From assembly GCA_049325595.1 (NCBI GenBank), contig JBMOLF010000015.1, positions 128,001 through 192,000 on the forward strand: DNA of 64,000 nucleotides, given 5' to 3'. The stretch's first letter is position 1. The number at the start of each line of letters is the position of its first letter. This document shows positions 1 to 64,000 of the stretch, piece by piece. The notes beneath the pieces were generated by a model. The model had not been told where the DNA came from. It saw only the letters and a program-made list of their open reading frames with translations, and did no database searches. A program made the position numbers and the translations under genes. The stretch comes from Candidatus Babelota bacterium (lineage in GTDB: Bacteria > Babelota > Babeliae > Babelales > Vermiphilaceae).

Positions 1-63
1 GTAGATATTTATTGCGCAGAAACTTGTTAGCAAAGCTAATAGTACGTATCTTTTTGTTATCAT
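1..63 (-). CDS. 5' end of a putative secreted protein, runs off the window (MITKRYVLLALLTSFCAINIY...)
   Basis: ATG at 63-61 with upstream AAGGA; signal-peptide-like open frame to the window edge. Confidence 0.6.
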   Translation of the reverse strand, partial: MITKRYVLLALLTSFCAINIY

Positions 64-86
64 AATTTTTTCCTTATCAATAACTC

Positions 87-638
87 TTATCCAAAGCGAT
101 ATTCCACAATAGTACCGTTTACTTGCTCACGTATGTTAAATATTTGATTGGTTTTTTTATCTTTACGGCATAATTGGTAATCGAACATATGGTTAGGTCT
201 TTGCGTAATCAAAGCTTTATAATAAGAGTGTTTATACTCAAATCTTGAAGAAAGATTGGTTGTAGTTTCCCCATTTAGCAATTGATCTATTGTATCGTGA
301 ATTTGTTTTATAACTTCTTTAGTTTCTGCCAAAACCTCATTATTATAAGCACTATCTTCAATGCTTGGTGCTTTAATAGTATTGTTAGATGTTGCGGATG
401 GAGTAGATGTTTTTTTGATGTATTTAATAAGACTTATCGCTGCAATTGTACCAATAGCGCCGCCTATTACAAGCTTGGGATTATTGGTAATTTTATTTAA
501 AAGATAATCGCTCGATTGGCCAGCAATTTTTGATAGGGTGCTTAATGCCGTAGAAGCTTTATCCTGCCAACCGGCATGTGCGGACTGATTTGCAAGAAAT
601 AATCCGGCCATAAGAACAGATATAGTAAAAAATTTCAT
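87..638 (-). CDS. Hypothetical secreted/membrane protein
   Basis: ORF track 87..695; ATG at 638 follows a GGAGG SD and begins a signal peptide (MKFFTISVL...AHA). Confidence 0.7.
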   Translation of the reverse strand: MKFFTISVLMAGLFLANQSAHAGWQDKASTALSTLSKIAGQSSDYLLNKITNNPKLVIGGAIGTIAAISLIKYIKKTSTPSATSNNTIKAPSIEDSAYNNEVLAETKEVIKQIHDTIDQLLNGETTTNLSSRFEYKHSYYKALITQRPNHMFDYQLCRKDKKTNQIFNIREQVNGTIVEYRFG

Positions 639-868
639 AAATAACCTCCAAAAATATATATCAATATAGACTACCAGTTTTGATATTTTTTTCAATTTGA
701 ATATAATTGCGGGTGTTTAAGGCTAATTATTTATGCTAAAATAATCCAGTTTTAATATATATAACTATGGAGAAGCATGAGATACTTGTTTTTTGTTAAA
801 AATGGTGCTTTAGGGTTATTGATACATTTTTTATAAAAAATTTAAGGTATTTTTCTAATTTATAAGAG

Positions 869-895
869 AAGAGGAAGCAAATCCAACTTCCTCTT
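869..895 (-). terminator. Hairpin terminator after dnaK-tail copy 1
   Basis: AAGAGGAAG...CTTCCTCTT inverted repeat. Confidence 0.6.
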
Positions 896-903
896 ATGTA
901 ATC

Positions 904-939
904 TTAGCTAATGTCAGCATCGATTGGGTTGTCAGATTT
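904..939 (-). repeat. dnaK 3'-end copy 1 (36 bp, encodes KSDN-PIDADIS*)
   Basis: Aligns to dnaK 5309-5347 with three synonymous changes and one codon deleted. Confidence 0.85.
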
Positions 940-1708
940 TTTGCAAATGATGCATACAAAGACTATTTGTTTGCTTGAGCTTTTTTGCAATAGATTTTAA
1001 TTCAGAATGTGAAGCATAACCGTACTCACTATGGTCGGTTGAGGCAGTAACATATTCCTTAAGGCAGTGGTAGCATTGTGTCGCATGTGCACCTTCTATA
1101 TCAGCTCTATGTTCAGCATACCGGTGATATTTTTTCGACACAGCAATAGCTGTCAGTATTTCAGCGATGGAAGAAAAAAATTTTGTGCGTTTGTTTTGCG
1201 CAAATATTTTTGAAATAGTAAATCTGCTTGCATAATAACCGGAGAACCAACAGAGCAGCATGCTTATTGAATCATCATATTTATAATGAATTGCTTCATG
1301 ATGCATGATAAATCTTTTGAACCCATAAAAGGGTGAGTATTGTAATGCTGTTTCATTTACGAAAATACCCTCTGAGTTAGTTAAAGCAACAGTCTCATAA
1401 TTAAAAAATTTCTTTCTAAAATTTGATGTATAAGTAGTTTTTACCGGTGGTAAAGTAAGTAGTGGTCCATTAAGAGATTGTTTAACTTCATTAGCAAGTT
1501 GCTGGTATTCTTCTGACGCAATCGAATCACTTAATCCCAGAGGTTTTTTTATAATTGTATGAACAACATGCATGAATTTTTTTATCGGAATTAATATTTT
1601 GGAATGTGCTAAATAAGTTTGGCATTTGTCAAATTGATTTGGCTCGTTACTAAAACAAACGTTAAAGAAAAATAATAAAGTGATTAATGAGAATTTTTTT
1701 ATTTGCAT
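932..1708 (-). CDS. Secreted HExxH zinc metallopeptidase-like protein (M48-like)
   Basis: Signal peptide, HHEAIH motif, downstream EHRAD. Confidence 0.65.
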   Translation of the reverse strand: MQIKKFSLITLLFFFNVCFSNEPNQFDKCQTYLAHSKILIPIKKFMHVVHTIIKKPLGLSDSIASEEYQQLANEVKQSLNGPLLTLPPVKTTYTSNFRKKFFNYETVALTNSEGIFVNETALQYSPFYGFKRFIMHHEAIHYKYDDSISMLLCWFSGYYASRFTISKIFAQNKRTKFFSSIAEILTAIAVSKKYHRYAEHRADIEGAHATQCYHCLKEYVTASTDHSEYGYASHSELKSIAKKLKQTNSLCMHHLQKI

Positions 1709-1828
1709 GAATCTCCTTTTTTTGGCAAATCTTAGTGTACAAAAATCAAAACTTCAACAGACTAAAATAATTGAATAAACAGAGAAAACCTTCTTATCAA
1801 TTTTATCAGATCAACAGCTATTCTTAAA

Positions 1829-2545
1829 TTAAAAATAATGCATAGTCGATTTTAATTCTTTAATATAAGACAATTGTCGCTGATAGGTATCTAAAAATTG
1901 ATCTTCATTGTGTGGATTAAGGCCAATAAGAAGATTGCCTAATCCATATATAAATATAATCAAGGAGACAGCAGATCCCCATCCAAGTACGAGTTCTAAA
2001 TTATTAAGATTTATTTTTGCTTGAAAAAGAGTATTTAGTTTATGAGAATTCAAGAAACGTCGGCCAGAAACAAATAAAGCTCCGCAGAATGTCTCAACCC
2101 GCATCCCTTGTTGCTGAAATTCTTTTTTAATAAAATTAAATTTTGATTTACTTTGCGTATACCATTTCTTGTAACTAATATAAAGCAAATAATTTAGCCC
2201 AGAACTGATGGCTATTGATATACATCCGTTGCGAATTGATTTATAATCGTACCTTTTGTTTTTAAATGATTCAATTCTTTTGATCCTCATTTCAAGTTTA
2301 TTTTCTAAGTCTAGCAATAATCCAAATTTATCTAATTCAAGAGATAATGAATCTAATGCGCTCTTAATCATTTCTTGAAATGTTTGATCATTAATATTTT
2401 TACTTTTGTTGAGAAATGCATTTGTGTCTTCTCTTAACAAAGTATAAGACAAAGGATGATTGTAAAAAAATGAATAGTTGTTGGAAGTTGTAGTAACCAA
2501 TATTAAAAATATAATTTTTAAAATTAAGCTCTTAACTAAATACAT
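1829..2545 (-). CDS. Hypothetical membrane protein
   Basis: 238-aa ORF with N-terminal hydrophobic stretch and two further TM-like segments. Confidence 0.65.
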   Translation of the reverse strand: MYLVKSLILKIIFLILVTTTSNNYSFFYNHPLSYTLLREDTNAFLNKSKNINDQTFQEMIKSALDSLSLELDKFGLLLDLENKLEMRIKRIESFKNKRYDYKSIRNGCISIAISSGLNYLLYISYKKWYTQSKSKFNFIKKEFQQQGMRVETFCGALFVSGRRFLNSHKLNTLFQAKINLNNLELVLGWGSAVSLIIFIYGLGNLLIGLNPHNEDQFLDTYQRQLSYIKELKSTMHYF

Positions 2546-2717
2546 TGATTTCTCATAAAGGTTTTATTTAACACTCATTTTTATAATATAACAGTTTTGG
2601 AAAATACTTTTATATTCGTTATTTAAGTCTAGAGTTTTATTATTTTTTATTAGTACAATTGATTTCGTGTAAGGTCAATTATTAAGAGTGCAAATAATAA
2701 GATGTTTTTAAAGAAAA

Positions 2718-2741
2718 AAGGGAACCTTTTAGGGTTCCCTT
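2718..2741 (-). terminator. Intrinsic terminator after dnaK-tail copy 2
   Basis: AAGGGAACC-loop-GGTTCCCTT with adjacent A-tract (U-tract on minus strand). Confidence 0.75.
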
Positions 2742-2763
2742 AAGTTTTATGGCTAACCAGATC

Positions 2764-2822
2764 TTAGCTAATGTCAGCATCTATTGGGCCATTGTCAGAC
2801 TTTTTGTCGTCTGATTCTGGTT
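2764..2822 (-). repeat. dnaK 3'-end copy 2 (59 bp), in frame with the kinase ORF
   Basis: 51/59 identical to dnaK 5309-5367; encodes [18 protein letters not shown]. Confidence 0.92.
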
Positions 2823-3546
2823 GTTGTCTTATTTCATAAGAATGATCATTTTTTTTGAAAATTACAAAATCTGCATATTGTTTAGTTGGAGCTATTGTTT
2901 TATGATAGTCTTCCATATCCCATTTTATATCTTCATCAAATTTTTCACGTGTTCGTGCTTTTTCTGGTGTTCTCAGTTCTCTTTTCCAATTCCATTCAAT
3001 AATATCTGTGTCATCAGCATCAAGAAAAACTCTTATACTGCTATATTTTAAAAAGTCATAACTTGTAGAGTCACACAAACAATAAATGCCTTCAAATAAG
3101 ATGAGATTAACATTATGAAAACAAGCAACTTCTGTATCTTTAGTGCTCACTTTTTCTGCGTGATCCCAGATTGGTTTTTCGATGTGTTCTTCTCCTGAAA
3201 TAATTTTCGAGAGAGTATCATGTAGTTTTATGTGATCGAAATTTTTATGGATTAATGGATTTTCTACCGGGGTAGGTTGTAGAAAGTCATCAGCCTTTAA
3301 AATTTTTACTTTAACCCCTTGCTGGCGCAATAATTTTGAAAGTTTTCTGGTGAAATAACTTTTGCCTACGGCAGAACAACCGGCAATGGCAATGATAGGT
3401 TTTGAAGAGGTAGGATTATCTGCGTGTTGTTGTGCTAATTTTTTTGCTTGTTCTAATAAAGGAGTGCATATAATTTCAAAATTATCTTCGCTTGCTTTAA
3501 TACTACTAATTAGGCTTAAAATCAAAATAATAGTAATTTTGTACAT
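2764..3546 (-). CDS. Uridine kinase/phosphoribulokinase-family P-loop kinase with signal peptide and DnaK-derived C-terminus
   Basis: IAIAGCSAVGKS P-loop, DDF, LFEGIY, VFLDAD, PTKQYADFVI motifs. Confidence 0.8.
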   Translation of the reverse strand: MYKITIILILSLISSIKASEDNFEIICTPLLEQAKKLAQQHADNPTSSKPIIAIAGCSAVGKSYFTRKLSKLLRQQGVKVKILKADDFLQPTPVENPLIHKNFDHIKLHDTLSKIISGEEHIEKPIWDHAEKVSTKDTEVACFHNVNLILFEGIYCLCDSTSYDFLKYSSIRVFLDADDTDIIEWNWKRELRTPEKARTREKFDEDIKWDMEDYHKTIAPTKQYADFVIFKKNDHSYEIRQQPESDDKKSDNGPIDADIS

Positions 3547-3669
3547 ACTGACCTTTTTTTGTTAATAAAATTTTTTAAATCACAAAAGTTTAATACAAAA
3601 TTATTATCAGAGCAATGGCCTAACGCTATAAGCTATACAAAATACCTAATTGCAATGTTTAAAGAAAAA

Positions 3670-3694
3670 AAGGGAACCTTTTGAGGGCTCCCTT
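3670..3694 (-). terminator. Intrinsic terminator after dnaK-tail copy 3
   Basis: AAGGGAACC...GGCTCCCTT, nearly identical to 2718-2741. Confidence 0.7.
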
Positions 3695-3718
3695 ATCGTA
3701 TAAGTGCTAATCTACTAT

Positions 3719-3825
3719 TTAGCTAATGTCTGCATCAATTGGACCATTGTCAGATTTAGTATCATCTAATTCTGGTTTTTGTTCTGCACCTTCAGCGCCG
3801 CCTTATTTGTATAACAATTCAGCTA
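3719..3825 (-). repeat. dnaK 3'-end copy 3 (107 bp, orphaned, with an internal CAA>TAA stop)
   Basis: 101/107 identical to dnaK 5309-5415. Confidence 0.95.
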
Positions 3826-3959
3826 GTTTTGTATATTGTTGAATAAATATGCATTAGTAATCGATGCCTGAGTTTAACGCATTTCTCTATTGAAGCATCA
3901 AATTGACAAAATCTTAAAATAATATATTCTAATAGAAACAATAAAGCGGGGGAAGAATT

Positions 3960-5177
3960 ATGAATAAAAAATTACTTTATGTTTTTTTAGTTGCATTTCT
4001 TTTTGATCATGGTTCGATTAGTTCGGCTGAAAAAAATTCCAAATTAATCTTTAATACGCCACTTAGTAATAGATTAAAAAAAGATTTTTTTCTTCAAGCT
4101 ACGCAAAAAAAGTCATGGGAAAAATCTTGCGAGCACATTTACAATAAATATTCCAATAACAAAAAAGACATAAGTCCTTTGGGTGTAGGTTTAGATGTAA
4201 CAAATCAAATCTCTTTCAATAGTCAACACGCAAACAAATCTCAAACTGATGCTTATTTATCTGTGATTAGTTTTAATAAGAGTCTATTTTGGCCAATAAT
4301 AGAGAGATGCAACATGCAATTGTTAATTAAAAAAATGATTGAACAAGAACGCATTATGGCAAAAACGCATTATGTTTTTTATCATGGTCAGAATAATACC
4401 TTTATCTTGTTGCAAGATATATTAAAAGAATTTGCTCAATTGAATTCTCAACATACCACCAATGAGAATTTTGAATTTTTACGATCACCATTTTCATCTC
4501 TAAGCGGCACTACAGTTCAAGATTTTCTAAAGGAAACGTTGGAAAAGTATCCATGCAGTAATTACGACAAAAAACCTGATATTAGCTGTCATCTTATTTC
4601 AGCTAATTTAAGTATTTTTGGTAATGAAACGCGCAACGGTGAAAATTCACTTTTTTATTTTTTGACTAACTACAGTTCATCACTAAATGATTTAAAAAAA
4701 ATTATTACTGAACTATTTATCAAGCTTAATATTGATCAAAATCATGTAGACAAGGTAATCAATACATACAAGCCCTTATTCAACAAATCAAATTATGGCC
4801 TTATGCAGCAGATTTTCATTCCAAAAAACCTTGTTGATTCTTGTGTTTATTTATCAGAGCCCTTTGGTATTCCTTACAAAGAGCAAATTGATAAAAATAC
4901 TTTTGATACTGTAAAGCGTATGCATACCAAAATTTCTTCTATTTTGGAGTTATACCAAAAAGAACCTGAAGCACTCAACAAGTCAACTTGGTACAAGTGG
5001 TTCACGCTATCAGAGAGTCATTTGATGAAAATGCAAGCCCGAATTTTAATGACTAAGGATATAATGCTAAATCCCAACAGTGGTGTAAAAATTTATCGAC
5101 ACCATAAATTTGATGTTGAGGTATACAATCAGTGTAAAGCAGAGTTGAGAAAAATTATTAATTTAATAAGATCATAA
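3960..5177 (+). CDS. Hypothetical secreted protein (YVFYHG motif)
   Basis: 405-aa ORF, GGGGGA SD, signal peptide. Confidence 0.75.
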   Translation: MNKKLLYVFLVAFLFDHGSISSAEKNSKLIFNTPLSNRLKKDFFLQATQKKSWEKSCEHIYNKYSNNKKDISPLGVGLDVTNQISFNSQHANKSQTDAYLSVISFNKSLFWPIIERCNMQLLIKKMIEQERIMAKTHYVFYHGQNNTFILLQDILKEFAQLNSQHTTNENFEFLRSPFSSLSGTTVQDFLKETLEKYPCSNYDKKPDISCHLISANLSIFGNETRNGENSLFYFLTNYSSSLNDLKKIITELFIKLNIDQNHVDKVINTYKPLFNKSNYGLMQQIFIPKNLVDSCVYLSEPFGIPYKEQIDKNTFDTVKRMHTKISSILELYQKEPEALNKSTWYKWFTLSESHLMKMQARILMTKDIMLNPNSGVKIYRHHKFDVEVYNQCKAELRKIINLIRS

Positions 5178-5253
5178 ACACGATAATAACAATTAAGAAA
5201 AAAAAGCTTGCTTAGTACAAGTAAAAAAAATTTTTCCTTGTAATTTAGAAACA

Positions 5254-5280
5254 AGAGAGGGGCGTAAAGCGCCCCTCTCT
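5254..5280 (-). terminator. dnaK terminator (possibly bidirectional)
   Basis: AGAGAGGGGCG-TAAAG-CGCCCCTCTCT hairpin. Confidence 0.85.
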
Positions 5281-5308
5281 TTATATTTACTACTGGCCTA
5301 AAACAACA

Positions 5309-7192
5309 TTAGCTAATGTCTGCATCAATTGGACCATTGTCAGATTTGGTATCATCTGATTCTGGTTTTTGTTCTGCGCCTTCAGCGCCACCTTGTTTGT
5401 ACAACAATTCAGCTACTTTGTGAGACGCTTTGAGCAATTCATCGTGAGCTTTTTGCAATTCTTCTGCATTATGCTCATGTTCTTTGAGTGCAGATTTAGC
5501 TTTATCGATTGCTTGTTGCAGATCTTGTGCATCTTGAGCAGGGATTTTTTCTTTATTCTCTGCTAAGGTTTTTTCGATTTGCAAGATGGTGCCATCAAGT
5601 TGATTTCTTTTTTCAACTGTTTCACGGGCTTTTTTGTCTTCAGCTTCGTGTGCTTTTGCATCTTGTACCATGCGATCGATTTCTTCTTTGCTTAAGCCGC
5701 TGCTGCTGGTAATAGTGATTTTTTGCTCTTTACCAGAAGCTTTGTCTTTTGCAGAAACATGTACAATACCGTTAGCATCGATGTCAAACGACACTTCAAC
5801 TTGTGGAACGCCACGAGGAGCGGCAGGAATACCTTCTAATCTGAATTGGCCAAGCATTTTGTTATCTTTGGCAAATTCACGCTCACCTTGGAATACACGA
5901 ATATCTACGGCTGTTTGATTATCTTCAGCAGTTGAGAATACTTGTGATTTCTTGGTTGGGATTGTGGTATTACGTTCAATTAACTTGGTCATCACGCCGC
6001 CAAGGGTTTCAATACCAAGTGACAACGGAGTAACGTCAAGCAAGAGTACATCCGTTACTTCACCTGCTAATACACCACCTTGAATTGCAGCGCCAACGGC
6101 TACTACTTCATCAGGGTTTACTGATTTGTTAGGTTCTTTACCAAAGAACTCTTTAACTAATTGCTGTACTTTTGGAATACGGGTTGAACCACCAACTAAG
6201 ATAACTTCGTCAATTTGGCTTGGGCTTAATTGTGCATCAGCAAGTGCGCGTTTGCATGGTTCGAGTAAGCGTTTGAAAATGTCTGAGCAAAGAGACTCAA
6301 GTTTTGCACGAGATAATTTGATATTCAAGTGCTTAGGACCGGTTGCATCAGCAGTGATGTAAGGCAAATTGATATCGGTTTCGTGTAAGGTTGAAAGCTC
6401 TTTTTTTGCTTTCTCAGCCGCTTCTTTTAAGCGCTGTAACGCCATGCTATCTTTAGTAAGATCGATGCCTTGCTCTTTTTTAAATTCATCAGCAATGTAA
6501 TCGATTAACACATGGTCAACGTCGTCACCACCAAGATGGGTGTCGCCATTGGTTGAGCGCACTTCGATAACGCCATCATTAATTTCTAGGACTGAAATAT
6601 CAAATGTACCACCACCAAAGTCAAACACGGCAATAGTACCACTTTTTTTCTTATCAAAGCCATAGGCTAATGCTGCTGCAGTAGGCTCGTTGATGATACG
6701 TTTTACTTCTAAGCCTGCAATGCGACCTGCGTCTTTGGTTGCTTGACGTTGTGAGTCGTTAAAATAAGCAGGTACCGTAATTACCGCTTCGGTAACTTTT
6801 TCGCCTAAAAACTCTTCAGCGGTTTGCTTGAGTTCGCTCAAAATAGCCGCAGATATTTCTTGTGGGGTATATTCTTTGCCTTGTGCGACGATAGCAATGT
6901 CGCCATTGCTGCGCTTTACTATTTTGTAAGGCATTTTTTTGATTTCATTGGTCATTTCATCATATTGATGGCCAATGAAACGCTTAACTGAATAAATGGT
7001 GTTTTCAGGGTTGGTAACTGCTTGACGTTTTGCTAAGGTACCTACCAAACGTTTGCCATCTTTGGTAAATGCAACGATAGAAGGGGTTGTATTTGAACCA
7101 TCTTTATTAGGAATAACTTTCGGGGTACCACCTTCCATGAAGGCTACTACCGAGTTGGTTGTTCCTAAATCTATGCCAATTATTTTTGCCAT
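5309..7192 (-). CDS. dnaK: Molecular chaperone DnaK (Hsp70)
   Basis: [36 protein letters not shown] signatures. Confidence 0.99.
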
Positions 7193-7268
7193 GGATTTAG
7201 CCCTTTAGTTTTATAGTTGGTTTTCGTTAAAAATATTTGATTTTAATAATCTCATAAAATCCCTATAA

Positions 7269-7298
7269 ATTATAGATAAAACATACCCCCTCTGTCAA
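7269..7298 (-). promoter_or_regulatory. Consensus sigma70 promoter of dnaK
   Basis: Minus strand TTGACA (7298-7293), 18-bp spacer, TATAAT (7274-7269). Confidence 0.75.
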
Positions 7299-7432
7299 AC
7301 AAATACTAAAAAAATCTTAGTCTTTTACACTAAGCTTTTATATAAATAAAAATTTAACTTTTAACCTGAATAAATTTATGTAAATTTTTTCTATGTTCGA
7401 TAATGTTTCACACAGGCATAAATAATTATAAG

Positions 7433-7465
7433 CGTCGCATAACGAAAGTATTCTGTAACAATATT
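7433..7465 (+). other. dif-like/protein-binding motif, copy A
   Basis: CGTCGCATAACGAAAGTATTCTGTAACAATATT; related copy on minus strand at 52731-52761. Confidence 0.4.
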
Positions 7466-7639
7466 CGATCGACGCACTTGATTGACCTGTTTTTTTTCTG
7501 ATTTTGTTTGCGCGATTTGAGCCCTTATTTATAAGGTTTTTAGGAGTAATTGATTCGCGCGGCGCGCGACAGGGCACTCCGTCTGCACCCCTCAGCCCAT
7601 TTTGTGGGTAGGGAAGGGGGGCTTACGGGGATTTGACTC

Positions 7640-8400
7640 CGTTAAAAACAGGAAGCAGGAGGAAGAAGAGGAAAGCGAGGGGGAAAGGATTAAAAATAGG
7701 GGAAAGAAAGGATGGGGGAGAAAATAAGGGAGGAATAAATAAAAGAGATAGGTTAGGTGTAGAGGTATAAGTAATAAGAATAATAGACACCTGTATATAA
7801 GCACATGGCATGACTTAGCTAAAAGATAAATAAATATGATGTATGATGTAGGAATTAAAACTATATAGCATTAAAACAAAGTAAAAACTTACTTATATAA
7901 AAAGTATACAAGAGAATAAGATATGAGAGATAAGAGAAAGAGAATATGCATGATATATAGACTTAGAATATATAGGGTGAAGATAAATAGAAATCTAAAG
8001 ATTAAGAAATAAGAGCAAAGTCAAAAACTAAGACTAAGAATACTCGCTAAAGACATAACTAGTACTAAGATTAAACAAAGAAGAAGAGTAATAAACAATA
8101 AGCAAAACTAACCGATAAGAAATAAACAATAATAAAGCAAACTAATAAGATAACCAAGAAGAACAAGAAGCTCTATAAATTTATGGAGCAAAAGAAGAAC
8201 TTAAGCAAGAAGGCAAATACCAATAAGAAATCTACTGATTATTATTAGAAGAGTATAACTAGCTAATACTAAAAAAAGACGTAGTTAGAAAAGAAGAAGG
8301 GTGATAAGAATAAGAAGAAGAAGAAAAGGAATATATCTTATTAAAATACCGTTAAGAGGAAGATCAAAAACTCCACATCGCATGAAAAGAACAGTAAGAC
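7640..8400. other. Non-coding, purine-skewed low-complexity tract
   Basis: Plus strand A/G-dominated (one C in 7661-7760); no credible ORF. Confidence 0.8.
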
Positions 8401-8565
8401 AATATCTTCACACGAACCAATCAAACGTTGCGCAATAATTTGAGCCAAAATAACCAATAGATACGCTATTTTTTCTCATTTAATAGTTTTATTTGTTAAA
8501 AAAATAAGTAGTCCAATATATTTTTTTTTACATTATATTTTTAGATGAAAATCATACTTATCATA

Positions 8566-9879
8566 TTATTTAAAAAATAACCTAAAAGGGGAAAGACGGC
8601 GCGGCTGGTTCTTATAATCATTTTTTATTATCACTATCTCCTGCCATTTAACCTTTTTAGTAGCAAGCCACATTATTACCATGCTTACTAATCTCACCGT
8701 TTGAATCGCCACTAATGCAAATAACAACCCTGTTTTTGCAACGATCACTACTACAATAGCTGCCCCATACCCTAGCCCGTATACAATATATGAAGTAATT
8801 AATTCTTTATAACGCCCTTGCACTTCAAGTATACGCTCATAAGGTAATAATAATGATTCTGCTATGTAAGAACAAATTAAAATAAGTAACGGAACAAAAA
8901 ATTGATTATCAAAAATATACGGCAAACAAATAAGCAATAACATTAATAACATAATAAGAGGTATAGTTAACAACATGACCTTTCTTTTTAGGTGAATAAC
9001 CGACTTATTAAAAAAGTTTTGTTCTCCTAACTCATTAGCATATGAGAGAAATGCTGTATCAGCTGATCCAAGAGATTTTACTACTATCCGGTAACAGGCG
9101 AGCGCGGCGTCATTAGTTATTTTGTAAAGAGTGGCACTTTCTATTCCTAGCGTGGCGGCAAAAAAAGGTAATAAAAAGTTTCGCTCGCTCAAGCTTTTTA
9201 AAATGGTAGTAACGCCCATTATGCCTGTATGCTTGGTAAATGAATTTTCAATTGTTGGTGAACCAACAAACGGTACTTGCTGGACTATAAACCTCTTGAG
9301 ATTAATTCCTGTTATTAAAACGGCCATACCTGTGGTTAATAATTTGACCATTAACAGTTTCTCAAGAGTTAAACAAGTAAATGCTATATAACTAATACCG
9401 AGTATTTCGATGGCAGTTACGAGTATTAAAACACAATTGAACTGTTTATTTAAAAAATAGGCGTGAGAAATATTTTGAAGTAAAAAAACAATTCCCTGAG
9501 CTATAAATAGCGTTAAATATAAAATTATTTGGGTGGCTGAAAAATAAGGAAACAAGAATCGATGAAAAAAGAAGATTCCTAAACTCGCTACACCTAGCAG
9601 AGCTAATTGAAAATAAATAATTTTCTTAATAAGGCTATGCGATTGCTGTAGTAATGATAAGGCAAATCGGGCAATTGATTTTTTTAGACCACAATCAAGC
9701 CACAAGAGAATAAGATATAACAATGCCAGGCTATGCGACCATTGATAGAAAATAAAAGTATCGCCGCAATAATATACACAATAAGAACTGAGCAGTTGCG
9801 CAATCTTGGTGCATGAAAAAAGAAGTGCGTTCCAGGTAAGAGCTGAAGTAAATGAAGAAAAAAGATGTGCTGATTTCAT
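8566..9879 (-). CDS. MOP-superfamily (Wzx/MATE-like) flippase-like membrane protein
   Basis: About 12 hydrophobic segments, LDCGL motif near N-terminus; resembles 11297-12613. Confidence 0.6.
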   Translation of the reverse strand: MKSAHLFSSFTSALTWNALLFSCTKIAQLLSSYCVYYCGDTFIFYQWSHSLALLYLILLWLDCGLKKSIARFALSLLQQSHSLIKKIIYFQLALLGVASLGIFFFHRFLFPYFSATQIILYLTLFIAQGIVFLLQNISHAYFLNKQFNCVLILVTAIEILGISYIAFTCLTLEKLLMVKLLTTGMAVLITGINLKRFIVQQVPFVGSPTIENSFTKHTGIMGVTTILKSLSERNFLLPFFAATLGIESATLYKITNDAALACYRIVVKSLGSADTAFLSYANELGEQNFFNKSVIHLKRKVMLLTIPLIMLLMLLLICLPYIFDNQFFVPLLILICSYIAESLLLPYERILEVQGRYKELITSYIVYGLGYGAAIVVVIVAKTGLLFALVAIQTVRLVSMVIMWLATKKVKWQEIVIIKNDYKNQPRRLSPFRLFFK

Positions 9880-9995
9880 AGTGACTGCGTAGGTTATGTA
9901 TAAGAATCATTGTACTATAATGCCAAATAGTTGCTCAGAACGATAGCTATTTGTTATGGTTAGCATAATTTGTGGTGTTTCACTTAAGGAATATA

Positions 9996-11285
9996 ATGAA
10001 TTTAAAGAGAGTGGTAGTTTTAATTATGGCGATAAAGCTAACCATGCTCGGAGCTATTTTTATTAATTCTTACGAGGATAACAGCCGTTTTTTTATTGGT
10101 AGACAACCAGAAGACGATAGTCGCTTTTTTGCAAGCGATGATGAAATTATTCCCGTAGAAGCTTATGATATTTTTGGAAGCACCCGACTTATGAATGCGG
10201 TTTCAGCCCCAGATTTACCCGAAATAGTTAAATTGCTCAAAGCGGGGGCAAACGTCAATGCTCATTCAAGAGATTATGAAGGTGGAACGCCATTGATTTT
10301 TGCTGTTCAAAATGGTTTTATGCCAGGCATGTTTGAGGCCATAGCTCTGCTTGTTGAATATGATGCCGATATTAATGCTAAAGATAATGTAGGAATGACC
10401 GTATTTCATTACCTTAATAGCATTCCAGACCCTATTATGATGGAAAATTTGTTGCATTTATTTGTAGATCGTGGCGGCGATATTAATGCAATTAACAATA
10501 ATGGCGATACGATGATGCATATATTTGTATATCAATATGATCCTCAATTTATATGGATGATACGTCAAAAATATGGATCTATCCTTGATCTCACTATAAA
10601 AAACAATCAAGGTTATACACCAGCACAACTTGCACAATTATTAAGCCCTTCATTAGTGGAGGGAGATGATAGTGTATACACAGCATTAACAAAACCGCTA
10701 CCATTGGTGGGTGAAGATGGTAATGTCAATGCGCGTGATATTTATGGCAGGACTGGACTCATGCTTGCTATATTACGATCTGATATTCCTTTTATAAAAG
10801 AAATGATTGCTCGAAAAGCCGATGTTAATGCGCGTGACAATTGGTATAATACCCCACTTCATCTAGCAGCATTTAGCCAAAATCCTTTAAAAATTGCGCA
10901 GCTTCTTATCGAACAAGGTGCTCAAATTAATGTTGTAAATAGCGAAGGGAAAACGCCTCTTCGTCTTGCTCAATCTATACCCGATGGTTCGCATGTTCTT
11001 GAGTATATAACCTATCTTAAGGAACAAGGCGCTCAATTAATAGCGGTTGATAGAGAAGGATTTGATGTTGAATATTGGGCCGAGCAAAAGAAAAAGAGAG
11101 ATATTAAGCGCTTTTTAGATGAATACCATTCTTATCTTCCCGAGACAGCTGGAGACAAAAGATTTTTAATTGGATTTAATTCTATACAAAGTGAAAAATT
11201 AAATGGTGGTCAATTAAAAAAACGAGCTAAAAATTCATTGATGAGAAAAAACGGTATGTTTAAAGTATTTACCTGCGTTGTGTAG
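9996..11285 (+). CDS. Ankyrin repeat protein, signal peptide
   Basis: GTPLIFAV, GRTGLMLA, NTPLHLAA, GADVNA-type repeats; start chosen after AAGGA. Confidence 0.9.
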   Translation: MNLKRVVVLIMAIKLTMLGAIFINSYEDNSRFFIGRQPEDDSRFFASDDEIIPVEAYDIFGSTRLMNAVSAPDLPEIVKLLKAGANVNAHSRDYEGGTPLIFAVQNGFMPGMFEAIALLVEYDADINAKDNVGMTVFHYLNSIPDPIMMENLLHLFVDRGGDINAINNNGDTMMHIFVYQYDPQFIWMIRQKYGSILDLTIKNNQGYTPAQLAQLLSPSLVEGDDSVYTALTKPLPLVGEDGNVNARDIYGRTGLMLAILRSDIPFIKEMIARKADVNARDNWYNTPLHLAAFSQNPLKIAQLLIEQGAQINVVNSEGKTPLRLAQSIPDGSHVLEYITYLKEQGAQLIAVDREGFDVEYWAEQKKKRDIKRFLDEYHSYLPETAGDKRFLIGFNSIQSEKLNGGQLKKRAKNSLMRKNGMFKVFTCVV

Positions 11286-11296
11286 AAAACTATCAA

Positions 11297-12613
11297 CTAT
11301 GAGCTTTTTTGGATTGATTTTTTAAAGAGCCCATTAAATCGTTTTATCCAAGCAATGTTCCACGAATAATCTTTTCGTTGAGTGGTCAAGCGAAGTGCAA
11401 AAACATGAATAGCTTTTATTACTGATAAAAATCCAATATAAGTGTATGCCGCTGAGGTAGTAATACATGGCAACAACGCAAGAGCTGCTGCAAAAGTTGC
11501 CATATTAAATTTAAAAATAAGATGTGCATGACCTTGAACGCGCAAAAGGCGCTCATAAAAAATTGAAACGTGTTCAAGCAGATACAAAACAAAAACAGCA
11601 ACTGAAAGACGCACATTAAATACATCAGTTTGACTAAAGAATAATCCGAGTGTTAAAAAGGTGCCACACCAAATTAATAGAGAACATGCTTTGCGCGCGT
11701 AATAAAAAATTGTCTGATAGTGAGCATGCTCTTCTTTTACCTTATGTGCAAGCAAAGCTTCAACAGATGGCCCTAATACTTTGTTTAATAAAATGCTGAC
11801 TACATAAATAATATTCCTGACCAGTTCTAAAACACCTGCTTTGTTAAAACCATAGTAAGCAGCAATAAGTGGTATCAAAATATTTCCTGAAAAAATTTGA
11901 TGGACAAACTGGCTTCCATAATTGTAAATACGTTGTTTTTTTATTCGTGTCGTATAATTGCCTTTTGTTGTCTTACGTGGAAGCATATGATATAGATGGC
12001 TTGATTTTACAATTAACAGTGTTGTACTTATTAACGATGCAATAAGCATAGGAGTTAATAAGTGAGAAATGGTAAATACTTTAGCGTGTAAATACCAGCC
12101 CCATACAAATAAAACATAGGTACCAATAAGTATAATTTCACTTATCGTGGTTGTTTGGTTGCAAAATGAAATGTGAAGGAATCTTCTGAGGGATTTTCTT
12201 ATTATCTCAACAATAATAATAAGAAGAATTATGACAAACATACCATTCGATAATTGAAGAATGGGAACTTGTAGATAACATTTGAGTACAGGAATTGTTA
12301 TAGCAAAAAAAAGCGTTGCCCAAATAGCTTGTGTTACTATTGGTTTAATGAGCAATTGATTAAATTGATATTTGCTGTCAGTAATAGTTTTATAGCTAAA
12401 GCTTAATGACTCTTCGAACCCGCTAGAAAATAATGCAATAGCGCAATAAATAAGTGAAAAATAAGTGCCTGATTGTCCATATACGTATGGTTCGGTGTAC
12501 ACGTAGGCATAACAATGATGTACCGCAAAGGTAATATGATAAAACAATGATTCAGCAATATTCCAAATCAAACTTACCGAAAATTTTTTTGAAAGTTGTA
12601 TAGTATTATTCAT
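11297..12613 (-). CDS. MOP-superfamily flippase-like membrane protein
   Basis: Multi-TM; shares L(I/T)WN start and YER(L/I)LxVQG with 8566-9879. Confidence 0.6.
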   Translation of the reverse strand: MNNTIQLSKKFSVSLIWNIAESLFYHITFAVHHCYAYVYTEPYVYGQSGTYFSLIYCAIALFSSGFEESLSFSYKTITDSKYQFNQLLIKPIVTQAIWATLFFAITIPVLKCYLQVPILQLSNGMFVIILLIIIVEIIRKSLRRFLHISFCNQTTTISEIILIGTYVLFVWGWYLHAKVFTISHLLTPMLIASLISTTLLIVKSSHLYHMLPRKTTKGNYTTRIKKQRIYNYGSQFVHQIFSGNILIPLIAAYYGFNKAGVLELVRNIIYVVSILLNKVLGPSVEALLAHKVKEEHAHYQTIFYYARKACSLLIWCGTFLTLGLFFSQTDVFNVRLSVAVFVLYLLEHVSIFYERLLRVQGHAHLIFKFNMATFAAALALLPCITTSAAYTYIGFLSVIKAIHVFALRLTTQRKDYSWNIAWIKRFNGLFKKSIQKSS

Positions 12614-12784
12614 AAATTTTTACCGTTAGATAGTCATTGTACTGGAGATTACCTAAAAGCTCAATCATGGACGAGCATTCTTTTTTCTAGGGTTCTCAAA
12701 GATCAAAAAAGGAGTATACTTACAATAACTGAGTAAAAGCCTTTTGAGACATTACGTTCCACCTGATAGGAAAGGACGTTAACT

Positions 12785-13345
12785 ATGTCTTCTGACCTTA
12801 AAAAAAAGGTATTTTACCCTGATTTAGATGAAAAAGTCGTTTTCCCAGGTCATGGTGTTGCAAAAGTAAATCGAATTATTGAAAAAAAAGTGGCTGGGAT
12901 ACTCTCTCGTTATTTTGAGCTTAAATTTCTCAATAAAGAAATGACTATTCTTGTTCCTACGCATAATTTTGAATCTATTGGCATTCGTAAGTTAAGTTCG
13001 ATTGATAAAATAAATGATGTTTTCAAAATTCTTGCTGAACCGGCACGAAAAATAACTCCTGATGTTGTAGCAACTAATTGGAACAAGCGTAGCAAAAAAT
13101 ATCTTTCTGATATGAGAACCGGTAATTTAGTGGCCATAAGTAAAATATATCGAGATCTTAAACATATTTCTCATTACAAAGAGTTATCCTTTGGGGAGAA
13201 AAACTTGCTCTTGCAAACTGAATCTTTTTTAGCGCAAGAAATTTCTTTAGTTAATAATGTTGCCGAAGAAAAAGCTATTGAGCATCTTCGTGCATTGTTT
13301 AACAATACTCTACATTCAGTAAATTCAGAGCAAAAAAATATATAA
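12785..13345 (+). CDS. carD: CarD family transcriptional regulator
   Basis: VVFPGHGVAKV, ILVP, GIRKL, NWNKR, LSFGEK motifs. Confidence 0.9.
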   Translation: MSSDLKKKVFYPDLDEKVVFPGHGVAKVNRIIEKKVAGILSRYFELKFLNKEMTILVPTHNFESIGIRKLSSIDKINDVFKILAEPARKITPDVVATNWNKRSKKYLSDMRTGNLVAISKIYRDLKHISHYKELSFGEKNLLLQTESFLAQEISLVNNVAEEKAIEHLRALFNNTLHSVNSEQKNI

Positions 13346-13362
13346 TTCATACTATTTATTCA

Positions 13363-13397
13363 AAAAAAGAGGCATTACTATAAGATGCCTCTTTTTT
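13363..13397 (+). terminator. carD terminator
   Basis: AAAAAAGAGGCAT...ATGCCTCTTTTTT. Confidence 0.8.
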
Positions 13398-13466
13398 ATT
13401 GCATCCTAAATCCAACTTTTGATATATTCAAATAGAAAATAATAAAGATAAAAGAGGGAATTTTGG

Positions 13467-13961
13467 ATGAAAAATAAAATAGTCGTATTAATACTTACAA
13501 GTGCAGGAATTATTTATAATCTTCGTGCAGTAGATATTAACTTTGAACTCCGAAATCATGAGTCATATCCTATCTCGATCAAAATTTTTCAAAAAGCCGG
13601 AGCGCGACTTCAAGATAAAAGACAAATTAGAACAGCAGCTCATTCTTATGTAACTACAATACCTGCCAAAAAAGGTAATAAAATCAGTTCGGCAACCTAT
13701 TCGGCAGATGCATATAAACCCACTTATTTAAGAATTTCTTACTACTCAAATGGAATTGATATTACTCGTTATTTTGGTTTGCCAGTAGGTAGAACATTAT
13801 TTCTCGCCTTCAAAGAAGGAAAGTTGTTACCACAACAAGGCATTTTGTTTGGTAAAATTACCAGTTCTGGGCATTCGTTATCAAACAATGTGAAAGCACA
13901 AGAAATAGTCGAACTTAATCAAGATGATATTGGGCTTATTGAAAATGGTTTAGAATATTAA
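13467..13961 (+). CDS. Secreted hypothetical protein, FELRNH family paralogue 1
   Basis: Signal peptide; motifs shared with the next two ORFs. Confidence 0.75.
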   Translation: MKNKIVVLILTSAGIIYNLRAVDINFELRNHESYPISIKIFQKAGARLQDKRQIRTAAHSYVTTIPAKKGNKISSATYSADAYKPTYLRISYYSNGIDITRYFGLPVGRTLFLAFKEGKLLPQQGILFGKITSSGHSLSNNVKAQEIVELNQDDIGLIENGLEY

Positions 13962-13980
13962 AAAAATAAAGGATGGTAGT

Positions 13981-14625
13981 ATGAAGCGTTTATTATTAGC
14001 ATTAAGTTTTTTTGCTGGCGCAATGCAAGCAAGAGATATTCAAGTAAATTTTGAAATACGAAATCATGAACGGTTTCCTATTTTTGTAAGACTTTTACAA
14101 AAGGGCTATCGTTCGATTGATCAGTTTGATAACTATAAACAGACGTATGAACCCGCATTAATTGGAAATTTAACCTTAGTAAATGGTAAAACAGGCAATG
14201 CTATCGATTCATGGGCAAGTGGTTTTGATTGGAGCATGCCTACTTATATAGAAATTGCTTATTTTAAAAACAATAAATTTATAAATCAAATATATGCCGT
14301 TCCTGCTTTCAAAACATTATATGTTGCTTTTGAAAATGAACAGCTTCGTCCACAAAAAGGTAAGGGGTTTGGTAGATTTACTCAATCAGGACATCCGTTG
14401 GTTGAAAATGTTAAAGCACATCAAATTGTTAGATTGACTGAACAACAAATAAAAGATTTATATGAATCCCTAGAGCTTGAAGGAAAACAGGCTTTGGATG
14501 TTCTTAAGCAATATGTGCCAAAGAAGGATTTAGATGACAATAATGATCACGATGATGATGATTTAGAAAAGCGTTTTGAGCAATTAAAAAAAGATGTAAA
14601 AGATATTTATCAAAAATATGAATAA
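13981..14625 (+). CDS. Secreted hypothetical protein, FELRNH family paralogue 2
   Basis: FEIRNH, YVAFENEQLRPQKG; acidic tail. Confidence 0.75.
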   Translation: MKRLLLALSFFAGAMQARDIQVNFEIRNHERFPIFVRLLQKGYRSIDQFDNYKQTYEPALIGNLTLVNGKTGNAIDSWASGFDWSMPTYIEIAYFKNNKFINQIYAVPAFKTLYVAFENEQLRPQKGKGFGRFTQSGHPLVENVKAHQIVRLTEQQIKDLYESLELEGKQALDVLKQYVPKKDLDDNNDHDDDDLEKRFEQLKKDVKDIYQKYE

Positions 14626-15184
14626 GTTATTGATACTTTTTAGTGCGCTCATAATACATGTCGAAATAGCAAGTGCGTATTTTGAATTGCGTAATCATGA
14701 TTTAGTGCCGGTTGATGCTTTTGTTATTCAACCGGCACGTTATATAGCCCAAGATACCCAAGGTGCTCTTTATAAAGAAGGTCGCGCTGATTTTATGCGT
14801 CTTCCTGCAAAAAAAGGAACCACACTATCTAGTTTTAGTTTTCCCGTATTTATTTCTTATCCCACTTATTTAGTGATTTCTTATCAAGATGCTCGGGGTA
14901 ATCGACAAGAAGATATGTACACCTTTACTCTAGAAAAAACAATATATGTTGCTTTTGAAAATGGTAAAATAAGACCACAAAAAGGATCGTTTGGCAAAAC
15001 CGTCTCAGGAAAACCATTAAAAAATAATGTTTCTGCCAAAGACATTATTAAGCTTACTGGTTCTGAACAAGAATTAATTAATCAAATGCTCCGCGAGAGC
15101 AAAGAATTTCAAGAATTGGTTAAAAGAGGAAAGCTAAAGCCAATTCAACCTAAAATCACCGGGAAAACCTGGCAAAAAGCATAG
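14618..15184 (+). CDS. Secreted hypothetical protein, FELRNH family paralogue 3
   Basis: FELRNH, YVAFENGKIRPQKG. Confidence 0.75.
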   Translation: MNKLLILFSALIIHVEIASAYFELRNHDLVPVDAFVIQPARYIAQDTQGALYKEGRADFMRLPAKKGTTLSSFSFPVFISYPTYLVISYQDARGNRQEDMYTFTLEKTIYVAFENGKIRPQKGSFGKTVSGKPLKNNVSAKDIIKLTGSEQELINQMLRESKEFQELVKRGKLKPIQPKITGKTWQKA

Positions 15185-15281
15185 TAAGAAAATTAATCTA
15201 TATCCTTTTATTGTACTACTATCAAAATTTGTTATATTCATAATATCTATTTAATTCAAAAAGATTATTAAGGATATATAC

Positions 15282-15587
15282 ATGAAATATTTATTAACCA
15301 TCATTTTTGGGTTATTATCATTGTTTTCCCATGCCAGTGAAAAAAAATCTCCTGTGCCTTTCATCGTAGTAGTAAAAGCTTATCCACAACAAACTATTTT
15401 TGCTGACCAAAGTTACAATAAAATATATTTTAAGCCCTTGAATGAAGTTGATAAAGAAAAAAACATTTATTTTAATCGTTTAAAAGAAGCAGTCCCTTCG
15501 CATCTTGCAAATCATACGCTAGCTATTGACGATGAGAAAGAGTGGAATGATGCAATTCTTCAACGTATCGAGCTTCTTAAAAAATAA
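15282..15587 (+). CDS. Small secreted hypothetical protein
   Basis: AAGGA SD; signal peptide ending SHA|SE. Confidence 0.7.
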   Translation: MKYLLTIIFGLLSLFSHASEKKSPVPFIVVVKAYPQQTIFADQSYNKIYFKPLNEVDKEKNIYFNRLKEAVPSHLANHTLAIDDEKEWNDAILQRIELLKK

Positions 15588-15592
15588 TAACC

Positions 15593-16531
15593 ATGATTGT
15601 TATTTATGGTCCTACGGCTTCAGGTAAAACTGATTTTGCAGAAGAACTAGCAAAGCATATCCCCTCAGAAATTATAAATATGGACATGGGGCAATGTTAT
15701 ACTCCTCTTACTATTGGTACGGCCAAACCTGATTGGCGTAATAGTTCTATACCACAACATGGTTTTGATATAATTAATGAACCAGTTAATTATACGGTTG
15801 TTCAGTATCGTTCATTTGTTCAAAAGACCATTGAAGAAGTTAAAAAACGGGGAAATATGCCAATTTTAGTAGGTGGTTCAGGTTTTTATTTAAAATCTTT
15901 ATTATATGAACCTACTATGGCCCCTAAAGTAGTTGCCCAACAAAAGCCCATGTATCCTCAAGATCAATTTGAACGTTGGCAATTGCTTAATGCTATTGAT
16001 CCTGATAGGGCAGCACAAATTCATCCGCATGATAGCTATCGTGTTACCCGCGCTCTTGATATTTGGTATGAGTCGGGCATAAAGCCTTCTTTGTGTGCCC
16101 CACTTTTTAATCCGATTGATAGTTTTTTAATTATCACAGTGACTCGCGATCGTTACGATTTATATGCCCGCATTAATCAACGCACTAAAATCATGGTTGA
16201 GCAAGGATGGATTGAAGAAGTACAAGCATTACTCAATACCCCATGGGAACCATTTTTACTCGAAAAAAAAATTATTGGTTATGATGACATTATTACGTTT
16301 CTAAAAGACCATCAATCAAAAGACAATCTTATTGATACAATCCAAAAGAAAACAAGAAATTACGCGAAAAGACAACTTATTTTTGCTGCCGGCCTTGAAC
16401 GCGAAATACGAAAATCACTTTTAGGAAGTTCTTGTAAGAGTGATTGGCTTACCCTGAACTTGACTTCGCAGTCATTTGAATTATATATTAAGCAGGTGTT
16501 AAATCACCCATACTTAATGAAATCAACATAA
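15593..16531 (+). CDS. miaA: tRNA dimethylallyltransferase
   Basis: GPTASGKT, IGTAKP, VGGSGFYL, TRNYAKRQ. Confidence 0.96.
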   Translation: MIVIYGPTASGKTDFAEELAKHIPSEIINMDMGQCYTPLTIGTAKPDWRNSSIPQHGFDIINEPVNYTVVQYRSFVQKTIEEVKKRGNMPILVGGSGFYLKSLLYEPTMAPKVVAQQKPMYPQDQFERWQLLNAIDPDRAAQIHPHDSYRVTRALDIWYESGIKPSLCAPLFNPIDSFLIITVTRDRYDLYARINQRTKIMVEQGWIEEVQALLNTPWEPFLLEKKIIGYDDIITFLKDHQSKDNLIDTIQKKTRNYAKRQLIFAAGLEREIRKSLLGSSCKSDWLTLNLTSQSFELYIKQVLNHPYLMKST

Positions 16532-17178
16532 TGAATGCGCAGCCAAACGAACGTAAAAATATTACTACTGATAGCTCATCGCCTATAAACTCTTCGGGAC
16601 TTTATATTAGCGCTCGACATGCTAGTGTTATTTTTGCCGGAGCATTGCTGTTTTCATTTCTTATTTTTATGAGTGGCTTTTTTTTAGGACAAAAAAAAGC
16701 AGTCGATGAGTTTTCTCAAAAAGTAGATCAAGAATCACTGGCAGATCAAATTTATTCTTCTTTATGTACGCTCTATGATATTAAACCAGAAGAAGAATCT
16801 GAAGAACAAGAATCATCTTCCGAGCAAGTGGTTGAGTCTGAACCAGTTACAGATGCTAAAGCATCTTCGGTAGAACACATATCTATTACCAATGCTGACA
16901 AGCATCTAGAAGAAGTAAAACCAATTAAACATTACTATGCAAAGCTAGCTGGTTTTGGAACTCAAAAAGCAGCAATCGCATTCCAGGAACGTCTTGCTAA
17001 AAAAGATATTATTGTAGAAATTAAAAAAATTCAAAGTCGCTCTAAAAAAGGAAGAGTTATTACTTGGTATCAAGCAATAACTCCTATGTTTGATGATGAA
17101 TTAGTATTTTTAGGCGTTATTGAGCGCATAAAAGCATATGAACGAATTAAAGATATCGTACCAATAATAATTGGCTAA
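16531..17178 (+). CDS. Membrane-anchored SPOR-domain-like protein
   Basis: N-terminal TM, acidic linker, C-terminal YAKLAGF...A SPOR-like domain. Confidence 0.55.
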   Translation: MNAQPNERKNITTDSSSPINSSGLYISARHASVIFAGALLFSFLIFMSGFFLGQKKAVDEFSQKVDQESLADQIYSSLCTLYDIKPEEESEEQESSSEQVVESEPVTDAKASSVEHISITNADKHLEEVKPIKHYYAKLAGFGTQKAAIAFQERLAKKDIIVEIKKIQSRSKKGRVITWYQAITPMFDDELVFLGVIERIKAYERIKDIVPIIIG

Positions 17179-17199
17179 GTAATCAAAGAAAGGCTGTAC

Positions 17200-19134
17200 A
17201 TGATCACTGCAATGCGCAAGCATATAAAGAGTAGAGGTTTTAAAATTGTTTTGTGGATTTGTTTATTGGCAGTAGCCGGTGTTTTTTCGGTTATAGAATT
17301 AGTAAAAAATGCTTTTACTCCTGCGCAATGGATAGCAAAAGTTAATGGGACCACTATTGGCTATCCTGAATTTGCACGAAAAACTTTTTATCAAGAACAA
17401 GAAATTAAAGCCATTAGAGCTCAGCTTGGTAATTATGCTGACTTGTGGTTTCAAATGTTGGGTATAAGCAATGATCCTCAAGAACAAGCATTAGAAATAC
17501 TTACTCAAGAAGCGTTACTTGATCAGGCAGTGAAAAAAACTGGTATTGTAGCTGATAAAGAATTAAGCAAAGAATGGTTGCGCCATCCAGAGTTTTTACA
17601 AACTATTGGCGACTTGGTTCCTCCATTTGCTCTAGAAAATGGTATTATTAATCCGCAGATTTTAAGAAGTTACCTACAGCGTGCTGGCGTAAGTAATGCT
17701 GAATTTGAATCATCACTTGCACGCGCATTGCAGCGTATGATTTTTACCCAATTGGTAAAAGGTGCTTATTATGCGCCTTCAATTGCAGTAAAAAATTATT
17801 TTATTAATGAATATGCAGGCAAGAAATTTTCTATTGCCGCAATTTCATTTGATACCATAAAAGAAGGTGTAAAAAAAGAAGCGTTAGATCCAGCTCTTAT
17901 TCAAGAGTATTATGATACTCATAAAAATGAATATATGGTGCCAGCAACAAGAACAGGTTCCATATGGACTTTTGATCCAGCACAGTATGGTATTACGCTA
18001 GCACCAGAAGAAATAGCGCAATATTATCAAGCTCACCAATCTGAATATTTGGAAAAACCTGCGCAAGTTCAAATTAGAAGAATATTGTTTGCGGTAACTG
18101 ATCCAGCACAAGAAATTGCAATATCACAAAAAGCAGAAGAAGTGAGAGCTCAACTTGAAAAAGATCCCGCTTCATTTGCCAAAATTGCACAAGAAGTATC
18201 TGACGATAAAGAATCAGCTGCGCAAGGCGGTTTGTTGCCATTCTTTACCAAAGGAACCCAGGAAAAACAACGTGAAATGGCTGCATTTGTATTAAAAAAT
18301 GATGGCGATATTTCACCAGTAATTAAAACCGATAAGGGTTTTGAGATTCTACAACGTGTTGCTCGCAAAGCGCCAGAATTTAAAGCCCTTACAGCAGTTG
18401 AAACTCAAATTAAAAATATACTTCTTAAGAAAAAATTTGCCGCTCAATTTGCTGCCGATGCCCGTAAGGTAATTGACCAGGCCAAATCAAACCCTGCAGC
18501 ATTTGATGAGTTTGTTAAAGCAAAAAATGCAAAAAAACAATCTGTTTCAGCAACTTCTTTAGAAACTACTCCCGTAGCACAAGCACTCTTTAAAATTAAA
18601 CCTGGCATGCTTACTACTTTTGGTAATGCCCAAGAAGGTAACATAATTAAGTTAGAGGCTATTAAAGACAGCTATATCCCTGAATTGGATGCAATAAAAA
18701 ACAACGTTATTGATGATATATATTCACAAAGAGCCCAAGAAAAAATTCAAGGAGTTAGCAAATCGCTTAAACAGTTGATGGCAGCAGGTAATTTTGATGC
18801 AATACAAAAGATGCCAGGTGTTACCGTAGAAAAAACTGGCATGTTGAAAAAGGCTGACAAAAATTCGCTTGAATTATTGCAGCGTAAAGGAGTACCTACT
18901 AATCAATTATTTCAACTAGAACAGATTGGTTCCGTGGTCAATGCATCGTCTGGCAACCATGTTTATGTAATGAGACTGGATGAAATAGCGCCTCTTGACC
19001 AAGCACAATTTGATGCAAAAAAAGATGAAATTAAGCAACGTTTAACCCAGCAAGAAGCTATGGTTTTACTCAATGGAGTTATTGCTTCTTTATATAGAAA
19101 TGCTACAATAAAGTTTAATTCTCCACAGATTTAA
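17200..19134 (+). CDS. ppiD: PpiD/SurA-family parvulin peptidyl-prolyl isomerase
   Basis: N-terminal TM, SurA-N region, parvulin FAKIAQEVSDD..SAAQGGLL. Confidence 0.85.
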   Translation: MITAMRKHIKSRGFKIVLWICLLAVAGVFSVIELVKNAFTPAQWIAKVNGTTIGYPEFARKTFYQEQEIKAIRAQLGNYADLWFQMLGISNDPQEQALEILTQEALLDQAVKKTGIVADKELSKEWLRHPEFLQTIGDLVPPFALENGIINPQILRSYLQRAGVSNAEFESSLARALQRMIFTQLVKGAYYAPSIAVKNYFINEYAGKKFSIAAISFDTIKEGVKKEALDPALIQEYYDTHKNEYMVPATRTGSIWTFDPAQYGITLAPEEIAQYYQAHQSEYLEKPAQVQIRRILFAVTDPAQEIAISQKAEEVRAQLEKDPASFAKIAQEVSDDKESAAQGGLLPFFTKGTQEKQREMAAFVLKNDGDISPVIKTDKGFEILQRVARKAPEFKALTAVETQIKNILLKKKFAAQFAADARKVIDQAKSNPAAFDEFVKAKNAKKQSVSATSLETTPVAQALFKIKPGMLTTFGNAQEGNIIKLEAIKDSYIPELDAIKNNVIDDIYSQRAQEKIQGVSKSLKQLMAAGNFDAIQKMPGVTVEKTGMLKKADKNSLELLQRKGVPTNQLFQLEQIGSVVNASSGNHVYVMRLDEIAPLDQAQFDAKKDEIKQRLTQQEAMVLLNGVIASLYRNATIKFNSPQI

Positions 19135-19164
19135 GCACAACGATAAATTTTACAGAATGAAATT

Positions 19165-20202
19165 ATGGCTAAAGAAAATATAAACAAAAAAACAGCTAAC
19201 GGTTCTGAAATTGACCTCAAGAGAAAAGCTCTTGAGGTTACCTTTTCTCAGATAGACAAACAGTATGGCAATGGCGCTGTAATGGTGCTTGGTCAGGCTA
19301 ACAACTCTCGTGTAGAGGCAATTTCGACCGGATCAATTTTAGTTGACGAGGCTATTGGTGTTGGTGGATTGCCGGTTGGCAGAGTTATTGAAATTTTTGG
19401 TCCTGAGGCGTCAGGTAAAACAACTCTTGCTATGCAAGCAATTGCACAAGCCCAAAGACAAGGTGGTATTTGTGCGTTTATAGATGCAGAACACGCCTTA
19501 GATCCAGCACATGCTGCTCGCCTAGGTATTAATGTTGACGATCTTATTATTTCTCAACCTGATTATGGCGAACAAGCTCTTGATATTGCTGAAATGTTAA
19601 TACGCTCAGGCGCTATTGATATTTTGGTTATCGACTCAGTAGCAGCCCTAGTGCCTAAGGCTGAACTTGAAGGTGAAATGGGTGATTCCCATATGGGCTT
19701 ACAAGCACGTCTTATGTCACAAGCCTTGCGTAAGTTAACTCCAGTTGTCCATAAATCAAAAACTATCTTGATTTTCATTAACCAAGTTCGTCAAAACATT
19801 GGTGCTATGCCTTTTGCTCCTAAAGAAGTAACTACTGGTGGTAATGCATTGAAATTCTATGCTTCAATTCGTATTGAGGTACGCCGTATTGCTTCATTGA
19901 AAAAAGATGATGCGCATGTTGGCAACAGGGTATGCATAAAGGTAGTAAAAAATAAGGTTGCTGCACCATTTAAAAAAGTTGAGCTTGATCTTCTGTTTAA
20001 TGAAGGAATTAGTAAAGAGCTTGATTTGCTTGATGCAGGACTTCATTTTGGCATAATTCAGCAGTCGGGATCATGGTTCTCTATGGGTGCTGAAAAGCTT
20101 GCTCAAGGTAGAGAGCAAATGCTTCATTATTTGAAAACTCATAAAGATGTTGCAGCTGCTATAAAAGCTCAGATTCAAGAAGTAATAGATTCAAGAAAAT
20201 AA
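19165..20202 (+). CDS. recA: Recombinase RecA
   Basis: [39 protein letters not shown]. Confidence 0.99.
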
Positions 20203-20245
20203 TTGTTAAGAGATGTATATCCCTTAAAAAACAGGTATTATTGCG

Positions 20246-20794
20246 TTGAAAGAAACAAAAAAAGAACTCTTACCTTTAATCAATGAAAAAATAAAATTTC
20301 CTCGTTTGCAACTTATTACACACGAGGGCCAAAACATTGGTATGGTAAGTAGAAACGAAGCTTTACGTATGGCACAGGATGCGCGCCTTGATTTAGTAAT
20401 TATTGCTGAACAAGGAAAAGAAGGTGTTCCTGTTGCCAAAATTATGGACTTTGGCAAGTCTCTTTATGAAAAAAAGAAAAAACAAGCTGAAGCCAAAAAA
20501 CATCAAAAAGTTATTCAAGTAAAGGAAATCAAGCTAAGTCCCAAAATTGGTGAACATGATTACTTAACCAAAATGAGACAGGCAATTGATTTCTTGAATG
20601 ATGGTAAACGTGTGAAAATTACCTTATTCTTTAAAGGTCGTGAAAATGCAACTCGTGAAGAGCGTGGAGCAGAAATTTATGAAAAAATTCATAAAACCTT
20701 TGAAGAGCATGGCTTGGACAAAAATTTAGTTCAAGAACAAGAATCAAAAATGGGTTCTTTGTGGTCACGCGTATATTTTCTTAAAGGCAAATAA
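20246..20794 (+). CDS. infC: Translation initiation factor IF-3 (non-AUG start)
   Basis: INEKI, KIMDFGK, VKEIKL; TTG start with in-frame ATT codons just upstream, typical of infC. Confidence 0.95.
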   Translation: MKETKKELLPLINEKIKFPRLQLITHEGQNIGMVSRNEALRMAQDARLDLVIIAEQGKEGVPVAKIMDFGKSLYEKKKKQAEAKKHQKVIQVKEIKLSPKIGEHDYLTKMRQAIDFLNDGKRVKITLFFKGRENATREERGAEIYEKIHKTFEEHGLDKNLVQEQESKMGSLWSRVYFLKGK

Positions 20795-20822
20795 ACTAAA
20801 CGTATAATAGGTAGCAATTATC

Positions 20823-21026
20823 ATGAACAACAAAATGAAAACACGTTCTGCAGCAAAGAAACGTTTTAAAAGACTTCCAGGTGGCAAAATTAAAAGAGCT
20901 AAAGCATTTAGACGCCATTTGTTGACCAAAAAAGCATCTAAAAGAAAACGTTCTCTCCGTCACAGCGCTTATGTAAATGACGCAGATATGGCTAGAATTT
21001 CCCGTTTACTACCATATGCGGCGTAA
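20823..21026 (+). CDS. rpmI: 50S ribosomal protein L35
   Basis: [20 protein letters not shown]; synteny infC-rpmI-rplT. Confidence 0.96.
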
Positions 21027-21070
21027 GAACTTTATCTTTTTTGCTTAATTAACTATTTTCGGAGATTATC

Positions 21071-21418
21071 ATGACACGTGTAAAACGCGGTACCGTTGTA
21101 AAAAAAAGACATAAAAAATTACTCAAACAAACTAAGGGCTTCTGGGGCCAACGTAAAAATATTTTCATTCGCGCAAAAGAAACTCTTATGCGCGCAATGG
21201 CGTATGCTTTCAAAGGTCGTAAGCTTAAAAAACGTGATATGAGAGCATTATTTATTTCTCGTATCAAAGCAGCTTCAGTTGCTAATGGCTTACCTTACAA
21301 TCGTTTTATGTTTGGCTTGAAGAAAGCTAACATTGAACTAAATAGAAAGATGTTAAGTCAACTTGCAATTTTTGAGCCAGCAGCATTTACTAAGCTTGTT
21401 CAAATTGCTCAAGAATAG
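21071..21418 (+). CDS. rplT: 50S ribosomal protein L20
   Basis: MTRVKRG, RKLKKRDMRAL, LNRKMLSQLA. Confidence 0.97.
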   Translation: MTRVKRGTVVKKRHKKLLKQTKGFWGQRKNIFIRAKETLMRAMAYAFKGRKLKKRDMRALFISRIKAASVANGLPYNRFMFGLKKANIELNRKMLSQLAIFEPAAFTKLVQIAQE

Positions 21419-21494
21419 TTCCCTTGACAATAATTATTGCTGCTCATTACACTAGGGCATAGAATAATTAACGATATAAAAAAGGGGAGTTACA

Positions 21495-21743
21495 GTGGAA
21501 ATATTAGCAGTACTTGAGGAAAAAATTGCTTCGTTAATTGAGTTGGTAAAAGAACTCAAAGCAGAAAATGCAAAATTAGCTGAAGAAAATGCACAGTTAC
21601 TTGCAAAAATGGAAATGCTTGAGTCGTCGTTAACCAATGATGTACGCCGTCTTGAAGAGCTTAATATTGAAAAAGCATTAACTAAAGATGCGGTAAGTAG
21701 TTTGATAAGTAGTATTAATGAACTTGTTGAAACACAAAGTTAA
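21495..21743 (+). CDS. zapB: Cell division protein ZapB-like coiled coil
   Basis: LEEKI..LIE...LKAEN coiled coil upstream of zapA; GGGGAG SD. Confidence 0.65.
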   Translation: MEILAVLEEKIASLIELVKELKAENAKLAEENAQLLAKMEMLESSLTNDVRRLEELNIEKALTKDAVSSLISSINELVETQS

Positions 21744-21748
21744 CTACG

Positions 21749-22036
21749 ATGAAAAATGAAGCAAAGCCATATAAAGTTTTGATTTTTGATGATCATTATA
21801 ATTTGGTAAGCGATGAGCCTGAAGAAGTGGTGGTTCGCTCTGCTTCTTTAGTTGATATACACATGAAGGAAATCGCACAAAAACTGCCTTACTTAGATGA
21901 AAAAAAAGTTGCCGTTTTATCTGCTGTGCGATTAGCAAGCCAACTTATAAGCTCTCAAATAAAACATGAGAGTAATGAGAAAAAACAAGAAGCGCTTATT
22001 CAATTTATTGATCAGCAAATCCTAAAGTTTCTGTAA
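21749..22036 (+). CDS. zapA: Cell division protein ZapA
   Basis: VDIHMKEI...KVAVLSA pattern; position before rny. Confidence 0.75.
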   Translation: MKNEAKPYKVLIFDDHYNLVSDEPEEVVVRSASLVDIHMKEIAQKLPYLDEKKVAVLSAVRLASQLISSQIKHESNEKKQEALIQFIDQQILKFL

Positions 22037-22042
22037 GAAATT

Positions 22043-22075
22043 AATATCCCCAAAGTTAGTTGCTTTGGGGGTATT
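22043..22075 (+). terminator. Hairpin after zapA
   Basis: ATATCCCCAAAG...CTTTGGGGGTAT. Confidence 0.55.
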
Positions 22076-22221
22076 CCTCTCCTTGTAATATATTAAAAAG
22101 TTCACTTTTGCTTTATCTTTTGTTCTTATTCTATTCCCCTTGCAAATGATCGCAATATCTGTGATACACTAATCCCAGATATCTTTAATGACATACATAA
22201 ATTTTCATAGTTAGGAATCAC

Positions 22222-23787
22222 ATGGCTGAAACATTAATTCTATTTTCCTATGTTATTGCAGGGGTATGCCTTGCTTTAGCTATTGGATTATTGTGGTACA
22301 TGAAAAAACGTTCAAATCGTGCCAATAAATTATTAGAAGAAGCACAAGAAAAATTGAAAAATGCCAAACGAGAAATTGAAAATGAACGTCGTGAAGCATT
22401 TTTAAAAATTAAAGATGAAATTTATCGTCGAAGAACCGATTTTGAATCTGAAATGAAACGTGAGCGAATCGAATTTGATCGCTTACAAGCAAAGCTTAAT
22501 TCAAAGTATGAGATAATTGAGAAAAAAGAATTAGATCTTGATACGCTTAAACTAGATCTTCAGCAAAAAGAACGCAATCTTTCACGCATGGAAGATGCAT
22601 TGCGTGTTCAAGAAAATAAGCTCAAAAATATGTACAATGATTTAATTACCAAGCTTGAGCGCATTAGTACCGTTACTAAAGATGAAGCTAAACAGATGAT
22701 TTTCGACATTCTTGATGCCGAAGTACGTCTTTCTAATCAAAAATGGGTCCAAAAAGTTGAAGAAGAATCAAAACAACTTGCTAAAGAAAAATCTATTCAA
22801 ATAATTGCAACAGCAATGCAACGATATACCGCTGATCAAGTAGCTATTCATTCATCAAGCGTGGTTCATCTTCCATCAGAAGAAATGAAGGGGCGTATTA
22901 TTGGTAAAGAAGGCCGTAATATTAAGGCTCTTGAAATGGCAACTGGTATGGAATTTGTTATAGGAGAAGCGCCAGAAATTATTACCATTTCAGGTTTTAA
23001 TCCGATACGCCGTGAAATTGCTCGTCGATCACTTGAACGCTTAATTTTAGATGGACGTATTAATCCAACACGTATCGAAGAAACAGTTGCTCAATGCGAA
23101 AAAGAACTAGAAGAGATGATTGAAGAATATGGTAAATCAGTTATCCTCGAGTTTAATTTACAAGGAGTTCACCCTGAAATCGTAACGTTACTTGGTAAAT
23201 TGCATTTCAGAACAAGCTATTCTCAAAATGTTTTAGTTCACTGCAAAGAAGTAGGTCTTTTTGCCCGTATGATAGCTGAGGAAATGGGGCTTGATGGTTC
23301 TATTGCACTTCGTGCCGGTCTTTTGCATGACATTGGTAAAGCAGTAACTGCAGAGATAGAAGGACCTCATGCCAAAATTGGTGGTGATATTGCAAAACGC
23401 TGTGGGGAAGACCCTATTATAGTGAATGCTATTGCTGCTCATCATGAGGAAGTACCATTTGCATCGGTTTATGCAATTATTGTTGTAATTGCTGACACTA
23501 TTTCTGCATCACGTCCGGGTGCTCGTCGAGAAACATTAACGGCTTATATTAAACGCCTTGAAAAGCTTGAAGAAATTGCCCACAGCTTTGAAGGTATTAA
23601 AAAAGCTTATGCATTACAAGCAGGGCGTGAAGTGCGCATTATTGTAGAAGAAGATTCTATGGATGATGAAAAAGCATCTATTCTTGCTCGAGAAATTGCT
23701 CGTAAAATAGAAGAGGAAATGAATTTCCCTGGGCAAATTAAAGTAAATGTTATCCGTGAAAAACGAGCTATAGAATACGCAAGGTAA
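22222..23787 (+). CDS. rny: Ribonuclease Y
   Basis: N-terminal TM, coiled coil, KH (MKGRIIGKEGRNI), HD (LLHDIGK), SASRPGAR. Confidence 0.97.
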   Translation: MAETLILFSYVIAGVCLALAIGLLWYMKKRSNRANKLLEEAQEKLKNAKREIENERREAFLKIKDEIYRRRTDFESEMKRERIEFDRLQAKLNSKYEIIEKKELDLDTLKLDLQQKERNLSRMEDALRVQENKLKNMYNDLITKLERISTVTKDEAKQMIFDILDAEVRLSNQKWVQKVEEESKQLAKEKSIQIIATAMQRYTADQVAIHSSSVVHLPSEEMKGRIIGKEGRNIKALEMATGMEFVIGEAPEIITISGFNPIRREIARRSLERLILDGRINPTRIEETVAQCEKELEEMIEEYGKSVILEFNLQGVHPEIVTLLGKLHFRTSYSQNVLVHCKEVGLFARMIAEEMGLDGSIALRAGLLHDIGKAVTAEIEGPHAKIGGDIAKRCGEDPIIVNAIAAHHEEVPFASVYAIIVVIADTISASRPGARRETLTAYIKRLEKLEEIAHSFEGIKKAYALQAGREVRIIVEEDSMDDEKASILAREIARKIEEEMNFPGQIKVNVIREKRAIEYAR

Positions 23788-23795
23788 TTGTATAC

Positions 23796-24611
23796 ATGAA
23801 AGTTCTTTTAATAGGAGATGTGGTTGGGTTACCTGGCCGCATGATGATTCAAAAGCATTTACCTAAACTACAACATGAGTTAGGTATAGATGCTACCATT
23901 GTTAACGGCGAAAATAGTGCCGATGGCAAAGGAATAACGCCTCGTATTATGCATTTTTTCAAGCATAATAAAGTTGATGTGGTTACCTCTGGCAACCATA
24001 TTTGGAATAAAAAAGAAATTTATTCTTATATTGCAGAACATAAAGATTTGTTGCGACCAGCTAATTTTCCCAGCGATTCACCCGGTGTTGGCGTAACGAC
24101 CTTTATGGTTAAAAATCAGTTGGTTGCGGTAATCAATCTGCAAGGACGCGTATTTATGCGTGAACTTATTGATTGTCCTTTTAAAACCGCCCAATCGATT
24201 TTAACCTATCTGCGGGATAAAACAAAATTAATATTTGTTGATTTTCATGCCGAAACAACATCAGAAAAACAAGGACTTTCTTTTTTTCTCGATGGGAAAG
24301 TTACCGGAGTTGTAGGAACTCATACTCATGTTCAAACTGCCGATGAGCGAATTTTGCCTCAAGGCACTGCCTATATTACTGATTTGGGTATGTGTGGTTC
24401 ACTCAACTCAATGATTGGTATGAAAAAAGAACCTATTATTCAGCAATATATAACTCAAATGCCAACTCGTTTTACGGTAGAAACATCTGGACCATTTGTA
24501 ATGAGTGGTATATGGATTGATGCTGATCCAATTACTGGAAAAGCACGTCAAATACAGCGTGTTCGTATTATTGATGATGAGTTGCATATAGAATCTGAAG
24601 ATGCACTTTAA
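23796..24611 (+). CDS. ymdB: YmdB-family 2',3'-cyclic nucleotide phosphodiesterase
   Basis: GDVVG, NGEN, TSGNH, DFHAETTSEK, GTHTHV. Confidence 0.93.
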   Translation: MKVLLIGDVVGLPGRMMIQKHLPKLQHELGIDATIVNGENSADGKGITPRIMHFFKHNKVDVVTSGNHIWNKKEIYSYIAEHKDLLRPANFPSDSPGVGVTTFMVKNQLVAVINLQGRVFMRELIDCPFKTAQSILTYLRDKTKLIFVDFHAETTSEKQGLSFFLDGKVTGVVGTHTHVQTADERILPQGTAYITDLGMCGSLNSMIGMKKEPIIQQYITQMPTRFTVETSGPFVMSGIWIDADPITGKARQIQRVRIIDDELHIESEDAL

Positions 24612-24617
24612 ACTTAT

Positions 24618-24652
24618 AACAGGCATGTAAAAAGCATGCCTGTTTCTTTTTT
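24618..24652 (+). terminator. ymdB terminator
   Basis: AACAGGCATG...CATGCCTGTT followed by T-tract. Confidence 0.8.
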
Positions 24653-24866
24653 CTGCGAATATAGTATTCTTGTATTAACCTTTAACGAGAAGGAGAACTA
24701 TGTTCCTACTAAAACATCGAACCTCGGTTCTAGAAACGGTTAATGGCGAGCTTATCTTTAAAAAACATCGCATCTTACTTATTTTTCAATTCTTTTAGTA
24801 CATAACATTTATTATTACCAATCGCAGTTAATATATTTACTAATATTAATACTTTGGGAGTAATGT

Positions 24867-25799
24867 ATGTATTTATTAATAGTACTTAATGCCATTACTG
24901 GTGCAACATACCCAATTGCAAAAGCTGCGCTTGCTTATGCGCCTGCATTATTTATGACTGCTTTGCGTATGTTGCTTGGTGGTTTTTTATTAATAGGATT
25001 TGAATGGTTACGAGGAGCTTGTCGCTATCGTTTTGATAAGCAAGGCATAATACTTCTTATTTTGCTTACTTTATTTAACGTTTATTCTACGAACGTTTTA
25101 CAATTTTGGGCATTAAATTATATTGGTGCGGGAAAAGCTGCATTTATTGCAAACTTAACACCCTTTATTTCAGCCTTTTTTGCCTACTTTCTCTTTAAAG
25201 AAAAATTTTCTTTTCAAAAACTCATAGGCTTATTGATAGGATTTTTTTCTTTTGTGCCGCTTATTCTCTATCAATCTCCGTCCGAGGTGGCTGTCGAATT
25301 TGGCAGAAAGTTGTGGTACTGGCCTGAAATAGCCTTAGTAGCAAGTACTTTTATGTCGGTGTTTGGCTGGTTGGCCATGAAAAAACTTATGCAAGTAAGA
25401 ACACGATGCATACTAATGGCAAATGGACTCAGTATGGTTTTAGGAAGCTTATTGCTATTTCCTACTTCATGGATAATAGAGACAAACACTATTTTTCCTG
25501 TTACTCAAGTACCATACTTTTTATTATGCCTTATTGGTTTGATTATTGTTAACAACTTTGTTTCGTATAATGGTTTTGCATTTTTAATGCAACGATATAG
25601 TACCACCTTATTATTCTTTGGAGGATTTCTCAACCCACTCTTTGCTTCGCTATATGGATGGTATTTTTTAGGGGAAGTTATAACCTGGCATTTTTATGTA
25701 GCCATCTTGGGAGTAATAATTGGATTGTTGCTCTTTTTTGTAGAAGAAAAAAAATTAAAAAAACAAAAAACAGTCAAAATTTATAAAGTGAAAATGTAA
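24867..25799 (+). CDS. EamA/DMT family transporter
   Basis: About 10 TM, two-repeat EamA pattern (LRMLLGG, PFISA..AY.LFKEK). Confidence 0.88.
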   Translation: MYLLIVLNAITGATYPIAKAALAYAPALFMTALRMLLGGFLLIGFEWLRGACRYRFDKQGIILLILLTLFNVYSTNVLQFWALNYIGAGKAAFIANLTPFISAFFAYFLFKEKFSFQKLIGLLIGFFSFVPLILYQSPSEVAVEFGRKLWYWPEIALVASTFMSVFGWLAMKKLMQVRTRCILMANGLSMVLGSLLLFPTSWIIETNTIFPVTQVPYFLLCLIGLIIVNNFVSYNGFAFLMQRYSTTLLFFGGFLNPLFASLYGWYFLGEVITWHFYVAILGVIIGLLLFFVEEKKLKKQKTVKIYKVKM

Positions 25800-25977
25800 A
25801 AATAAAAATAATTTTAAATAATTTCAAAATTTAAAACATTCTTAGTGTTTTTTTGAATGCAAATAAAAATTGACTATTTTAATAAGATAAAGCAGATCAA
25901 TTTAATTGTATTAACTTTGGTATAATCATTTAATTAAATTGATCTGTGAAAGTGTTTTTGAATAATGCGATCCAAAG

Positions 25978-26994
25978 CTACTTTTTGCTGTTAAATGAAC
26001 ATTTTTGCAAAAAAGCTTCAATATCAAGCGCGAACTTATGCAACTCTGGAGATGACAATATTTCTTTAAAAGATTTGGTTTTGCTTAATTCTTGTAAAAC
26101 CTTATTGATCTCTTGTTTTGGTGCATTAACACTATGTTTTTTTATAAATAAATTCTTTTGAAGAAGTTTTGATAAAGCAGTGGTATGCTCTTGACCGGTA
26201 AATATGGCTATCAACGGCTTATTGCTGTGATGAATAATTTCTAAAAATGCGTCCAGTTCAAGAAGATTATCGGCAAGCTTTTCAAGTTTGTGAATAGTGC
26301 TTTGGGTATTGAGTAAAATTTTTTGTTCATTTGATGTAGGAACAAAAAAATCATTAAAAATAAATTGTGCTATAGAAACTGCTTCTTCATTAGCATTTTT
26401 TTGTTGTGTAGGAAGTGAAGCTAGTAGTTCATCGCGTTTTTTAACCAAATCAAAAAAATATTTTTCTGCATTTAAAGCAAGAGGATGTTCAGGATTAGTC
26501 TTGAGAATTTTATCAAGCTTTTGATATAAGACATCCTGTTTTGCGTAACATTCTTTTAAAGATTCAGTAAATAAATAAAACATTTTCTGATGAGTTTCTT
26601 TTTTTGCAAAAAGTTCTTTAAGTTGTGAATAGTTATTATTCTGAATCAGCTCCATATTGAATATTCTAAACATTCCGCCTACTGCTCTAAATTCCAGTCC
26701 TTTATTTTCTAAATTATTATTCGTAACTTCCGAATAAAGCTGAGCAAGAAATTGAGTGCTATTTTCTTTTTTTTCAAATCCTTCGAACAGCATCAAAGGC
26801 TTATGTTTTTTCAGATTTTTTATAACCTGCAATAATTGATGGGTATCAATAGTGGGGGCAATCCAGTGATTATCGCCAAACAATAAAACTGTTTGATTGA
26901 GTTGTGGAGAGAATAGCTCTTTACCGCTGACAACTGTCGCGTATGAATTTAGAGTAAGTTGGCCTAAAAGGAAAGCTAGGATAATTTTTTTCAT
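25978..26994 (-). CDS. Secreted hypothetical protein (FGDNH...E...GQEH)
   Basis: 338 aa, GAGG SD, signal peptide. Confidence 0.7.
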   Translation of the reverse strand: MKKIILAFLLGQLTLNSYATVVSGKELFSPQLNQTVLLFGDNHWIAPTIDTHQLLQVIKNLKKHKPLMLFEGFEKKENSTQFLAQLYSEVTNNNLENKGLEFRAVGGMFRIFNMELIQNNNYSQLKELFAKKETHQKMFYLFTESLKECYAKQDVLYQKLDKILKTNPEHPLALNAEKYFFDLVKKRDELLASLPTQQKNANEEAVSIAQFIFNDFFVPTSNEQKILLNTQSTIHKLEKLADNLLELDAFLEIIHHSNKPLIAIFTGQEHTTALSKLLQKNLFIKKHSVNAPKQEINKVLQELSKTKSFKEILSSPELHKFALDIEAFLQKCSFNSKK

Positions 26995-27280
26995 GATAAC
27001 GTAACCTCATTTGGGGGGAGAAAGAATAGTTTAAGGGTACCATAGATCAAAACAGTGTCAAATTTGCAAATAGAAAATAATTCAACAATCGCCATCTAAA
27101 CACTGGTCAATAAAAAAATAATGTAGTGAATAAATTGCACTTCTTATAAAAATTGGGCAAATTTATCATTAAATTTTGTTTGCTATTAAATCTATTCGTC
27201 AAGGAATAATTTATTAAATATGTCCCAATTTTGAACGAGTTTTTATTTGAATTGATCTAGAGCGATTATTGCACAATCAT

Positions 27281-27643
27281 TTAATCAACTTTCATTTTAT
27301 TTTGTAAGACTATCTGTTTACTTGGTAATTGCAAAACATTTGGTAACAATAACGATTTAGCATTGCTTAGCACATTGATTAAACTTTCTTTGGATAATTG
27401 TTCCGTTAATTGACTTGCTTGATTAATCATATTCTGTTTAACAGTATTTATTTCTTGAGATGTATACGAAGAATAGCTTGCTAAATCTTTATTTGTATGT
27501 TCCAATAATTTATTTATTTGATAAATAGTTACTATACAATTGAGCAGTTCCTTATCTTTACCGAGCACATCTTTTTGGTTTTTATCCATTACGTATATAT
27601 TAGTGCGTATAAGCATTATCAATAATAAATATATTTTTTTCAT
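27281..27643 (-). CDS. Small secreted hypothetical protein
   Basis: GAGG SD; MKKIYLLL signal. Confidence 0.6.
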   Translation of the reverse strand: MKKIYLLLIMLIRTNIYVMDKNQKDVLGKDKELLNCIVTIYQINKLLEHTNKDLASYSSYTSQEINTVKQNMINQASQLTEQLSKESLINVLSNAKSLLLPNVLQLPSKQIVLQNKMKVD

Positions 27644-27823
27644 GAAAGCCTCATTAAATGATGTTTTTCAGATCTTTAAAGTATTAATAATATTTTAGCA
27701 ATCATACCCATGAAAGTTAATGATTGTGTCTATGTTAACAATGCATGATTAGTTAACATAGACATGGTAACTCGCTATAATAAATACAGAGTCATTTTTA
27801 ATACATTTTGTTCTGAGTTTCTA

Positions 27824-28858
27824 ATGAAAAAATATCTAATAATTTTATTATGCCTGATAACATTTTCCAAAACTCATACTATGGATAGAAGAGCATCTAT
27901 TCATGATAAAGCTCTTGCAATATATGGCGATTTTTTTCTTGATTTATGCAATGGGATAGAAGAAGAAGATACATCAATAATTAAAAGAAGCTTGTCAAAG
28001 GTAAATCCTAATGAGCTTATAAAATGTAAATTTAGTCCCACGGTTAAAATGGAGGCTTCTAAAAAATATATTGTTTTGGGCCATCCTGACATGATCACTA
28101 TTCCTAATGGTGTAAAAGTTTACATACGCCCAATTCATTTATGCATAAAAGATAAAAAATTACGTTCATTAGAATGTCTTTTGGAATCCGGCGCCCGCTT
28201 AGAAGTAGATCAAGAATTAGGCTCGAGCCTTTCTTTGAATAAAGAATCTTTGGATTATTATAACCGTTTGCTGGCTATATTTACCAAACACAAATTCAAA
28301 ATAAACTCCAGGGATAAAGACGGAAAAAGTTTGTTACACTTTGCTACAGCCAGTGCCAATAATAACCTTATAATAGCATTACTTAATTACAAAAATATTG
28401 ATGTGAATGCCTATGACACAGTGGGACGTACACCGCTTCATTATTTAATTTTAGGCAAAGGTCAAGATGTGCAGGCAAGAATTTCTTGCTTAAAAACATT
28501 AATGGCATCCCGCGAAATAGACCCAAACAAAGTAGATATAGCACATCGCATGTCACCTTTGACCATGGGTATAATAAGTGATCCTGATCTTGCTAAAATA
28601 TTAATTACTTATGATCGAGTTGATCCAAATGCAACAGTAATGAATTCGTATACTCCACTTATGCAAGCAATTAAAAGCGATGAAGCAGAAATTGTATCTT
28701 TAATATTAAAAAGAGATATCAATGTGCTTAAAGAGGATAGCAAGGGACATACTGCATTTGATTATGCAAAAGATAAACCGGAACTTTTAGCGCTGCTTAA
28801 CCAGCATATTAGTAACACAAATACTGGAAAAGCATCTTTTTCTAATTCTCAAAAATAA
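27824..28858 (+). CDS. Secreted ankyrin repeat protein
   Basis: GKSLLHFA, GRTPLHY, YTPLMQAI; start chosen at MKKYLII. Confidence 0.88.
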   Translation: MKKYLIILLCLITFSKTHTMDRRASIHDKALAIYGDFFLDLCNGIEEEDTSIIKRSLSKVNPNELIKCKFSPTVKMEASKKYIVLGHPDMITIPNGVKVYIRPIHLCIKDKKLRSLECLLESGARLEVDQELGSSLSLNKESLDYYNRLLAIFTKHKFKINSRDKDGKSLLHFATASANNNLIIALLNYKNIDVNAYDTVGRTPLHYLILGKGQDVQARISCLKTLMASREIDPNKVDIAHRMSPLTMGIISDPDLAKILITYDRVDPNATVMNSYTPLMQAIKSDEAEIVSLILKRDINVLKEDSKGHTAFDYAKDKPELLALLNQHISNTNTGKASFSNSQK

Positions 28859-28931
28859 GTGGATCTAATTTTAAAATGCTTTATGCTTTGTGTAGAATTT
28901 TATTAATAGACACAAAAAATGAAGAGAACAT

Positions 28932-29261
28932 ATGAAACTGATTATTGGAATTTTGAGTATATTTGTATTTACTTCTTGGGCTATGGAGCATAATCCACTT
29001 GCCGAATTAGAACATCAATTAACTGACTATGAATTAATTATTGTTAATTTATTTCACGGTCAGCATTATTATGATGAGTTAATTAAGAACTTTAATGCTT
29101 ATAATCTGCAGGGAATTCAATTAGTCGACATCTTCAAATCAAAAAAAAATTGTGATCAAAGATTAGAAAATTTTAAGATAAAAATTGGTTGTGAGCGATT
29201 TAAGCAAATAAAAAAATTAACACAATGCGAATCAACAATAAATTTATCTGAATTAGATTAG
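28932..29261 (+). CDS. Small secreted hypothetical protein
   Basis: Signal peptide ending SWA|ME. Confidence 0.65.
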   Translation: MKLIIGILSIFVFTSWAMEHNPLAELEHQLTDYELIIVNLFHGQHYYDELIKNFNAYNLQGIQLVDIFKSKKNCDQRLENFKIKIGCERFKQIKKLTQCESTINLSELD

Positions 29262-29282
29262 AAATATATCGTTTAAAATAAG

Positions 29283-30338
29283 ATGAAAAAAAATAATTTA
29301 CTCTTTTACTTGTTTTTTTTAATTTTATCACTTCACTTGCGTGGTATAGAAAGAAGCCCTAGAAGAATAATAAAATCCCATGCTTACCATTTCTATGGCA
29401 AGATATTTCTTGACTTAATAGACGCCATAGACCAAGAAAATCTCAGCAATATTGATAAATACTTAATCTATATTAATCCGAATGAGTTAATAAAGTACGA
29501 GCAATCAAGTGACGAGAATTCTATCCTAGAACCGGATGAAAAATATATCTTGTTAAGATGTAATTTTCATGAGGAATTATTACGTTATAAATATTTAAAT
29601 AAATATTTTCGTCTTATTCATATATGTATAGAAAGAAACAAATTAAATTCTTTAGAACATCTTTTAAAACATGGTGCGAAGTTCTGTGGTATTGTTAATT
29701 GTAATACAAACAATGAAGAATTCTCATTAATCAACCATATAGCAACACAAAAGCATCCAATAGAATTTTATTCTCGTTTATTGGAAATTCTTATAAAGAA
29801 TGGCTTTAAAATAAATACCCGCGACAACCAAGGTAAAAACACTATACTTCATTATGCTACATGGTATAGTAATTCCGCACTAATTCAATCCTTGCTTAAT
29901 TATAAAAATTTAGACCTGAATCCCTATAACGAACAATTAATTATTCCATTACATATTTTATTGCTGCGTAAAGAAAATGACATAAAAAAACGCATAGAAT
30001 GCATTAAATTATTATTGTCCTCAAAAAAAACTAACCCTAATATTCCTCTTCCTTTTAATAATATACCGTTAGTTAGTTGTGCTATACTCAATGAACCAGA
30101 AATTGCAAAAGTTTTAATATCTTATGATCAAGTTGATTTAAATAAAACAGATGCGCAATCATGCAGCCCCTTAATGGGGGCTATAAAAAAAGAAAGTACA
30201 GAAATTATATCATTATTGCTTACTAAAAATGTTGATCTTTTTCATGAAGATTGTGATTGCAAAAATGCATTTGATTATGCAAAAGATAAACCAGAAATTT
30301 TAGCCTTGCTTCATGAGCATGTTAATTTAAAAAAATAG
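29283..30338 (+). CDS. Secreted ankyrin repeat protein, paralogue of 27824-28858
   Basis: NTILHYA, SPLMGAI, shared AFDYAKDKPE.LALL. Confidence 0.85.
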   Translation: MKKNNLLFYLFFLILSLHLRGIERSPRRIIKSHAYHFYGKIFLDLIDAIDQENLSNIDKYLIYINPNELIKYEQSSDENSILEPDEKYILLRCNFHEELLRYKYLNKYFRLIHICIERNKLNSLEHLLKHGAKFCGIVNCNTNNEEFSLINHIATQKHPIEFYSRLLEILIKNGFKINTRDNQGKNTILHYATWYSNSALIQSLLNYKNLDLNPYNEQLIIPLHILLLRKENDIKKRIECIKLLLSSKKTNPNIPLPFNNIPLVSCAILNEPEIAKVLISYDQVDLNKTDAQSCSPLMGAIKKESTEIISLLLTKNVDLFHEDCDCKNAFDYAKDKPEILALLHEHVNLKK

Positions 30339-30380
30339 AAAAGAGGCAAGGGGAAAAACAAAACAACCTTTTTTTGGAAT

Positions 30381-31403
30381 TTAAATTAAACCCTTTTTCT
30401 TGAATAACAATGCTGCACGACTTGTCTTTACTAAAGGATAAAGAAAAAGGGTTGCGCTACCAGCCATTAAACCACTTGATATTGTTGCAATTCTTTTTGA
30501 CTGGGCATAAAGAGGAATTAGATTATCGCATGTGGGTGTTTCGTGTGCAATATCTAACTGTTTTTTTATTGTTTCTTTTTTGATTTTTTTATCTGCTTTG
30601 AGTGCTTCTTGAGCACAATAATAGCTATTGCACAAAAATAAAGCAGCGCAACCAATGTTTCCTAAAATGTTTGGTTTGCAAAATTGTTTGGCTAATAACT
30701 TTCTATTTTTTTGTACTACATTCTTGGGTAAATTAGTTTTTTTGTTAGGTAAATTTTCAATAATTTTTTTATAGTACGAAGCTCTTTCTTTTTCTGTTGG
30801 ATAGAAAATTTTGAATTCTTTATGATCAGAGAAATCAAAGCAGTGCCTAATATTGTAGTTATAACCAATAAAATTTCTGTTTATGAGTTCCGTTAAAATA
30901 GTATCCATTTTATTCATCTTGTGAAGAGTACTTAAGGCAAGCTGATCCGCCTCAAATTCTTTTTGATAAGGATATTGTTTCTTATAGTGATGTTCTAATA
31001 TCCAATGCGCAAGTTCATGGGTAGCTACATATTTAATTTCATCTTCATCTAGTAAAACGGTATTTAACCAGATTCCTGTGGCTGTTTGTCTGCCAGCATT
31101 TATAGTTATAGTACCTTGAGCTAAATCATCTTTATTTAATAAGTTATGAGCAGACATTTTATGTATAGGTAATTTTTTTACTTTACCTGTGTGATCACCC
31201 ATAGCAAAAGCTATTTCTTCAGACCAATCACGTAGCTCTTTAGATATTTCTTGATTACCCAACATTTTTTTGTGTAACTCATAGCGCTCAAGCCTTTCTG
31301 TCTCAGATAAGGTTGCAATTTCTAATGCTTTAATATGTTGATTTTGTTCTGATGCCATACCGGTAAGTGCTGACATTGCGAGTAAAATAATTATTTTTTT
31401 CAT
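30381..31403 (-). CDS. Secreted HExxH metallopeptidase-like protein
   Basis: THELAH, EFEAD; start chosen at MKKIIIL. Confidence 0.7.
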   Translation of the reverse strand: MKKIIILLAMSALTGMASEQNQHIKALEIATLSETERLERYELHKKMLGNQEISKELRDWSEEIAFAMGDHTGKVKKLPIHKMSAHNLLNKDDLAQGTITINAGRQTATGIWLNTVLLDEDEIKYVATHELAHWILEHHYKKQYPYQKEFEADQLALSTLHKMNKMDTILTELINRNFIGYNYNIRHCFDFSDHKEFKIFYPTEKERASYYKKIIENLPNKKTNLPKNVVQKNRKLLAKQFCKPNILGNIGCAALFLCNSYYCAQEALKADKKIKKETIKKQLDIAHETPTCDNLIPLYAQSKRIATISSGLMAGSATLFLYPLVKTSRAALLFKKKGLI

Positions 31404-31521
31404 ATTGATTGTTCTATTATAGAATTCTGAAATTAAAAACACTATACATGGAATTTGGTTCAACGTTCATTATTCATTTGTTCTAATTGTAATAAAATAA
31501 CAATGTTGGTCAAATAATACT

Positions 31522-32550
31522 TTAAATTAAGCCTTTTTTTCTAAATAATAATGTGGCACGCCCTGTCTTAATCACTGGCCATAGAAAAGGCACCGTAGCT
31601 CCTGCAGTTAATCCTGTTGCAATCAAAGCAATATTTTTTTGCTTGTTATAACGATCCCTAAATACATTTTCTAGATAGGGCATATCTAAAAATTCAGTCT
31701 TAGCGTTCTCAGCTTTATTATTCGCTTTATAGTATTCTTTAGCCCAATAGTAGCTATTGAACAATAAAAATGCCGCGGTACCTATATTCCCTGCGATATT
31801 TCCAGGCTTTAAGAATTCTTTTTTAAATAGATTTCTATTTTTTTGTAATAACTTTTTAGGTAGATTAGTTTTTTTGTTGGGTAAATTTTCAACGATTTTT
31901 TTGTAATAAAGAGCTTTTTCTTTATTGCTTGGATAACTAATTTTTTCTTTTTTATCCCAAAAATTGGTGATTGAATCTTTAACATTGTAATTATTTTCAA
32001 CAAAATTACGATCTGCAATCTTAGCTAAAATAATATCCATTTTATTTAACTTATGGAGAGTATTAAAAGCGAGTTCATCTGCTTCAAATTCCTTTTGATA
32101 TTCTGATTTACTAAGCCATGAATGTTTTAAAATCAAGTGCGCAACTTCGTGATAGGCAACAAATTTTATTAAATCATCGTTTATTGTCGTATCTAACCAA
32201 ATTCCAGTAGGTGTTTGTACTCCACATAAATTAGATTCATTTTTTTTAGCTGATTCACTTAATTCATGCACAGGCCATGTAGCAATATCTATTGGGTGAG
32301 CTCCCATAGCAAGACCAGCTTCCTCGATAGTTTTTTGAATTTCTGCAGATGCGAGCCAAAAGCCATACTTCATTTGATTATTACCATAGTTTGATTCTAG
32401 ACTTAAGCTTTCACCGAAAAAACACTTTAAATCATGGCTGTAATTAAATTTTAAATTATGTTTTCCCGGAGTTGGATTATCTGATAAATTTTCAGATGCT
32501 CCCAGCCCAGTAATACATAAGAATGATAAAATAATGAATATCTTTTTCAT
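31522..32550 (-). CDS. Secreted HExxH metallopeptidase-like protein, paralogue of the previous gene
   Basis: YHEVAH, YQKEFEAD, shared ENLPNKKTNLPK and KKGLI end. Confidence 0.72.
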   Translation of the reverse strand: MKKIFIILSFLCITGLGASENLSDNPTPGKHNLKFNYSHDLKCFFGESLSLESNYGNNQMKYGFWLASAEIQKTIEEAGLAMGAHPIDIATWPVHELSESAKKNESNLCGVQTPTGIWLDTTINDDLIKFVAYHEVAHLILKHSWLSKSEYQKEFEADELAFNTLHKLNKMDIILAKIADRNFVENNYNVKDSITNFWDKKEKISYPSNKEKALYYKKIVENLPNKKTNLPKKLLQKNRNLFKKEFLKPGNIAGNIGTAAFLLFNSYYWAKEYYKANNKAENAKTEFLDMPYLENVFRDRYNKQKNIALIATGLTAGATVPFLWPVIKTGRATLLFRKKGLI

Positions 32551-32653
32551 CGTTAAACCTCCTATAAAATTTTTTTATTATTTCTAATTGTAACAATTAT
32601 AGGAAATTAATCAATAAAAATAATTTATAAAATTGAATATTTAATCATAATTT

Positions 32654-33610
32654 CTAAATATTATTTGACTGTAAAAAATCATTTAATTTACGCTCTGGCG
32701 CTGCTTCAATACGCTTCATGCGCTCAATGTCCCCCAGATATACTTCAGTAGTCGTTGGCGCAGTATGCCGCATAGCAAGCTGTACTTCATAAAGTGATGC
32801 TCCAGCTTGCATGGCCATTACCCCAAAGGTGTGTCTCAAGCTATGGGCCGTAATGCGTGTGCTTACAATGCCAGCATCACGCAAGCGATTTTTTATAATG
32901 CGGGAAAGAGAATGAATGGTAATGCGTCTGCCATAATTGCGGTCTGAAAGAGAACTAAATAATGGATCTTTGGTAGAAATTTTTTGCCGCGCTTTTAAAT
33001 AATCTCTAATGGGCTCATAGGCTTCGGGAGTTAATAATACAAAATCATCTTTACCATCGCGCGCCTTACCGCGAATCCATAACAAAACATCAGTTTCAAA
33101 ACTCATATCGGCAATATCAGCCCGCTTAATTTCAATTAAGCGCAGGCCAGTTCTTATGAGTAAATTAATAAGTGCGTAATCTCGTTTGCCAACAAGTGTT
33201 GTACGATCGATAGATGATAATAATATTCTAATTTGTCCTACGGTAAGCGCATTTTTTTGGTGGCTTTTAACTTGCTTTTTTGCGCCCTTTATACCGCGCG
33301 CAATGTTGGGATACATTTTAATGGTCTCGGTCCATTCAAAAAATTTTCTTACCACTACTAAATAAGCAGAGCGGGTAAATGGACGCAAGCCTTTAAGATC
33401 CAGGCTTTCTTTGTAGGCTAAAATAGTTTCTCGTGTGGGATTGGCATGAGTAGTTTGAGCAAACCAGATAAAAAATTGCTTGAGAGCATTGCGATAAGAA
33501 ATGCGTGATGTTTGTGTAATATCTTGCGCTGCGATAAACTGTTCGAGTAATGCTTCAAATTGTGAAAATGGTATTTGGCTTACTGCATTGTTATGCTCCA
33601 CTAACTCCAT
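32654..33610 (-). CDS. Tyrosine recombinase/integrase (XerC-like or phage-type)
   Basis: RDYA..TGLR, K(A)R, HSLRH, MRH...TEVY catalytic residues. Confidence 0.92.
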   Translation of the reverse strand: MELVEHNNAVSQIPFSQFEALLEQFIAAQDITQTSRISYRNALKQFFIWFAQTTHANPTRETILAYKESLDLKGLRPFTRSAYLVVVRKFFEWTETIKMYPNIARGIKGAKKQVKSHQKNALTVGQIRILLSSIDRTTLVGKRDYALINLLIRTGLRLIEIKRADIADMSFETDVLLWIRGKARDGKDDFVLLTPEAYEPIRDYLKARQKISTKDPLFSSLSDRNYGRRITIHSLSRIIKNRLRDAGIVSTRITAHSLRHTFGVMAMQAGASLYEVQLAMRHTAPTTTEVYLGDIERMKRIEAAPERKLNDFLQSNNI

Positions 33611-33640
33611 ACCATTGCTCTCCTTTACAAAAGGTACTTA

Positions 33641-34471
33641 ATGAAGAACAACTATTGCTTGTATATTATAGCTCTAATTCATGTTTTTTGTAATGTTTCA
33701 TTGCATGGCTGGCATGAAATTATTTCACCTTTAAGCAAAGTTCCAGGAAACTTATATACCCTAGAAATTATTGATAGCAAATCAGCATGGGCAGTTACCT
33801 TTTTGAATAATGATCTTGAGCGAAGCTTAGTAAAATATCATGATAATCAATGGCAATCGTTTGCTATTCCTGCCCAAGATCCACATTTGCTGGCGACAGG
33901 GGATGATGGCAGTTTATTTATTGTGGCAAGAGATGAAAATTATAAGTATGGATTATGGCAGCTTGTTGATAATATGTGGCGGCCCTTAGGAAATTTTGAC
34001 AGTACAAATGGCTATCCAACCAATCTTATTGCTATTAATAAAAATTGTGCACTAGTTGCCATTTGCCCATGTCGTGGCAGCACGCAAATACGATCAGCGC
34101 TCTATGCATGGGATAACAACAAGCTTATATATATTCCGAATGTACTTAATCATAATGCAATGAGTATTACTGACGAAGGAAAAATTGCGGCGGATTTTAC
34201 CATAACAAAACAGTTGTCCGATAATAATTCTCTTTTTAATAAAATCTTATTTCACCATAATATGCCTACTCATACTATAACCATTGTCGTAAAAAATAAT
34301 TCTCAAATATGGGCTTATGCTGGTAATACGGATACAAAACTCTATTGCTGGAATGAAAAAAGACAGACTTGGGAAATTTTCACTAAAAATTGTGATGCGC
34401 TAATGAAGGGGAGTAGGGATAAAAAAATATATTACATAGACAAACAAAATAAACTATTTTGTTATAATTAA
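33641..34471 (+). CDS. Secreted hypothetical protein, probable beta-propeller
   Basis: Signal peptide; repeated short Trp-containing beta-strand units. Confidence 0.6.
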   Translation: MKNNYCLYIIALIHVFCNVSLHGWHEIISPLSKVPGNLYTLEIIDSKSAWAVTFLNNDLERSLVKYHDNQWQSFAIPAQDPHLLATGDDGSLFIVARDENYKYGLWQLVDNMWRPLGNFDSTNGYPTNLIAINKNCALVAICPCRGSTQIRSALYAWDNNKLIYIPNVLNHNAMSITDEGKIAADFTITKQLSDNNSLFNKILFHHNMPTHTITIVVKNNSQIWAYAGNTDTKLYCWNEKRQTWEIFTKNCDALMKGSRDKKIYYIDKQNKLFCYN

Positions 34472-34574
34472 TAACAAACCTATATCACCCCAGAAAAAGC
34501 AAACTGTTTTTCTTGCAGATCACAATGGTGTAGTATGTATGCGGTGCTTTTTATAATTAGCGATAAAGGAAAAA

Positions 34575-35522
34575 ATGATTACTGTTTTATTACTCTACAT
34601 GTTTATGGCAAGCACCTTTACGTTTGGTAAAGCTGCTTTGTATTATTTACAGCCATTTTTCTTTATTGCATTGCGCATGATTGGTGGTGGAGTTTTGTTG
34701 CTTGGTTATCAATATTTTTTTAATCGTAAACATATCAGGATTGAGCGAAAAGATTGGTTTTTGTTTGCTCAGATTATCGCATTTCATATTTACATTGGCT
34801 ACATATTTGAATATTGGGGTATGCAATATGTTAGTTCTTCAAAAACCTGTTTGTTATATAACTTATCTCCATTTATAACTGCGCTTATTGTCTATCTACT
34901 TTTTAATGAGCGTTTATCTATACAAAAATGGATTGGCCTAAGTGTAGGATTTGTGGGCATGCTACCAATTCTGTATACCCAAGAAAGTGCTGAAGCGCTT
35001 ACGCAACATATTGGCATATTTTCTTTGCCTGAAGTTTCCATTTTGCTTTCTGTTGCCTCAACCGCTTATGGTTGGATTGTAATGCATCAATTAGTCAAAA
35101 AACATTATTCACCGATATTAATTAATGGTATTGGCATGCTATTTGGTGGTATTTTTGCACTTATTACTTCAGCCTACATTGAAGGATGGCCACCAAAATT
35201 ATATACACCAGTTCAAGAATCTGGTTTTTTAATTAAAATGCTTGGTGGTTGCTTAGGCTCAACCTTTTTTGTTTCTCTTGCTATGGCTCTTTACTATACA
35301 TTATTGCTTATTATCATTGGTAATGTAATTTGCTATAACCTCTATGGCAACTTGCTTAAAAAATATTCTGCCACATTCTTGTCGTTTGCTGGATTTACTA
35401 CACCACTTTTTGCTGCGCTTTTTGGTTGGCTCTTTTTTGGTGAGGTAATACCATGGCAATTTTATGTATCGGTAATTGCCGTGTTTTTTGGATTATGGAT
35501 ATTTTATCGACAAGAGTTGTAG
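34575..35522 (+). CDS. EamA/DMT family transporter
   Basis: LRMIGGG, SPFITA, PLFAALFGWLFFGE; paralogue of 24867-25799. Confidence 0.88.
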   Translation: MITVLLLYMFMASTFTFGKAALYYLQPFFFIALRMIGGGVLLLGYQYFFNRKHIRIERKDWFLFAQIIAFHIYIGYIFEYWGMQYVSSSKTCLLYNLSPFITALIVYLLFNERLSIQKWIGLSVGFVGMLPILYTQESAEALTQHIGIFSLPEVSILLSVASTAYGWIVMHQLVKKHYSPILINGIGMLFGGIFALITSAYIEGWPPKLYTPVQESGFLIKMLGGCLGSTFFVSLAMALYYTLLLIIIGNVICYNLYGNLLKKYSATFLSFAGFTTPLFAALFGWLFFGEVIPWQFYVSVIAVFFGLWIFYRQEL

Positions 35523-35551
35523 TTTGTTTTCTACAACTCTCTTTTTTATTA

Positions 35552-35869
35552 CTAAGAATTAAGAGTAAATCGTTTTACAATTCTTCCATTATATTCAATG
35601 TCTTCGGTAAATAATGATACTGGACGTACCCAGATAAGTTCGGGGTTAGATTCAAGCTGATAAACTACAACTTCTTCTAACGTAGCTTCAATGTGTGCTA
35701 TTGCAATAATTTTATAGCGATCACCTTTGTAATGGGTATAAATAGTATTAGGTTGAATAGTAAGTGCTTGAGTTGAGTAGGGTTGTAAACTCATTTTGTT
35801 TTCCTTTGCAATTGAAAAATTAGCTAAGCATATTAACGCCAATAATATAGTTGTTTTATTTATTATCAT
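35552..35869 (-). CDS. DUF1653-domain protein
   Basis: YTHYKG..Y, H.ATLEEVVVYQ, WVRP..F, KRF. Confidence 0.8.
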   Translation of the reverse strand: MIINKTTILLALICLANFSIAKENKMSLQPYSTQALTIQPNTIYTHYKGDRYKIIAIAHIEATLEEVVVYQLESNPELIWVRPVSLFTEDIEYNGRIVKRFTLNS

Positions 35870-36109
35870 TTTTTTCTTTTTCTAATGAACCCATTGCTGT
35901 TAAAAATTCACTTAATCGTTGGGAGTAACTAGATTGTTGTAATGTTAGCTTATGGTATGGGTTTTCGCTTTGTCTGACTTTATCTTTTAGAACCTTTTTT
36001 AGAACAATATTTTCATCATTTGAAAATTGTATCTTTTCACTGGTATAGGCAGTTGTCACAAAACATATCCATATAAAAAGTAGGTATTTTTTATTGTTTT
36101 GTGTTTCAT
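35856..36109 (-). pseudogene. Frameshifted small secreted protein
   Basis: ATG at 36109 joins the 35856..36059 frame if one A is added to an A6 run, giving MKHKTIKKYLLFIWICFVTTAYT|SEK. Confidence 0.45.
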
Positions 36110-36184
36110 ATCTGAACTCTTTATTTTTGTAAAAACGTGATAAGATGAATCATCTATATAATAATCTTTTATAAAGTTTAATCT

Positions 36185-36685
36185 ATGCCATCATCAGTTC
36201 ATGCACAAGTAAAAATAAATTCACCCATCGGTGACATATATCTTATTGCTTCTGATAAAGGTTTATCGGGAGTTTACCATTCAGTACAACCTATACCTAT
36301 GCTAGATAGTTCTGATTCTTTATTGAACAAACAACGTGTTATTTTAGCGCACGCCTCGCGTGAGCTTACTGAATATTTTGAAAATAAAAGAACAACATTC
36401 ACAGTCCCATTAGATATTCAAGGCACACCATTTCAACAAAAAGTATGGCAATCATTGCTTGAAATACCATATGGAAAAACAATTTCATACAAACAACTTG
36501 CCGCAATGGTTGGCAATCCAAAAGCATCCCGCGCTGTTGGGTCAGCTAATGGAAAAAATCCCTTATGGATTATTATTCCCTGCCATCGAGTGATTGCTGC
36601 TAACGGCACATTAGGTGGTTATGCAGGCGGATTAGCTGCCAAAAAGCACTTATTAGATCTTGAACAAAAAGTTACTCATAGCTAG
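36185..36685 (+). CDS. ogt: Methylated-DNA-protein-cysteine methyltransferase
   Basis: GTPFQ, IPYG, RAVGSA, IPCHRV active site. Confidence 0.95.
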   Translation: MPSSVHAQVKINSPIGDIYLIASDKGLSGVYHSVQPIPMLDSSDSLLNKQRVILAHASRELTEYFENKRTTFTVPLDIQGTPFQQKVWQSLLEIPYGKTISYKQLAAMVGNPKASRAVGSANGKNPLWIIIPCHRVIAANGTLGGYAGGLAAKKHLLDLEQKVTHS

Positions 36686-37124
36686 AATTGCTTTTTGTTT
36701 TTTCTAGAGTGCCCGGTTTATGTTGTGATGGTGCATAAATGGTAAATAATTTAAGTGGACTTTTGCCGGTATTTATAAAATTATGTTGAGTGCCAGCTGG
36801 TACGAATACTAAATGGCCTGGTTTGATTTCTGACTCAATGCTGTTAAGAACGGCTTTGCCAGTTCCCTCAACAAATATAAGTGTTTGGTCAACTTTGTGC
36901 GTTTCAAGTCCAATATCTTCATTCACCGGCACACTCATTAACACTATTTGACTATGAGGCCCGGTTACTACCTCTTGACGGAAATTTGTGTTTTTTTTAG
37001 CTAATTCAACAATATTTTGATTATATGTTTTCATAGGCGCCTTTTTCATTGAAAAGTTAATGCCGTAAATGGGTAATAACCATATATTTGATAGTATTCC
37101 TATTAAAACTATTGTTATTCGCAT
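36672..37124 (-). CDS. Cupin domain protein
   Basis: IGLETH..DQ, VPAGTQHNFINTG, LFTIYAP; start chosen after AGGAG. Confidence 0.85.
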   Translation of the reverse strand: MRITIVLIGILSNIWLLPIYGINFSMKKAPMKTYNQNIVELAKKNTNFRQEVVTGPHSQIVLMSVPVNEDIGLETHKVDQTLIFVEGTGKAVLNSIESEIKPGHLVFVPAGTQHNFINTGKSPLKLFTIYAPSQHKPGTLEKTKSNSSYE

Positions 37125-37205
37125 AGTAACTCCTTTTATAATTATTTTAATTGTGCGATACACAACAGGTTAACCGCAACTGTTTAAAAAAAAGGGATTG
37201 CTTCT

Positions 37206-37526
37206 ATGCTTACTAAAAGAAACATTTGGATTATGGTTTTGCTTATCTTGGTTACCGGAGGCCTTTATTTAGCCTATTGGTTTGTGGTAACTAAATGGGA
37301 ACTTAATGCTATGGGCGCACAATTGCCCACCGCATTCTTGTTTTTTATACCTTTTGCTAATATCTATTTTATCTATAAATTTTCACAGGCATTTGCACAA
37401 AAAGTTTTAAAGAATGAATCAGAGGCTCTAACGTACTTTTTGTTACTATTCTTATTAATGCCTATTGGTGTTCTTATTGCACAATCTAAAATTAATAATT
37501 TTAAACAGGGATTATCTTCAAAATAG
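37206..37526 (+). CDS. Small membrane protein (DUF4234-like)
   Basis: LILVTGGLYLAYW pattern, three TM segments. Confidence 0.65.
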   Translation: MLTKRNIWIMVLLILVTGGLYLAYWFVVTKWELNAMGAQLPTAFLFFIPFANIYFIYKFSQAFAQKVLKNESEALTYFLLLFLLMPIGVLIAQSKINNFKQGLSSK

Positions 37527-37590
37527 TTCTGACAATTTTCATGGAAATGATTACTTCATGTGCTTGGACATTTGAGTAAGATTAAAAATT

Positions 37591-37622
37591 TAAAGACCCC
37601 TCTTTTAACTGAGGGGTCTTTA
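37591..37622. terminator. Bidirectional terminator
   Basis: TAAAGACCCCTC...GAGGGGTCTTTA between convergent genes. Confidence 0.75.
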
Positions 37623-37653
37623 AATTACATAATTGGATAAAAAGGTAATTCTT

Positions 37654-37905
37654 TTAGAGCTCGAGGCCCAATACCTTTTTTTTTGCAACTTTACGTTTAG
37701 CACCAGTACGTTTGGTTGCAGCACGTTTTGTAGTTTTACGTGCGCCACCGCGGCGTGCAGCTGTTTTTTTACGTGCAGTTGTCTTTTTAGCTGCAGTTTT
37801 TTTTGCTGCCCCTTTTTTAGCGGTGCTTTTTTTAGCAACTTTACGTTTAGTCGTTGCTTTTTTAGCTACAGTTTTTTTTGCAGTAGCTCTTTTTTTGGTT
37901 GCCAT
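37654..37905 (-). CDS. Histone H1-like Lys/Ala/Arg-rich nucleoid protein
   Basis: AAKK/TAKK repeats; AGGAG SD; terminator downstream. Confidence 0.8.
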   Translation of the reverse strand: MATKKRATAKKTVAKKATTKRKVAKKSTAKKGAAKKTAAKKTTARKKTAARRGGARKTTKRAATKRTGAKRKVAKKKVLGLEL

Positions 37906-38026
37906 TGTACTCTCCTTTTTTAATGGTTACAACCATCTATCATTTACAATTACAATTGTACAAAATTTAAATTTTAAAAATCAATAACTGAAGAAACAAT
38001 TTTTATTTCAACCGTTAAAAAAACTA

Positions 38027-38497
38027 TTAGTTTTGAGCATCTTGTACTTGCGTGATTTCGTTAGATTTATCCGATCTAAAGGAATTTTCTGCAATAATTT
38101 GACTATCAAGATTTTTACAATAACGGGTATTTAAAAATGAACCATAATTAATTAAAAACGCTTCATGACTATGAGGAATATTTTCTTTTTTTAAGTATGC
38201 ATGTGCCGTTGCTTTAACTAACAATCCGGTAATTATTAATTTTACCAAAGGATTACCTACTGATGGCGTATGGCTTGCAAGTAATCTAGATGGTATTTTT
38301 ATCGCAAAATTAGTTGCTGCAACGGTTAAAAATGGATGATTATATACAAGCCGTGCAACATCTTCGGCATTAAGTTTTCGTGCTTCATCCTGTGCTGATT
38401 GTAAGAGTTTTCTTACATGTTCTTGTAAGTTTACTTCTTGCGCATTAATAGTAATAGCACTTACTAAAATAGTTAATACAAAACGTGTGGATAACAT
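38027..38497 (-). CDS. Secreted hypothetical protein
   Basis: AGGAG SD; signal peptide ending INA|QE. Confidence 0.7.
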   Translation of the reverse strand: MLSTRFVLTILVSAITINAQEVNLQEHVRKLLQSAQDEARKLNAEDVARLVYNHPFLTVAATNFAIKIPSRLLASHTPSVGNPLVKLIITGLLVKATAHAYLKKENIPHSHEAFLINYGSFLNTRYCKNLDSQIIAENSFRSDKSNEITQVQDAQN

Positions 38498-38581
38498 CTT
38501 TGCTCCTTGATTAACCGGTTGTTTGAATTAAAATGCTATTAGTATAGCAAATTAATACGCTTTGCTAATACTTATGCCAAT

Positions 38582-39967
38582 TTAACTTCTCTTTGTATGT
38601 TTTTTTACGGTTTCTATAAAATAGGCGGTGCCATCTTTTATATGCCTATTTTTATTGATTGGATCAACTGAGTAAAGACCATAACGTTTTTGTGATCCCC
38701 ATTCGTAGGAATCAAGCAATGTCCATACAAAATAACCGTGCACGGGAAACTCTTGGGTTGCAACTGATAAAGCATATAAATATCGTTTAAAAAATAAATC
38801 GCGATGCAATTCGTTATCAGTACTAATGCCATTTTCTGTTATGTAAATAGGAATTTTTAATGGTCCTGCCAATGAATGGTATACATCTTTTATAGCTCGA
38901 TATAATCCTTCAGGGTAAATAGAATATAGAGGATTTTGTGTTGGTAGTTCATCTTCAAACGCTGCCACTTTAAAGTTTTTAGATTGGCCATGCGAATAGT
39001 AATTAATACCAATAAAATCAAGCGACCGAGATGCTTCATGATTGCTATGCTTCACTTTAGCAAGCAAAGGAACCTCAACATCAAAATGTCCGGTTCTAAA
39101 AAAATGATATACATTGGTTTCTAATAACGCTTGTGCTGCTTTGGTAGCAATAATATCCCACAGATAACCTGCGTCTATTTGGTAAATACATTGCACTAAA
39201 CCTATTTTAATTTCTTTATTGGCAGTTCGCGCTTTGAGTGCTTTGTACACCCGTACATGTGCTTCAAGCATGGTGCATATTACTGTTTGCATACGTTGGC
39301 CATCTTTTAGTCCTGGTGGCGCCATAGCCTTAAAATATGCTCTTCCTCCATAACTGGTGGGGGAATTTATGGTAATCCACATAGTACAATACGGATGTAA
39401 TCGATCAAAAACAACGCAACAAAAATTTATAAAGTCTGCTATATTTTCTTTTCGTTCAAAGCCACCTTTTGATAAAAACCATAACGGACTTGCAAAATGA
39501 TGAAGCGTTATTACAGGCTTAATGCCGGCTGCACATAGTTCTATACACAACCGCTCATAATGATCAAGAATTGTCTGATCATATACCCCTTGCTCAGGTT
39601 CAATCATGCACCAATCTACGGAAAATCGGTAAGCGTTAATTCCCAGCCTCTGCATTAACACAACATCTTCTTTATAGCGATTCCAATGATCACATGCGTT
39701 TTCTGTCTTTAATGAAACTTTTCCTAATTGTTCCCATCGGCACCAATCACTTTTGGTACAAATTCCTTCAATTTGATGAGCTGAGGTTGAAACACCCCAT
39801 AAAAAATTTTCAGGGAATTTAAGCTGGGTGGTATTAATTTTATGCCAATCCCAGTAGAGGGGATTTTTTTGTATAACCGGCATTTTTTTGTGCCAACTAT
39901 ATAAAACATCTGGCTTTAATAAAATTGTTATTAAGATAATATTTTTAAATAATCTAATCATGAACAA
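38582..39967 (-). CDS. Glycoside hydrolase family 1 protein with atypical acid/base site
   Basis: FLWGVSTSAHQIEG, AYRFS, ITLHH, YITENG, DSYEW; TINSP instead of TxNEP. Confidence 0.92.
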   Translation of the reverse strand: MFMIRLFKNIILITILLKPDVLYSWHKKMPVIQKNPLYWDWHKINTTQLKFPENFLWGVSTSAHQIEGICTKSDWCRWEQLGKVSLKTENACDHWNRYKEDVVLMQRLGINAYRFSVDWCMIEPEQGVYDQTILDHYERLCIELCAAGIKPVITLHHFASPLWFLSKGGFERKENIADFINFCCVVFDRLHPYCTMWITINSPTSYGGRAYFKAMAPPGLKDGQRMQTVICTMLEAHVRVYKALKARTANKEIKIGLVQCIYQIDAGYLWDIIATKAAQALLETNVYHFFRTGHFDVEVPLLAKVKHSNHEASRSLDFIGINYYSHGQSKNFKVAAFEDELPTQNPLYSIYPEGLYRAIKDVYHSLAGPLKIPIYITENGISTDNELHRDLFFKRYLYALSVATQEFPVHGYFVWTLLDSYEWGSQKRYGLYSVDPINKNRHIKDGTAYFIETVKKHTKRS

Positions 39968-40110
39968 TACCCTAAATTTTTAGCGCATGATGTAGCAAGT
40001 TTATTTTTTTTAGCCCTAAAAATACAAGATACCATCACTTTGCTGTACAAGAATGGTTGTCTCTAGTACTCTTTACACAAGAACATATAGCTATTTATCA
40101 AGAGAATAAT

Positions 40111-41535
40111 ATGAGTAATAAACTGCCTGATATTAATACACAATTTCCTGATTGGTACCAAGAAGTTATTCAACAAGCTGAATTAGCTGATCATGCTCCG
40201 GTTCGTGGTTGCATGGTAGTGCGTCCTTATGGTTGGGCAATATGGGAACATATTAAAAATACACTTGATGATCGCATTAAAAAAACCGGCCATCATAATG
40301 CTGCATTTCCTTTATTAATCCCAGAATCTTTTTTTAAAAAAGAAGCAGAACATGTAGAGGGTTTTGCCCCAGAATTGGCAGTAGTTACTCATGCTGGTGG
40401 TAAAGAACTTGAAGAACCATTAGTAGTTCGACCTACTTCTGAAACAATAATCCATTACATGTTTGCTCAATGGATAAAATCATGGCGTGACTTACCTCTT
40501 AAAATAAATCAGTGGGCTAATGTTATTCGCTGGGAAAAAAGATCGCGCCCGTTTTTACGCACTACTGAATTTTTCTGGCAAGAAGGCCATACTGCTCATG
40601 AAACCTATCAAGAAGCTCTTGAAGAAGCCGAGCTCATGCTGCAAGAATACGTAAACCTTTGTCACAACGTTCTTGCTATTCCTGTTATTGCTGGGATTAA
40701 ATCAAAAAAAGAAAAATTCCCTGGGGCTGAAAAAACGATGACCTTCGAGGGCATTATGCCTGATGGCAAAGCGTTGCAAATGGGTACCTCACACTTATTA
40801 AGCCAAAGTTTTGCTCATTCATTTAACATGCAATTTCAAGATCGCAATGGTCAACTTGCAATGCCTTATCTTACTAGCTGGGGAAGCACTACTCGTTTAG
40901 TAGGTGCAGTAATTATGGTGCATGGAGATCAAAAAGGTCTTATTTTACCGCCAAAAATTGCACCTATCCAAATAGTTATTATTCCAATTTTTAAAGCTGG
41001 ACAAGAAAAAGATGCTATTTTAACAAAAGTCTATGAAATTAAAGACCAGCTAGCAGCTCAACACATTCGCGTTGAAATTGATGATAATGAACATAAAACA
41101 CCTGGTGCAAAGTTTTATCATTGGGAATTAAAAGGTGTTCCTTTCCGCCTTGAAATTGGACCGCGTGATTTAGCGCAAAATAATGTGGTTATTGTTAACC
41201 GTCTCACTGGTTATAAATCAGTTATGGCAATTTCAGAGTTAGCAACGAAATTACCAATTATGCTTGATGAGTTTCAAGCCGATTTGTTTGCTCGAGCCCA
41301 TGAAAGACAAAATGCCGTAACACACACCGGTGAAAAACTTATTAATTTTGGACCAATTATGTCAGAGCACAATGGTGTGTATAAAACCGGTTGGTGTCAA
41401 AGAGATGAATGCGAAGAAGCATTACGTGAATACAAAGCAACAACCCGTTGTTTATTACCAACTAAAGAATTTGCTGAATGTTTTAATTGTGCACGTCAAA
41501 GTCTTGGCGATGTTTTAGTAGCAAAAGCATATTGA
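40111..41535 (+). CDS. proS: Proline--tRNA ligase (archaeal/eukaryote-type)
   Basis: HVEGFAPE, RPTSET, EFFWQEGHT, C-terminal AKAY; start chosen at MSNKLP. Confidence 0.96.
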   Translation: MSNKLPDINTQFPDWYQEVIQQAELADHAPVRGCMVVRPYGWAIWEHIKNTLDDRIKKTGHHNAAFPLLIPESFFKKEAEHVEGFAPELAVVTHAGGKELEEPLVVRPTSETIIHYMFAQWIKSWRDLPLKINQWANVIRWEKRSRPFLRTTEFFWQEGHTAHETYQEALEEAELMLQEYVNLCHNVLAIPVIAGIKSKKEKFPGAEKTMTFEGIMPDGKALQMGTSHLLSQSFAHSFNMQFQDRNGQLAMPYLTSWGSTTRLVGAVIMVHGDQKGLILPPKIAPIQIVIIPIFKAGQEKDAILTKVYEIKDQLAAQHIRVEIDDNEHKTPGAKFYHWELKGVPFRLEIGPRDLAQNNVVIVNRLTGYKSVMAISELATKLPIMLDEFQADLFARAHERQNAVTHTGEKLINFGPIMSEHNGVYKTGWCQRDECEEALREYKATTRCLLPTKEFAECFNCARQSLGDVLVAKAY

Positions 41536-41636
41536 TTGTTGCAATCTCTGAGTAATAGCGTTATAAGCATATACGTTATATTTACATACATAATGAGGAC
41601 GGCGCTTGCTGTCCTATTAAAAATCGAAATAAAACT

Positions 41637-42542
41637 ATGTTAGCTATTACTGATTTATTTGAATCTTTTAAGCAATTTTTATTAACACAAAAAAGAGTTT
41701 CTCAAAACACATTTGAAGCATATGTTTCTGACTTATCCCAATTTAAAGAATTTTTATTGCACAACAATATTAGCATTCTTACGTTAGACTCTTCTTGCGT
41801 AAAAAAATATATTTCTTATTTGGTTGAGACTTTACAGTTAAGCGCATCAAGTCGCGCACGCAAGATTTCATGCTTAAAAGCTTTTTTTTCGTTTTTGCAC
41901 ACACACTACAACATTCCTAATTTAGGTCTTGAATTATTAATCCCCAAATTAGAAAAGAGATTGCCACATTTTCTGTCTGAAGCAGAAATAGATCAACTAC
42001 TGCGCGTAGCTGATTTAGATACGACTACTGTTGGGGTCCGCAATAAAACTATGCTGTATCTTTTATATGTCACAGGAATGCGTATTAGTGAGCTTACCAA
42101 TTTAACAATAACGTCATATCATGCTGAAACTGGATTTTTGCGTGTAAATGGTAAAGGAAACAAAATGCGCGAAATTCCACTACCACATTCAATTCTTGAT
42201 ACCCTCAATCACTATGTAACGGTAATTAGACCCAAACTTTGCCAGGAATTACGATCAGATTATATGTTTCCTATTTTGTATGGCGGCTCAGTAAGACCAA
42301 TTACTCGACAAGCATTTTGGGTGATACTCAAAAACTTATGGAAAAAAACTGGCATTAAAAAAAATATTTCACCACATCAACTTAGGCACTCATTAGCGAC
42401 TCATTTACTCAAACGTGGCGCTGATTTACGATCGTTGCAGCAAATACTTGGTCATGAAAATGTTTCTACCGTTCAAATATATACTCACGTTGAAACCACT
42501 CATTTGCGTAAAATATATGATAAGAAACATCCACGCTCATAA
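41637..42542 (+). CDS. xerD: Site-specific tyrosine recombinase XerD
   Basis: LYVTGMRISEL, GKGNK, TRQAFW, SPHQLRHSLATHLL, QIYTHV, HPR end. Confidence 0.88.
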   Translation: MLAITDLFESFKQFLLTQKRVSQNTFEAYVSDLSQFKEFLLHNNISILTLDSSCVKKYISYLVETLQLSASSRARKISCLKAFFSFLHTHYNIPNLGLELLIPKLEKRLPHFLSEAEIDQLLRVADLDTTTVGVRNKTMLYLLYVTGMRISELTNLTITSYHAETGFLRVNGKGNKMREIPLPHSILDTLNHYVTVIRPKLCQELRSDYMFPILYGGSVRPITRQAFWVILKNLWKKTGIKKNISPHQLRHSLATHLLKRGADLRSLQQILGHENVSTVQIYTHVETTHLRKIYDKKHPRS

Positions 42543-42567
42543 TTAACTTAAAAACACGGGGGGAACA

Positions 42568-42936
42568 ATGGCATCTTTAGTTAAATTAATAGCATTATTG
42601 CTGGTTATAAACTGCGGTACTCATATTGATGCTATGGATGATGTGCATATACCGATCAAACAAAAACGAAATTCAACCGAAATTGAGGAAATGAAAAATG
42701 CATGGATCGCTTATGAGTTAGTGGTTACCCATAGAGTTGTGATACATAATTATAAACAAGAACTTCTTGTTCAGTACAATGAATTACGAAAAGCGTTTAA
42801 TATGCCTCCCGGTACTTATATTGATAAAGGATGGCTGGATGGTGTTGAGCATGTGCTATCACATATAATCGATAAACCATATCTTGGATATAAAAAAAAG
42901 AAAAAAAGAAGAAATAAGATTTGTCTTGTGATATAA
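42568..42936 (+). CDS. Small secreted hypothetical protein with basic C-terminus
   Basis: Signal peptide IDA|MD; C-terminal KKKKKRRNKICLVI. Confidence 0.65.
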   Translation: MASLVKLIALLLVINCGTHIDAMDDVHIPIKQKRNSTEIEEMKNAWIAYELVVTHRVVIHNYKQELLVQYNELRKAFNMPPGTYIDKGWLDGVEHVLSHIIDKPYLGYKKKKKRRNKICLVI

Positions 42937-42965
42937 TTGCCTGCTGTTTTGTATAATTATTTTTT

Positions 42966-43496
42966 ATGAAAGAGGCTATGATAGTATTATTACTTGGCAT
43001 TAGCTTGACCGTTTGTTTTACTGCTTTTTCAATGGAACAAGAAGTGTCAACTTCTATAGAATTAATGACAATCATATCGCGGCAATCAAAACAGATTATC
43101 TCAATGCCTGAACTCCAAGAATTACCAGCTATTGTTTGTGTGCAACATGAGGGTAACGATCATGGAGAAATCCATTGGTTTGAGGGAAAAAAATTACAAC
43201 AAAATGGCTATGCCATTGCGCGAACCAAAACATCTAAATTAATTAATATAGTTGCTTACAAAAAAACTGTTTTTAACGTTGACCCCAATAGCATTCTGTT
43301 TAATGATGCAGAGAATTCAATAACATTAACACTTAAAGATTTATCACGAAAAAATAATTTTGTGGTGAAATCGACTATGAAACAATTTCAAAAAGATATT
43401 ATTAACAGCATAAGCATCAATGGTATAGAACATATTTTTCATAGTCCCTATGAAATAATACCCATGGTAAAAAAAATAATACCAATCTCTTATTAA
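42966..43496 (+). CDS. Secreted hypothetical protein
   Basis: Signal AFS|ME; IVCVQH.G motif shared with the next gene. Confidence 0.65.
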   Translation: MKEAMIVLLLGISLTVCFTAFSMEQEVSTSIELMTIISRQSKQIISMPELQELPAIVCVQHEGNDHGEIHWFEGKKLQQNGYAIARTKTSKLINIVAYKKTVFNVDPNSILFNDAENSITLTLKDLSRKNNFVVKSTMKQFQKDIINSISINGIEHIFHSPYEIIPMVKKIIPISY

Positions 43497-43507
43497 AAGG
43501 AAGCTTT

Positions 43508-44167
43508 ATGAACTTATTACAAAAGACTCTTGTTTTTCAATTAGGAGTACTTTGCTCAATTTCTTGTGCAATGGAATTAGTGCCAACTAATCCACCAATT
43601 AGTATTTTGACTATTCAGACAGATCATGAAGAACAATTGTTAATTACGCCAAGTCTTGACCAATCACCTGATATTGTGTGCATACAACACAAAGGTGAAG
43701 ATAACGAGGCTATCAAAGAACTCGAGAAAAAATTAGAAAAAAATTATACCTGTAATAGTTTTAAAGTAAAATCAAATCTAGTTAAGCCTCAAATCGCGCT
43801 GGGTTCTACCATTAATATAATTGGTTATAACAATAATAGTTTTGAGTCTCCAAAAAAAGGTACTATTCAGTCAACTCAAATAGGTCTTAGCAATTGGATG
43901 AATATACCGTTATATAGAAAATGCAATGGTAGCCAAATCCATATAATTTCTGCAATGCCAAAAAAAGATGTTTTTATGGATGAAACTACTATTAAAAAGT
44001 TTATCATAAATGATGCTCATCAATTTGCTGCTAAAACAGATGCTTCAGTAATTGTAGTCGCAGATTTTGAAGGTAATCAAAAACAAGACTCACAGTTAAT
44101 TATCCTTTCAAAAACAGTTGCATATAAATTAGGTATTCAAAAATTAAAATTAATGAACGATAATTAA
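43508..44167 (+). CDS. Secreted hypothetical protein, paralogue of the previous gene (possible degenerate EEP fold)
   Basis: Signal SCA|ME; PDIVCIQH and VVADF resemble EEP-superfamily DxxxxQE and GDFN motifs. Confidence 0.6.
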   Translation: MNLLQKTLVFQLGVLCSISCAMELVPTNPPISILTIQTDHEEQLLITPSLDQSPDIVCIQHKGEDNEAIKELEKKLEKNYTCNSFKVKSNLVKPQIALGSTINIIGYNNNSFESPKKGTIQSTQIGLSNWMNIPLYRKCNGSQIHIISAMPKKDVFMDETTIKKFIINDAHQFAAKTDASVIVVADFEGNQKQDSQLIILSKTVAYKLGIQKLKLMNDN

Positions 44168-44247
44168 TAGAACTTTTTATGGCAACTAAAAAACGGATGA
44201 AATCAATCATCCGTTTTTTTTATGAATTATATGAGTAAAGGAATGTA

Positions 44248-44757
44248 ATGAAAAAATATTTAATTATTGTCTTAAGTTTTTCATTGTTGCGCTGCATGGA
44301 AAAAAATAATATTACTGCATTTGCACCATTTCCCGATCCAAATAATAAGCCTTGTTATGATGGTGGTTGGTTTAAATTAAATGAATTTGAAGAAGCCCCA
44401 ACCAATATTAATCAATGGTTTGAATTATACGGACCGGTTAATAAACCCTATGATATTAGTGATTTATGCAAAGCGACATTATTAAGAAATTTATTTAAAG
44501 AAGCACGCGTGCATAGCTTTTTAAATGATACAGTAAAAAACGAAATTTTAACTGATGAAGAAATAAAAAAAATAATAGAGAGCAAAAAGCCAATCAACGA
44601 TATTAAAGGCCGTATACTTAAAATAGTTTTCTCTGACGCTACAATAAATCTTTATGATTACATGATCTATAATGGACGAAAAGCCGCTGAGACAGCACTT
44701 ATTAATACTAAGAAAATCAAGAAAGAATCATGCTGCGATCATGCTGCCAATGATTAA
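44248..44757 (+). CDS. Secreted hypothetical protein
   Basis: AAGGA SD; signal LRC|ME. Confidence 0.65.
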   Translation: MKKYLIIVLSFSLLRCMEKNNITAFAPFPDPNNKPCYDGGWFKLNEFEEAPTNINQWFELYGPVNKPYDISDLCKATLLRNLFKEARVHSFLNDTVKNEILTDEEIKKIIESKKPINDIKGRILKIVFSDATINLYDYMIYNGRKAAETALINTKKIKKESCCDHAAND

Positions 44758-44790
44758 AATATCCGTCATCAGACTCAATATAACTGAAGG

Positions 44791-45039
44791 ATGTCCATGT
44801 ATAAATACCTACTTGTAAGTTTATTAACTATGAGCACACTCTATGCCATGGATAGAAATAATCAAAATAATGCAAATAATAATAAAGCTAAGATGATAAG
44901 ATATATTCATGAGATTCCATGTACTTTACCATCATCTTCAAGTTCATCGGGCGATGATTCTGACTCAGAAGAAGATCGAATTCGTTTTTGGATTGGGGAA
45001 AGTTTGGCTGAACTTCAAAGAAAATTTTATAACAAATGA
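44791..45039 (+). CDS. Small secreted hypothetical protein
   Basis: Signal LYA|MD; Ser/Asp-rich stretch. Confidence 0.55.
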   Translation: MSMYKYLLVSLLTMSTLYAMDRNNQNNANNNKAKMIRYIHEIPCTLPSSSSSSGDDSDSEEDRIRFWIGESLAELQRKFYNK

Positions 45040-45206
45040 AAAAATCGTATAACGATAATTAATTTATATAAGCGGATATCAATTATTCGCTTTTTTTATT
45101 TTAATAAAACTTTTCATTTTTTCATGCGCATATTATATTGATATTCTAGCCATAAAATTGGAAAAAATATTTAAAAAATTACCGTATAATAAAGGCATTT
45201 ACGCTC

Positions 45207-46331
45207 ATGGAAAGCAACTTTATTGTAGAACAAAAACCGTTCATTTCATTGCTATCTGCAATGCAACCTATTTGCTCAAAACGTACTACTATTGATGCAA
45301 CAAGCATGATTATGTTTCAAATAGGACACAAAGAAGTGGTGTTAAAAAGCACTGATTTAGAAATTAGCTTACAAGCAAGTTACTTGCCTAGTTTGTGCAA
45401 TATTACTGAACCGCATTCATTTTTAGTTCCAGGCAAACGTATTTTTGATATTGTAAAAGAATTGGATGGTGACATACAATTTCAATTGCGTAACAACCAA
45501 CTTTCAATCAAATCAGGTTCGGTTAATTTGTCGTTAAATATTAAAGATGCGCAAGAATTTCCACCATTTCCTGAGCGCATTGAAAATATTATGCACCTTG
45601 ATGCATCATTCTTGCTTAATATGCTTGATAAAGTTGCCTTCTTGATTCCCCAAAATAATGCTAACAACTCATTAAACGGCTTATTCTTAGAAATTTCGCC
45701 AACAGAATTTAAAATGACCACCACGGATGGGCATTGTCTTGCTCAGGTAAGCACCGATAAGTTTACCTTAGAAGAACCTAAAAAATGGTTACTTCCTCGT
45801 CGTGCCGTTTTTGAAGTAAAAAAATTACTCGAAGCTGCGTCAGATAGCCCGGTATTTTTAGGGGTATGCGGTAATCAATTAGTGTTTTCTGGTGAATCAT
45901 TTAACTTCTTCACTAAACTACTTGCCGATCAATTTCCTCAATACAATGCAATCTTAAATAAAGAAGGCTTTGTTGGAGCAGTGGTTGATCGTTCACATTT
46001 AGTTAAAACATTGCGCCGTTCTTCTTGTTTATTATCAGGACAATTTATTGCTACAAAATTTAGTTTTGATTCTAATTCTTTAAATGTATCGATGCAAAAT
46101 AAAGAAGTAGGTAATTTAGAAGAAAATTTACCATTATATCAATTTAATGGTGACCCTATGGATATTCGCTTTTATGCGCCATATCTTTTAAGCGGCCTTC
46201 AAGCATTTGCCGATGATAAAATTAATTTTTTCCTAAAAAATGCTACTAAACCAATTTTATTCCAAAGCGAAACTGATAGCGGCAGACTTACCTATTTGGT
46301 AATGCCAGTATCGCCTACTATGAGTAATTAA
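45207..46331 (+). CDS. dnaN: DNA polymerase III beta clamp
   Basis: STDLEI, TTDGH.LA, FP.Y, YLVMPV; upstream of recF. Confidence 0.93.
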   Translation: MESNFIVEQKPFISLLSAMQPICSKRTTIDATSMIMFQIGHKEVVLKSTDLEISLQASYLPSLCNITEPHSFLVPGKRIFDIVKELDGDIQFQLRNNQLSIKSGSVNLSLNIKDAQEFPPFPERIENIMHLDASFLLNMLDKVAFLIPQNNANNSLNGLFLEISPTEFKMTTTDGHCLAQVSTDKFTLEEPKKWLLPRRAVFEVKKLLEAASDSPVFLGVCGNQLVFSGESFNFFTKLLADQFPQYNAILNKEGFVGAVVDRSHLVKTLRRSSCLLSGQFIATKFSFDSNSLNVSMQNKEVGNLEENLPLYQFNGDPMDIRFYAPYLLSGLQAFADDKINFFLKNATKPILFQSETDSGRLTYLVMPVSPTMSN

Positions 46332-46333
46332 CA

Positions 46334-47410
46334 GTGCAATTGCAACGCCTTACTATCAAAAATTTTCGCTGTTTCGAGTCTTTAGAGCTTAATTTTGGCA
46401 ATGCTATAATTTTCATCGAGGGACTCAATGGTTCGGGAAAAACCTCTATTATAGAGGCGTTGCATTATTTATGCTATCTTCGCTCATTTCGAACTTCAAG
46501 CTCATCTGACTTGCTTCAGTTTGATACTCAGACTTTCTTTGTAAAGGCTGAGATTAAAAATAACGACATTATAGATGAATATCATTCTATTCAAGTAGGT
46601 TTTAAGGGCAAAAAAAAGATCGTTCGCGTTAACCAGAAAGCGGTCAACTCCTATAAAGATTTAATGCATTTTTACCGGGTTATAACCGTTACCGAAGACG
46701 ACCTTGAGCTTATCAAGGGTTCCCCAGAAGCACGTAGAAATTTTATCGATCATGTTATTATTCTTTATAGCCCAGATTTTGCCCAATCTGTTCGTCGCCT
46801 TAAGCATATTGTAGAACAACGTAATGCTATTATCATGCAGGGCAAAAAAGATGCTACCGAATTTGCTATTTGGACTCAGCAGCTTTGGCAGGTTTCCCAG
46901 CATATAAAGCAGTTGCGCAAAGAAACGTTAGTTCAACTTGAGCAGGAAATAGGGGTACTTACCCAGGCATACTTTCCTGATATTGCTATTCAGTTTCATT
47001 ATACCAGTAAATCCAATCAAGACGCGTACGAGCAATTTTTTACAGAAAATTCATCATTATTCGCTCAAGAAGAGCGCCTGGGGCGCTCCTTATTTGGCGC
47101 ACATTTAGATGATTTTTCGGTAACTTTTCAGCAAAAAAAATCTAAGATTTATGCATCACGAGGTCAACAAAAATTGGTTATCATGCTGGTAAAAATTGCG
47201 CAAATGAAGTGGCTCTGCCAACGCAAGGGCCCTGCAATCTTCCTTCTTGATGATTTTATGACTGATTTTGACCGTCAAAAGGGTATTCAGCTTCTCAAGC
47301 CGCTTTTAGATATGAGCAATCAAATAATTATAACAGCACCAGGCACCAATCAGTGGTTAGCCCAAGAATTGCATTCTTATGGTTGTACTTATATAAATCT
47401 TACAGAATGA
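46334..47410 (+). CDS. recF: DNA replication/repair protein RecF
   Basis: GLNGSGKTS, SFRT, ASRGQQK, LLDD. Confidence 0.93.
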   Translation: MQLQRLTIKNFRCFESLELNFGNAIIFIEGLNGSGKTSIIEALHYLCYLRSFRTSSSSDLLQFDTQTFFVKAEIKNNDIIDEYHSIQVGFKGKKKIVRVNQKAVNSYKDLMHFYRVITVTEDDLELIKGSPEARRNFIDHVIILYSPDFAQSVRRLKHIVEQRNAIIMQGKKDATEFAIWTQQLWQVSQHIKQLRKETLVQLEQEIGVLTQAYFPDIAIQFHYTSKSNQDAYEQFFTENSSLFAQEERLGRSLFGAHLDDFSVTFQQKKSKIYASRGQQKLVIMLVKIAQMKWLCQRKGPAIFLLDDFMTDFDRQKGIQLLKPLLDMSNQIIITAPGTNQWLAQELHSYGCTYINLTE

Positions 47411-47450
47411 ATATTTTATTATAAATAAAGCATTATTATTTTTTACTGTT

Positions 47451-47479
47451 TTGACAAACATAAAAATTATCTATATAAT
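47451..47479 (+). promoter_or_regulatory. Consensus sigma70 promoter
   Basis: TTGACA-17 bp-TATAAT. Confidence 0.6.
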
Positions 47480-47602
47480 GTTTGTAATGATATTTGAAAA
47501 AAGATTGTTAAAACAACATTTATTGACATAAAATATTTGACTTTTTTGTAATATCATTTAATTTAATTCTTAGAATCTATAGTCAAAATATAAAAATAAC
47601 TT

Positions 47603-47821
47603 ATGGACTATAAGAAATTTTAATTAGGCTTCATTACTACTCTCCTTTTTTCCATCGCATTGATTTCGGTCAGTGCGGTGGAATTTTTTTTGCTTATTTA
47701 CCATTTTTTTCAATACGATATAGATCAGCTCATGTGTATAAGCAAAGACCTATTTATTTAGTTAGTTATTCGTATAGTGGTCTTTTTTCTATTACTAGTA
47801 GTAAGACGTTTAATTGGTTAG
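47603..47821 (+). pseudogene. Decayed small membrane protein gene
   Basis: 73-codon hydrophobic frame with two in-frame stops. Confidence 0.35.
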
Positions 47822-47996
47822 TAAATTTGTGTGGGTTTTTACGCAGAGATAAATAAATGCCTTCCTTTATAAAGAATAATATAATTAAAACCGCAAAAAA
47901 TTGATTCATCAATAATTTGATTCATCAATGTTCATAAAGTCACGGTCCATCCATCTTCAAATTTTTACATAATGAGCATTATCGGAACATTTTTTG

Positions 47997-48515
47997 CTAA
48001 TTAGCATACGAAAGTACAAATACTGGTACCTGCTTGAGCCCTTCTTTAACTGCCTGATAAAAATAGGTATACCAAAGCTGCTCATTTAACAGTGAAGTTA
48101 GTTCAATCCAAATAAAATCACAGTTAAATTCTTCGCATAAAAAATCTTGCATAGTTTTTTTGGAAGTTGTATCTAAATATCCATAAGCCAATAATGAATT
48201 ATATAGATCAATAATTTCTGGTTCTAAATTATGATTATCTAATGATAAACAACCGATTGCTTGGTAACATCCTAAAGACCTTAACAACATTTTCATTATA
48301 GAGCGTCCAGCTAATGTATCTTTAACTAATATTTGATGTATTCCTGGCGTAAGCATTAATGAATGCCCAGCAATAATATTTTCTTCTTTTGCAAGCCCTG
48401 ACAAAAAACTATAATTAAATGCTTTATTAGTAGTAAATACCGACGACGAGCGCTTTAACATCATAAGATTCCTCTTTGAATGCGCTTTTATACCATTACA
48501 TCCCCTAACTATCAA
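47997..48515 (-). CDS. Hypothetical protein
   Basis: ORF downstream of ruvC; likely start at MMLKR after AGAGGA. Confidence 0.6.
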   Translation of the reverse strand: MIVRGCNGIKAHSKRNLMMLKRSSSVFTTNKAFNYSFLSGLAKEENIIAGHSLMLTPGIHQILVKDTLAGRSIMKMLLRSLGCYQAIGCLSLDNHNLEPEIIDLYNSLLAYGYLDTTSKKTMQDFLCEEFNCDFIWIELTSLLNEQLWYTYFYQAVKEGLKQVPVFVLSYAN

Positions 48516-48552
48516 TCCTACTCTACTTTATTTTATAAAAGAAATGCAATTA

Positions 48553-49041
48553 TTATCGCATTAAAAGGGAATGTTTGTTTTTCCACAACCCACATAAGGT
48601 AATAGCTAATGCATCGGTAACATCATATTTATTCGGTTTAATGAGTTTGGGGAAAAGTTGTAAAATTACGCGTGCAACTTGGTCTTTACTTGCACCCCCA
48701 AAACCAGTAAGTGATAATTTTACTTCTCGAGGCGCAAATTCATGTAAGTGAATAGTATATTGATTGGCTAGTAAATAAATAATACCGCGCAAATAACCAA
48801 GTTTTAGAAAATTTTGGGCATTTTTACCCAAGAAAGGAGTTTCTAGTGCTATATCAGTTACCTGATACATTTTTATTTTTTCAGAAAAAAAGTTGTAAAA
48901 AAGACCAACTCGTTCAGACAAATGCTTGGATGGTGGTGTCGCTAAAAAACCGCAGTCTAACAACTGTGATTGGTGTCCATTTTTTTGAATTATTGCAAAC
49001 CCAGCAGCGGTAAACCCTGGGTCGATTCCTAATACTATCAT
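48553..49041 (-). CDS. ruvC: Holliday junction resolvase RuvC
   Basis: LGIDPG, ALE, ASKDQV, DVTDALAI. Confidence 0.95.
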   Translation of the reverse strand: MIVLGIDPGFTAAGFAIIQKNGHQSQLLDCGFLATPPSKHLSERVGLFYNFFSEKIKMYQVTDIALETPFLGKNAQNFLKLGYLRGIIYLLANQYTIHLHEFAPREVKLSLTGFGGASKDQVARVILQLFPKLIKPNKYDVTDALAITLCGLWKNKHSLLMR

Positions 49042-49105
49042 ATGACTTTATGAAGGCGCTCTAAGATGAGCGCCTCGTATTGTTTTATTTTTGTTTTTTC
49101 GTCGG

Positions 49106-50254
49106 TTATTTAAAATATGAAACTATCGAAGATCCCAAATTTGATATGGTTCTTTTAGCTTCATAGCTAGCAGCTTCTAAGATGCCATATTTTTCGTCTT
49201 TTTTTCTGATGCATCTTTCTACTTCATTCATCTGAGTTGTAATGCGAACTAGATTGGCCTCCAGTTGTTTTATGTTACTTTCTATAGATGGTTTGTTTTC
49301 TAGTGTAGTTACCGCTAATTTTTGTTGTTCTGCTTTCAATTGATGCTCAATCTCTTCTTTACACTTTGATACTTCTTTCTTTTTTTCTTCTAACATTGTT
49401 ATGAAAACTGTTTTTCTCTTATCGTAAGCATCAATAAACGCTTTTATTTCATCAATTTTGTTTGTTGAATCTGAAATCGCATTGTCAATAAACTTGATAT
49501 CTTTCTCAGTTTGAGCTTTGATCTCTTTTTGTTTTTTTATTTCAACTTCAATTGGTTTTAATTGTGCAGTTAATGATGCAATTTTTTGCGCTTCTTCAGA
49601 CCAAGAAGCAACTGGCTTTGCGGCCATTGCATTATGTAATTCTGCTAATTGTAATTTAATACCTTCTGCTTGTTGCGTTTTTTCAATTAACAAAGATTCT
49701 GTTTCTTGAGAAACTCGTTGCTTTTGGGCCAACTCTTTTTGTTTTTGCACAAGAAATTGATTGTAATACTCCAAGTCTTTATTATTTAATTTTTTTGCTT
49801 CTTCGCTCGCTGGAATTACATAATAACGAAATTTAATTAAATTAATGTTATACAGATCTTCCTTAGCCTTCAATTCATTATCTAACCTGCTGGTTTCTTT
49901 TTTTTCTTTCTGTGCTTGTTCAATTTGTGTTTTTAATGCTTGAATCTCACTTTTAATTGGCTTAAGATATTTTTGATAAACACCTTCAAAAACCGTATAG
50001 TAATTCGTTAACTTTGATAAATCTTTTTTTTGTTCTTTAGCTATTGTTTCAATCTTACGAAAGGCATCAATTTCACCGTGTGATGGTCTATTAGGCAAAG
50101 AAGTTTTTATCTGACTTAATAATGTATGCAATAAGTCTTGTTGTTGTATCACTACATTATTTGTAGTACTAGCTAAGGTTATGGCTTTTTCATCCATTGC
50201 ATGTGTCAGAAAACTACTCATTAAAGTAAGTAAATAAGCGGACCAATATTTCAT
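49106..50254 (-). CDS. Secreted coiled-coil protein
   Basis: AGGAG SD; signal THA|MD; long K/E/Q heptads. Confidence 0.75.
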   Translation of the reverse strand: MKYWSAYLLTLMSSFLTHAMDEKAITLASTTNNVVIQQQDLLHTLLSQIKTSLPNRPSHGEIDAFRKIETIAKEQKKDLSKLTNYYTVFEGVYQKYLKPIKSEIQALKTQIEQAQKEKKETSRLDNELKAKEDLYNINLIKFRYYVIPASEEAKKLNNKDLEYYNQFLVQKQKELAQKQRVSQETESLLIEKTQQAEGIKLQLAELHNAMAAKPVASWSEEAQKIASLTAQLKPIEVEIKKQKEIKAQTEKDIKFIDNAISDSTNKIDEIKAFIDAYDKRKTVFITMLEEKKKEVSKCKEEIEHQLKAEQQKLAVTTLENKPSIESNIKQLEANLVRITTQMNEVERCIRKKDEKYGILEAASYEAKRTISNLGSSIVSYFK

Positions 50255-50341
50255 TGAATACTCCTTGTAAAATACGATTGTTTTAAATCGTGTCTAACAT
50301 ATAGTACATTTTTATTCAGATGTATAGCTTTTTATTTACTA

Positions 50342-50602
50342 TCATGGTTCGGACATATGAGAAAGCGATTCAACAACATCATAGCAAGAAGTATGTGATA
50401 CACTCTCCGAATCGCAAGGACTGGGCACAAAACAATAATCAAAAGAATGTGCAAGGACTAGCAAAGTATTAAAAGAAATTTTTTTCAAGCCATCAAATAA
50501 ACATGATCTATTGTGATTGGAATTATTTGACAATGAAAACGTATTAATTTCTTGCGCATAGCTATAATAAGCCAACATAAGCAGCAATAAAAAAATTCTC
50601 AC
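50342..50602 (-). CDS. Small secreted hypothetical protein
   Basis: Signal SYA|QE; AAGGA SD. Confidence 0.5.
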   Translation of the reverse strand: MRIFLLLLMLAYYSYAQEINTFSLSNNSNHNRSCLFDGLKKISFNTLLVLAHSFDYCFVPSPCDSESVSHTSCYDVVESLSHMSEP

Positions 50603-50708
50603 TTACTTTCCTTAATATAGTAAAAGATAAGTTTTTGACTTTTTTACTGTAGTTAGACAAAAACAAAACTGCAAGAATATTTTTAATATGTGATAACAGT
50701 ATGCACAG

Positions 50709-52082
50709 TTACAAATGATCTGCGTCTTCAAACTTGGTGAGATCTTTTGCAAAGTGCAAGAATATGGTGCCCGTTGGACCATTACGCTGCTTACCAATAA
50801 TAAGTTCAGCAATTGAAGGATTTTCCGTTTCAGGGTTATAAACTACATCACGATATAAAAACATAATTAAATCGGCATCTTGCTCAATTGCACCTGACTC
50901 TCGCAAATCTGAAAGCAGTGGTCGTTTATCCATACGGCTGTCTACCGCACGTGAAAGCTGAGAAAGAGCGATTATAGGAAGATCAAGTTCTTTTGCCAGC
51001 GCTTTTAATGAACGGGAAATATCTGAAACTTCTTGATGTCGATTTTCATGTTTTTTACTTGAATGCACTAGCTGCAAATAATCTATTACTAAAAATTGTA
51101 GATTATGCTCCGCTTTTAATTTTCTTGCTTTTGCGCGCAAGTCAGTCACACTTACCATCGCCGTATCATCTATAAACAGCTTCATGTTAGCAAGGCGTGC
51201 GGCTACATTAGTAAGCTCAACCCATTCATCTGAGGTTATAGTAGCATTACGAATATTGTGATGAGGTATTCCTGCTTCAGCTGAAAGTAAACGTAAGGTG
51301 AGTTGTTCGGCAGCCATCTCAAGGGAGAAAAAACCTACGGTAACACCACTTGCAGCTGCTTCGAGTGCTAAACTTAAAGCGAGAGCCGTTTTACCCATCG
51401 AAGGTCGCGCAGCTAATACAATTAAATCTCCCTTTTGAAAACCCGATGTCATTATATCAAGTTTTTTATAACCTGAGGCTACGCCCGTTATACCCTTGCT
51501 GTGACTTTTAATTTCAGATAAATGTTGGAAAGTTTTTTTAAGCCAGATATCAAGCTGCACAAAACTTTGACTAGCACGCTTGTTAGAAATCTGAAAGATA
51601 GTTTTTTCAGCAGCATCCAATACACTGTCTATTTCTTGTTCATTTTGATCATAGCAATGTGAAATAATCGACGTTGCAGAGCTAATGAGCTCACGCAAAG
51701 TCGATTTCTCTTTAATAAGCTTTGCATGCTGCTCAACAAGCCCTGCACCTGAAAAATCTTCCGTTAGTGATACCAAATATACCAATCCGCCCGCTGCTTC
51801 AAGTTGATTTTTTTTGGTGAGTTCATCTTGAAGTGTAACTAAATCAATGCGTGATCTTTTTTGGGCAATTTCCAAAATCGTTGCATAAATTACTTGATGT
51901 TGCGAGACATAAAAATCACTAGGCACTAATAATTCGGCTAGTAAACTTAATGTTTCGTCATTCAGTAATACAGCACCCAGAACCGCTTTTTCTGCTTGTA
52001 TATTAGCAGGCAATGTTCTGCCGAGTAATTTTTGTGCATCGATTGGTTTTGGTGTTAAAACACGTTTTTCAGGTTGTTGCAT
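50709..52082 (-). CDS. dnaB: Replicative DNA helicase
   Basis: AARPSMGKT, FSLEM, IDYLQL, SDLRESGAIEQDAD, KQRNGP. Confidence 0.98.
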   Translation of the reverse strand: MQQPEKRVLTPKPIDAQKLLGRTLPANIQAEKAVLGAVLLNDETLSLLAELLVPSDFYVSQHQVIYATILEIAQKRSRIDLVTLQDELTKKNQLEAAGGLVYLVSLTEDFSGAGLVEQHAKLIKEKSTLRELISSATSIISHCYDQNEQEIDSVLDAAEKTIFQISNKRASQSFVQLDIWLKKTFQHLSEIKSHSKGITGVASGYKKLDIMTSGFQKGDLIVLAARPSMGKTALALSLALEAAASGVTVGFFSLEMAAEQLTLRLLSAEAGIPHHNIRNATITSDEWVELTNVAARLANMKLFIDDTAMVSVTDLRAKARKLKAEHNLQFLVIDYLQLVHSSKKHENRHQEVSDISRSLKALAKELDLPIIALSQLSRAVDSRMDKRPLLSDLRESGAIEQDADLIMFLYRDVVYNPETENPSIAELIIGKQRNGPTGTIFLHFAKDLTKFEDADHL

Positions 52083-52102
52083 AATTGTGTACTATTTGAT
52101 TA

Positions 52103-52555
52103 TTAACGTGTTTGTTCGGGTACAACATTAAGTATTAACGTAGGTTTTAAACGCGATGAAAGCTTAATAGTAATTTCATGCTTACCTTGCGTTTTAATAG
52201 ATTTGTCAAATTCTACTTGATTTTTTGAGATAATAATTTTCTTTTTAGCAAGTAGATCAACAATTTCATTAGCGCTTACTTTACCGTATAATTCACCATT
52301 ATCATGAATTTTTCGTGGTAAAGTTAATTCGGTTGATTTAATTTTTTCAGCAAGCTCAGAGGTTTTTGTTTCTATTTCTTCATTGCGCTGTTCAATTTGC
52401 TTAATACGTTTTTTAAAAAAAAATTCATTATCAGCAGTTATTTCTACTGCTAGTTTGCGAGGGAATAGAAAATTTTTTGCATAGCCATCGCTTACATTTT
52501 TAATATCGCCTGATTTGCCAACGTTTTCAACGTCTTTCAATAAAAAAACTTTCAC
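52103..52555 (-). CDS. rplI: 50S ribosomal protein L9
   Basis: (M)[23 protein letters not shown] start chosen. Confidence 0.95.
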
Positions 52556-52730
52556 CAGTTGCCCTTTCTCTTTGTGAATAGACAATGTTAATTAGCATTA
52601 AGTGTAGTTAATATTTGGAATTTTGAAAATAGGAACGTACAAATTAGTTTCCTTATAAGATATAAGTAAATAGCCTTTTGTAAATTGGCTTTATACTGAA
52701 TGATTTCAATATCATCAAACATCACCTAAT

Positions 52731-52761
52731 AATATTTTCATAATAGATTCGTTATGCGACG
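52731..52761 (-). other. dif-like/protein-binding motif, copy B
   Basis: Minus strand CGTCGCATAACGAATCTATTATGAAAATATT (CATAA-N8-TTATG). Confidence 0.4.
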
Positions 52762-52782
52762 ACATGGGTTAAAATAAATTAC

Positions 52783-53211
52783 TCATAGCTTAATTGGTTT
52801 TGCCAAAATTTTGTCATTATCTTTTAAAAGTTCATAGTGTATTTTTTGATAAGTGGTAGCCGTTAGATAAGTTAAACAACAGCTAACTCGCTCATTCTTT
52901 TGCTCGATAGCAAGATTTAGCTTTCCACTTGGTAAATTATAGCGCTCTAATTTTTCTATGCTCAAATGATATTCTTTCGATGGCCAGTTTTTATTCTTTA
53001 GCAGCAATTTAATAACATTTACTGCCATTTCTTTTAACGTATGTTTAATTTTTTGATTTGTGTATTGGTTATAAGCATTTTGATGCATCAATGTTAAACA
53101 TGCCATGTAATAACTACCCAGTGTTGTTAAAAAACTCAGTATCAGTATTATCATAAGCAAAGCATTACCCTGTTTAGGCCGTGGGCACCATTTCATGCAC
53201 ATACCATCCAT
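52783..53211 (-). CDS. PilX/GspK-like minor pilin
   Basis: QG|NALLMIILIL prepilin-like leader lacking Glu5. Confidence 0.5.
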   Translation of the reverse strand: MDGMCMKWCPRPKQGNALLMIILILSFLTTLGSYYMACLTLMHQNAYNQYTNQKIKHTLKEMAVNVIKLLLKNKNWPSKEYHLSIEKLERYNLPSGKLNLAIEQKNERVSCCLTYLTATTYQKIHYELLKDNDKILAKPIKL

Positions 53212-53677
53212 TTTTTAAATTCCAGACAAATTTTTTTGGATTATTTACAAAATAAAGCTCGATCATAATGGTATTTTTTTTGTTACTCACAAGAGCACAG
53301 CAAAAACTTTTTATATTATTTGCAACTAAGGCCGTGTTGCACGCATTATCTTGTATCATTGTATATTTTCTATATAATGCATTACCTTTTTGAAACCATG
53401 TTATAAAGGCTTTCTCATCATTCAAATACAATTTACCATCATCAATTTTCATGCTTGCTGGATTTGCATAAAAATAATCGGTTGCTAAAAGATCATATAC
53501 GGTATTTGCTTGGCGCGCACAATGACACTCGTAATATCGATTTTTAAGTTTGTACTGGATAGCAAAAACGGCCTGCAAACAAAAACCAACAAGAACAACG
53601 CTTAGAGTACTATAAATCAGAAATTCAAATAGCGTAAATCCCTGCGCACGCTGATTTATCAACAAGCTTCTTGCCAT
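53174..53677 (-). CDS. Prepilin-type N-terminal cleavage domain protein
   Basis: QG|FTLFE followed by hydrophobic helix. Confidence 0.75.
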   Translation of the reverse strand: MARSLLINQRAQGFTLFEFLIYSTLSVVLVGFCLQAVFAIQYKLKNRYYECHCARQANTVYDLLATDYFYANPASMKIDDGKLYLNDEKAFITWFQKGNALYRKYTMIQDNACNTALVANNIKSFCCALVSNKKNTIMIELYFVNNPKKFVWNLKNGWYVHEMVPTA

Positions 53678-53907
53678 ACCGCCTGCATCTTAGTTTTTAA
53701 TTCTGATTTAAGTTTTTTATTTTTTGATTCCGCGACGAATAATGCATCGTAAAGTATAATTGTTTTTTGGCAGTGATTCACGACATATATTGTTAATTGC
53801 CATGCCACTGTCATTAGTATCATGAGCACAAACAATACATAACCAATTTCTATTAATAGAAAACCGTGTTCTGCTCTTTTTTTATACACAATATTAAATT
53901 CCTGCAA
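53659..53907 (-). CDS. Prepilin-type minor pilin
   Basis: HG|FLLIE followed by hydrophobic helix; start uncertain. Confidence 0.6.
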   Translation of the reverse strand: MQEFNIVYKKRAEHGFLLIEIGYVLFVLMILMTVAWQLTIYVVNHCQKTIILYDALFVAESKNKKLKSELKTKMQAVWQEAC

Positions 53908-53998
53908 AAATGCTTAATTGCCCTATTTCTTTAATTTAGAAAAATTTTAGTGTAATCTGTTTGATAACTTCAATATCTTAGCACAAGAAAAGGATCAT

Positions 53999-55675
53999 AT
54001 GTTACCTAAGAGCCTTTTAAAATCACTACAAATCTTTGTACTTTTAATCGGATTATCAATTAATGTTGTTAGTAATTTGCATGCAGCTCAACCTGGATTG
54101 CCTGCTAATAGCAAAGGAATGGCATTAAGCCAAGAAGATATAAAAATGCTCAATGAAGTTGAACAAGAAATCAACAAATTTGTGGCTACCCTTTCGCCCG
54201 AGGAACAACAAGCTTTTTGGAAAGATGTTGATGAGCTTACTAAAGTAATGAGCACCATGAGTGAAGATGAACTAGTTAAATTCATGGAAGATGTTTTCCA
54301 AGAGCAAGCGCCAGCACCTACGCCACCCGTTGTTGCTCCTCCTGCACCAGCACCAGTTGAAAAACCAGTTATTGAAGAACCTAAACCAATTAAACCTGAA
54401 ATGCTTAAAGCCCAAGAAAGAGCACTGATATTAATTGATTCACTTATAACTAAAATAAATAATTTTATTGGTAAAACACAACTTATTCCTGATCTTTCAA
54501 CCAACATTAAAAATTGGGCACAAGGAAAAAAATTAAAAAATTGGCCTTCCAATACCAGTTGGTCACAATTTAAATCGCAAATTGAAGAACTAGAAGTAAA
54601 ACTAAACCGCCTTAAAGAGCGTAATCCAAAAACTAATCAGTATCGTCACCTTGATGAGTTTATTAAAAATGAAGCTTTATATAATAATTTAAGTAAATTA
54701 AATTCAGTTCTGTCAGCTCATGAGCCTAAAATTGAATTGCCTTCTTTTGTTCTTGAAAAAATGTCTGAAGATGCCAAAACAGCATTAAGAACCGTAATTG
54801 ATTCTCTTGTTGAAGCGGTAACGATATTACAAATTCCTACAGATATTGAGGCAGTATTTGAAAAATACGAGCCAATAGCCAAAACCATTAAAGAACAAGA
54901 AGAAGCCGCAAAAAAACGAGCCGCGGAAGCTCCCGGGGTTAAAGCAGGACCAACCATTGTTGGTGGACGCAAGCAAGAACCGGTAGATCGTTTTAAGCCT
55001 GAGTATTTACCCGAGCCATATTTTCCACCTTATCAACCAGATTTTTTCCCTTCTGAACCTGCGCGTGAACCAAAAAGAGCTGAAGAAAAGGCCGGCGAAA
55101 AAGAAACAAAACAGCCAGAAGCTCCTGCTAAAAAAGAAGACGAAAAGAAAGAGGAAAAAAAAGCTGAGCTCGATAAAGTTGCTGAAAGTCATATCACCAC
55201 CACTGATGCGCAATTAACTAACATTGCCGGCATCGTGGATGATTTCCGTCAGCTAAAAAATCTCAAAGATTTCTTATATGGCTCAGAGCCAGTAAGTAAA
55301 GAACTTATCACTGAAGGTATTGCTGGGCTTAATAAAGCAGCGCGCGATGGTCGCAATGCCCTACGCTCACTTAAATTGCGTATGAGCAAACTCAATGATA
55401 AAGAAAAAGAAGAAGTAAAACTTTTGATTAAGAATATATCAAAAGAATATGGCGACACGCTCAACAGATTATCTGCTCAAATAGAAGATGCACGATTAAG
55501 CATGGGCGGTTTTTCACCTGAAAAACAATGGGCTTTCTTTGGCATTGAACCTTCAGATACTCAAAGACAACATGTCGATGATTTCAAGAAAAATACCGGT
55601 ATTTCAACACCAGTAAATCTTTTAGATCTTAAATCACGTATTGATGAGCTTAAAAAAGCTCTTGATGCAATATAA
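53999..55675 (+). CDS. Large secreted helical protein with Pro-rich linkers
   Basis: Signal peptide; APAPTPPVVAPPAP and PEPYFPP segments. Confidence 0.78.
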   Translation: MLPKSLLKSLQIFVLLIGLSINVVSNLHAAQPGLPANSKGMALSQEDIKMLNEVEQEINKFVATLSPEEQQAFWKDVDELTKVMSTMSEDELVKFMEDVFQEQAPAPTPPVVAPPAPAPVEKPVIEEPKPIKPEMLKAQERALILIDSLITKINNFIGKTQLIPDLSTNIKNWAQGKKLKNWPSNTSWSQFKSQIEELEVKLNRLKERNPKTNQYRHLDEFIKNEALYNNLSKLNSVLSAHEPKIELPSFVLEKMSEDAKTALRTVIDSLVEAVTILQIPTDIEAVFEKYEPIAKTIKEQEEAAKKRAAEAPGVKAGPTIVGGRKQEPVDRFKPEYLPEPYFPPYQPDFFPSEPAREPKRAEEKAGEKETKQPEAPAKKEDEKKEEKKAELDKVAESHITTTDAQLTNIAGIVDDFRQLKNLKDFLYGSEPVSKELITEGIAGLNKAARDGRNALRSLKLRMSKLNDKEKEEVKLLIKNISKEYGDTLNRLSAQIEDARLSMGGFSPEKQWAFFGIEPSDTQRQHVDDFKKNTGISTPVNLLDLKSRIDELKKALDAI

Positions 55676-55765
55676 TAGATCAGCTACAATTTTATCCAAT
55701 TTAAAAGAAGCAGCATTCAAGCTGCTTCTTTTGCATATAAAAATCACATTTATGCAGGAGAAAAC

Positions 55766-56059
55766 GTGATTAAAAAATTTTTAATTCTTTTATTTAGTTT
55801 ATATGGCATTTCGTTTGCTAGTGAATTATCTGAAATACAAAAAATCAAAACAAAAAATCTCACTGAATTGAAAAAAATAGAAAAACTAATAACTGACCAA
55901 ATGAATAAATGTTACGATGATCTTTTTTGGGCAATTATTAGAGGTGAAATAACCGGAATGTCTGTATTTGGCGCAGATGAACATTGTAAAAAGCAATATA
56001 AGAAAATTTTGGAGCGCGTCCAAAAAACAATAAAAAAATGTGAGAAATCAAATCAATAG
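55766..56059 (+). CDS. Small secreted hypothetical protein
   Basis: AGGAG SD; signal SFA|SE. Confidence 0.65.
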   Translation: MIKKFLILLFSLYGISFASELSEIQKIKTKNLTELKKIEKLITDQMNKCYDDLFWAIIRGEITGMSVFGADEHCKKQYKKILERVQKTIKKCEKSNQ

Positions 56060-56066
56060 GAGTTTT

Positions 56067-56447
56067 ATGTATAAAAAAATAATAATTGCACTGCTATTTT
56101 CTACAGGATTATCAATCAATGCTCATGAGTACTATAATCCTCGCAAAAGCCCTATCGTGATTATCGAAAATCATGATGATGATCATAATCAACACCACCA
56201 CCATCATCATAAACATAAAAATAATGCACAAGCAGCAGTACATGGATTTGCAACTTCTTGTACAACAAATCTACTTGGTTATGCTATTACAAAAGATGCA
56301 ATAAAAAGTAGCTTGCTTGCAGGCTCTTCTGATTTGGCATTAGGTCTTTTACATAAAAAATATTATAAAAATAGCGCTTATTGGGTTGGCGCAGGAATCG
56401 GTTGGGTGACAAGCATGGCATTAATAGGATACCTCACCTCAAAATAA
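56067..56447 (+). CDS. Secreted/membrane His-rich protein
   Basis: AGGAG SD before ATG 56067; HDDDHNQHHHHHHKHK. Confidence 0.65.
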   Translation: MYKKIIIALLFSTGLSINAHEYYNPRKSPIVIIENHDDDHNQHHHHHHKHKNNAQAAVHGFATSCTTNLLGYAITKDAIKSSLLAGSSDLALGLLHKKYYKNSAYWVGAGIGWVTSMALIGYLTSK

Positions 56448-56626
56448 TCTGTTTTTAAATCATAAAATTCAGGCGCAATAAAGTTGCGCCTTTTTTAGTT
56501 AAAAAAAATTAACTCATTTTAATAACTTATCATGTAAGAATTTATTTTTTGTCCAAATAGCATATTTTTGATACACTCCAAAAAGTAGTTATACCTATTT
56601 TACAACCTTTTTACTGTGTATTTATT

Positions 56627-57805
56627 ATGAAAAAATCTCGTAACTGTTTTGTCATATATAGTTTTGTTTTTTTCTTTTCTTCTACTGTATTTTTAGCTAT
56701 GGAAAAAAATAATAAACCTACTATTCCAGAAGAAAGAAGTTTAGATTTTTTTAAAACAAAAACTCATGAAAATCGACTTGTACAATTAGGAGCCAGAGTT
56801 CTTTGGAAAATACGAGAAGATAAATATATAGCAAAAGATTTAGATAACCAATTAGCTGATTTATCAAAAGCGTATTATGCAATCTATAATGCAGCATCTC
56901 AAAAAATAGGATTTTTGTTTAACAAAGGAAGCATAAAACTTGTTGGCCAAAAAAACTTTAAGGTATATGAAACGTTTGGTACTTATGCTTTATTAGCAAA
57001 TCCGAAATTAACTGGTACTAATGCCGATTGGCGTAATTTAGTTACTTTTAATAAACGCGCTGATTCACGCGCATCAACTCATTTTTATTCACCTGAATAT
57101 ACACAATATGGTATTAATTTAGAATTTGATAATAGTTTTGCCGCAGAACTAAACAAATTTCCCAACGACCATCAACATTTATTATTTGGCGTGGTAAGCA
57201 AGGAAAAAGATACTTTCTTCTTTAAACCAGAAGAACATGGCACTCATTATACGGAAACACCTGCTCACGCACTTGGATTAGGCAAATCATTTACTCGAAA
57301 ACATATTTTACCTATTTTTGAAAAAATAATTCCTTCTTTTGCTCCAGTAGTTGAATCTTTTACCGGAAAAGAACATGACCCCTTATCACGCAGAGAGACA
57401 GTTAATCCAGAATGGATTAAAGAATATAACAACATTATTAATAATTCTTATATGAATGATGAAGCTAAAAATCAACACATTGCCTTATTTAAAAAAGAAG
57501 GTATTCAATTTGTAACGCAACAATTAGATCATTGTTCAAAAACTTTTAATGCGCTTATACAGAATCCTAAAATAAAAGAATACACACCACAAGAACATAC
57601 CTTGACTAATGAGCAAATCATAGCATACCATGCGGGAATGCCTCATTATCCGTGGGAACAATTAATGGTTTTTGTCGGTAAAATTGGTAAAAAGAATGAT
57701 AATATTCTTTTCAGACAAGGAGAAGAAGTCATTTTAACCGATAAAGATTTAGATAAATATTTAAAAGAAACAGACATATATATGTCAGAGTTATACAAGG
57801 ATTAA
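56627..57805 (+). CDS. Secreted hypothetical protein, RASTHF family paralogue 1
   Basis: Signal FLA|ME; motifs shared with 58060-59316. Confidence 0.78.
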   Translation: MKKSRNCFVIYSFVFFFSSTVFLAMEKNNKPTIPEERSLDFFKTKTHENRLVQLGARVLWKIREDKYIAKDLDNQLADLSKAYYAIYNAASQKIGFLFNKGSIKLVGQKNFKVYETFGTYALLANPKLTGTNADWRNLVTFNKRADSRASTHFYSPEYTQYGINLEFDNSFAAELNKFPNDHQHLLFGVVSKEKDTFFFKPEEHGTHYTETPAHALGLGKSFTRKHILPIFEKIIPSFAPVVESFTGKEHDPLSRRETVNPEWIKEYNNIINNSYMNDEAKNQHIALFKKEGIQFVTQQLDHCSKTFNALIQNPKIKEYTPQEHTLTNEQIIAYHAGMPHYPWEQLMVFVGKIGKKNDNILFRQGEEVILTDKDLDKYLKETDIYMSELYKD

Positions 57806-58059
57806 AAATAAATTGAATTGCATGCTTTCACTTGCCCAGGATAATTATTCTGGGCTTTTTTATTTTTAGATGCAAATTCTTTTTCTTTCCTTGTTCTTGC
57901 TTTCTAGAGAATTTACATAAATTAATGAGTTATCAGACCTCAATGTCGAAAAGAAAACTAATTAATTGCCCCCCTTCTTAACATATTTTCTATTTGAAAT
58001 TTAATTAATTTCATGTTATTCTATAATAATATAGATTGATATAGAAAGGGAGGCATTTT

Positions 58060-59316
58060 ATGAAAATAAAAAAACTAGTTTTATTGCTTTTATGTATCGC
58101 TAATACAAGAGCAATGGAACACAATAATCCACTCTACGAATATTCCGAAGAATCTAAAAGCAGCAGTTCAAATGAAAGTCCTCGGCAACAAGTATATAAA
58201 GTAATTGATGAAAAAACCGGTGCCATTACGGCAGAATACCCAGGGCTTTCTTATTTTCAACGCGGCCCAACAGAAATTTGGACGCGCGGTCAAGAAATTC
58301 TTCGTCGCTTGGTTAACACACCACTTGCTCTACCTAAAATACAAAAGCCTGTTACCCGTATTGGCCAGCAACGTATGCCACAAAATAATCATAACTCCAC
58401 AGAAATTAACCCAGAGTTATCACTCGAGGATAGCAACTTAACTAAAGATCAGTATCTTGAAATGATTGTAGAAGTATTATGGGCTCTTTATAAAATTGCC
58501 AGTGAAAAGAAGGGTTTTCTGTTTGATAAAGGAACCATTGTAATCCACGATCCTGAATTGAAAATATTTAAATTTTTATTTAACTACACCCAACAAAGAA
58601 ATGACAAAATTACCGGTAAAAATGATAAAGCGTATTTTGTAACCTTTAACCCAGACACTACATCAAGGGCATCTACTCATTTTGTCGAAAGCCAAAAAGA
58701 ACATACTCAATATGGTATCGATATTCGCTTTGATGATCCAACATTGCAAACCATTTTTAAACTACCACATAACCATAAACACGTACTATATGGTATAGTT
58801 AGTAAAGCTAAAGGAATAATCTTCCTCAAATTCGAAGGGGCTGGAACCTACATTGCTGACGGTTTTATTGAACACGCCGGAAGCTTAGCGAAATCAATTG
58901 CGCGAAGCTCATGGTATCTTGCAAAGCCAATAGTACCAGAGTCCGTGTTTAAAAAAGGACAAGAAAAATTTGGCAGCGATAACGACCCTAATGCTTGTCG
59001 CGAAAAAGTACCAAAAGCAATAATAAAAGAGTTTTCAGAGATAATAAATGCTTCTAACCTTTCACCTGAAAAAAAAGCGCAACACATTATGCGTTTTAAA
59101 GAGCTTGGACTAAAACATGCGGTAATTATGAGTAAAATTCCAGACTCTATTACACCTGGTACCGATATACTCTTCCCGCATGAAGAAGTAAAAAAATTTG
59201 CTGACAAATATGTAAAGCAACTAGGTAATGACAGTAAGCAAAATGTATCATCAATTGGTAAATGGCGAGAAGTCGTTATAACAGAACTAGATATCAAAAA
59301 AGCGATAATGAGATAA
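58060..59316 (+). CDS. Secreted hypothetical protein, RASTHF family paralogue 2
   Basis: GGGAGG SD; signal TRA|ME. Confidence 0.78.
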   Translation: MKIKKLVLLLLCIANTRAMEHNNPLYEYSEESKSSSSNESPRQQVYKVIDEKTGAITAEYPGLSYFQRGPTEIWTRGQEILRRLVNTPLALPKIQKPVTRIGQQRMPQNNHNSTEINPELSLEDSNLTKDQYLEMIVEVLWALYKIASEKKGFLFDKGTIVIHDPELKIFKFLFNYTQQRNDKITGKNDKAYFVTFNPDTTSRASTHFVESQKEHTQYGIDIRFDDPTLQTIFKLPHNHKHVLYGIVSKAKGIIFLKFEGAGTYIADGFIEHAGSLAKSIARSSWYLAKPIVPESVFKKGQEKFGSDNDPNACREKVPKAIIKEFSEIINASNLSPEKKAQHIMRFKELGLKHAVIMSKIPDSITPGTDILFPHEEVKKFADKYVKQLGNDSKQNVSSIGKWREVVITELDIKKAIMR

Positions 59317-59317
59317 T

Positions 59318-59347
59318 AAAAAAGGCACTCAGATGAGTGCCTTTTTT
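59318..59347. terminator. Bidirectional terminator
   Basis: AAAAAAGGCACTC-AGAT-GAGTGCCTTTTTT. Confidence 0.85.
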
Positions 59348-59350
59348 GAA

Positions 59351-62197
59351 CTAACGTGCAGTTAACACTTTCTGACATCGTTTGCATAACCCATATTCAT
59401 TATCGGTTACTTCCCAATTCCAGCAACGGGGACATTTAGTACCTTCTGCTTTAGCAACATGCACCCACACACCAACCATATCTGTTTCTTGTAAATCAGT
59501 TGGTTTATTGCGCAATGAAACGGAAGAAACAATAAAGAATTCTTTAAAGAACTGTTCTGGCGATTGATTGTTTTTTACTAACCGATCGACAAAATGTTTA
59601 ATCAAAGAAAGATGGCTCATATCATAATCAAGATGTAAAGCAATTTGCGCTTCAAGTGAGTGCTTAATTATTCCTGCTTGTCGTAATCCTTCGATTGCTT
59701 TAAGTACCGCCGAGCGTACTTTCTTGAGCAAATCCCATTCATGATCTTGCATTTGGTCGTCTGCTGGTATTACCTCGGATAATTGTGCAAATGATTGAAG
59801 ATGGATCGATTCTTTTTTATTTTTTTGATACAAATCAGAAACTTGTTCTGCGGTAAATGAAAGAATCGGCGCCATCATTTTAGTAAGCGTATCAAGAATA
59901 TACCAACATGAAGTTTGAGCTGAACGTCGCAAATGTCCATCTGCTTGCTCTACGTACAAACGATCTTTAATAATATCAAGATAGAATGAACTTAATTCTG
60001 TAGCACAATAATCACCAAGTGTATGAAACACGGCAGTAAAATCAAAGTCATTGTACTGATTAATTGTTTTGTCGTTAATCTCTTGCACTATATGCACTGC
60101 ATAGCGATCAAATGCTTCCATTTTATCAAATGAAATTGCATCTTTTGCGATATCAAAATCGTAAAGATTTGATAGCAAGAATCGACAAGTATTTCTAATT
60201 TTACGGAATACTTCTTTTACATTTTCAATTAATTTTGCAGAAATAACTGCATCACCTGAACAATCAATACTAGAAACCCACAAACGCAATCCATCGGTAC
60301 CTAATTGATCAATCATTTGCTGTGGAGATACCACATTACCTAAAGATTTAGACATTTTACGGCCTTGTTCGTCAACCGTAAAACCATGAGTAACAATAGT
60401 CCTCATTGGCGCAGTGCCTTCTATTACTAAGCCAGTAAGCAACGAACTTTGGAACCACCCGCGATGTTGATCTTTTCCTTCTGCATATACATCTGCAGGG
60501 AAAGATAAGCCATATTTTTTATTTAATACTGCATAATGACTTATACCCGAATCAAACCATACATCAAGAATATCTTTTTCTTTTACAAAGTTAGTTCCTT
60601 TGCACACCGGGCAGGCAAAATCGTTAGTAACTAATTCAGAAAGCTCAACTGTATCCCAATATTCAATACCCTGCTCTTTTACTTTATCAGCAACCTTATC
60701 TACAAATTCTTTAGTAATATATGTATGATCGCAGGTGGTACATAATAATGCAGGAATTGGCACACCCCAAATACGCTGTCTTGATAAGCACCATTCTAAG
60801 CGCCCTTCTATGGCTGCATGCAACCGGTTTCCTGATTTTTCAGGCAAGGTAACAATTTGTTCAATTTCTTTAAGTGCTTTTTCTTTTAAGCCATTGCGCT
60901 CAAGATCGCAAAACCATTGCTTTGTTGCACGGAAAATTAATCCATCGCGCGAACGCCAACAATGAGGGTATGAGTGACGTATGGTAGTTTTGTAAAGCAA
61001 TTTACCTTGCTCTGCTAATTTTTTTATCACCCAAATTTGACCATCAGTAACACTCATTCCTTGGAGCTCTGCGGGATTAATACCTTTATCATAGGTACCT
61101 GCCGGCGTAATTGGCGAATAAATTTCTAGGTTATTTCGTACCCCTACTTCATAGTCTTCAGGTCCACAGCCAGGAGCACAATGTACGCACGCAGTACCAT
61201 CTTCTAATAATACGGTATCCGAAAGAATTACCGGCACACGCAATCCTTCAACAAAAGGATGATGAGCATATGCACCAAATTCAATAAGCTGTTCTGAACT
61301 AAACTCAGCAACTATTTCTTTAGATACCTCGAGCATAGTTGCAATTTTATCAGCCAGTTGTTTTGTCACAATAATATATTTTTCATCAGGTAAACGAAGA
61401 ACAACATACCGCGCACCTGGTTTGATTAATACCGCTCTATTAAGTGGCAATGTCCAAGGTGTCGTTGTCCATACTAAAAAGTTTACTGTTTTACCTGTAA
61501 GTGTTGGTAAAACAGTCTCAACAACGCGATTTTCTAAAGGGAATAACACATAAATTGAAGGATCTTTACGTTCATGATATTCAATTTCAGCGGAAGCTAG
61601 TACTGTCTGACATGCAGGGCACCATGGTACTGTCTTATTTTTTCGCTCGATGTAGCCACCTTCAACAAAAAAACCAAACGCACGCAAAATATCAGATTCG
61701 TAGGCATAACTCATAGTCAAATAAGGTCGATCCCAATCCATAAGTACGCCAAGTCTTTTAAATTCTTCTTTCTGCGTATCAATCCACTTTTGAGCATATG
61801 CGCGACAGGCTTTTTTAAGCTCAGCCGGAGCCAATCCTGGATTTTCTTGCGAAACTTTTAGTTCAATAGGCAGGCCATGGCAGTCCCAACCGGGAGTAAT
61901 AGGAACTTGCTTACCTTGCATACGCTTACTTTTGCCAATAATATCTTTAAGAATTTTATTATATGCATGTCCAATATGAATATGGCCATTGGCATAAGGG
62001 GGCCCATCATGCAAAATAAACTGCTGATGGTCTTTATTGTGAACAAAAGTTTTTTCGTACAGATCTTCCTGCTGCCAACGCTTAATCAAAGCGGGATCAT
62101 CAATAGCTGCTTGTGCACGTATTGGAAAATCGGTCTGAGGCAAGTTCAGGGTGTTTTTAAAACTCACCTGATTATCAGGTTTGAGTGATTCTGCCAT
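59351..62197 (-). CDS. ileS: Isoleucine--tRNA ligase (bacterial type 1)
   Basis: HDGPPYANG.IHIGH, GWDCHGLPIE, KMSKS, C-terminal CxxC zinc finger. Confidence 0.98.
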   Translation of the reverse strand: MAESLKPDNQVSFKNTLNLPQTDFPIRAQAAIDDPALIKRWQQEDLYEKTFVHNKDHQQFILHDGPPYANGHIHIGHAYNKILKDIIGKSKRMQGKQVPITPGWDCHGLPIELKVSQENPGLAPAELKKACRAYAQKWIDTQKEEFKRLGVLMDWDRPYLTMSYAYESDILRAFGFFVEGGYIERKNKTVPWCPACQTVLASAEIEYHERKDPSIYVLFPLENRVVETVLPTLTGKTVNFLVWTTTPWTLPLNRAVLIKPGARYVVLRLPDEKYIIVTKQLADKIATMLEVSKEIVAEFSSEQLIEFGAYAHHPFVEGLRVPVILSDTVLLEDGTACVHCAPGCGPEDYEVGVRNNLEIYSPITPAGTYDKGINPAELQGMSVTDGQIWVIKKLAEQGKLLYKTTIRHSYPHCWRSRDGLIFRATKQWFCDLERNGLKEKALKEIEQIVTLPEKSGNRLHAAIEGRLEWCLSRQRIWGVPIPALLCTTCDHTYITKEFVDKVADKVKEQGIEYWDTVELSELVTNDFACPVCKGTNFVKEKDILDVWFDSGISHYAVLNKKYGLSFPADVYAEGKDQHRGWFQSSLLTGLVIEGTAPMRTIVTHGFTVDEQGRKMSKSLGNVVSPQQMIDQLGTDGLRLWVSSIDCSGDAVISAKLIENVKEVFRKIRNTCRFLLSNLYDFDIAKDAISFDKMEAFDRYAVHIVQEINDKTINQYNDFDFTAVFHTLGDYCATELSSFYLDIIKDRLYVEQADGHLRRSAQTSCWYILDTLTKMMAPILSFTAEQVSDLYQKNKKESIHLQSFAQLSEVIPADDQMQDHEWDLLKKVRSAVLKAIEGLRQAGIIKHSLEAQIALHLDYDMSHLSLIKHFVDRLVKNNQSPEQFFKEFFIVSSVSLRNKPTDLQETDMVGVWVHVAKAEGTKCPRCWNWEVTDNEYGLCKRCQKVLTAR

Positions 62198-62283
62198 GTG
62201 AAAAGATCCTTGCTTTTATATTGTACTTATTCATAAGCCGATTATACTTTTTATTTTAAAAATGTCATGTATTGCCGCTTTAA

Positions 62284-63633
62284 ATGAAAAGAGAATCTAT
62301 GTTTTTTGAGCATGCCAAAATAGGTATCTGGGGATTAGGAATAGTAGGCACATCAGCTATTCGTTTTTTTTCACGCCATCATTGCATCCTTACCCTGCTC
62401 GAAAAAAAAATTCTTCTTCCTGAAGATATGCATTTTTTGAGTCAGTATAGCGTGTCAGTGCACACCGATAGCATCGAATCCTTTTTACAAAATAATGATT
62501 ATATTCTTGCAAGTCCTGGTATTGACCTCAGACCTTACCTTGTCTATCAGCATAAATTTATAACCGAACTTGATATTTTCATTGACCAGTATCCAAACCC
62601 AATCATTGCAATAACTGGCTCTGTAGGCAAAACGAGCATAACTCATTTATTATCATTAATTCTTACACATGCAAAAAAAAAGACACTAACTGGTGGCAAT
62701 ATTGGTACTGGTATGCTTGATTTACTCACCGACCCTCATAACGATTGTGCCGTTCTAGAGGTATCAAGCTTTCAATTAGAACATTGCCGTTCATTTGCTC
62801 CTGATCTTGCCATTTGGACTAACTTATACGCCAATCACCTCGATCGACACGGCAGTTTTGAGAATTATTTTTTAGCTAAATTAAAACTCCTCAAAAATCA
62901 AAACAATACACAACAAGCGCTTGTTCCTCTTGAGTTAGCAGATCAGTTACGAGCAGCGCTCCCGGGAAGAACATTTAATTTTTTTTCTGACCAATCATTT
63001 TCAACTGAAAAATTAACGAGTTCTGACACCCTGTTTTATTTTGATGACAAAAATATAATTAAATACCATCAAAACTCCCGTCAAATAATCGGATCTGTTG
63101 CTTGTTTACCTCCAATTACTTACACAATAAATTGGCTAATACTCATTGCAGCAATGCATCTTCTTGATCTAAATGTATCACTTGAAACGATCGAATATAC
63201 CTTACCATCGCATCGTTTAGAAAAAGTTGCTACCGTTAATAACATTCATTTTTATGATGATTCTAAAGCAACTATACCTCAATCAACTCTAGCTGCCGTA
63301 CAGCAATTACAACATACTTCATTAATGTTATTTTTAGGTGGTGTGAGCAAGGGTGTTGATCGTTCGTTACTCATTGCGCAACTACCAAAAACAATTAAGC
63401 ATGTTTTTTGTTTTGGCAAAGAAGCAGATCAGCTTTATCAATGGTGCTTAGCAAATAATTTATCAGCTTCCTCTCACCAAACATTAAAAGAAGCATTTGC
63501 TACATGCATAGCACAGGCACGTGACAACGATTATGTTCTTTTTTCACCAGCTGGCGCCAGCTTTGATTTATTTTCTAATTACCAAGAGCGCGGAAATCAA
63601 TTTAAAAAACTAGTGCATGAGCTGAGTGCATAA
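62284..63633 (+). CDS. murD: UDP-N-acetylmuramoyl-L-alanine--D-glutamate ligase
   Basis: SPGI, GGNIG, LEVSSFQL, HLDRH, DDSKAT, SPAGASFD. Confidence 0.95.
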   Translation: MKRESMFFEHAKIGIWGLGIVGTSAIRFFSRHHCILTLLEKKILLPEDMHFLSQYSVSVHTDSIESFLQNNDYILASPGIDLRPYLVYQHKFITELDIFIDQYPNPIIAITGSVGKTSITHLLSLILTHAKKKTLTGGNIGTGMLDLLTDPHNDCAVLEVSSFQLEHCRSFAPDLAIWTNLYANHLDRHGSFENYFLAKLKLLKNQNNTQQALVPLELADQLRAALPGRTFNFFSDQSFSTEKLTSSDTLFYFDDKNIIKYHQNSRQIIGSVACLPPITYTINWLILIAAMHLLDLNVSLETIEYTLPSHRLEKVATVNNIHFYDDSKATIPQSTLAAVQQLQHTSLMLFLGGVSKGVDRSLLIAQLPKTIKHVFCFGKEADQLYQWCLANNLSASSHQTLKEAFATCIAQARDNDYVLFSPAGASFDLFSNYQERGNQFKKLVHELSA

Positions 63634-63673
63634 TGCTAGGATAATCACATACCTAACAAGGGGGAATGTGGCA

Positions 63674-64000
63674 ATGAAGCATTTAGCACTCATACTCATA
63701 ATAGCATGCAATATACTGGCACAAGAAAAAAAAGTTATTAGCATATATCAGTGCTGTAACCATTTAGATGAAAATGTTCAACTTCGCATAGAAGAAGAAG
63801 GTAAGCGCGCAAAATCAATAAATGTAAATGCAAAACAAAACCAATTATTTTTTTTTGCACCAAATTTTAAAGTTTCGATTCTTAATAGCAATCAAACAAC
63901 TCTTGCATCATTAGAAATTCAAAACTACAGTGATAATGTAATTAATATTGAAAAAATTAATGATCAAATTCACGTTTTTACAACCAAAAAACCTAATGAA
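63674..64000 (+). CDS. 5' part of a secreted hypothetical protein, runs off the window
   Basis: GGGGA SD; MKHLALILIIACNILA|QE; frame open to the end. Confidence 0.65.
   Translation, partial: MKHLALILIIACNILAQEKKVISIYQCCNHLDENVQLRIEEEGKRAKSINVNAKQNQLFFFAPNFKVSILNSNQTTLASLEIQNYSDNVINIEKINDQIHVFTTKKPNE

Follow-up and report, generated by a model that had tools for sequence, protein, structure and literature searches.

Tandem direct repeats of the 3' end of a gene, running up to its stop codon, are the classical footprint of integrative elements (e.g., phage 21 and e14 in icd, ICESt1/3 in fda, or the SCC arrays in rlmH). Tandem accretion at gene 3' ends is known for the SCC arrays in rlmH, for ICE/CIME at fda and for tRNA-gene islands, and the remnants that lack an integrase include CIME, psi-SCC and satellite-type elements. 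Homology-facilitated illegitimate recombination (HFIR), another route into conserved genes, was reportedly described by de Vries & Wackernagel in 2002 and by Prudhomme et al. in 2002. In C-terminal displacement arrays, according to the excerpted text of PMC5361080, the displaced ends are variable toxin domains accompanied by immunity genes, and the conserved homology is located upstream. In Escherichia coli, the excerpt of PMC3240628 reports 56 of 60 clones with a 109-950-bp duplication of the homologous end, explained by one crossover with a molecule that had been partly degraded and had re-circularised.

Here we describe a locus of a member of the order Babeliales (Dependentiae, TM6; G000, a 1.29-Mb metagenome bin of 24 contigs) in which the end of dnaK recurs behind the intact gene. 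All coordinates in Table 1 refer to the window, i.e., the whole 64,000-nt stretch of DNA that was analysed.

Table 1. Features of the dnaK-tail array, ordered outward from dnaK
Feature	Position	Strand	Description	Evidence
dnaK	5309-7192	minus	intact, 627 aa	Pfam HSP70, E 1.5e-266
Current dnaK tail	5309-5419	minus	last 37 codons including stop; repeat reference	repeat search, blastn-short, alignment
Terminator 0	5253-5281		GC-rich palindromic hairpin of 13 bp where dnaK and ORF405 converge	-24.9 kcal/mol, z -4.3
Insertion next to dnaK, probably the newest	3830-5308		about 1.48 kb: terminator 0, ORF405, ORF405 promoter region	break of homology with G001; gap in X4 contig
ORF405 (module C cargo)	3960-5177	plus	405 aa, hydrophobic N-terminus, convergent to dnaK	
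Leftover tail 1	3719-3829	minus	107-111 nt, 94% identical to current tail, in-frame TAA	repeats, BLAST
Terminator 1	3670-3694	minus	ancestral dnaK terminator type, as in G001	-13.4 kcal/mol, z -2.0
Module B cargo	2764-3546	minus	260-aa uridine-kinase/PRK-family ORF, hydrophobic N-terminus	
Leftover tail 2	2764-2827	minus	64 nt, 86% identical, in frame with kinase ORF	
Terminator 2	2718-2741		second, diverged copy of ancestral terminator type	-15.2 kcal/mol, z -2.2
Module A cargo 1	1829-2545	minus	238-aa ORF	
Module A cargo 2	932-1708	minus	258-aa ORF, weak M48-peptidase-like match	
Leftover tail 3	904-939	minus	36 nt, lacks one codon (KSDN-PIDADIS*), frame differs from that of ORF 932-1708	
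Hairpin after leftover 3	869-895	minus	unflagged by terminator scan	-14.0 kcal/mol, z -2.8

Copies of the dnaK tail and the genes between them

The first-pass annotation of this DNA held that the end of dnaK recurs three times downstream of the gene, in the same orientation and up to the stop codon, and both the repeat search and a blastn-short search of all 24 contigs, with the last 200 nt of dnaK as the query, agree. The BLAST matches are 3719-3825 (107 nt, 6 mismatches, E 5e-42), 2764-2827 (64 nt, 9 mismatches, E 3e-9; initially given as 59 bp, and in fact also fused in frame to the kinase-like ORF) and 904-927 (24 nt, 2 mismatches, E 0.048), the last of which reaches the 36 bp originally claimed only with a one-codon (Gly) deletion. 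The repeat search identifies a 111-nt family consisting of 5309-5419, 3719-3829 (94%) and 2764-2874 (65% over the full 111 nt), and a 28-nt family with four copies (5306-5333, 3716-3743, 2761-2788 and 901-928). All three leftovers are co-oriented with dnaK and end at a stop codon, and both their similarity to the current tail and their length drop with distance from dnaK, as had been noticed at the outset. The 5' edges differ between the copies: counted back from the stop codon, they lie at 111, 64 and 36 nt. By its sequence, leftover 1 appears to be a former end of dnaK. The sole further match with E <0.05 consists of 19 nt on contig C1 and corresponds to query positions 172-190, i.e., to the body of dnaK outside the tail. 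A six-frame genome-wide search with the tail peptide yields four matches, all within this 4.4-kb stretch and on one strand; thus, the tail is not a dispersed repeat, an objection that the annotation had raised against its own reading.

Hairpins follow all four tails, as the same annotation proposed for the three copies, but the one behind leftover 3 is not called as a canonical terminator. The terminator scan of positions 700-5500 finds 8 sites, compared with 2.0 +/- 1.6 in shuffled sequences, and assigns terminator 0 to the plus strand only, terminator 1 to the minus strand and terminator 2 to both. Alignment shows that terminator 0 is unrelated to the dnaK terminator of G001, a closed genome of the same genus whose DnaK is 97% identical in amino acid sequence.

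The genes between the copies are unrelated accessory genes, as originally stated; the signal peptides ascribed to them are a by-eye reading of the N-termini. ORF405 (module C) belongs to a large Babeliales paralog family with homologs in 40 of 80 family genomes, including 23 matches in G013, 7 of which are directly downstream of dnaK; it has no Pfam match, and the protein atlas assigns it no function. The module B ORF matches the Pfam PRK family over residues 51-230 (1.7e-16) and the NCBIfam uridine kinase family below the cut-off (2.2e-16), and its last ~20 residues are the DnaK tail, its three true homologs ending by query residue 234-239. In module A, the first cargo gene has no known family in Pfam and no paralog in the genome; the second shares 34% identity with the gene directly after dnaK in G001 and has a paralog of its own at C15:126236-127012.

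Empty sites and recurrence in related genomes

G001 possesses a single dnaK tail without leftovers and lacks module C. Its dnaK tail and terminator match leftover 1 and terminator 1 at 93.3% over 165 bp, so the old tail was displaced when the 1.5-kb module beside dnaK was inserted. The homology to G001 halts at the dnaK stop codon (5309) and restarts at 3829, and the sequence now behind the G000 stop is unrelated. A 1633-nt contig from run X4, which belongs to a different study, aligns with 2764-3682 (44 differences) and then with 5304-5700 (39 differences), carries 31 other letters between the two blocks and skips 3683-5303; this contig shows the site of module C unoccupied in a relative whose kinase ORF is already fused to the tail. 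The kinase part of X4 is 95.2% similar to G000 and the dnaK part 90.2%, which hints at module exchange. Past the kinase stop codon (2764), the contigs from X4 and from run X2 carry different DNA, so that homology again breaks at the stop codon of a tail. Because module C is absent from both G001 and the X4 relative, the comparison supports the module nearest dnaK as probably the newest.

The order is not purely chronological. The spacers between tail and terminator form a mosaic of G001-like and X4-like variants (that of leftover 1 is G001-like, and by eye the spacer of the X4 dnaK is closer to that of leftover 2), and two leftover pairs include the terminator, which together suggests later recombination between tail copies; the mosaic spacers require additional events beyond simple stacking. 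The chronological stack initially postulated therefore stands with respect to the displaced dnaK ends and the newest module beside dnaK, but not as a strict sequence of arrivals. The six sites that vary among the current tail, leftover 1 and the G001 tail split 3:3, which would fit a crossover product and equally substitutions after duplication, and yields no polarity.

Similar dnaK-tail leftovers are found in at least five other Babeliales genomes of four other families: G024 (46 nt, 96%), G089 (86 nt, 94%), G161 (81 nt, 91%, with two further copies on contig C29), G094 (179 nt including the terminator, 92%, on a separate small contig) and G127 (26 nt, 88%, fused to an ORF; a weak match with E 0.004). 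The 3' edge is within 0-6 nt of the stop codon in G024, G089 and G161. The leftovers of G094 and of C29 in G161, being on separate small contigs, could come from a second strain in the bin. The survey catches only leftovers that retain the GPIDxD codons and involved inspection of 10 multi-hit genomes among the matches listed, not an unbiased sample; the frequency in Babeliales is a lower bound. The prediction that the downstream region varies among relatives is borne out: at 14 of the 30 loci ychF lies no more than 7 kb from dnaK, with gaps of between 123 nt and 6.7 kb, and in G000 the gap is 13.6 kb; in genus g24, dnaK and the M3 peptidase gene are 0.45, 4.0, 4.7 and 6.0 kb apart. Two other loci of G000 contain small inserted genes with the same flanking architecture, namely C21, with 125-bp repeats covering the tail, the terminator and the leader of the next gene, and C11, with a 52-nt tail repeat. 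The same scar at these loci speaks for a recombination route of general use and against an enzyme specific to dnaK.

Possible routes of array growth

These observations appear best compatible with an accretion array at a recombination landing pad, entered by homology-anchored circular DNA through a RecA-only single crossover, to which we give about an even chance and which is the most likely reading. A circle bearing a fragment of the dnaK 3' end would integrate by one crossover within that fragment (Campbell-type insertion-duplication). The circle might be a re-circularised piece of a related genome, presumably of the Babeliales, that includes the dnaK end and its downstream neighbors, or, alternatively, a module excised from an existing array as a loop between two of its tail copies. 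The product would consist of full dnaK, the donor DNA, the duplicated tail fragment and the old terminator of the recipient; dnaK would stay whole at each entry because a second copy of the tail arrives with the event, and the earlier tail, its terminator and everything behind would be shifted one step outward. At least three entries would have occurred within the last 36-111 nt of dnaK, each module being self-contained, with one or two genes, a promoter region and a terminator. The 5' edge of a leftover would be the start of the dnaK fragment on the circle, so that the 5' edges would differ between events; the 3' edge would be the stop codon if donor and recipient differ downstream, or lie further out if the circle carried the terminator. 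As such an insertion would have it, the G001-type terminator stands behind leftover 1 and new DNA behind the current tail, and the genome encodes homologous recombination machinery (RecA, C15:147225-148013, 424 bits). One point against this route is the shortness of the homologies, 26-111 nt, for an efficient RecA crossover; erosion may have trimmed leftovers that were once longer, and would also hide a common crossover core. Contig-level comparison detects neither a circular form nor a donor genome in the contigs. Should the landing-pad reading be correct, the array would point to simple gene capture without a dedicated enzyme. A further step, a working integrase-free cassette system in which RecA loops out a module between any two tail copies and the circle re-enters the dnaK tail in the same or a co-resident related cell, is a tentative and rather doubtful extension. 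Under this extension, the conserved, disordered C-terminus of DnaK, which would tolerate junction variation and be conserved enough to pair, would be a shared site of gene exchange in lineages with reduced genomes and few classical mobile elements, such as Dependentiae.

The mechanism initially named was HFIR, in its classic form an event in which linear DNA taken up by transformation is anchored in dnaK and an illegitimate joint, with 3-10 bp of microhomology expected, forms inside the dnaK tail of the recipient. The variable 5' edges of the leftovers and a 6-nt overlap (TCAGAA) between a duplicated gene end and the leftover in G024 (by eye, at one junction) would agree with it, RecA, DprA and a ComEC-like gene are present, and the excerpt of PMC5361080 proposes this mechanism for the analogous T6SS effector-immunity arrays and Rhs orphans. 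We nevertheless consider it unlikely: the HFIR products in the excerpt of PMC3240628 combine insertion with deletion in the recipient, anchor-end duplication being seen there with a single crossover of a re-circularised molecule, whereas here the recipient tail and terminator are kept and duplicated. Furthermore, the joint would have to hit the last ~110 nt of dnaK every time; where the terminator is duplicated as well (leftovers 1 and 2; G094), the pairs resemble crossover duplications; and competence genes are widespread, the ComEC-like match is interrupted by an internal stop, and natural transformation in this group is unproven. Site-specific elements that entered the dnaK 3' end with an attP carrying a substitute tail, and then accreted in tandem and lost the integrase or were mobilised in trans, would also leave direct repeats of the gene end around the inserted DNA. 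An attP that restores the gene would make the repeat end exactly at the stop codon, two G024 remnants have the same 5' edge, and, at distances of 27-118 kb from dnaK, the genome encodes three tyrosine recombinases of Xer-like type, including a divergent one (the nearest two, both Xer-like, at 32657-33610 and 41637-42539 of the window). However, no integrase or transposase domain is detected by Pfam in the six ORFs of the stretch, in line with the first-pass annotation, and integrase, recombinase and transposase families account for none of the 125 ORFs whose starts fall in the 5 kb behind dnaK at 30 Babeliales loci (E <= 1e-5). There are likewise no recombinases in the arrays of G000, G094 and G161, and a pattern scan of viral contigs for the dnaK tail of this genus gives 0 matches. 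Given also that the modules are only 1-2 kb, that two unrelated genes of the genome show the same scar and that the 5' edges (36, 64 and 111 nt here, 26-86 nt elsewhere) share no common core, a lack that had been recognized from the start although erosion might account for it, we regard this origin as quite improbable.

Purely local events, i.e., tandem duplication or replication slippage of the tail and terminator, with genes arriving by unrelated means and no import of a tail, are very unlikely. Such events could account for the tail and terminator common to leftovers 1 and 2, for the 179-bp duplication including the terminator in G094 and for leftover 1 differing from the current tail at only 6 of 107 positions, but local duplication leaves unexplained why, at module C, the sequence after the current stop is unrelated to the ancestral one; moreover, the cargo genes come from families found elsewhere, the site is empty in a congener, and conservation is higher in the kinase module than in dnaK. 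That the array is an assembly artefact, with strain haplotypes joined at a common repeat, might be suspected for a metagenome bin in which the repeat has a 39-nt identical core, and is extremely unlikely. Independent Logan contigs from the probable source run cover the array in overlapping pieces (765-3748, 3728-5338 and 5318 onward) and break only within the 39-nt stretch common to the tail and leftover 1; depth is even (28-33) across the array, with only the 39-nt unitig doubled (63.9 vs about 30). In addition, the X2 contig, from another study, runs from terminator 1 through leftover 1 into the module (3639-3885, 13 differences), the leftovers are decayed (stop codon, codon deletion, fusion), and the pattern is also found in five other genomes.

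Relation to known systems

Integrons are likewise ordered stacks of small cassettes with the newest beside the entry point. An integron was considered and rejected for this locus: no IntI gene adjoins the array, the six ORFs lacking a recombinase domain, and the boundaries are direct repeats of dnaK coding sequence, not attI or the imperfect inverted repeats of attC; the cassettes are not promoterless, ORF405 being convergent to dnaK with its own upstream region and a shared terminator. The accretion of integrative elements similarly produces cargo arrays split by direct repeats of the target 3' end, with some units devoid of a recombinase; in contrast, their core is short and fixed, and somewhere in the population at least one unit bears a recombinase; neither feature was found here. 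With HFIR, as presented in the excerpts of PMC3240628 and PMC5361080, the locus shares a one-sided homologous anchor in a conserved gene that admits non-homologous DNA; the difference is that the anchor end is duplicated here and the recipient suffers a deletion there.

The Campbell-type insertion-duplication seen in E. coli (PMC3240628, excerpt) is similar in that a direct duplication flanks foreign DNA without a site-specific recombinase; the homologies here are shorter, the duplications measuring 26-179 bp. That case is a laboratory plasmid system, and the excerpted text describes no array that grew in nature by returning again and again to a single chromosomal gene end. The C-terminal displacement arrays (rhs and cdiA orphans, the T6SS effector-immunity arrays of Vibrio cholerae), as covered by the excerpt of PMC5361080, share with the dnaK locus an intact main gene followed by co-oriented orphaned 3' fragments, an ordered arrangement with no known integrase, and a presumed anchoring by homology to the conserved portion of the main gene. 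The dnaK leftovers differ in being the conserved end of an essential housekeeping chaperone, and the cargo (a PRK-family kinase, an M48-like ORF and ORFs without a known family) is unrelated, often on the opposite strand, and gives no sign of toxin-immunity logic. Taken together, the Rhs/CdiA/T6SS displaced-end arrays are the closest known counterparts of the dnaK-tail array.

The repeated dnaK ends and the genes between them

The dnaK gene of the Babeliales genome under study (G000; 1.29 Mb in 24 contigs, approximately 34.5% G+C; the window corresponds to G000:C15:128001-192000) is followed, toward lower coordinates, by three extra co-oriented copies of its own 3' end (denoted leftovers 1 to 3; see the table), all of which terminate where the dnaK stop codon lies. 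Used as a query against the complete genome, the final 200 nt of dnaK detect no further copies of the tail, the sole other match below an E-value of 0.05 being 19 nt that correspond to the interior of the dnaK gene body, and in a six-frame peptide search all four matches to the tail peptide fall at the array. Given that both searches match the array only, the copies, already noticed in the first-pass annotation, are real and restricted to this locus, and do not represent a dispersed repeat. A hairpin is located behind each of the four tails (flagged as terminator-like in three cases), and the array stretch contains 8 terminator-like sites, compared to 2.0 +/- 1.6 in shuffles. Upstream of dnaK, the segment 7560-8440 of the window is purine-rich and non-coding; no Rfam family was matched in positions 1-12000.

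Features of the dnaK array in the window and leftover dnaK tails in other Dependentiae genomes (f, family)
Feature	Genome	Window position	Orientation	Description
dnaK	G000	5309-7192	minus	627 aa; Pfam HSP70, E 1.5e-266
Leftover 1	G000	3719-3829	same as dnaK	107 nt, 6 mismatches, E 5e-42 against the current tail; in-frame TAA
Leftover 2	G000	2764-2827	same as dnaK	64 nt, 9 mismatches, E 3e-9; in-frame fusion to the kinase-like ORF
Leftover 3	G000	904-939	same as dnaK	ungapped match of 24 nt, extended to 36 nt by allowing a one-codon deletion; not in the frame of ORF 932-1708
ORF405	G000	3960-5177	convergent to dnaK	405 aa
Uridine-kinase/PRK-family ORF	G000	2764-3546		ends with ~20 residues of in-frame DnaK tail
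ORF238	G000	1829-2545		238 aa; no known family
ORF 932-1708	G000	932-1708		weakly M48-like
Leftover tail	G024 (f7)			46 nt, 96% identical; two convergent repeat-protein genes (one HEAT by Pfam) and two further boundary repeats
Leftover tail	G089 (f6)			86 nt, 94% identical; two convergent ORFs
Leftover tail	G161 (f12)			81 nt, 91% identical; convergent AAA_14-DUF4143 ATPase; two more leftovers and two more such ATPases on contig C29
Leftover tail	G094 (f6, genus other than that of G089)			179 nt, 92% identical, tail and terminator; on a separate 3.9-kb contig
Leftover tail	G127 (f11)			26 nt, 88% identical, E 0.004; end of a 400-aa ORF

The N-termini of all four cargo ORFs are hydrophobic, as judged by eye, and a domain search reveals no recombinase or transposase domains in any of them. 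For ORF405, no function is obtained from Pfam or from the atlas, the scores of which are below its own lead threshold. In another Dependentiae genome, G013, seven genes of the ORF405 family are arranged in a row (C58:86085-108640) directly downstream of dnaK (109209-111095) and convergent to it; the whole genome contains 23 matches to this family, and no leftover tail was detected at that locus. A 202-aa ORF just past leftover 3 (window 87-695) has a second copy at G000:C22:2957-3557 (85-94% identical at the protein level), which is split over two frames and is probably frameshifted.

Independent contigs of the probable source run tile the region (765-3748, 3728-5338 and 5318 onward) at a depth of 28-33 and break only within 39 nt that are identical in the current tail and leftover 1; the unitig of these 39 nt has a depth of 63.9, the expectation for two copies. 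In X2, a sequencing run from another study, a 247-nt contig (3639-3885, 13 differences) spans the junction of terminator 1 (the hairpin behind leftover 1), leftover 1 and the module, and identical stretches of ORF405, of the kinase gene and of ORF238 occur in X2 and in another run, X3. Decay is also visible in the leftovers: one contains a stop codon, one has lost a codon and one is fused to an ORF. Because of the independent tiling at even depth, the bridging contig in X2 and the decay of the leftovers, the possibility that the array is an assembly artefact appears extremely slim, with the check resting on contigs rather than reads. The shares contributed by X2, X3 and a third outside run, X4, are small and uninformative on habitat.

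Polarity and mosaicism of the insertions

A genome of the same genus, G001 (one contig; DnaK 97% identical), has a single tail and no leftovers. Homology between the two genomes ends exactly at the dnaK stop codon (5309) and restarts at 3829, and the dnaK end of G001 matches leftover 1 together with terminator 1, from 3829 to 3665 (93.3%, 165 bp). Behind the dnaK stop of G000, there is a strong palindromic hairpin (5253-5281), followed by ORF405; this region has no counterpart in G001. Since the homology skips from 5309 to 3829 and the new downstream DNA is without a counterpart, the segment 3830-5308 is an insertion that gave dnaK a new downstream region and beyond which the former tail and terminator now lie.

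A 1633-nt contig from X4, a run from an unrelated study, contains in succession a counterpart of 2764-3682 (44 differences, 95.2%), 31 other letters, and a counterpart of 5304-5700 (39 differences, 90.2%); in this relative, dnaK, a terminator and the kinase-tail fusion are present, and ORF405 and leftover 1 are absent. From the comparisons with G001 and X4, the module nearest dnaK is the youngest and the kinase module is older. The first-pass annotation had described the array as a stack in which each new module pushed the previous tail outward, and this description is supported by the polarity in both comparisons and by the drop in tail identity and length with distance from dnaK (94%, 86%, then 36 nt). 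Shared substitutions among the current tail, leftover 1 and G001 are not decisive for polarity: leftover 1 agrees with G000 at three and with G001 at three of the six synonymous sites that separate their tails. Such a split would fit a crossover product with an ancestral distal part, and is no proof of one.

Between X4 and G000, the kinase module is more alike than the adjacent dnaK end (95.2% and 90.2%), a pattern that an accessory gene would not be expected to show unless its transfer came after the divergence of the hosts. Past the kinase stop codon, the DNA in X4 and X2 is unlike that of G000, so that homology breaks again at the stop codon of a tail. Leftovers 1 and 2 have both the tail and the terminator in common; the spacer of leftover 1 is G001-like, and the 31 letters of X4 are, by eye, nearer to the spacer of leftover 2. 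Because of the shared terminator and the mixed spacer types, further recombination between copies of the tail and terminator probably occurred, in which case the stack would be no clean chronicle.

Recurrence behind dnaK and at other gene ends

Conservation of the DnaK C-terminus (GPID-x-D/E...) extends across the order. In 39 loci, the final 150 nt of dnaK were compared with the downstream DNA of the same genome, and a motif-codon screen covered 261 Dependentiae genomes; leftovers are present in at least five further genomes from four other families (table). The repeats of G024, G089 and G161 extend 0-6 nt past the stop codon. Among the matches listed from the motif screen, 10 multi-hit genomes were re-listed, and no further arrays were found in these; the motif pair 1.3 kb apart in one genome, G205, is an internal motif of tandem LRR-type paralogs and not a pair of tails. 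In sister genomes of G089, G161 and G127, dnaK is just 76-83% identical and the intergenic DNA is unalignable, so that these sisters are uninformative on insertion polarity. A metagenome scan with the genus-specific tail yielded 8 loci, none of the same genus, comprising seven single dnaK ends of other Babeliales and one unrelated chance match; no second tail is present where downstream DNA is available.

Two further repeats bound the two modules of G024: one of 90 bp (L024:542-631 and 2012-2101 of the extracted locus), in which the first repeat-protein gene has its 3' end, and one of 53 bp (L024:2096-2148, 4364-4416), which adjoins the leftover tail; by eye, the two repeats abut with a 6-nt overlap.

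Scanning the last 120 nt of 1104 G000 ORFs against their own neighbourhoods identifies mostly tandem paralogs, and two other loci with the architecture of the dnaK array. On contig C21 (19174-19846), a 146-aa ORF lies between 125-bp repeats, each comprising the last 41 nt of the upstream gene, a terminator and the leader of the next gene; on C11 (49724-51298), a 52-nt gene end is repeated 1.5 kb downstream, behind two small ORFs. The occurrence of the same architecture at both loci favours a general recombination route rather than a dnaK-specific enzyme.

The interval behind dnaK varies widely, in line with the variable gene content expected in the first-pass annotation: the spacing between dnaK and the ychF gene behind it ranges from 123 nt to 6.7 kb in 14 of 30 loci (those with ychF within 7 kb) and is 4.7 kb in G001 and 13.6 kb in G000, and in the genus g24 the next conserved gene is 0.45, 4.0, 4.7 or 6.0 kb away from dnaK. 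The absence of a local recombinase, claimed for the array from its cargo, extends to the relatives, with no integrase, recombinase or transposase families among the 125 ORFs that start within 5 kb behind dnaK in 30 loci. Most of these ORFs belong to no family; among the others are various enzymes as well as ankyrin, TPR, HEAT, WD40 and LRR-BTB proteins. Dependentiae live in association with protists and have reduced genomes, and their accessory genes largely encode secreted or eukaryote-like repeat proteins, such as those found behind dnaK in the relatives; the acquisition and turnover of such genes in these genomes are poorly understood.

AAA_14-DUF4143 ATPase genes recur behind dnaK, with one adjoining ychF in G000 (L005:10353-11495, i.e., G000:C15:120353-121495) and three located between the leftover tails of G161 (L107:4486-5652; L130:3181-4368 and 4501-5667). 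The dnaK-ychF interval of G000 also contains a gene with a histone-deacetylase domain (L005:17035-17922, G000:C15:127035-127922) and a class B acid phosphatase gene (L005:15341-15988, G000:C15:125341-125988). In another genome, G021, dnaA is found ~5 kb downstream of dnaK (L025:5362-6651).

Possible mechanism and comparison with known systems

The array, with the full gene, donor DNA, a duplicated gene end and the recipient's old downstream DNA, has by analogy the geometry of the duplications described in PMC3240628, where 56 of 60 clones carried a 109-950-bp duplication of the homologous end, which its authors attribute to one crossover joining the chromosome to a partly degraded molecule that had re-circularised. 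Homology-anchored single-crossover capture has, in our estimate, about an even chance of being the mechanism. A circle with a dnaK-end fragment would enter by a single crossover, the 5' edge of the leftover being the start of the fragment on the circle. Such a model would account for the variable 5' edges, for homology that stops at the stop codon where the downstream DNA of donor and recipient is different, for the terminator-including pairs, and for the lack of recombinase genes. With two tails in place, modules could be looped out by tail-to-tail recombination and re-enter elsewhere. RecA is present in G000, as are DprA and a ComEC-like gene (with an internal stop), and because of the latter two, DNA uptake is conceivable. 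The homologies are short, and both the circle and the donor are inferred.

The mechanism named in the first-pass annotation, homology-facilitated illegitimate recombination (HFIR), yields insertion with deletion of recipient DNA according to PMC3240628, whereas the array shows a duplicated gene end; classic HFIR is accordingly unlikely. That interpretation holds for the stack, for the order of its modules and for the absence of a local recombinase, but its mechanism is probably wrong. Decayed or trans-acting site-specific elements would likewise leave a boundary at the stop codon if their attP restored the gene, and erosion may have hidden a common core; with neither a recombinase nor a constant core at the locus, such elements seem improbable. 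The tyrosine recombinases of G000, considered as enzymes of the array, are Xer-like, distant from it and without a link to it. An origin of the copies by purely local duplication is very doubtful.

The dnaK locus preserves, at a single site, a dated and legible history of one acquisition after another; an empty-site relative exists, and the pattern recurs independently in five families. This pattern suggests that a role normally credited to integrases can be filled by ordinary homologous recombination acting at a highly conserved gene's end. In annotation, a short stretch that resembles dnaK, or a chimeric ORF closing with a DnaK tail (the kinase here, the ORF in G127), is to be read as a recombination scar rather than a new domain.

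No description of dnaK-tail arrays was found in the titles and abstract openings of the literature searched. In contrast to integrons, the dnaK locus has no IntI and no attC, and in contrast to integrase-borne islands, it has neither a recombinase nor a constant core. Among described systems, displaced-end arrays come nearest; these comprise the orphans of Rhs and CdiA and, in Vibrio cholerae, T6SS effector-immunity arrays. PMC5361080 proposes for the V. cholerae arrays an HFIR-like anchor within their conserved upstream portion and an integrase-free, integron-like outward displacement. At the dnaK locus, by contrast, what has been displaced is the conserved terminal part of a gene for an essential chaperone, and unrelated accessory genes make up the cargo.
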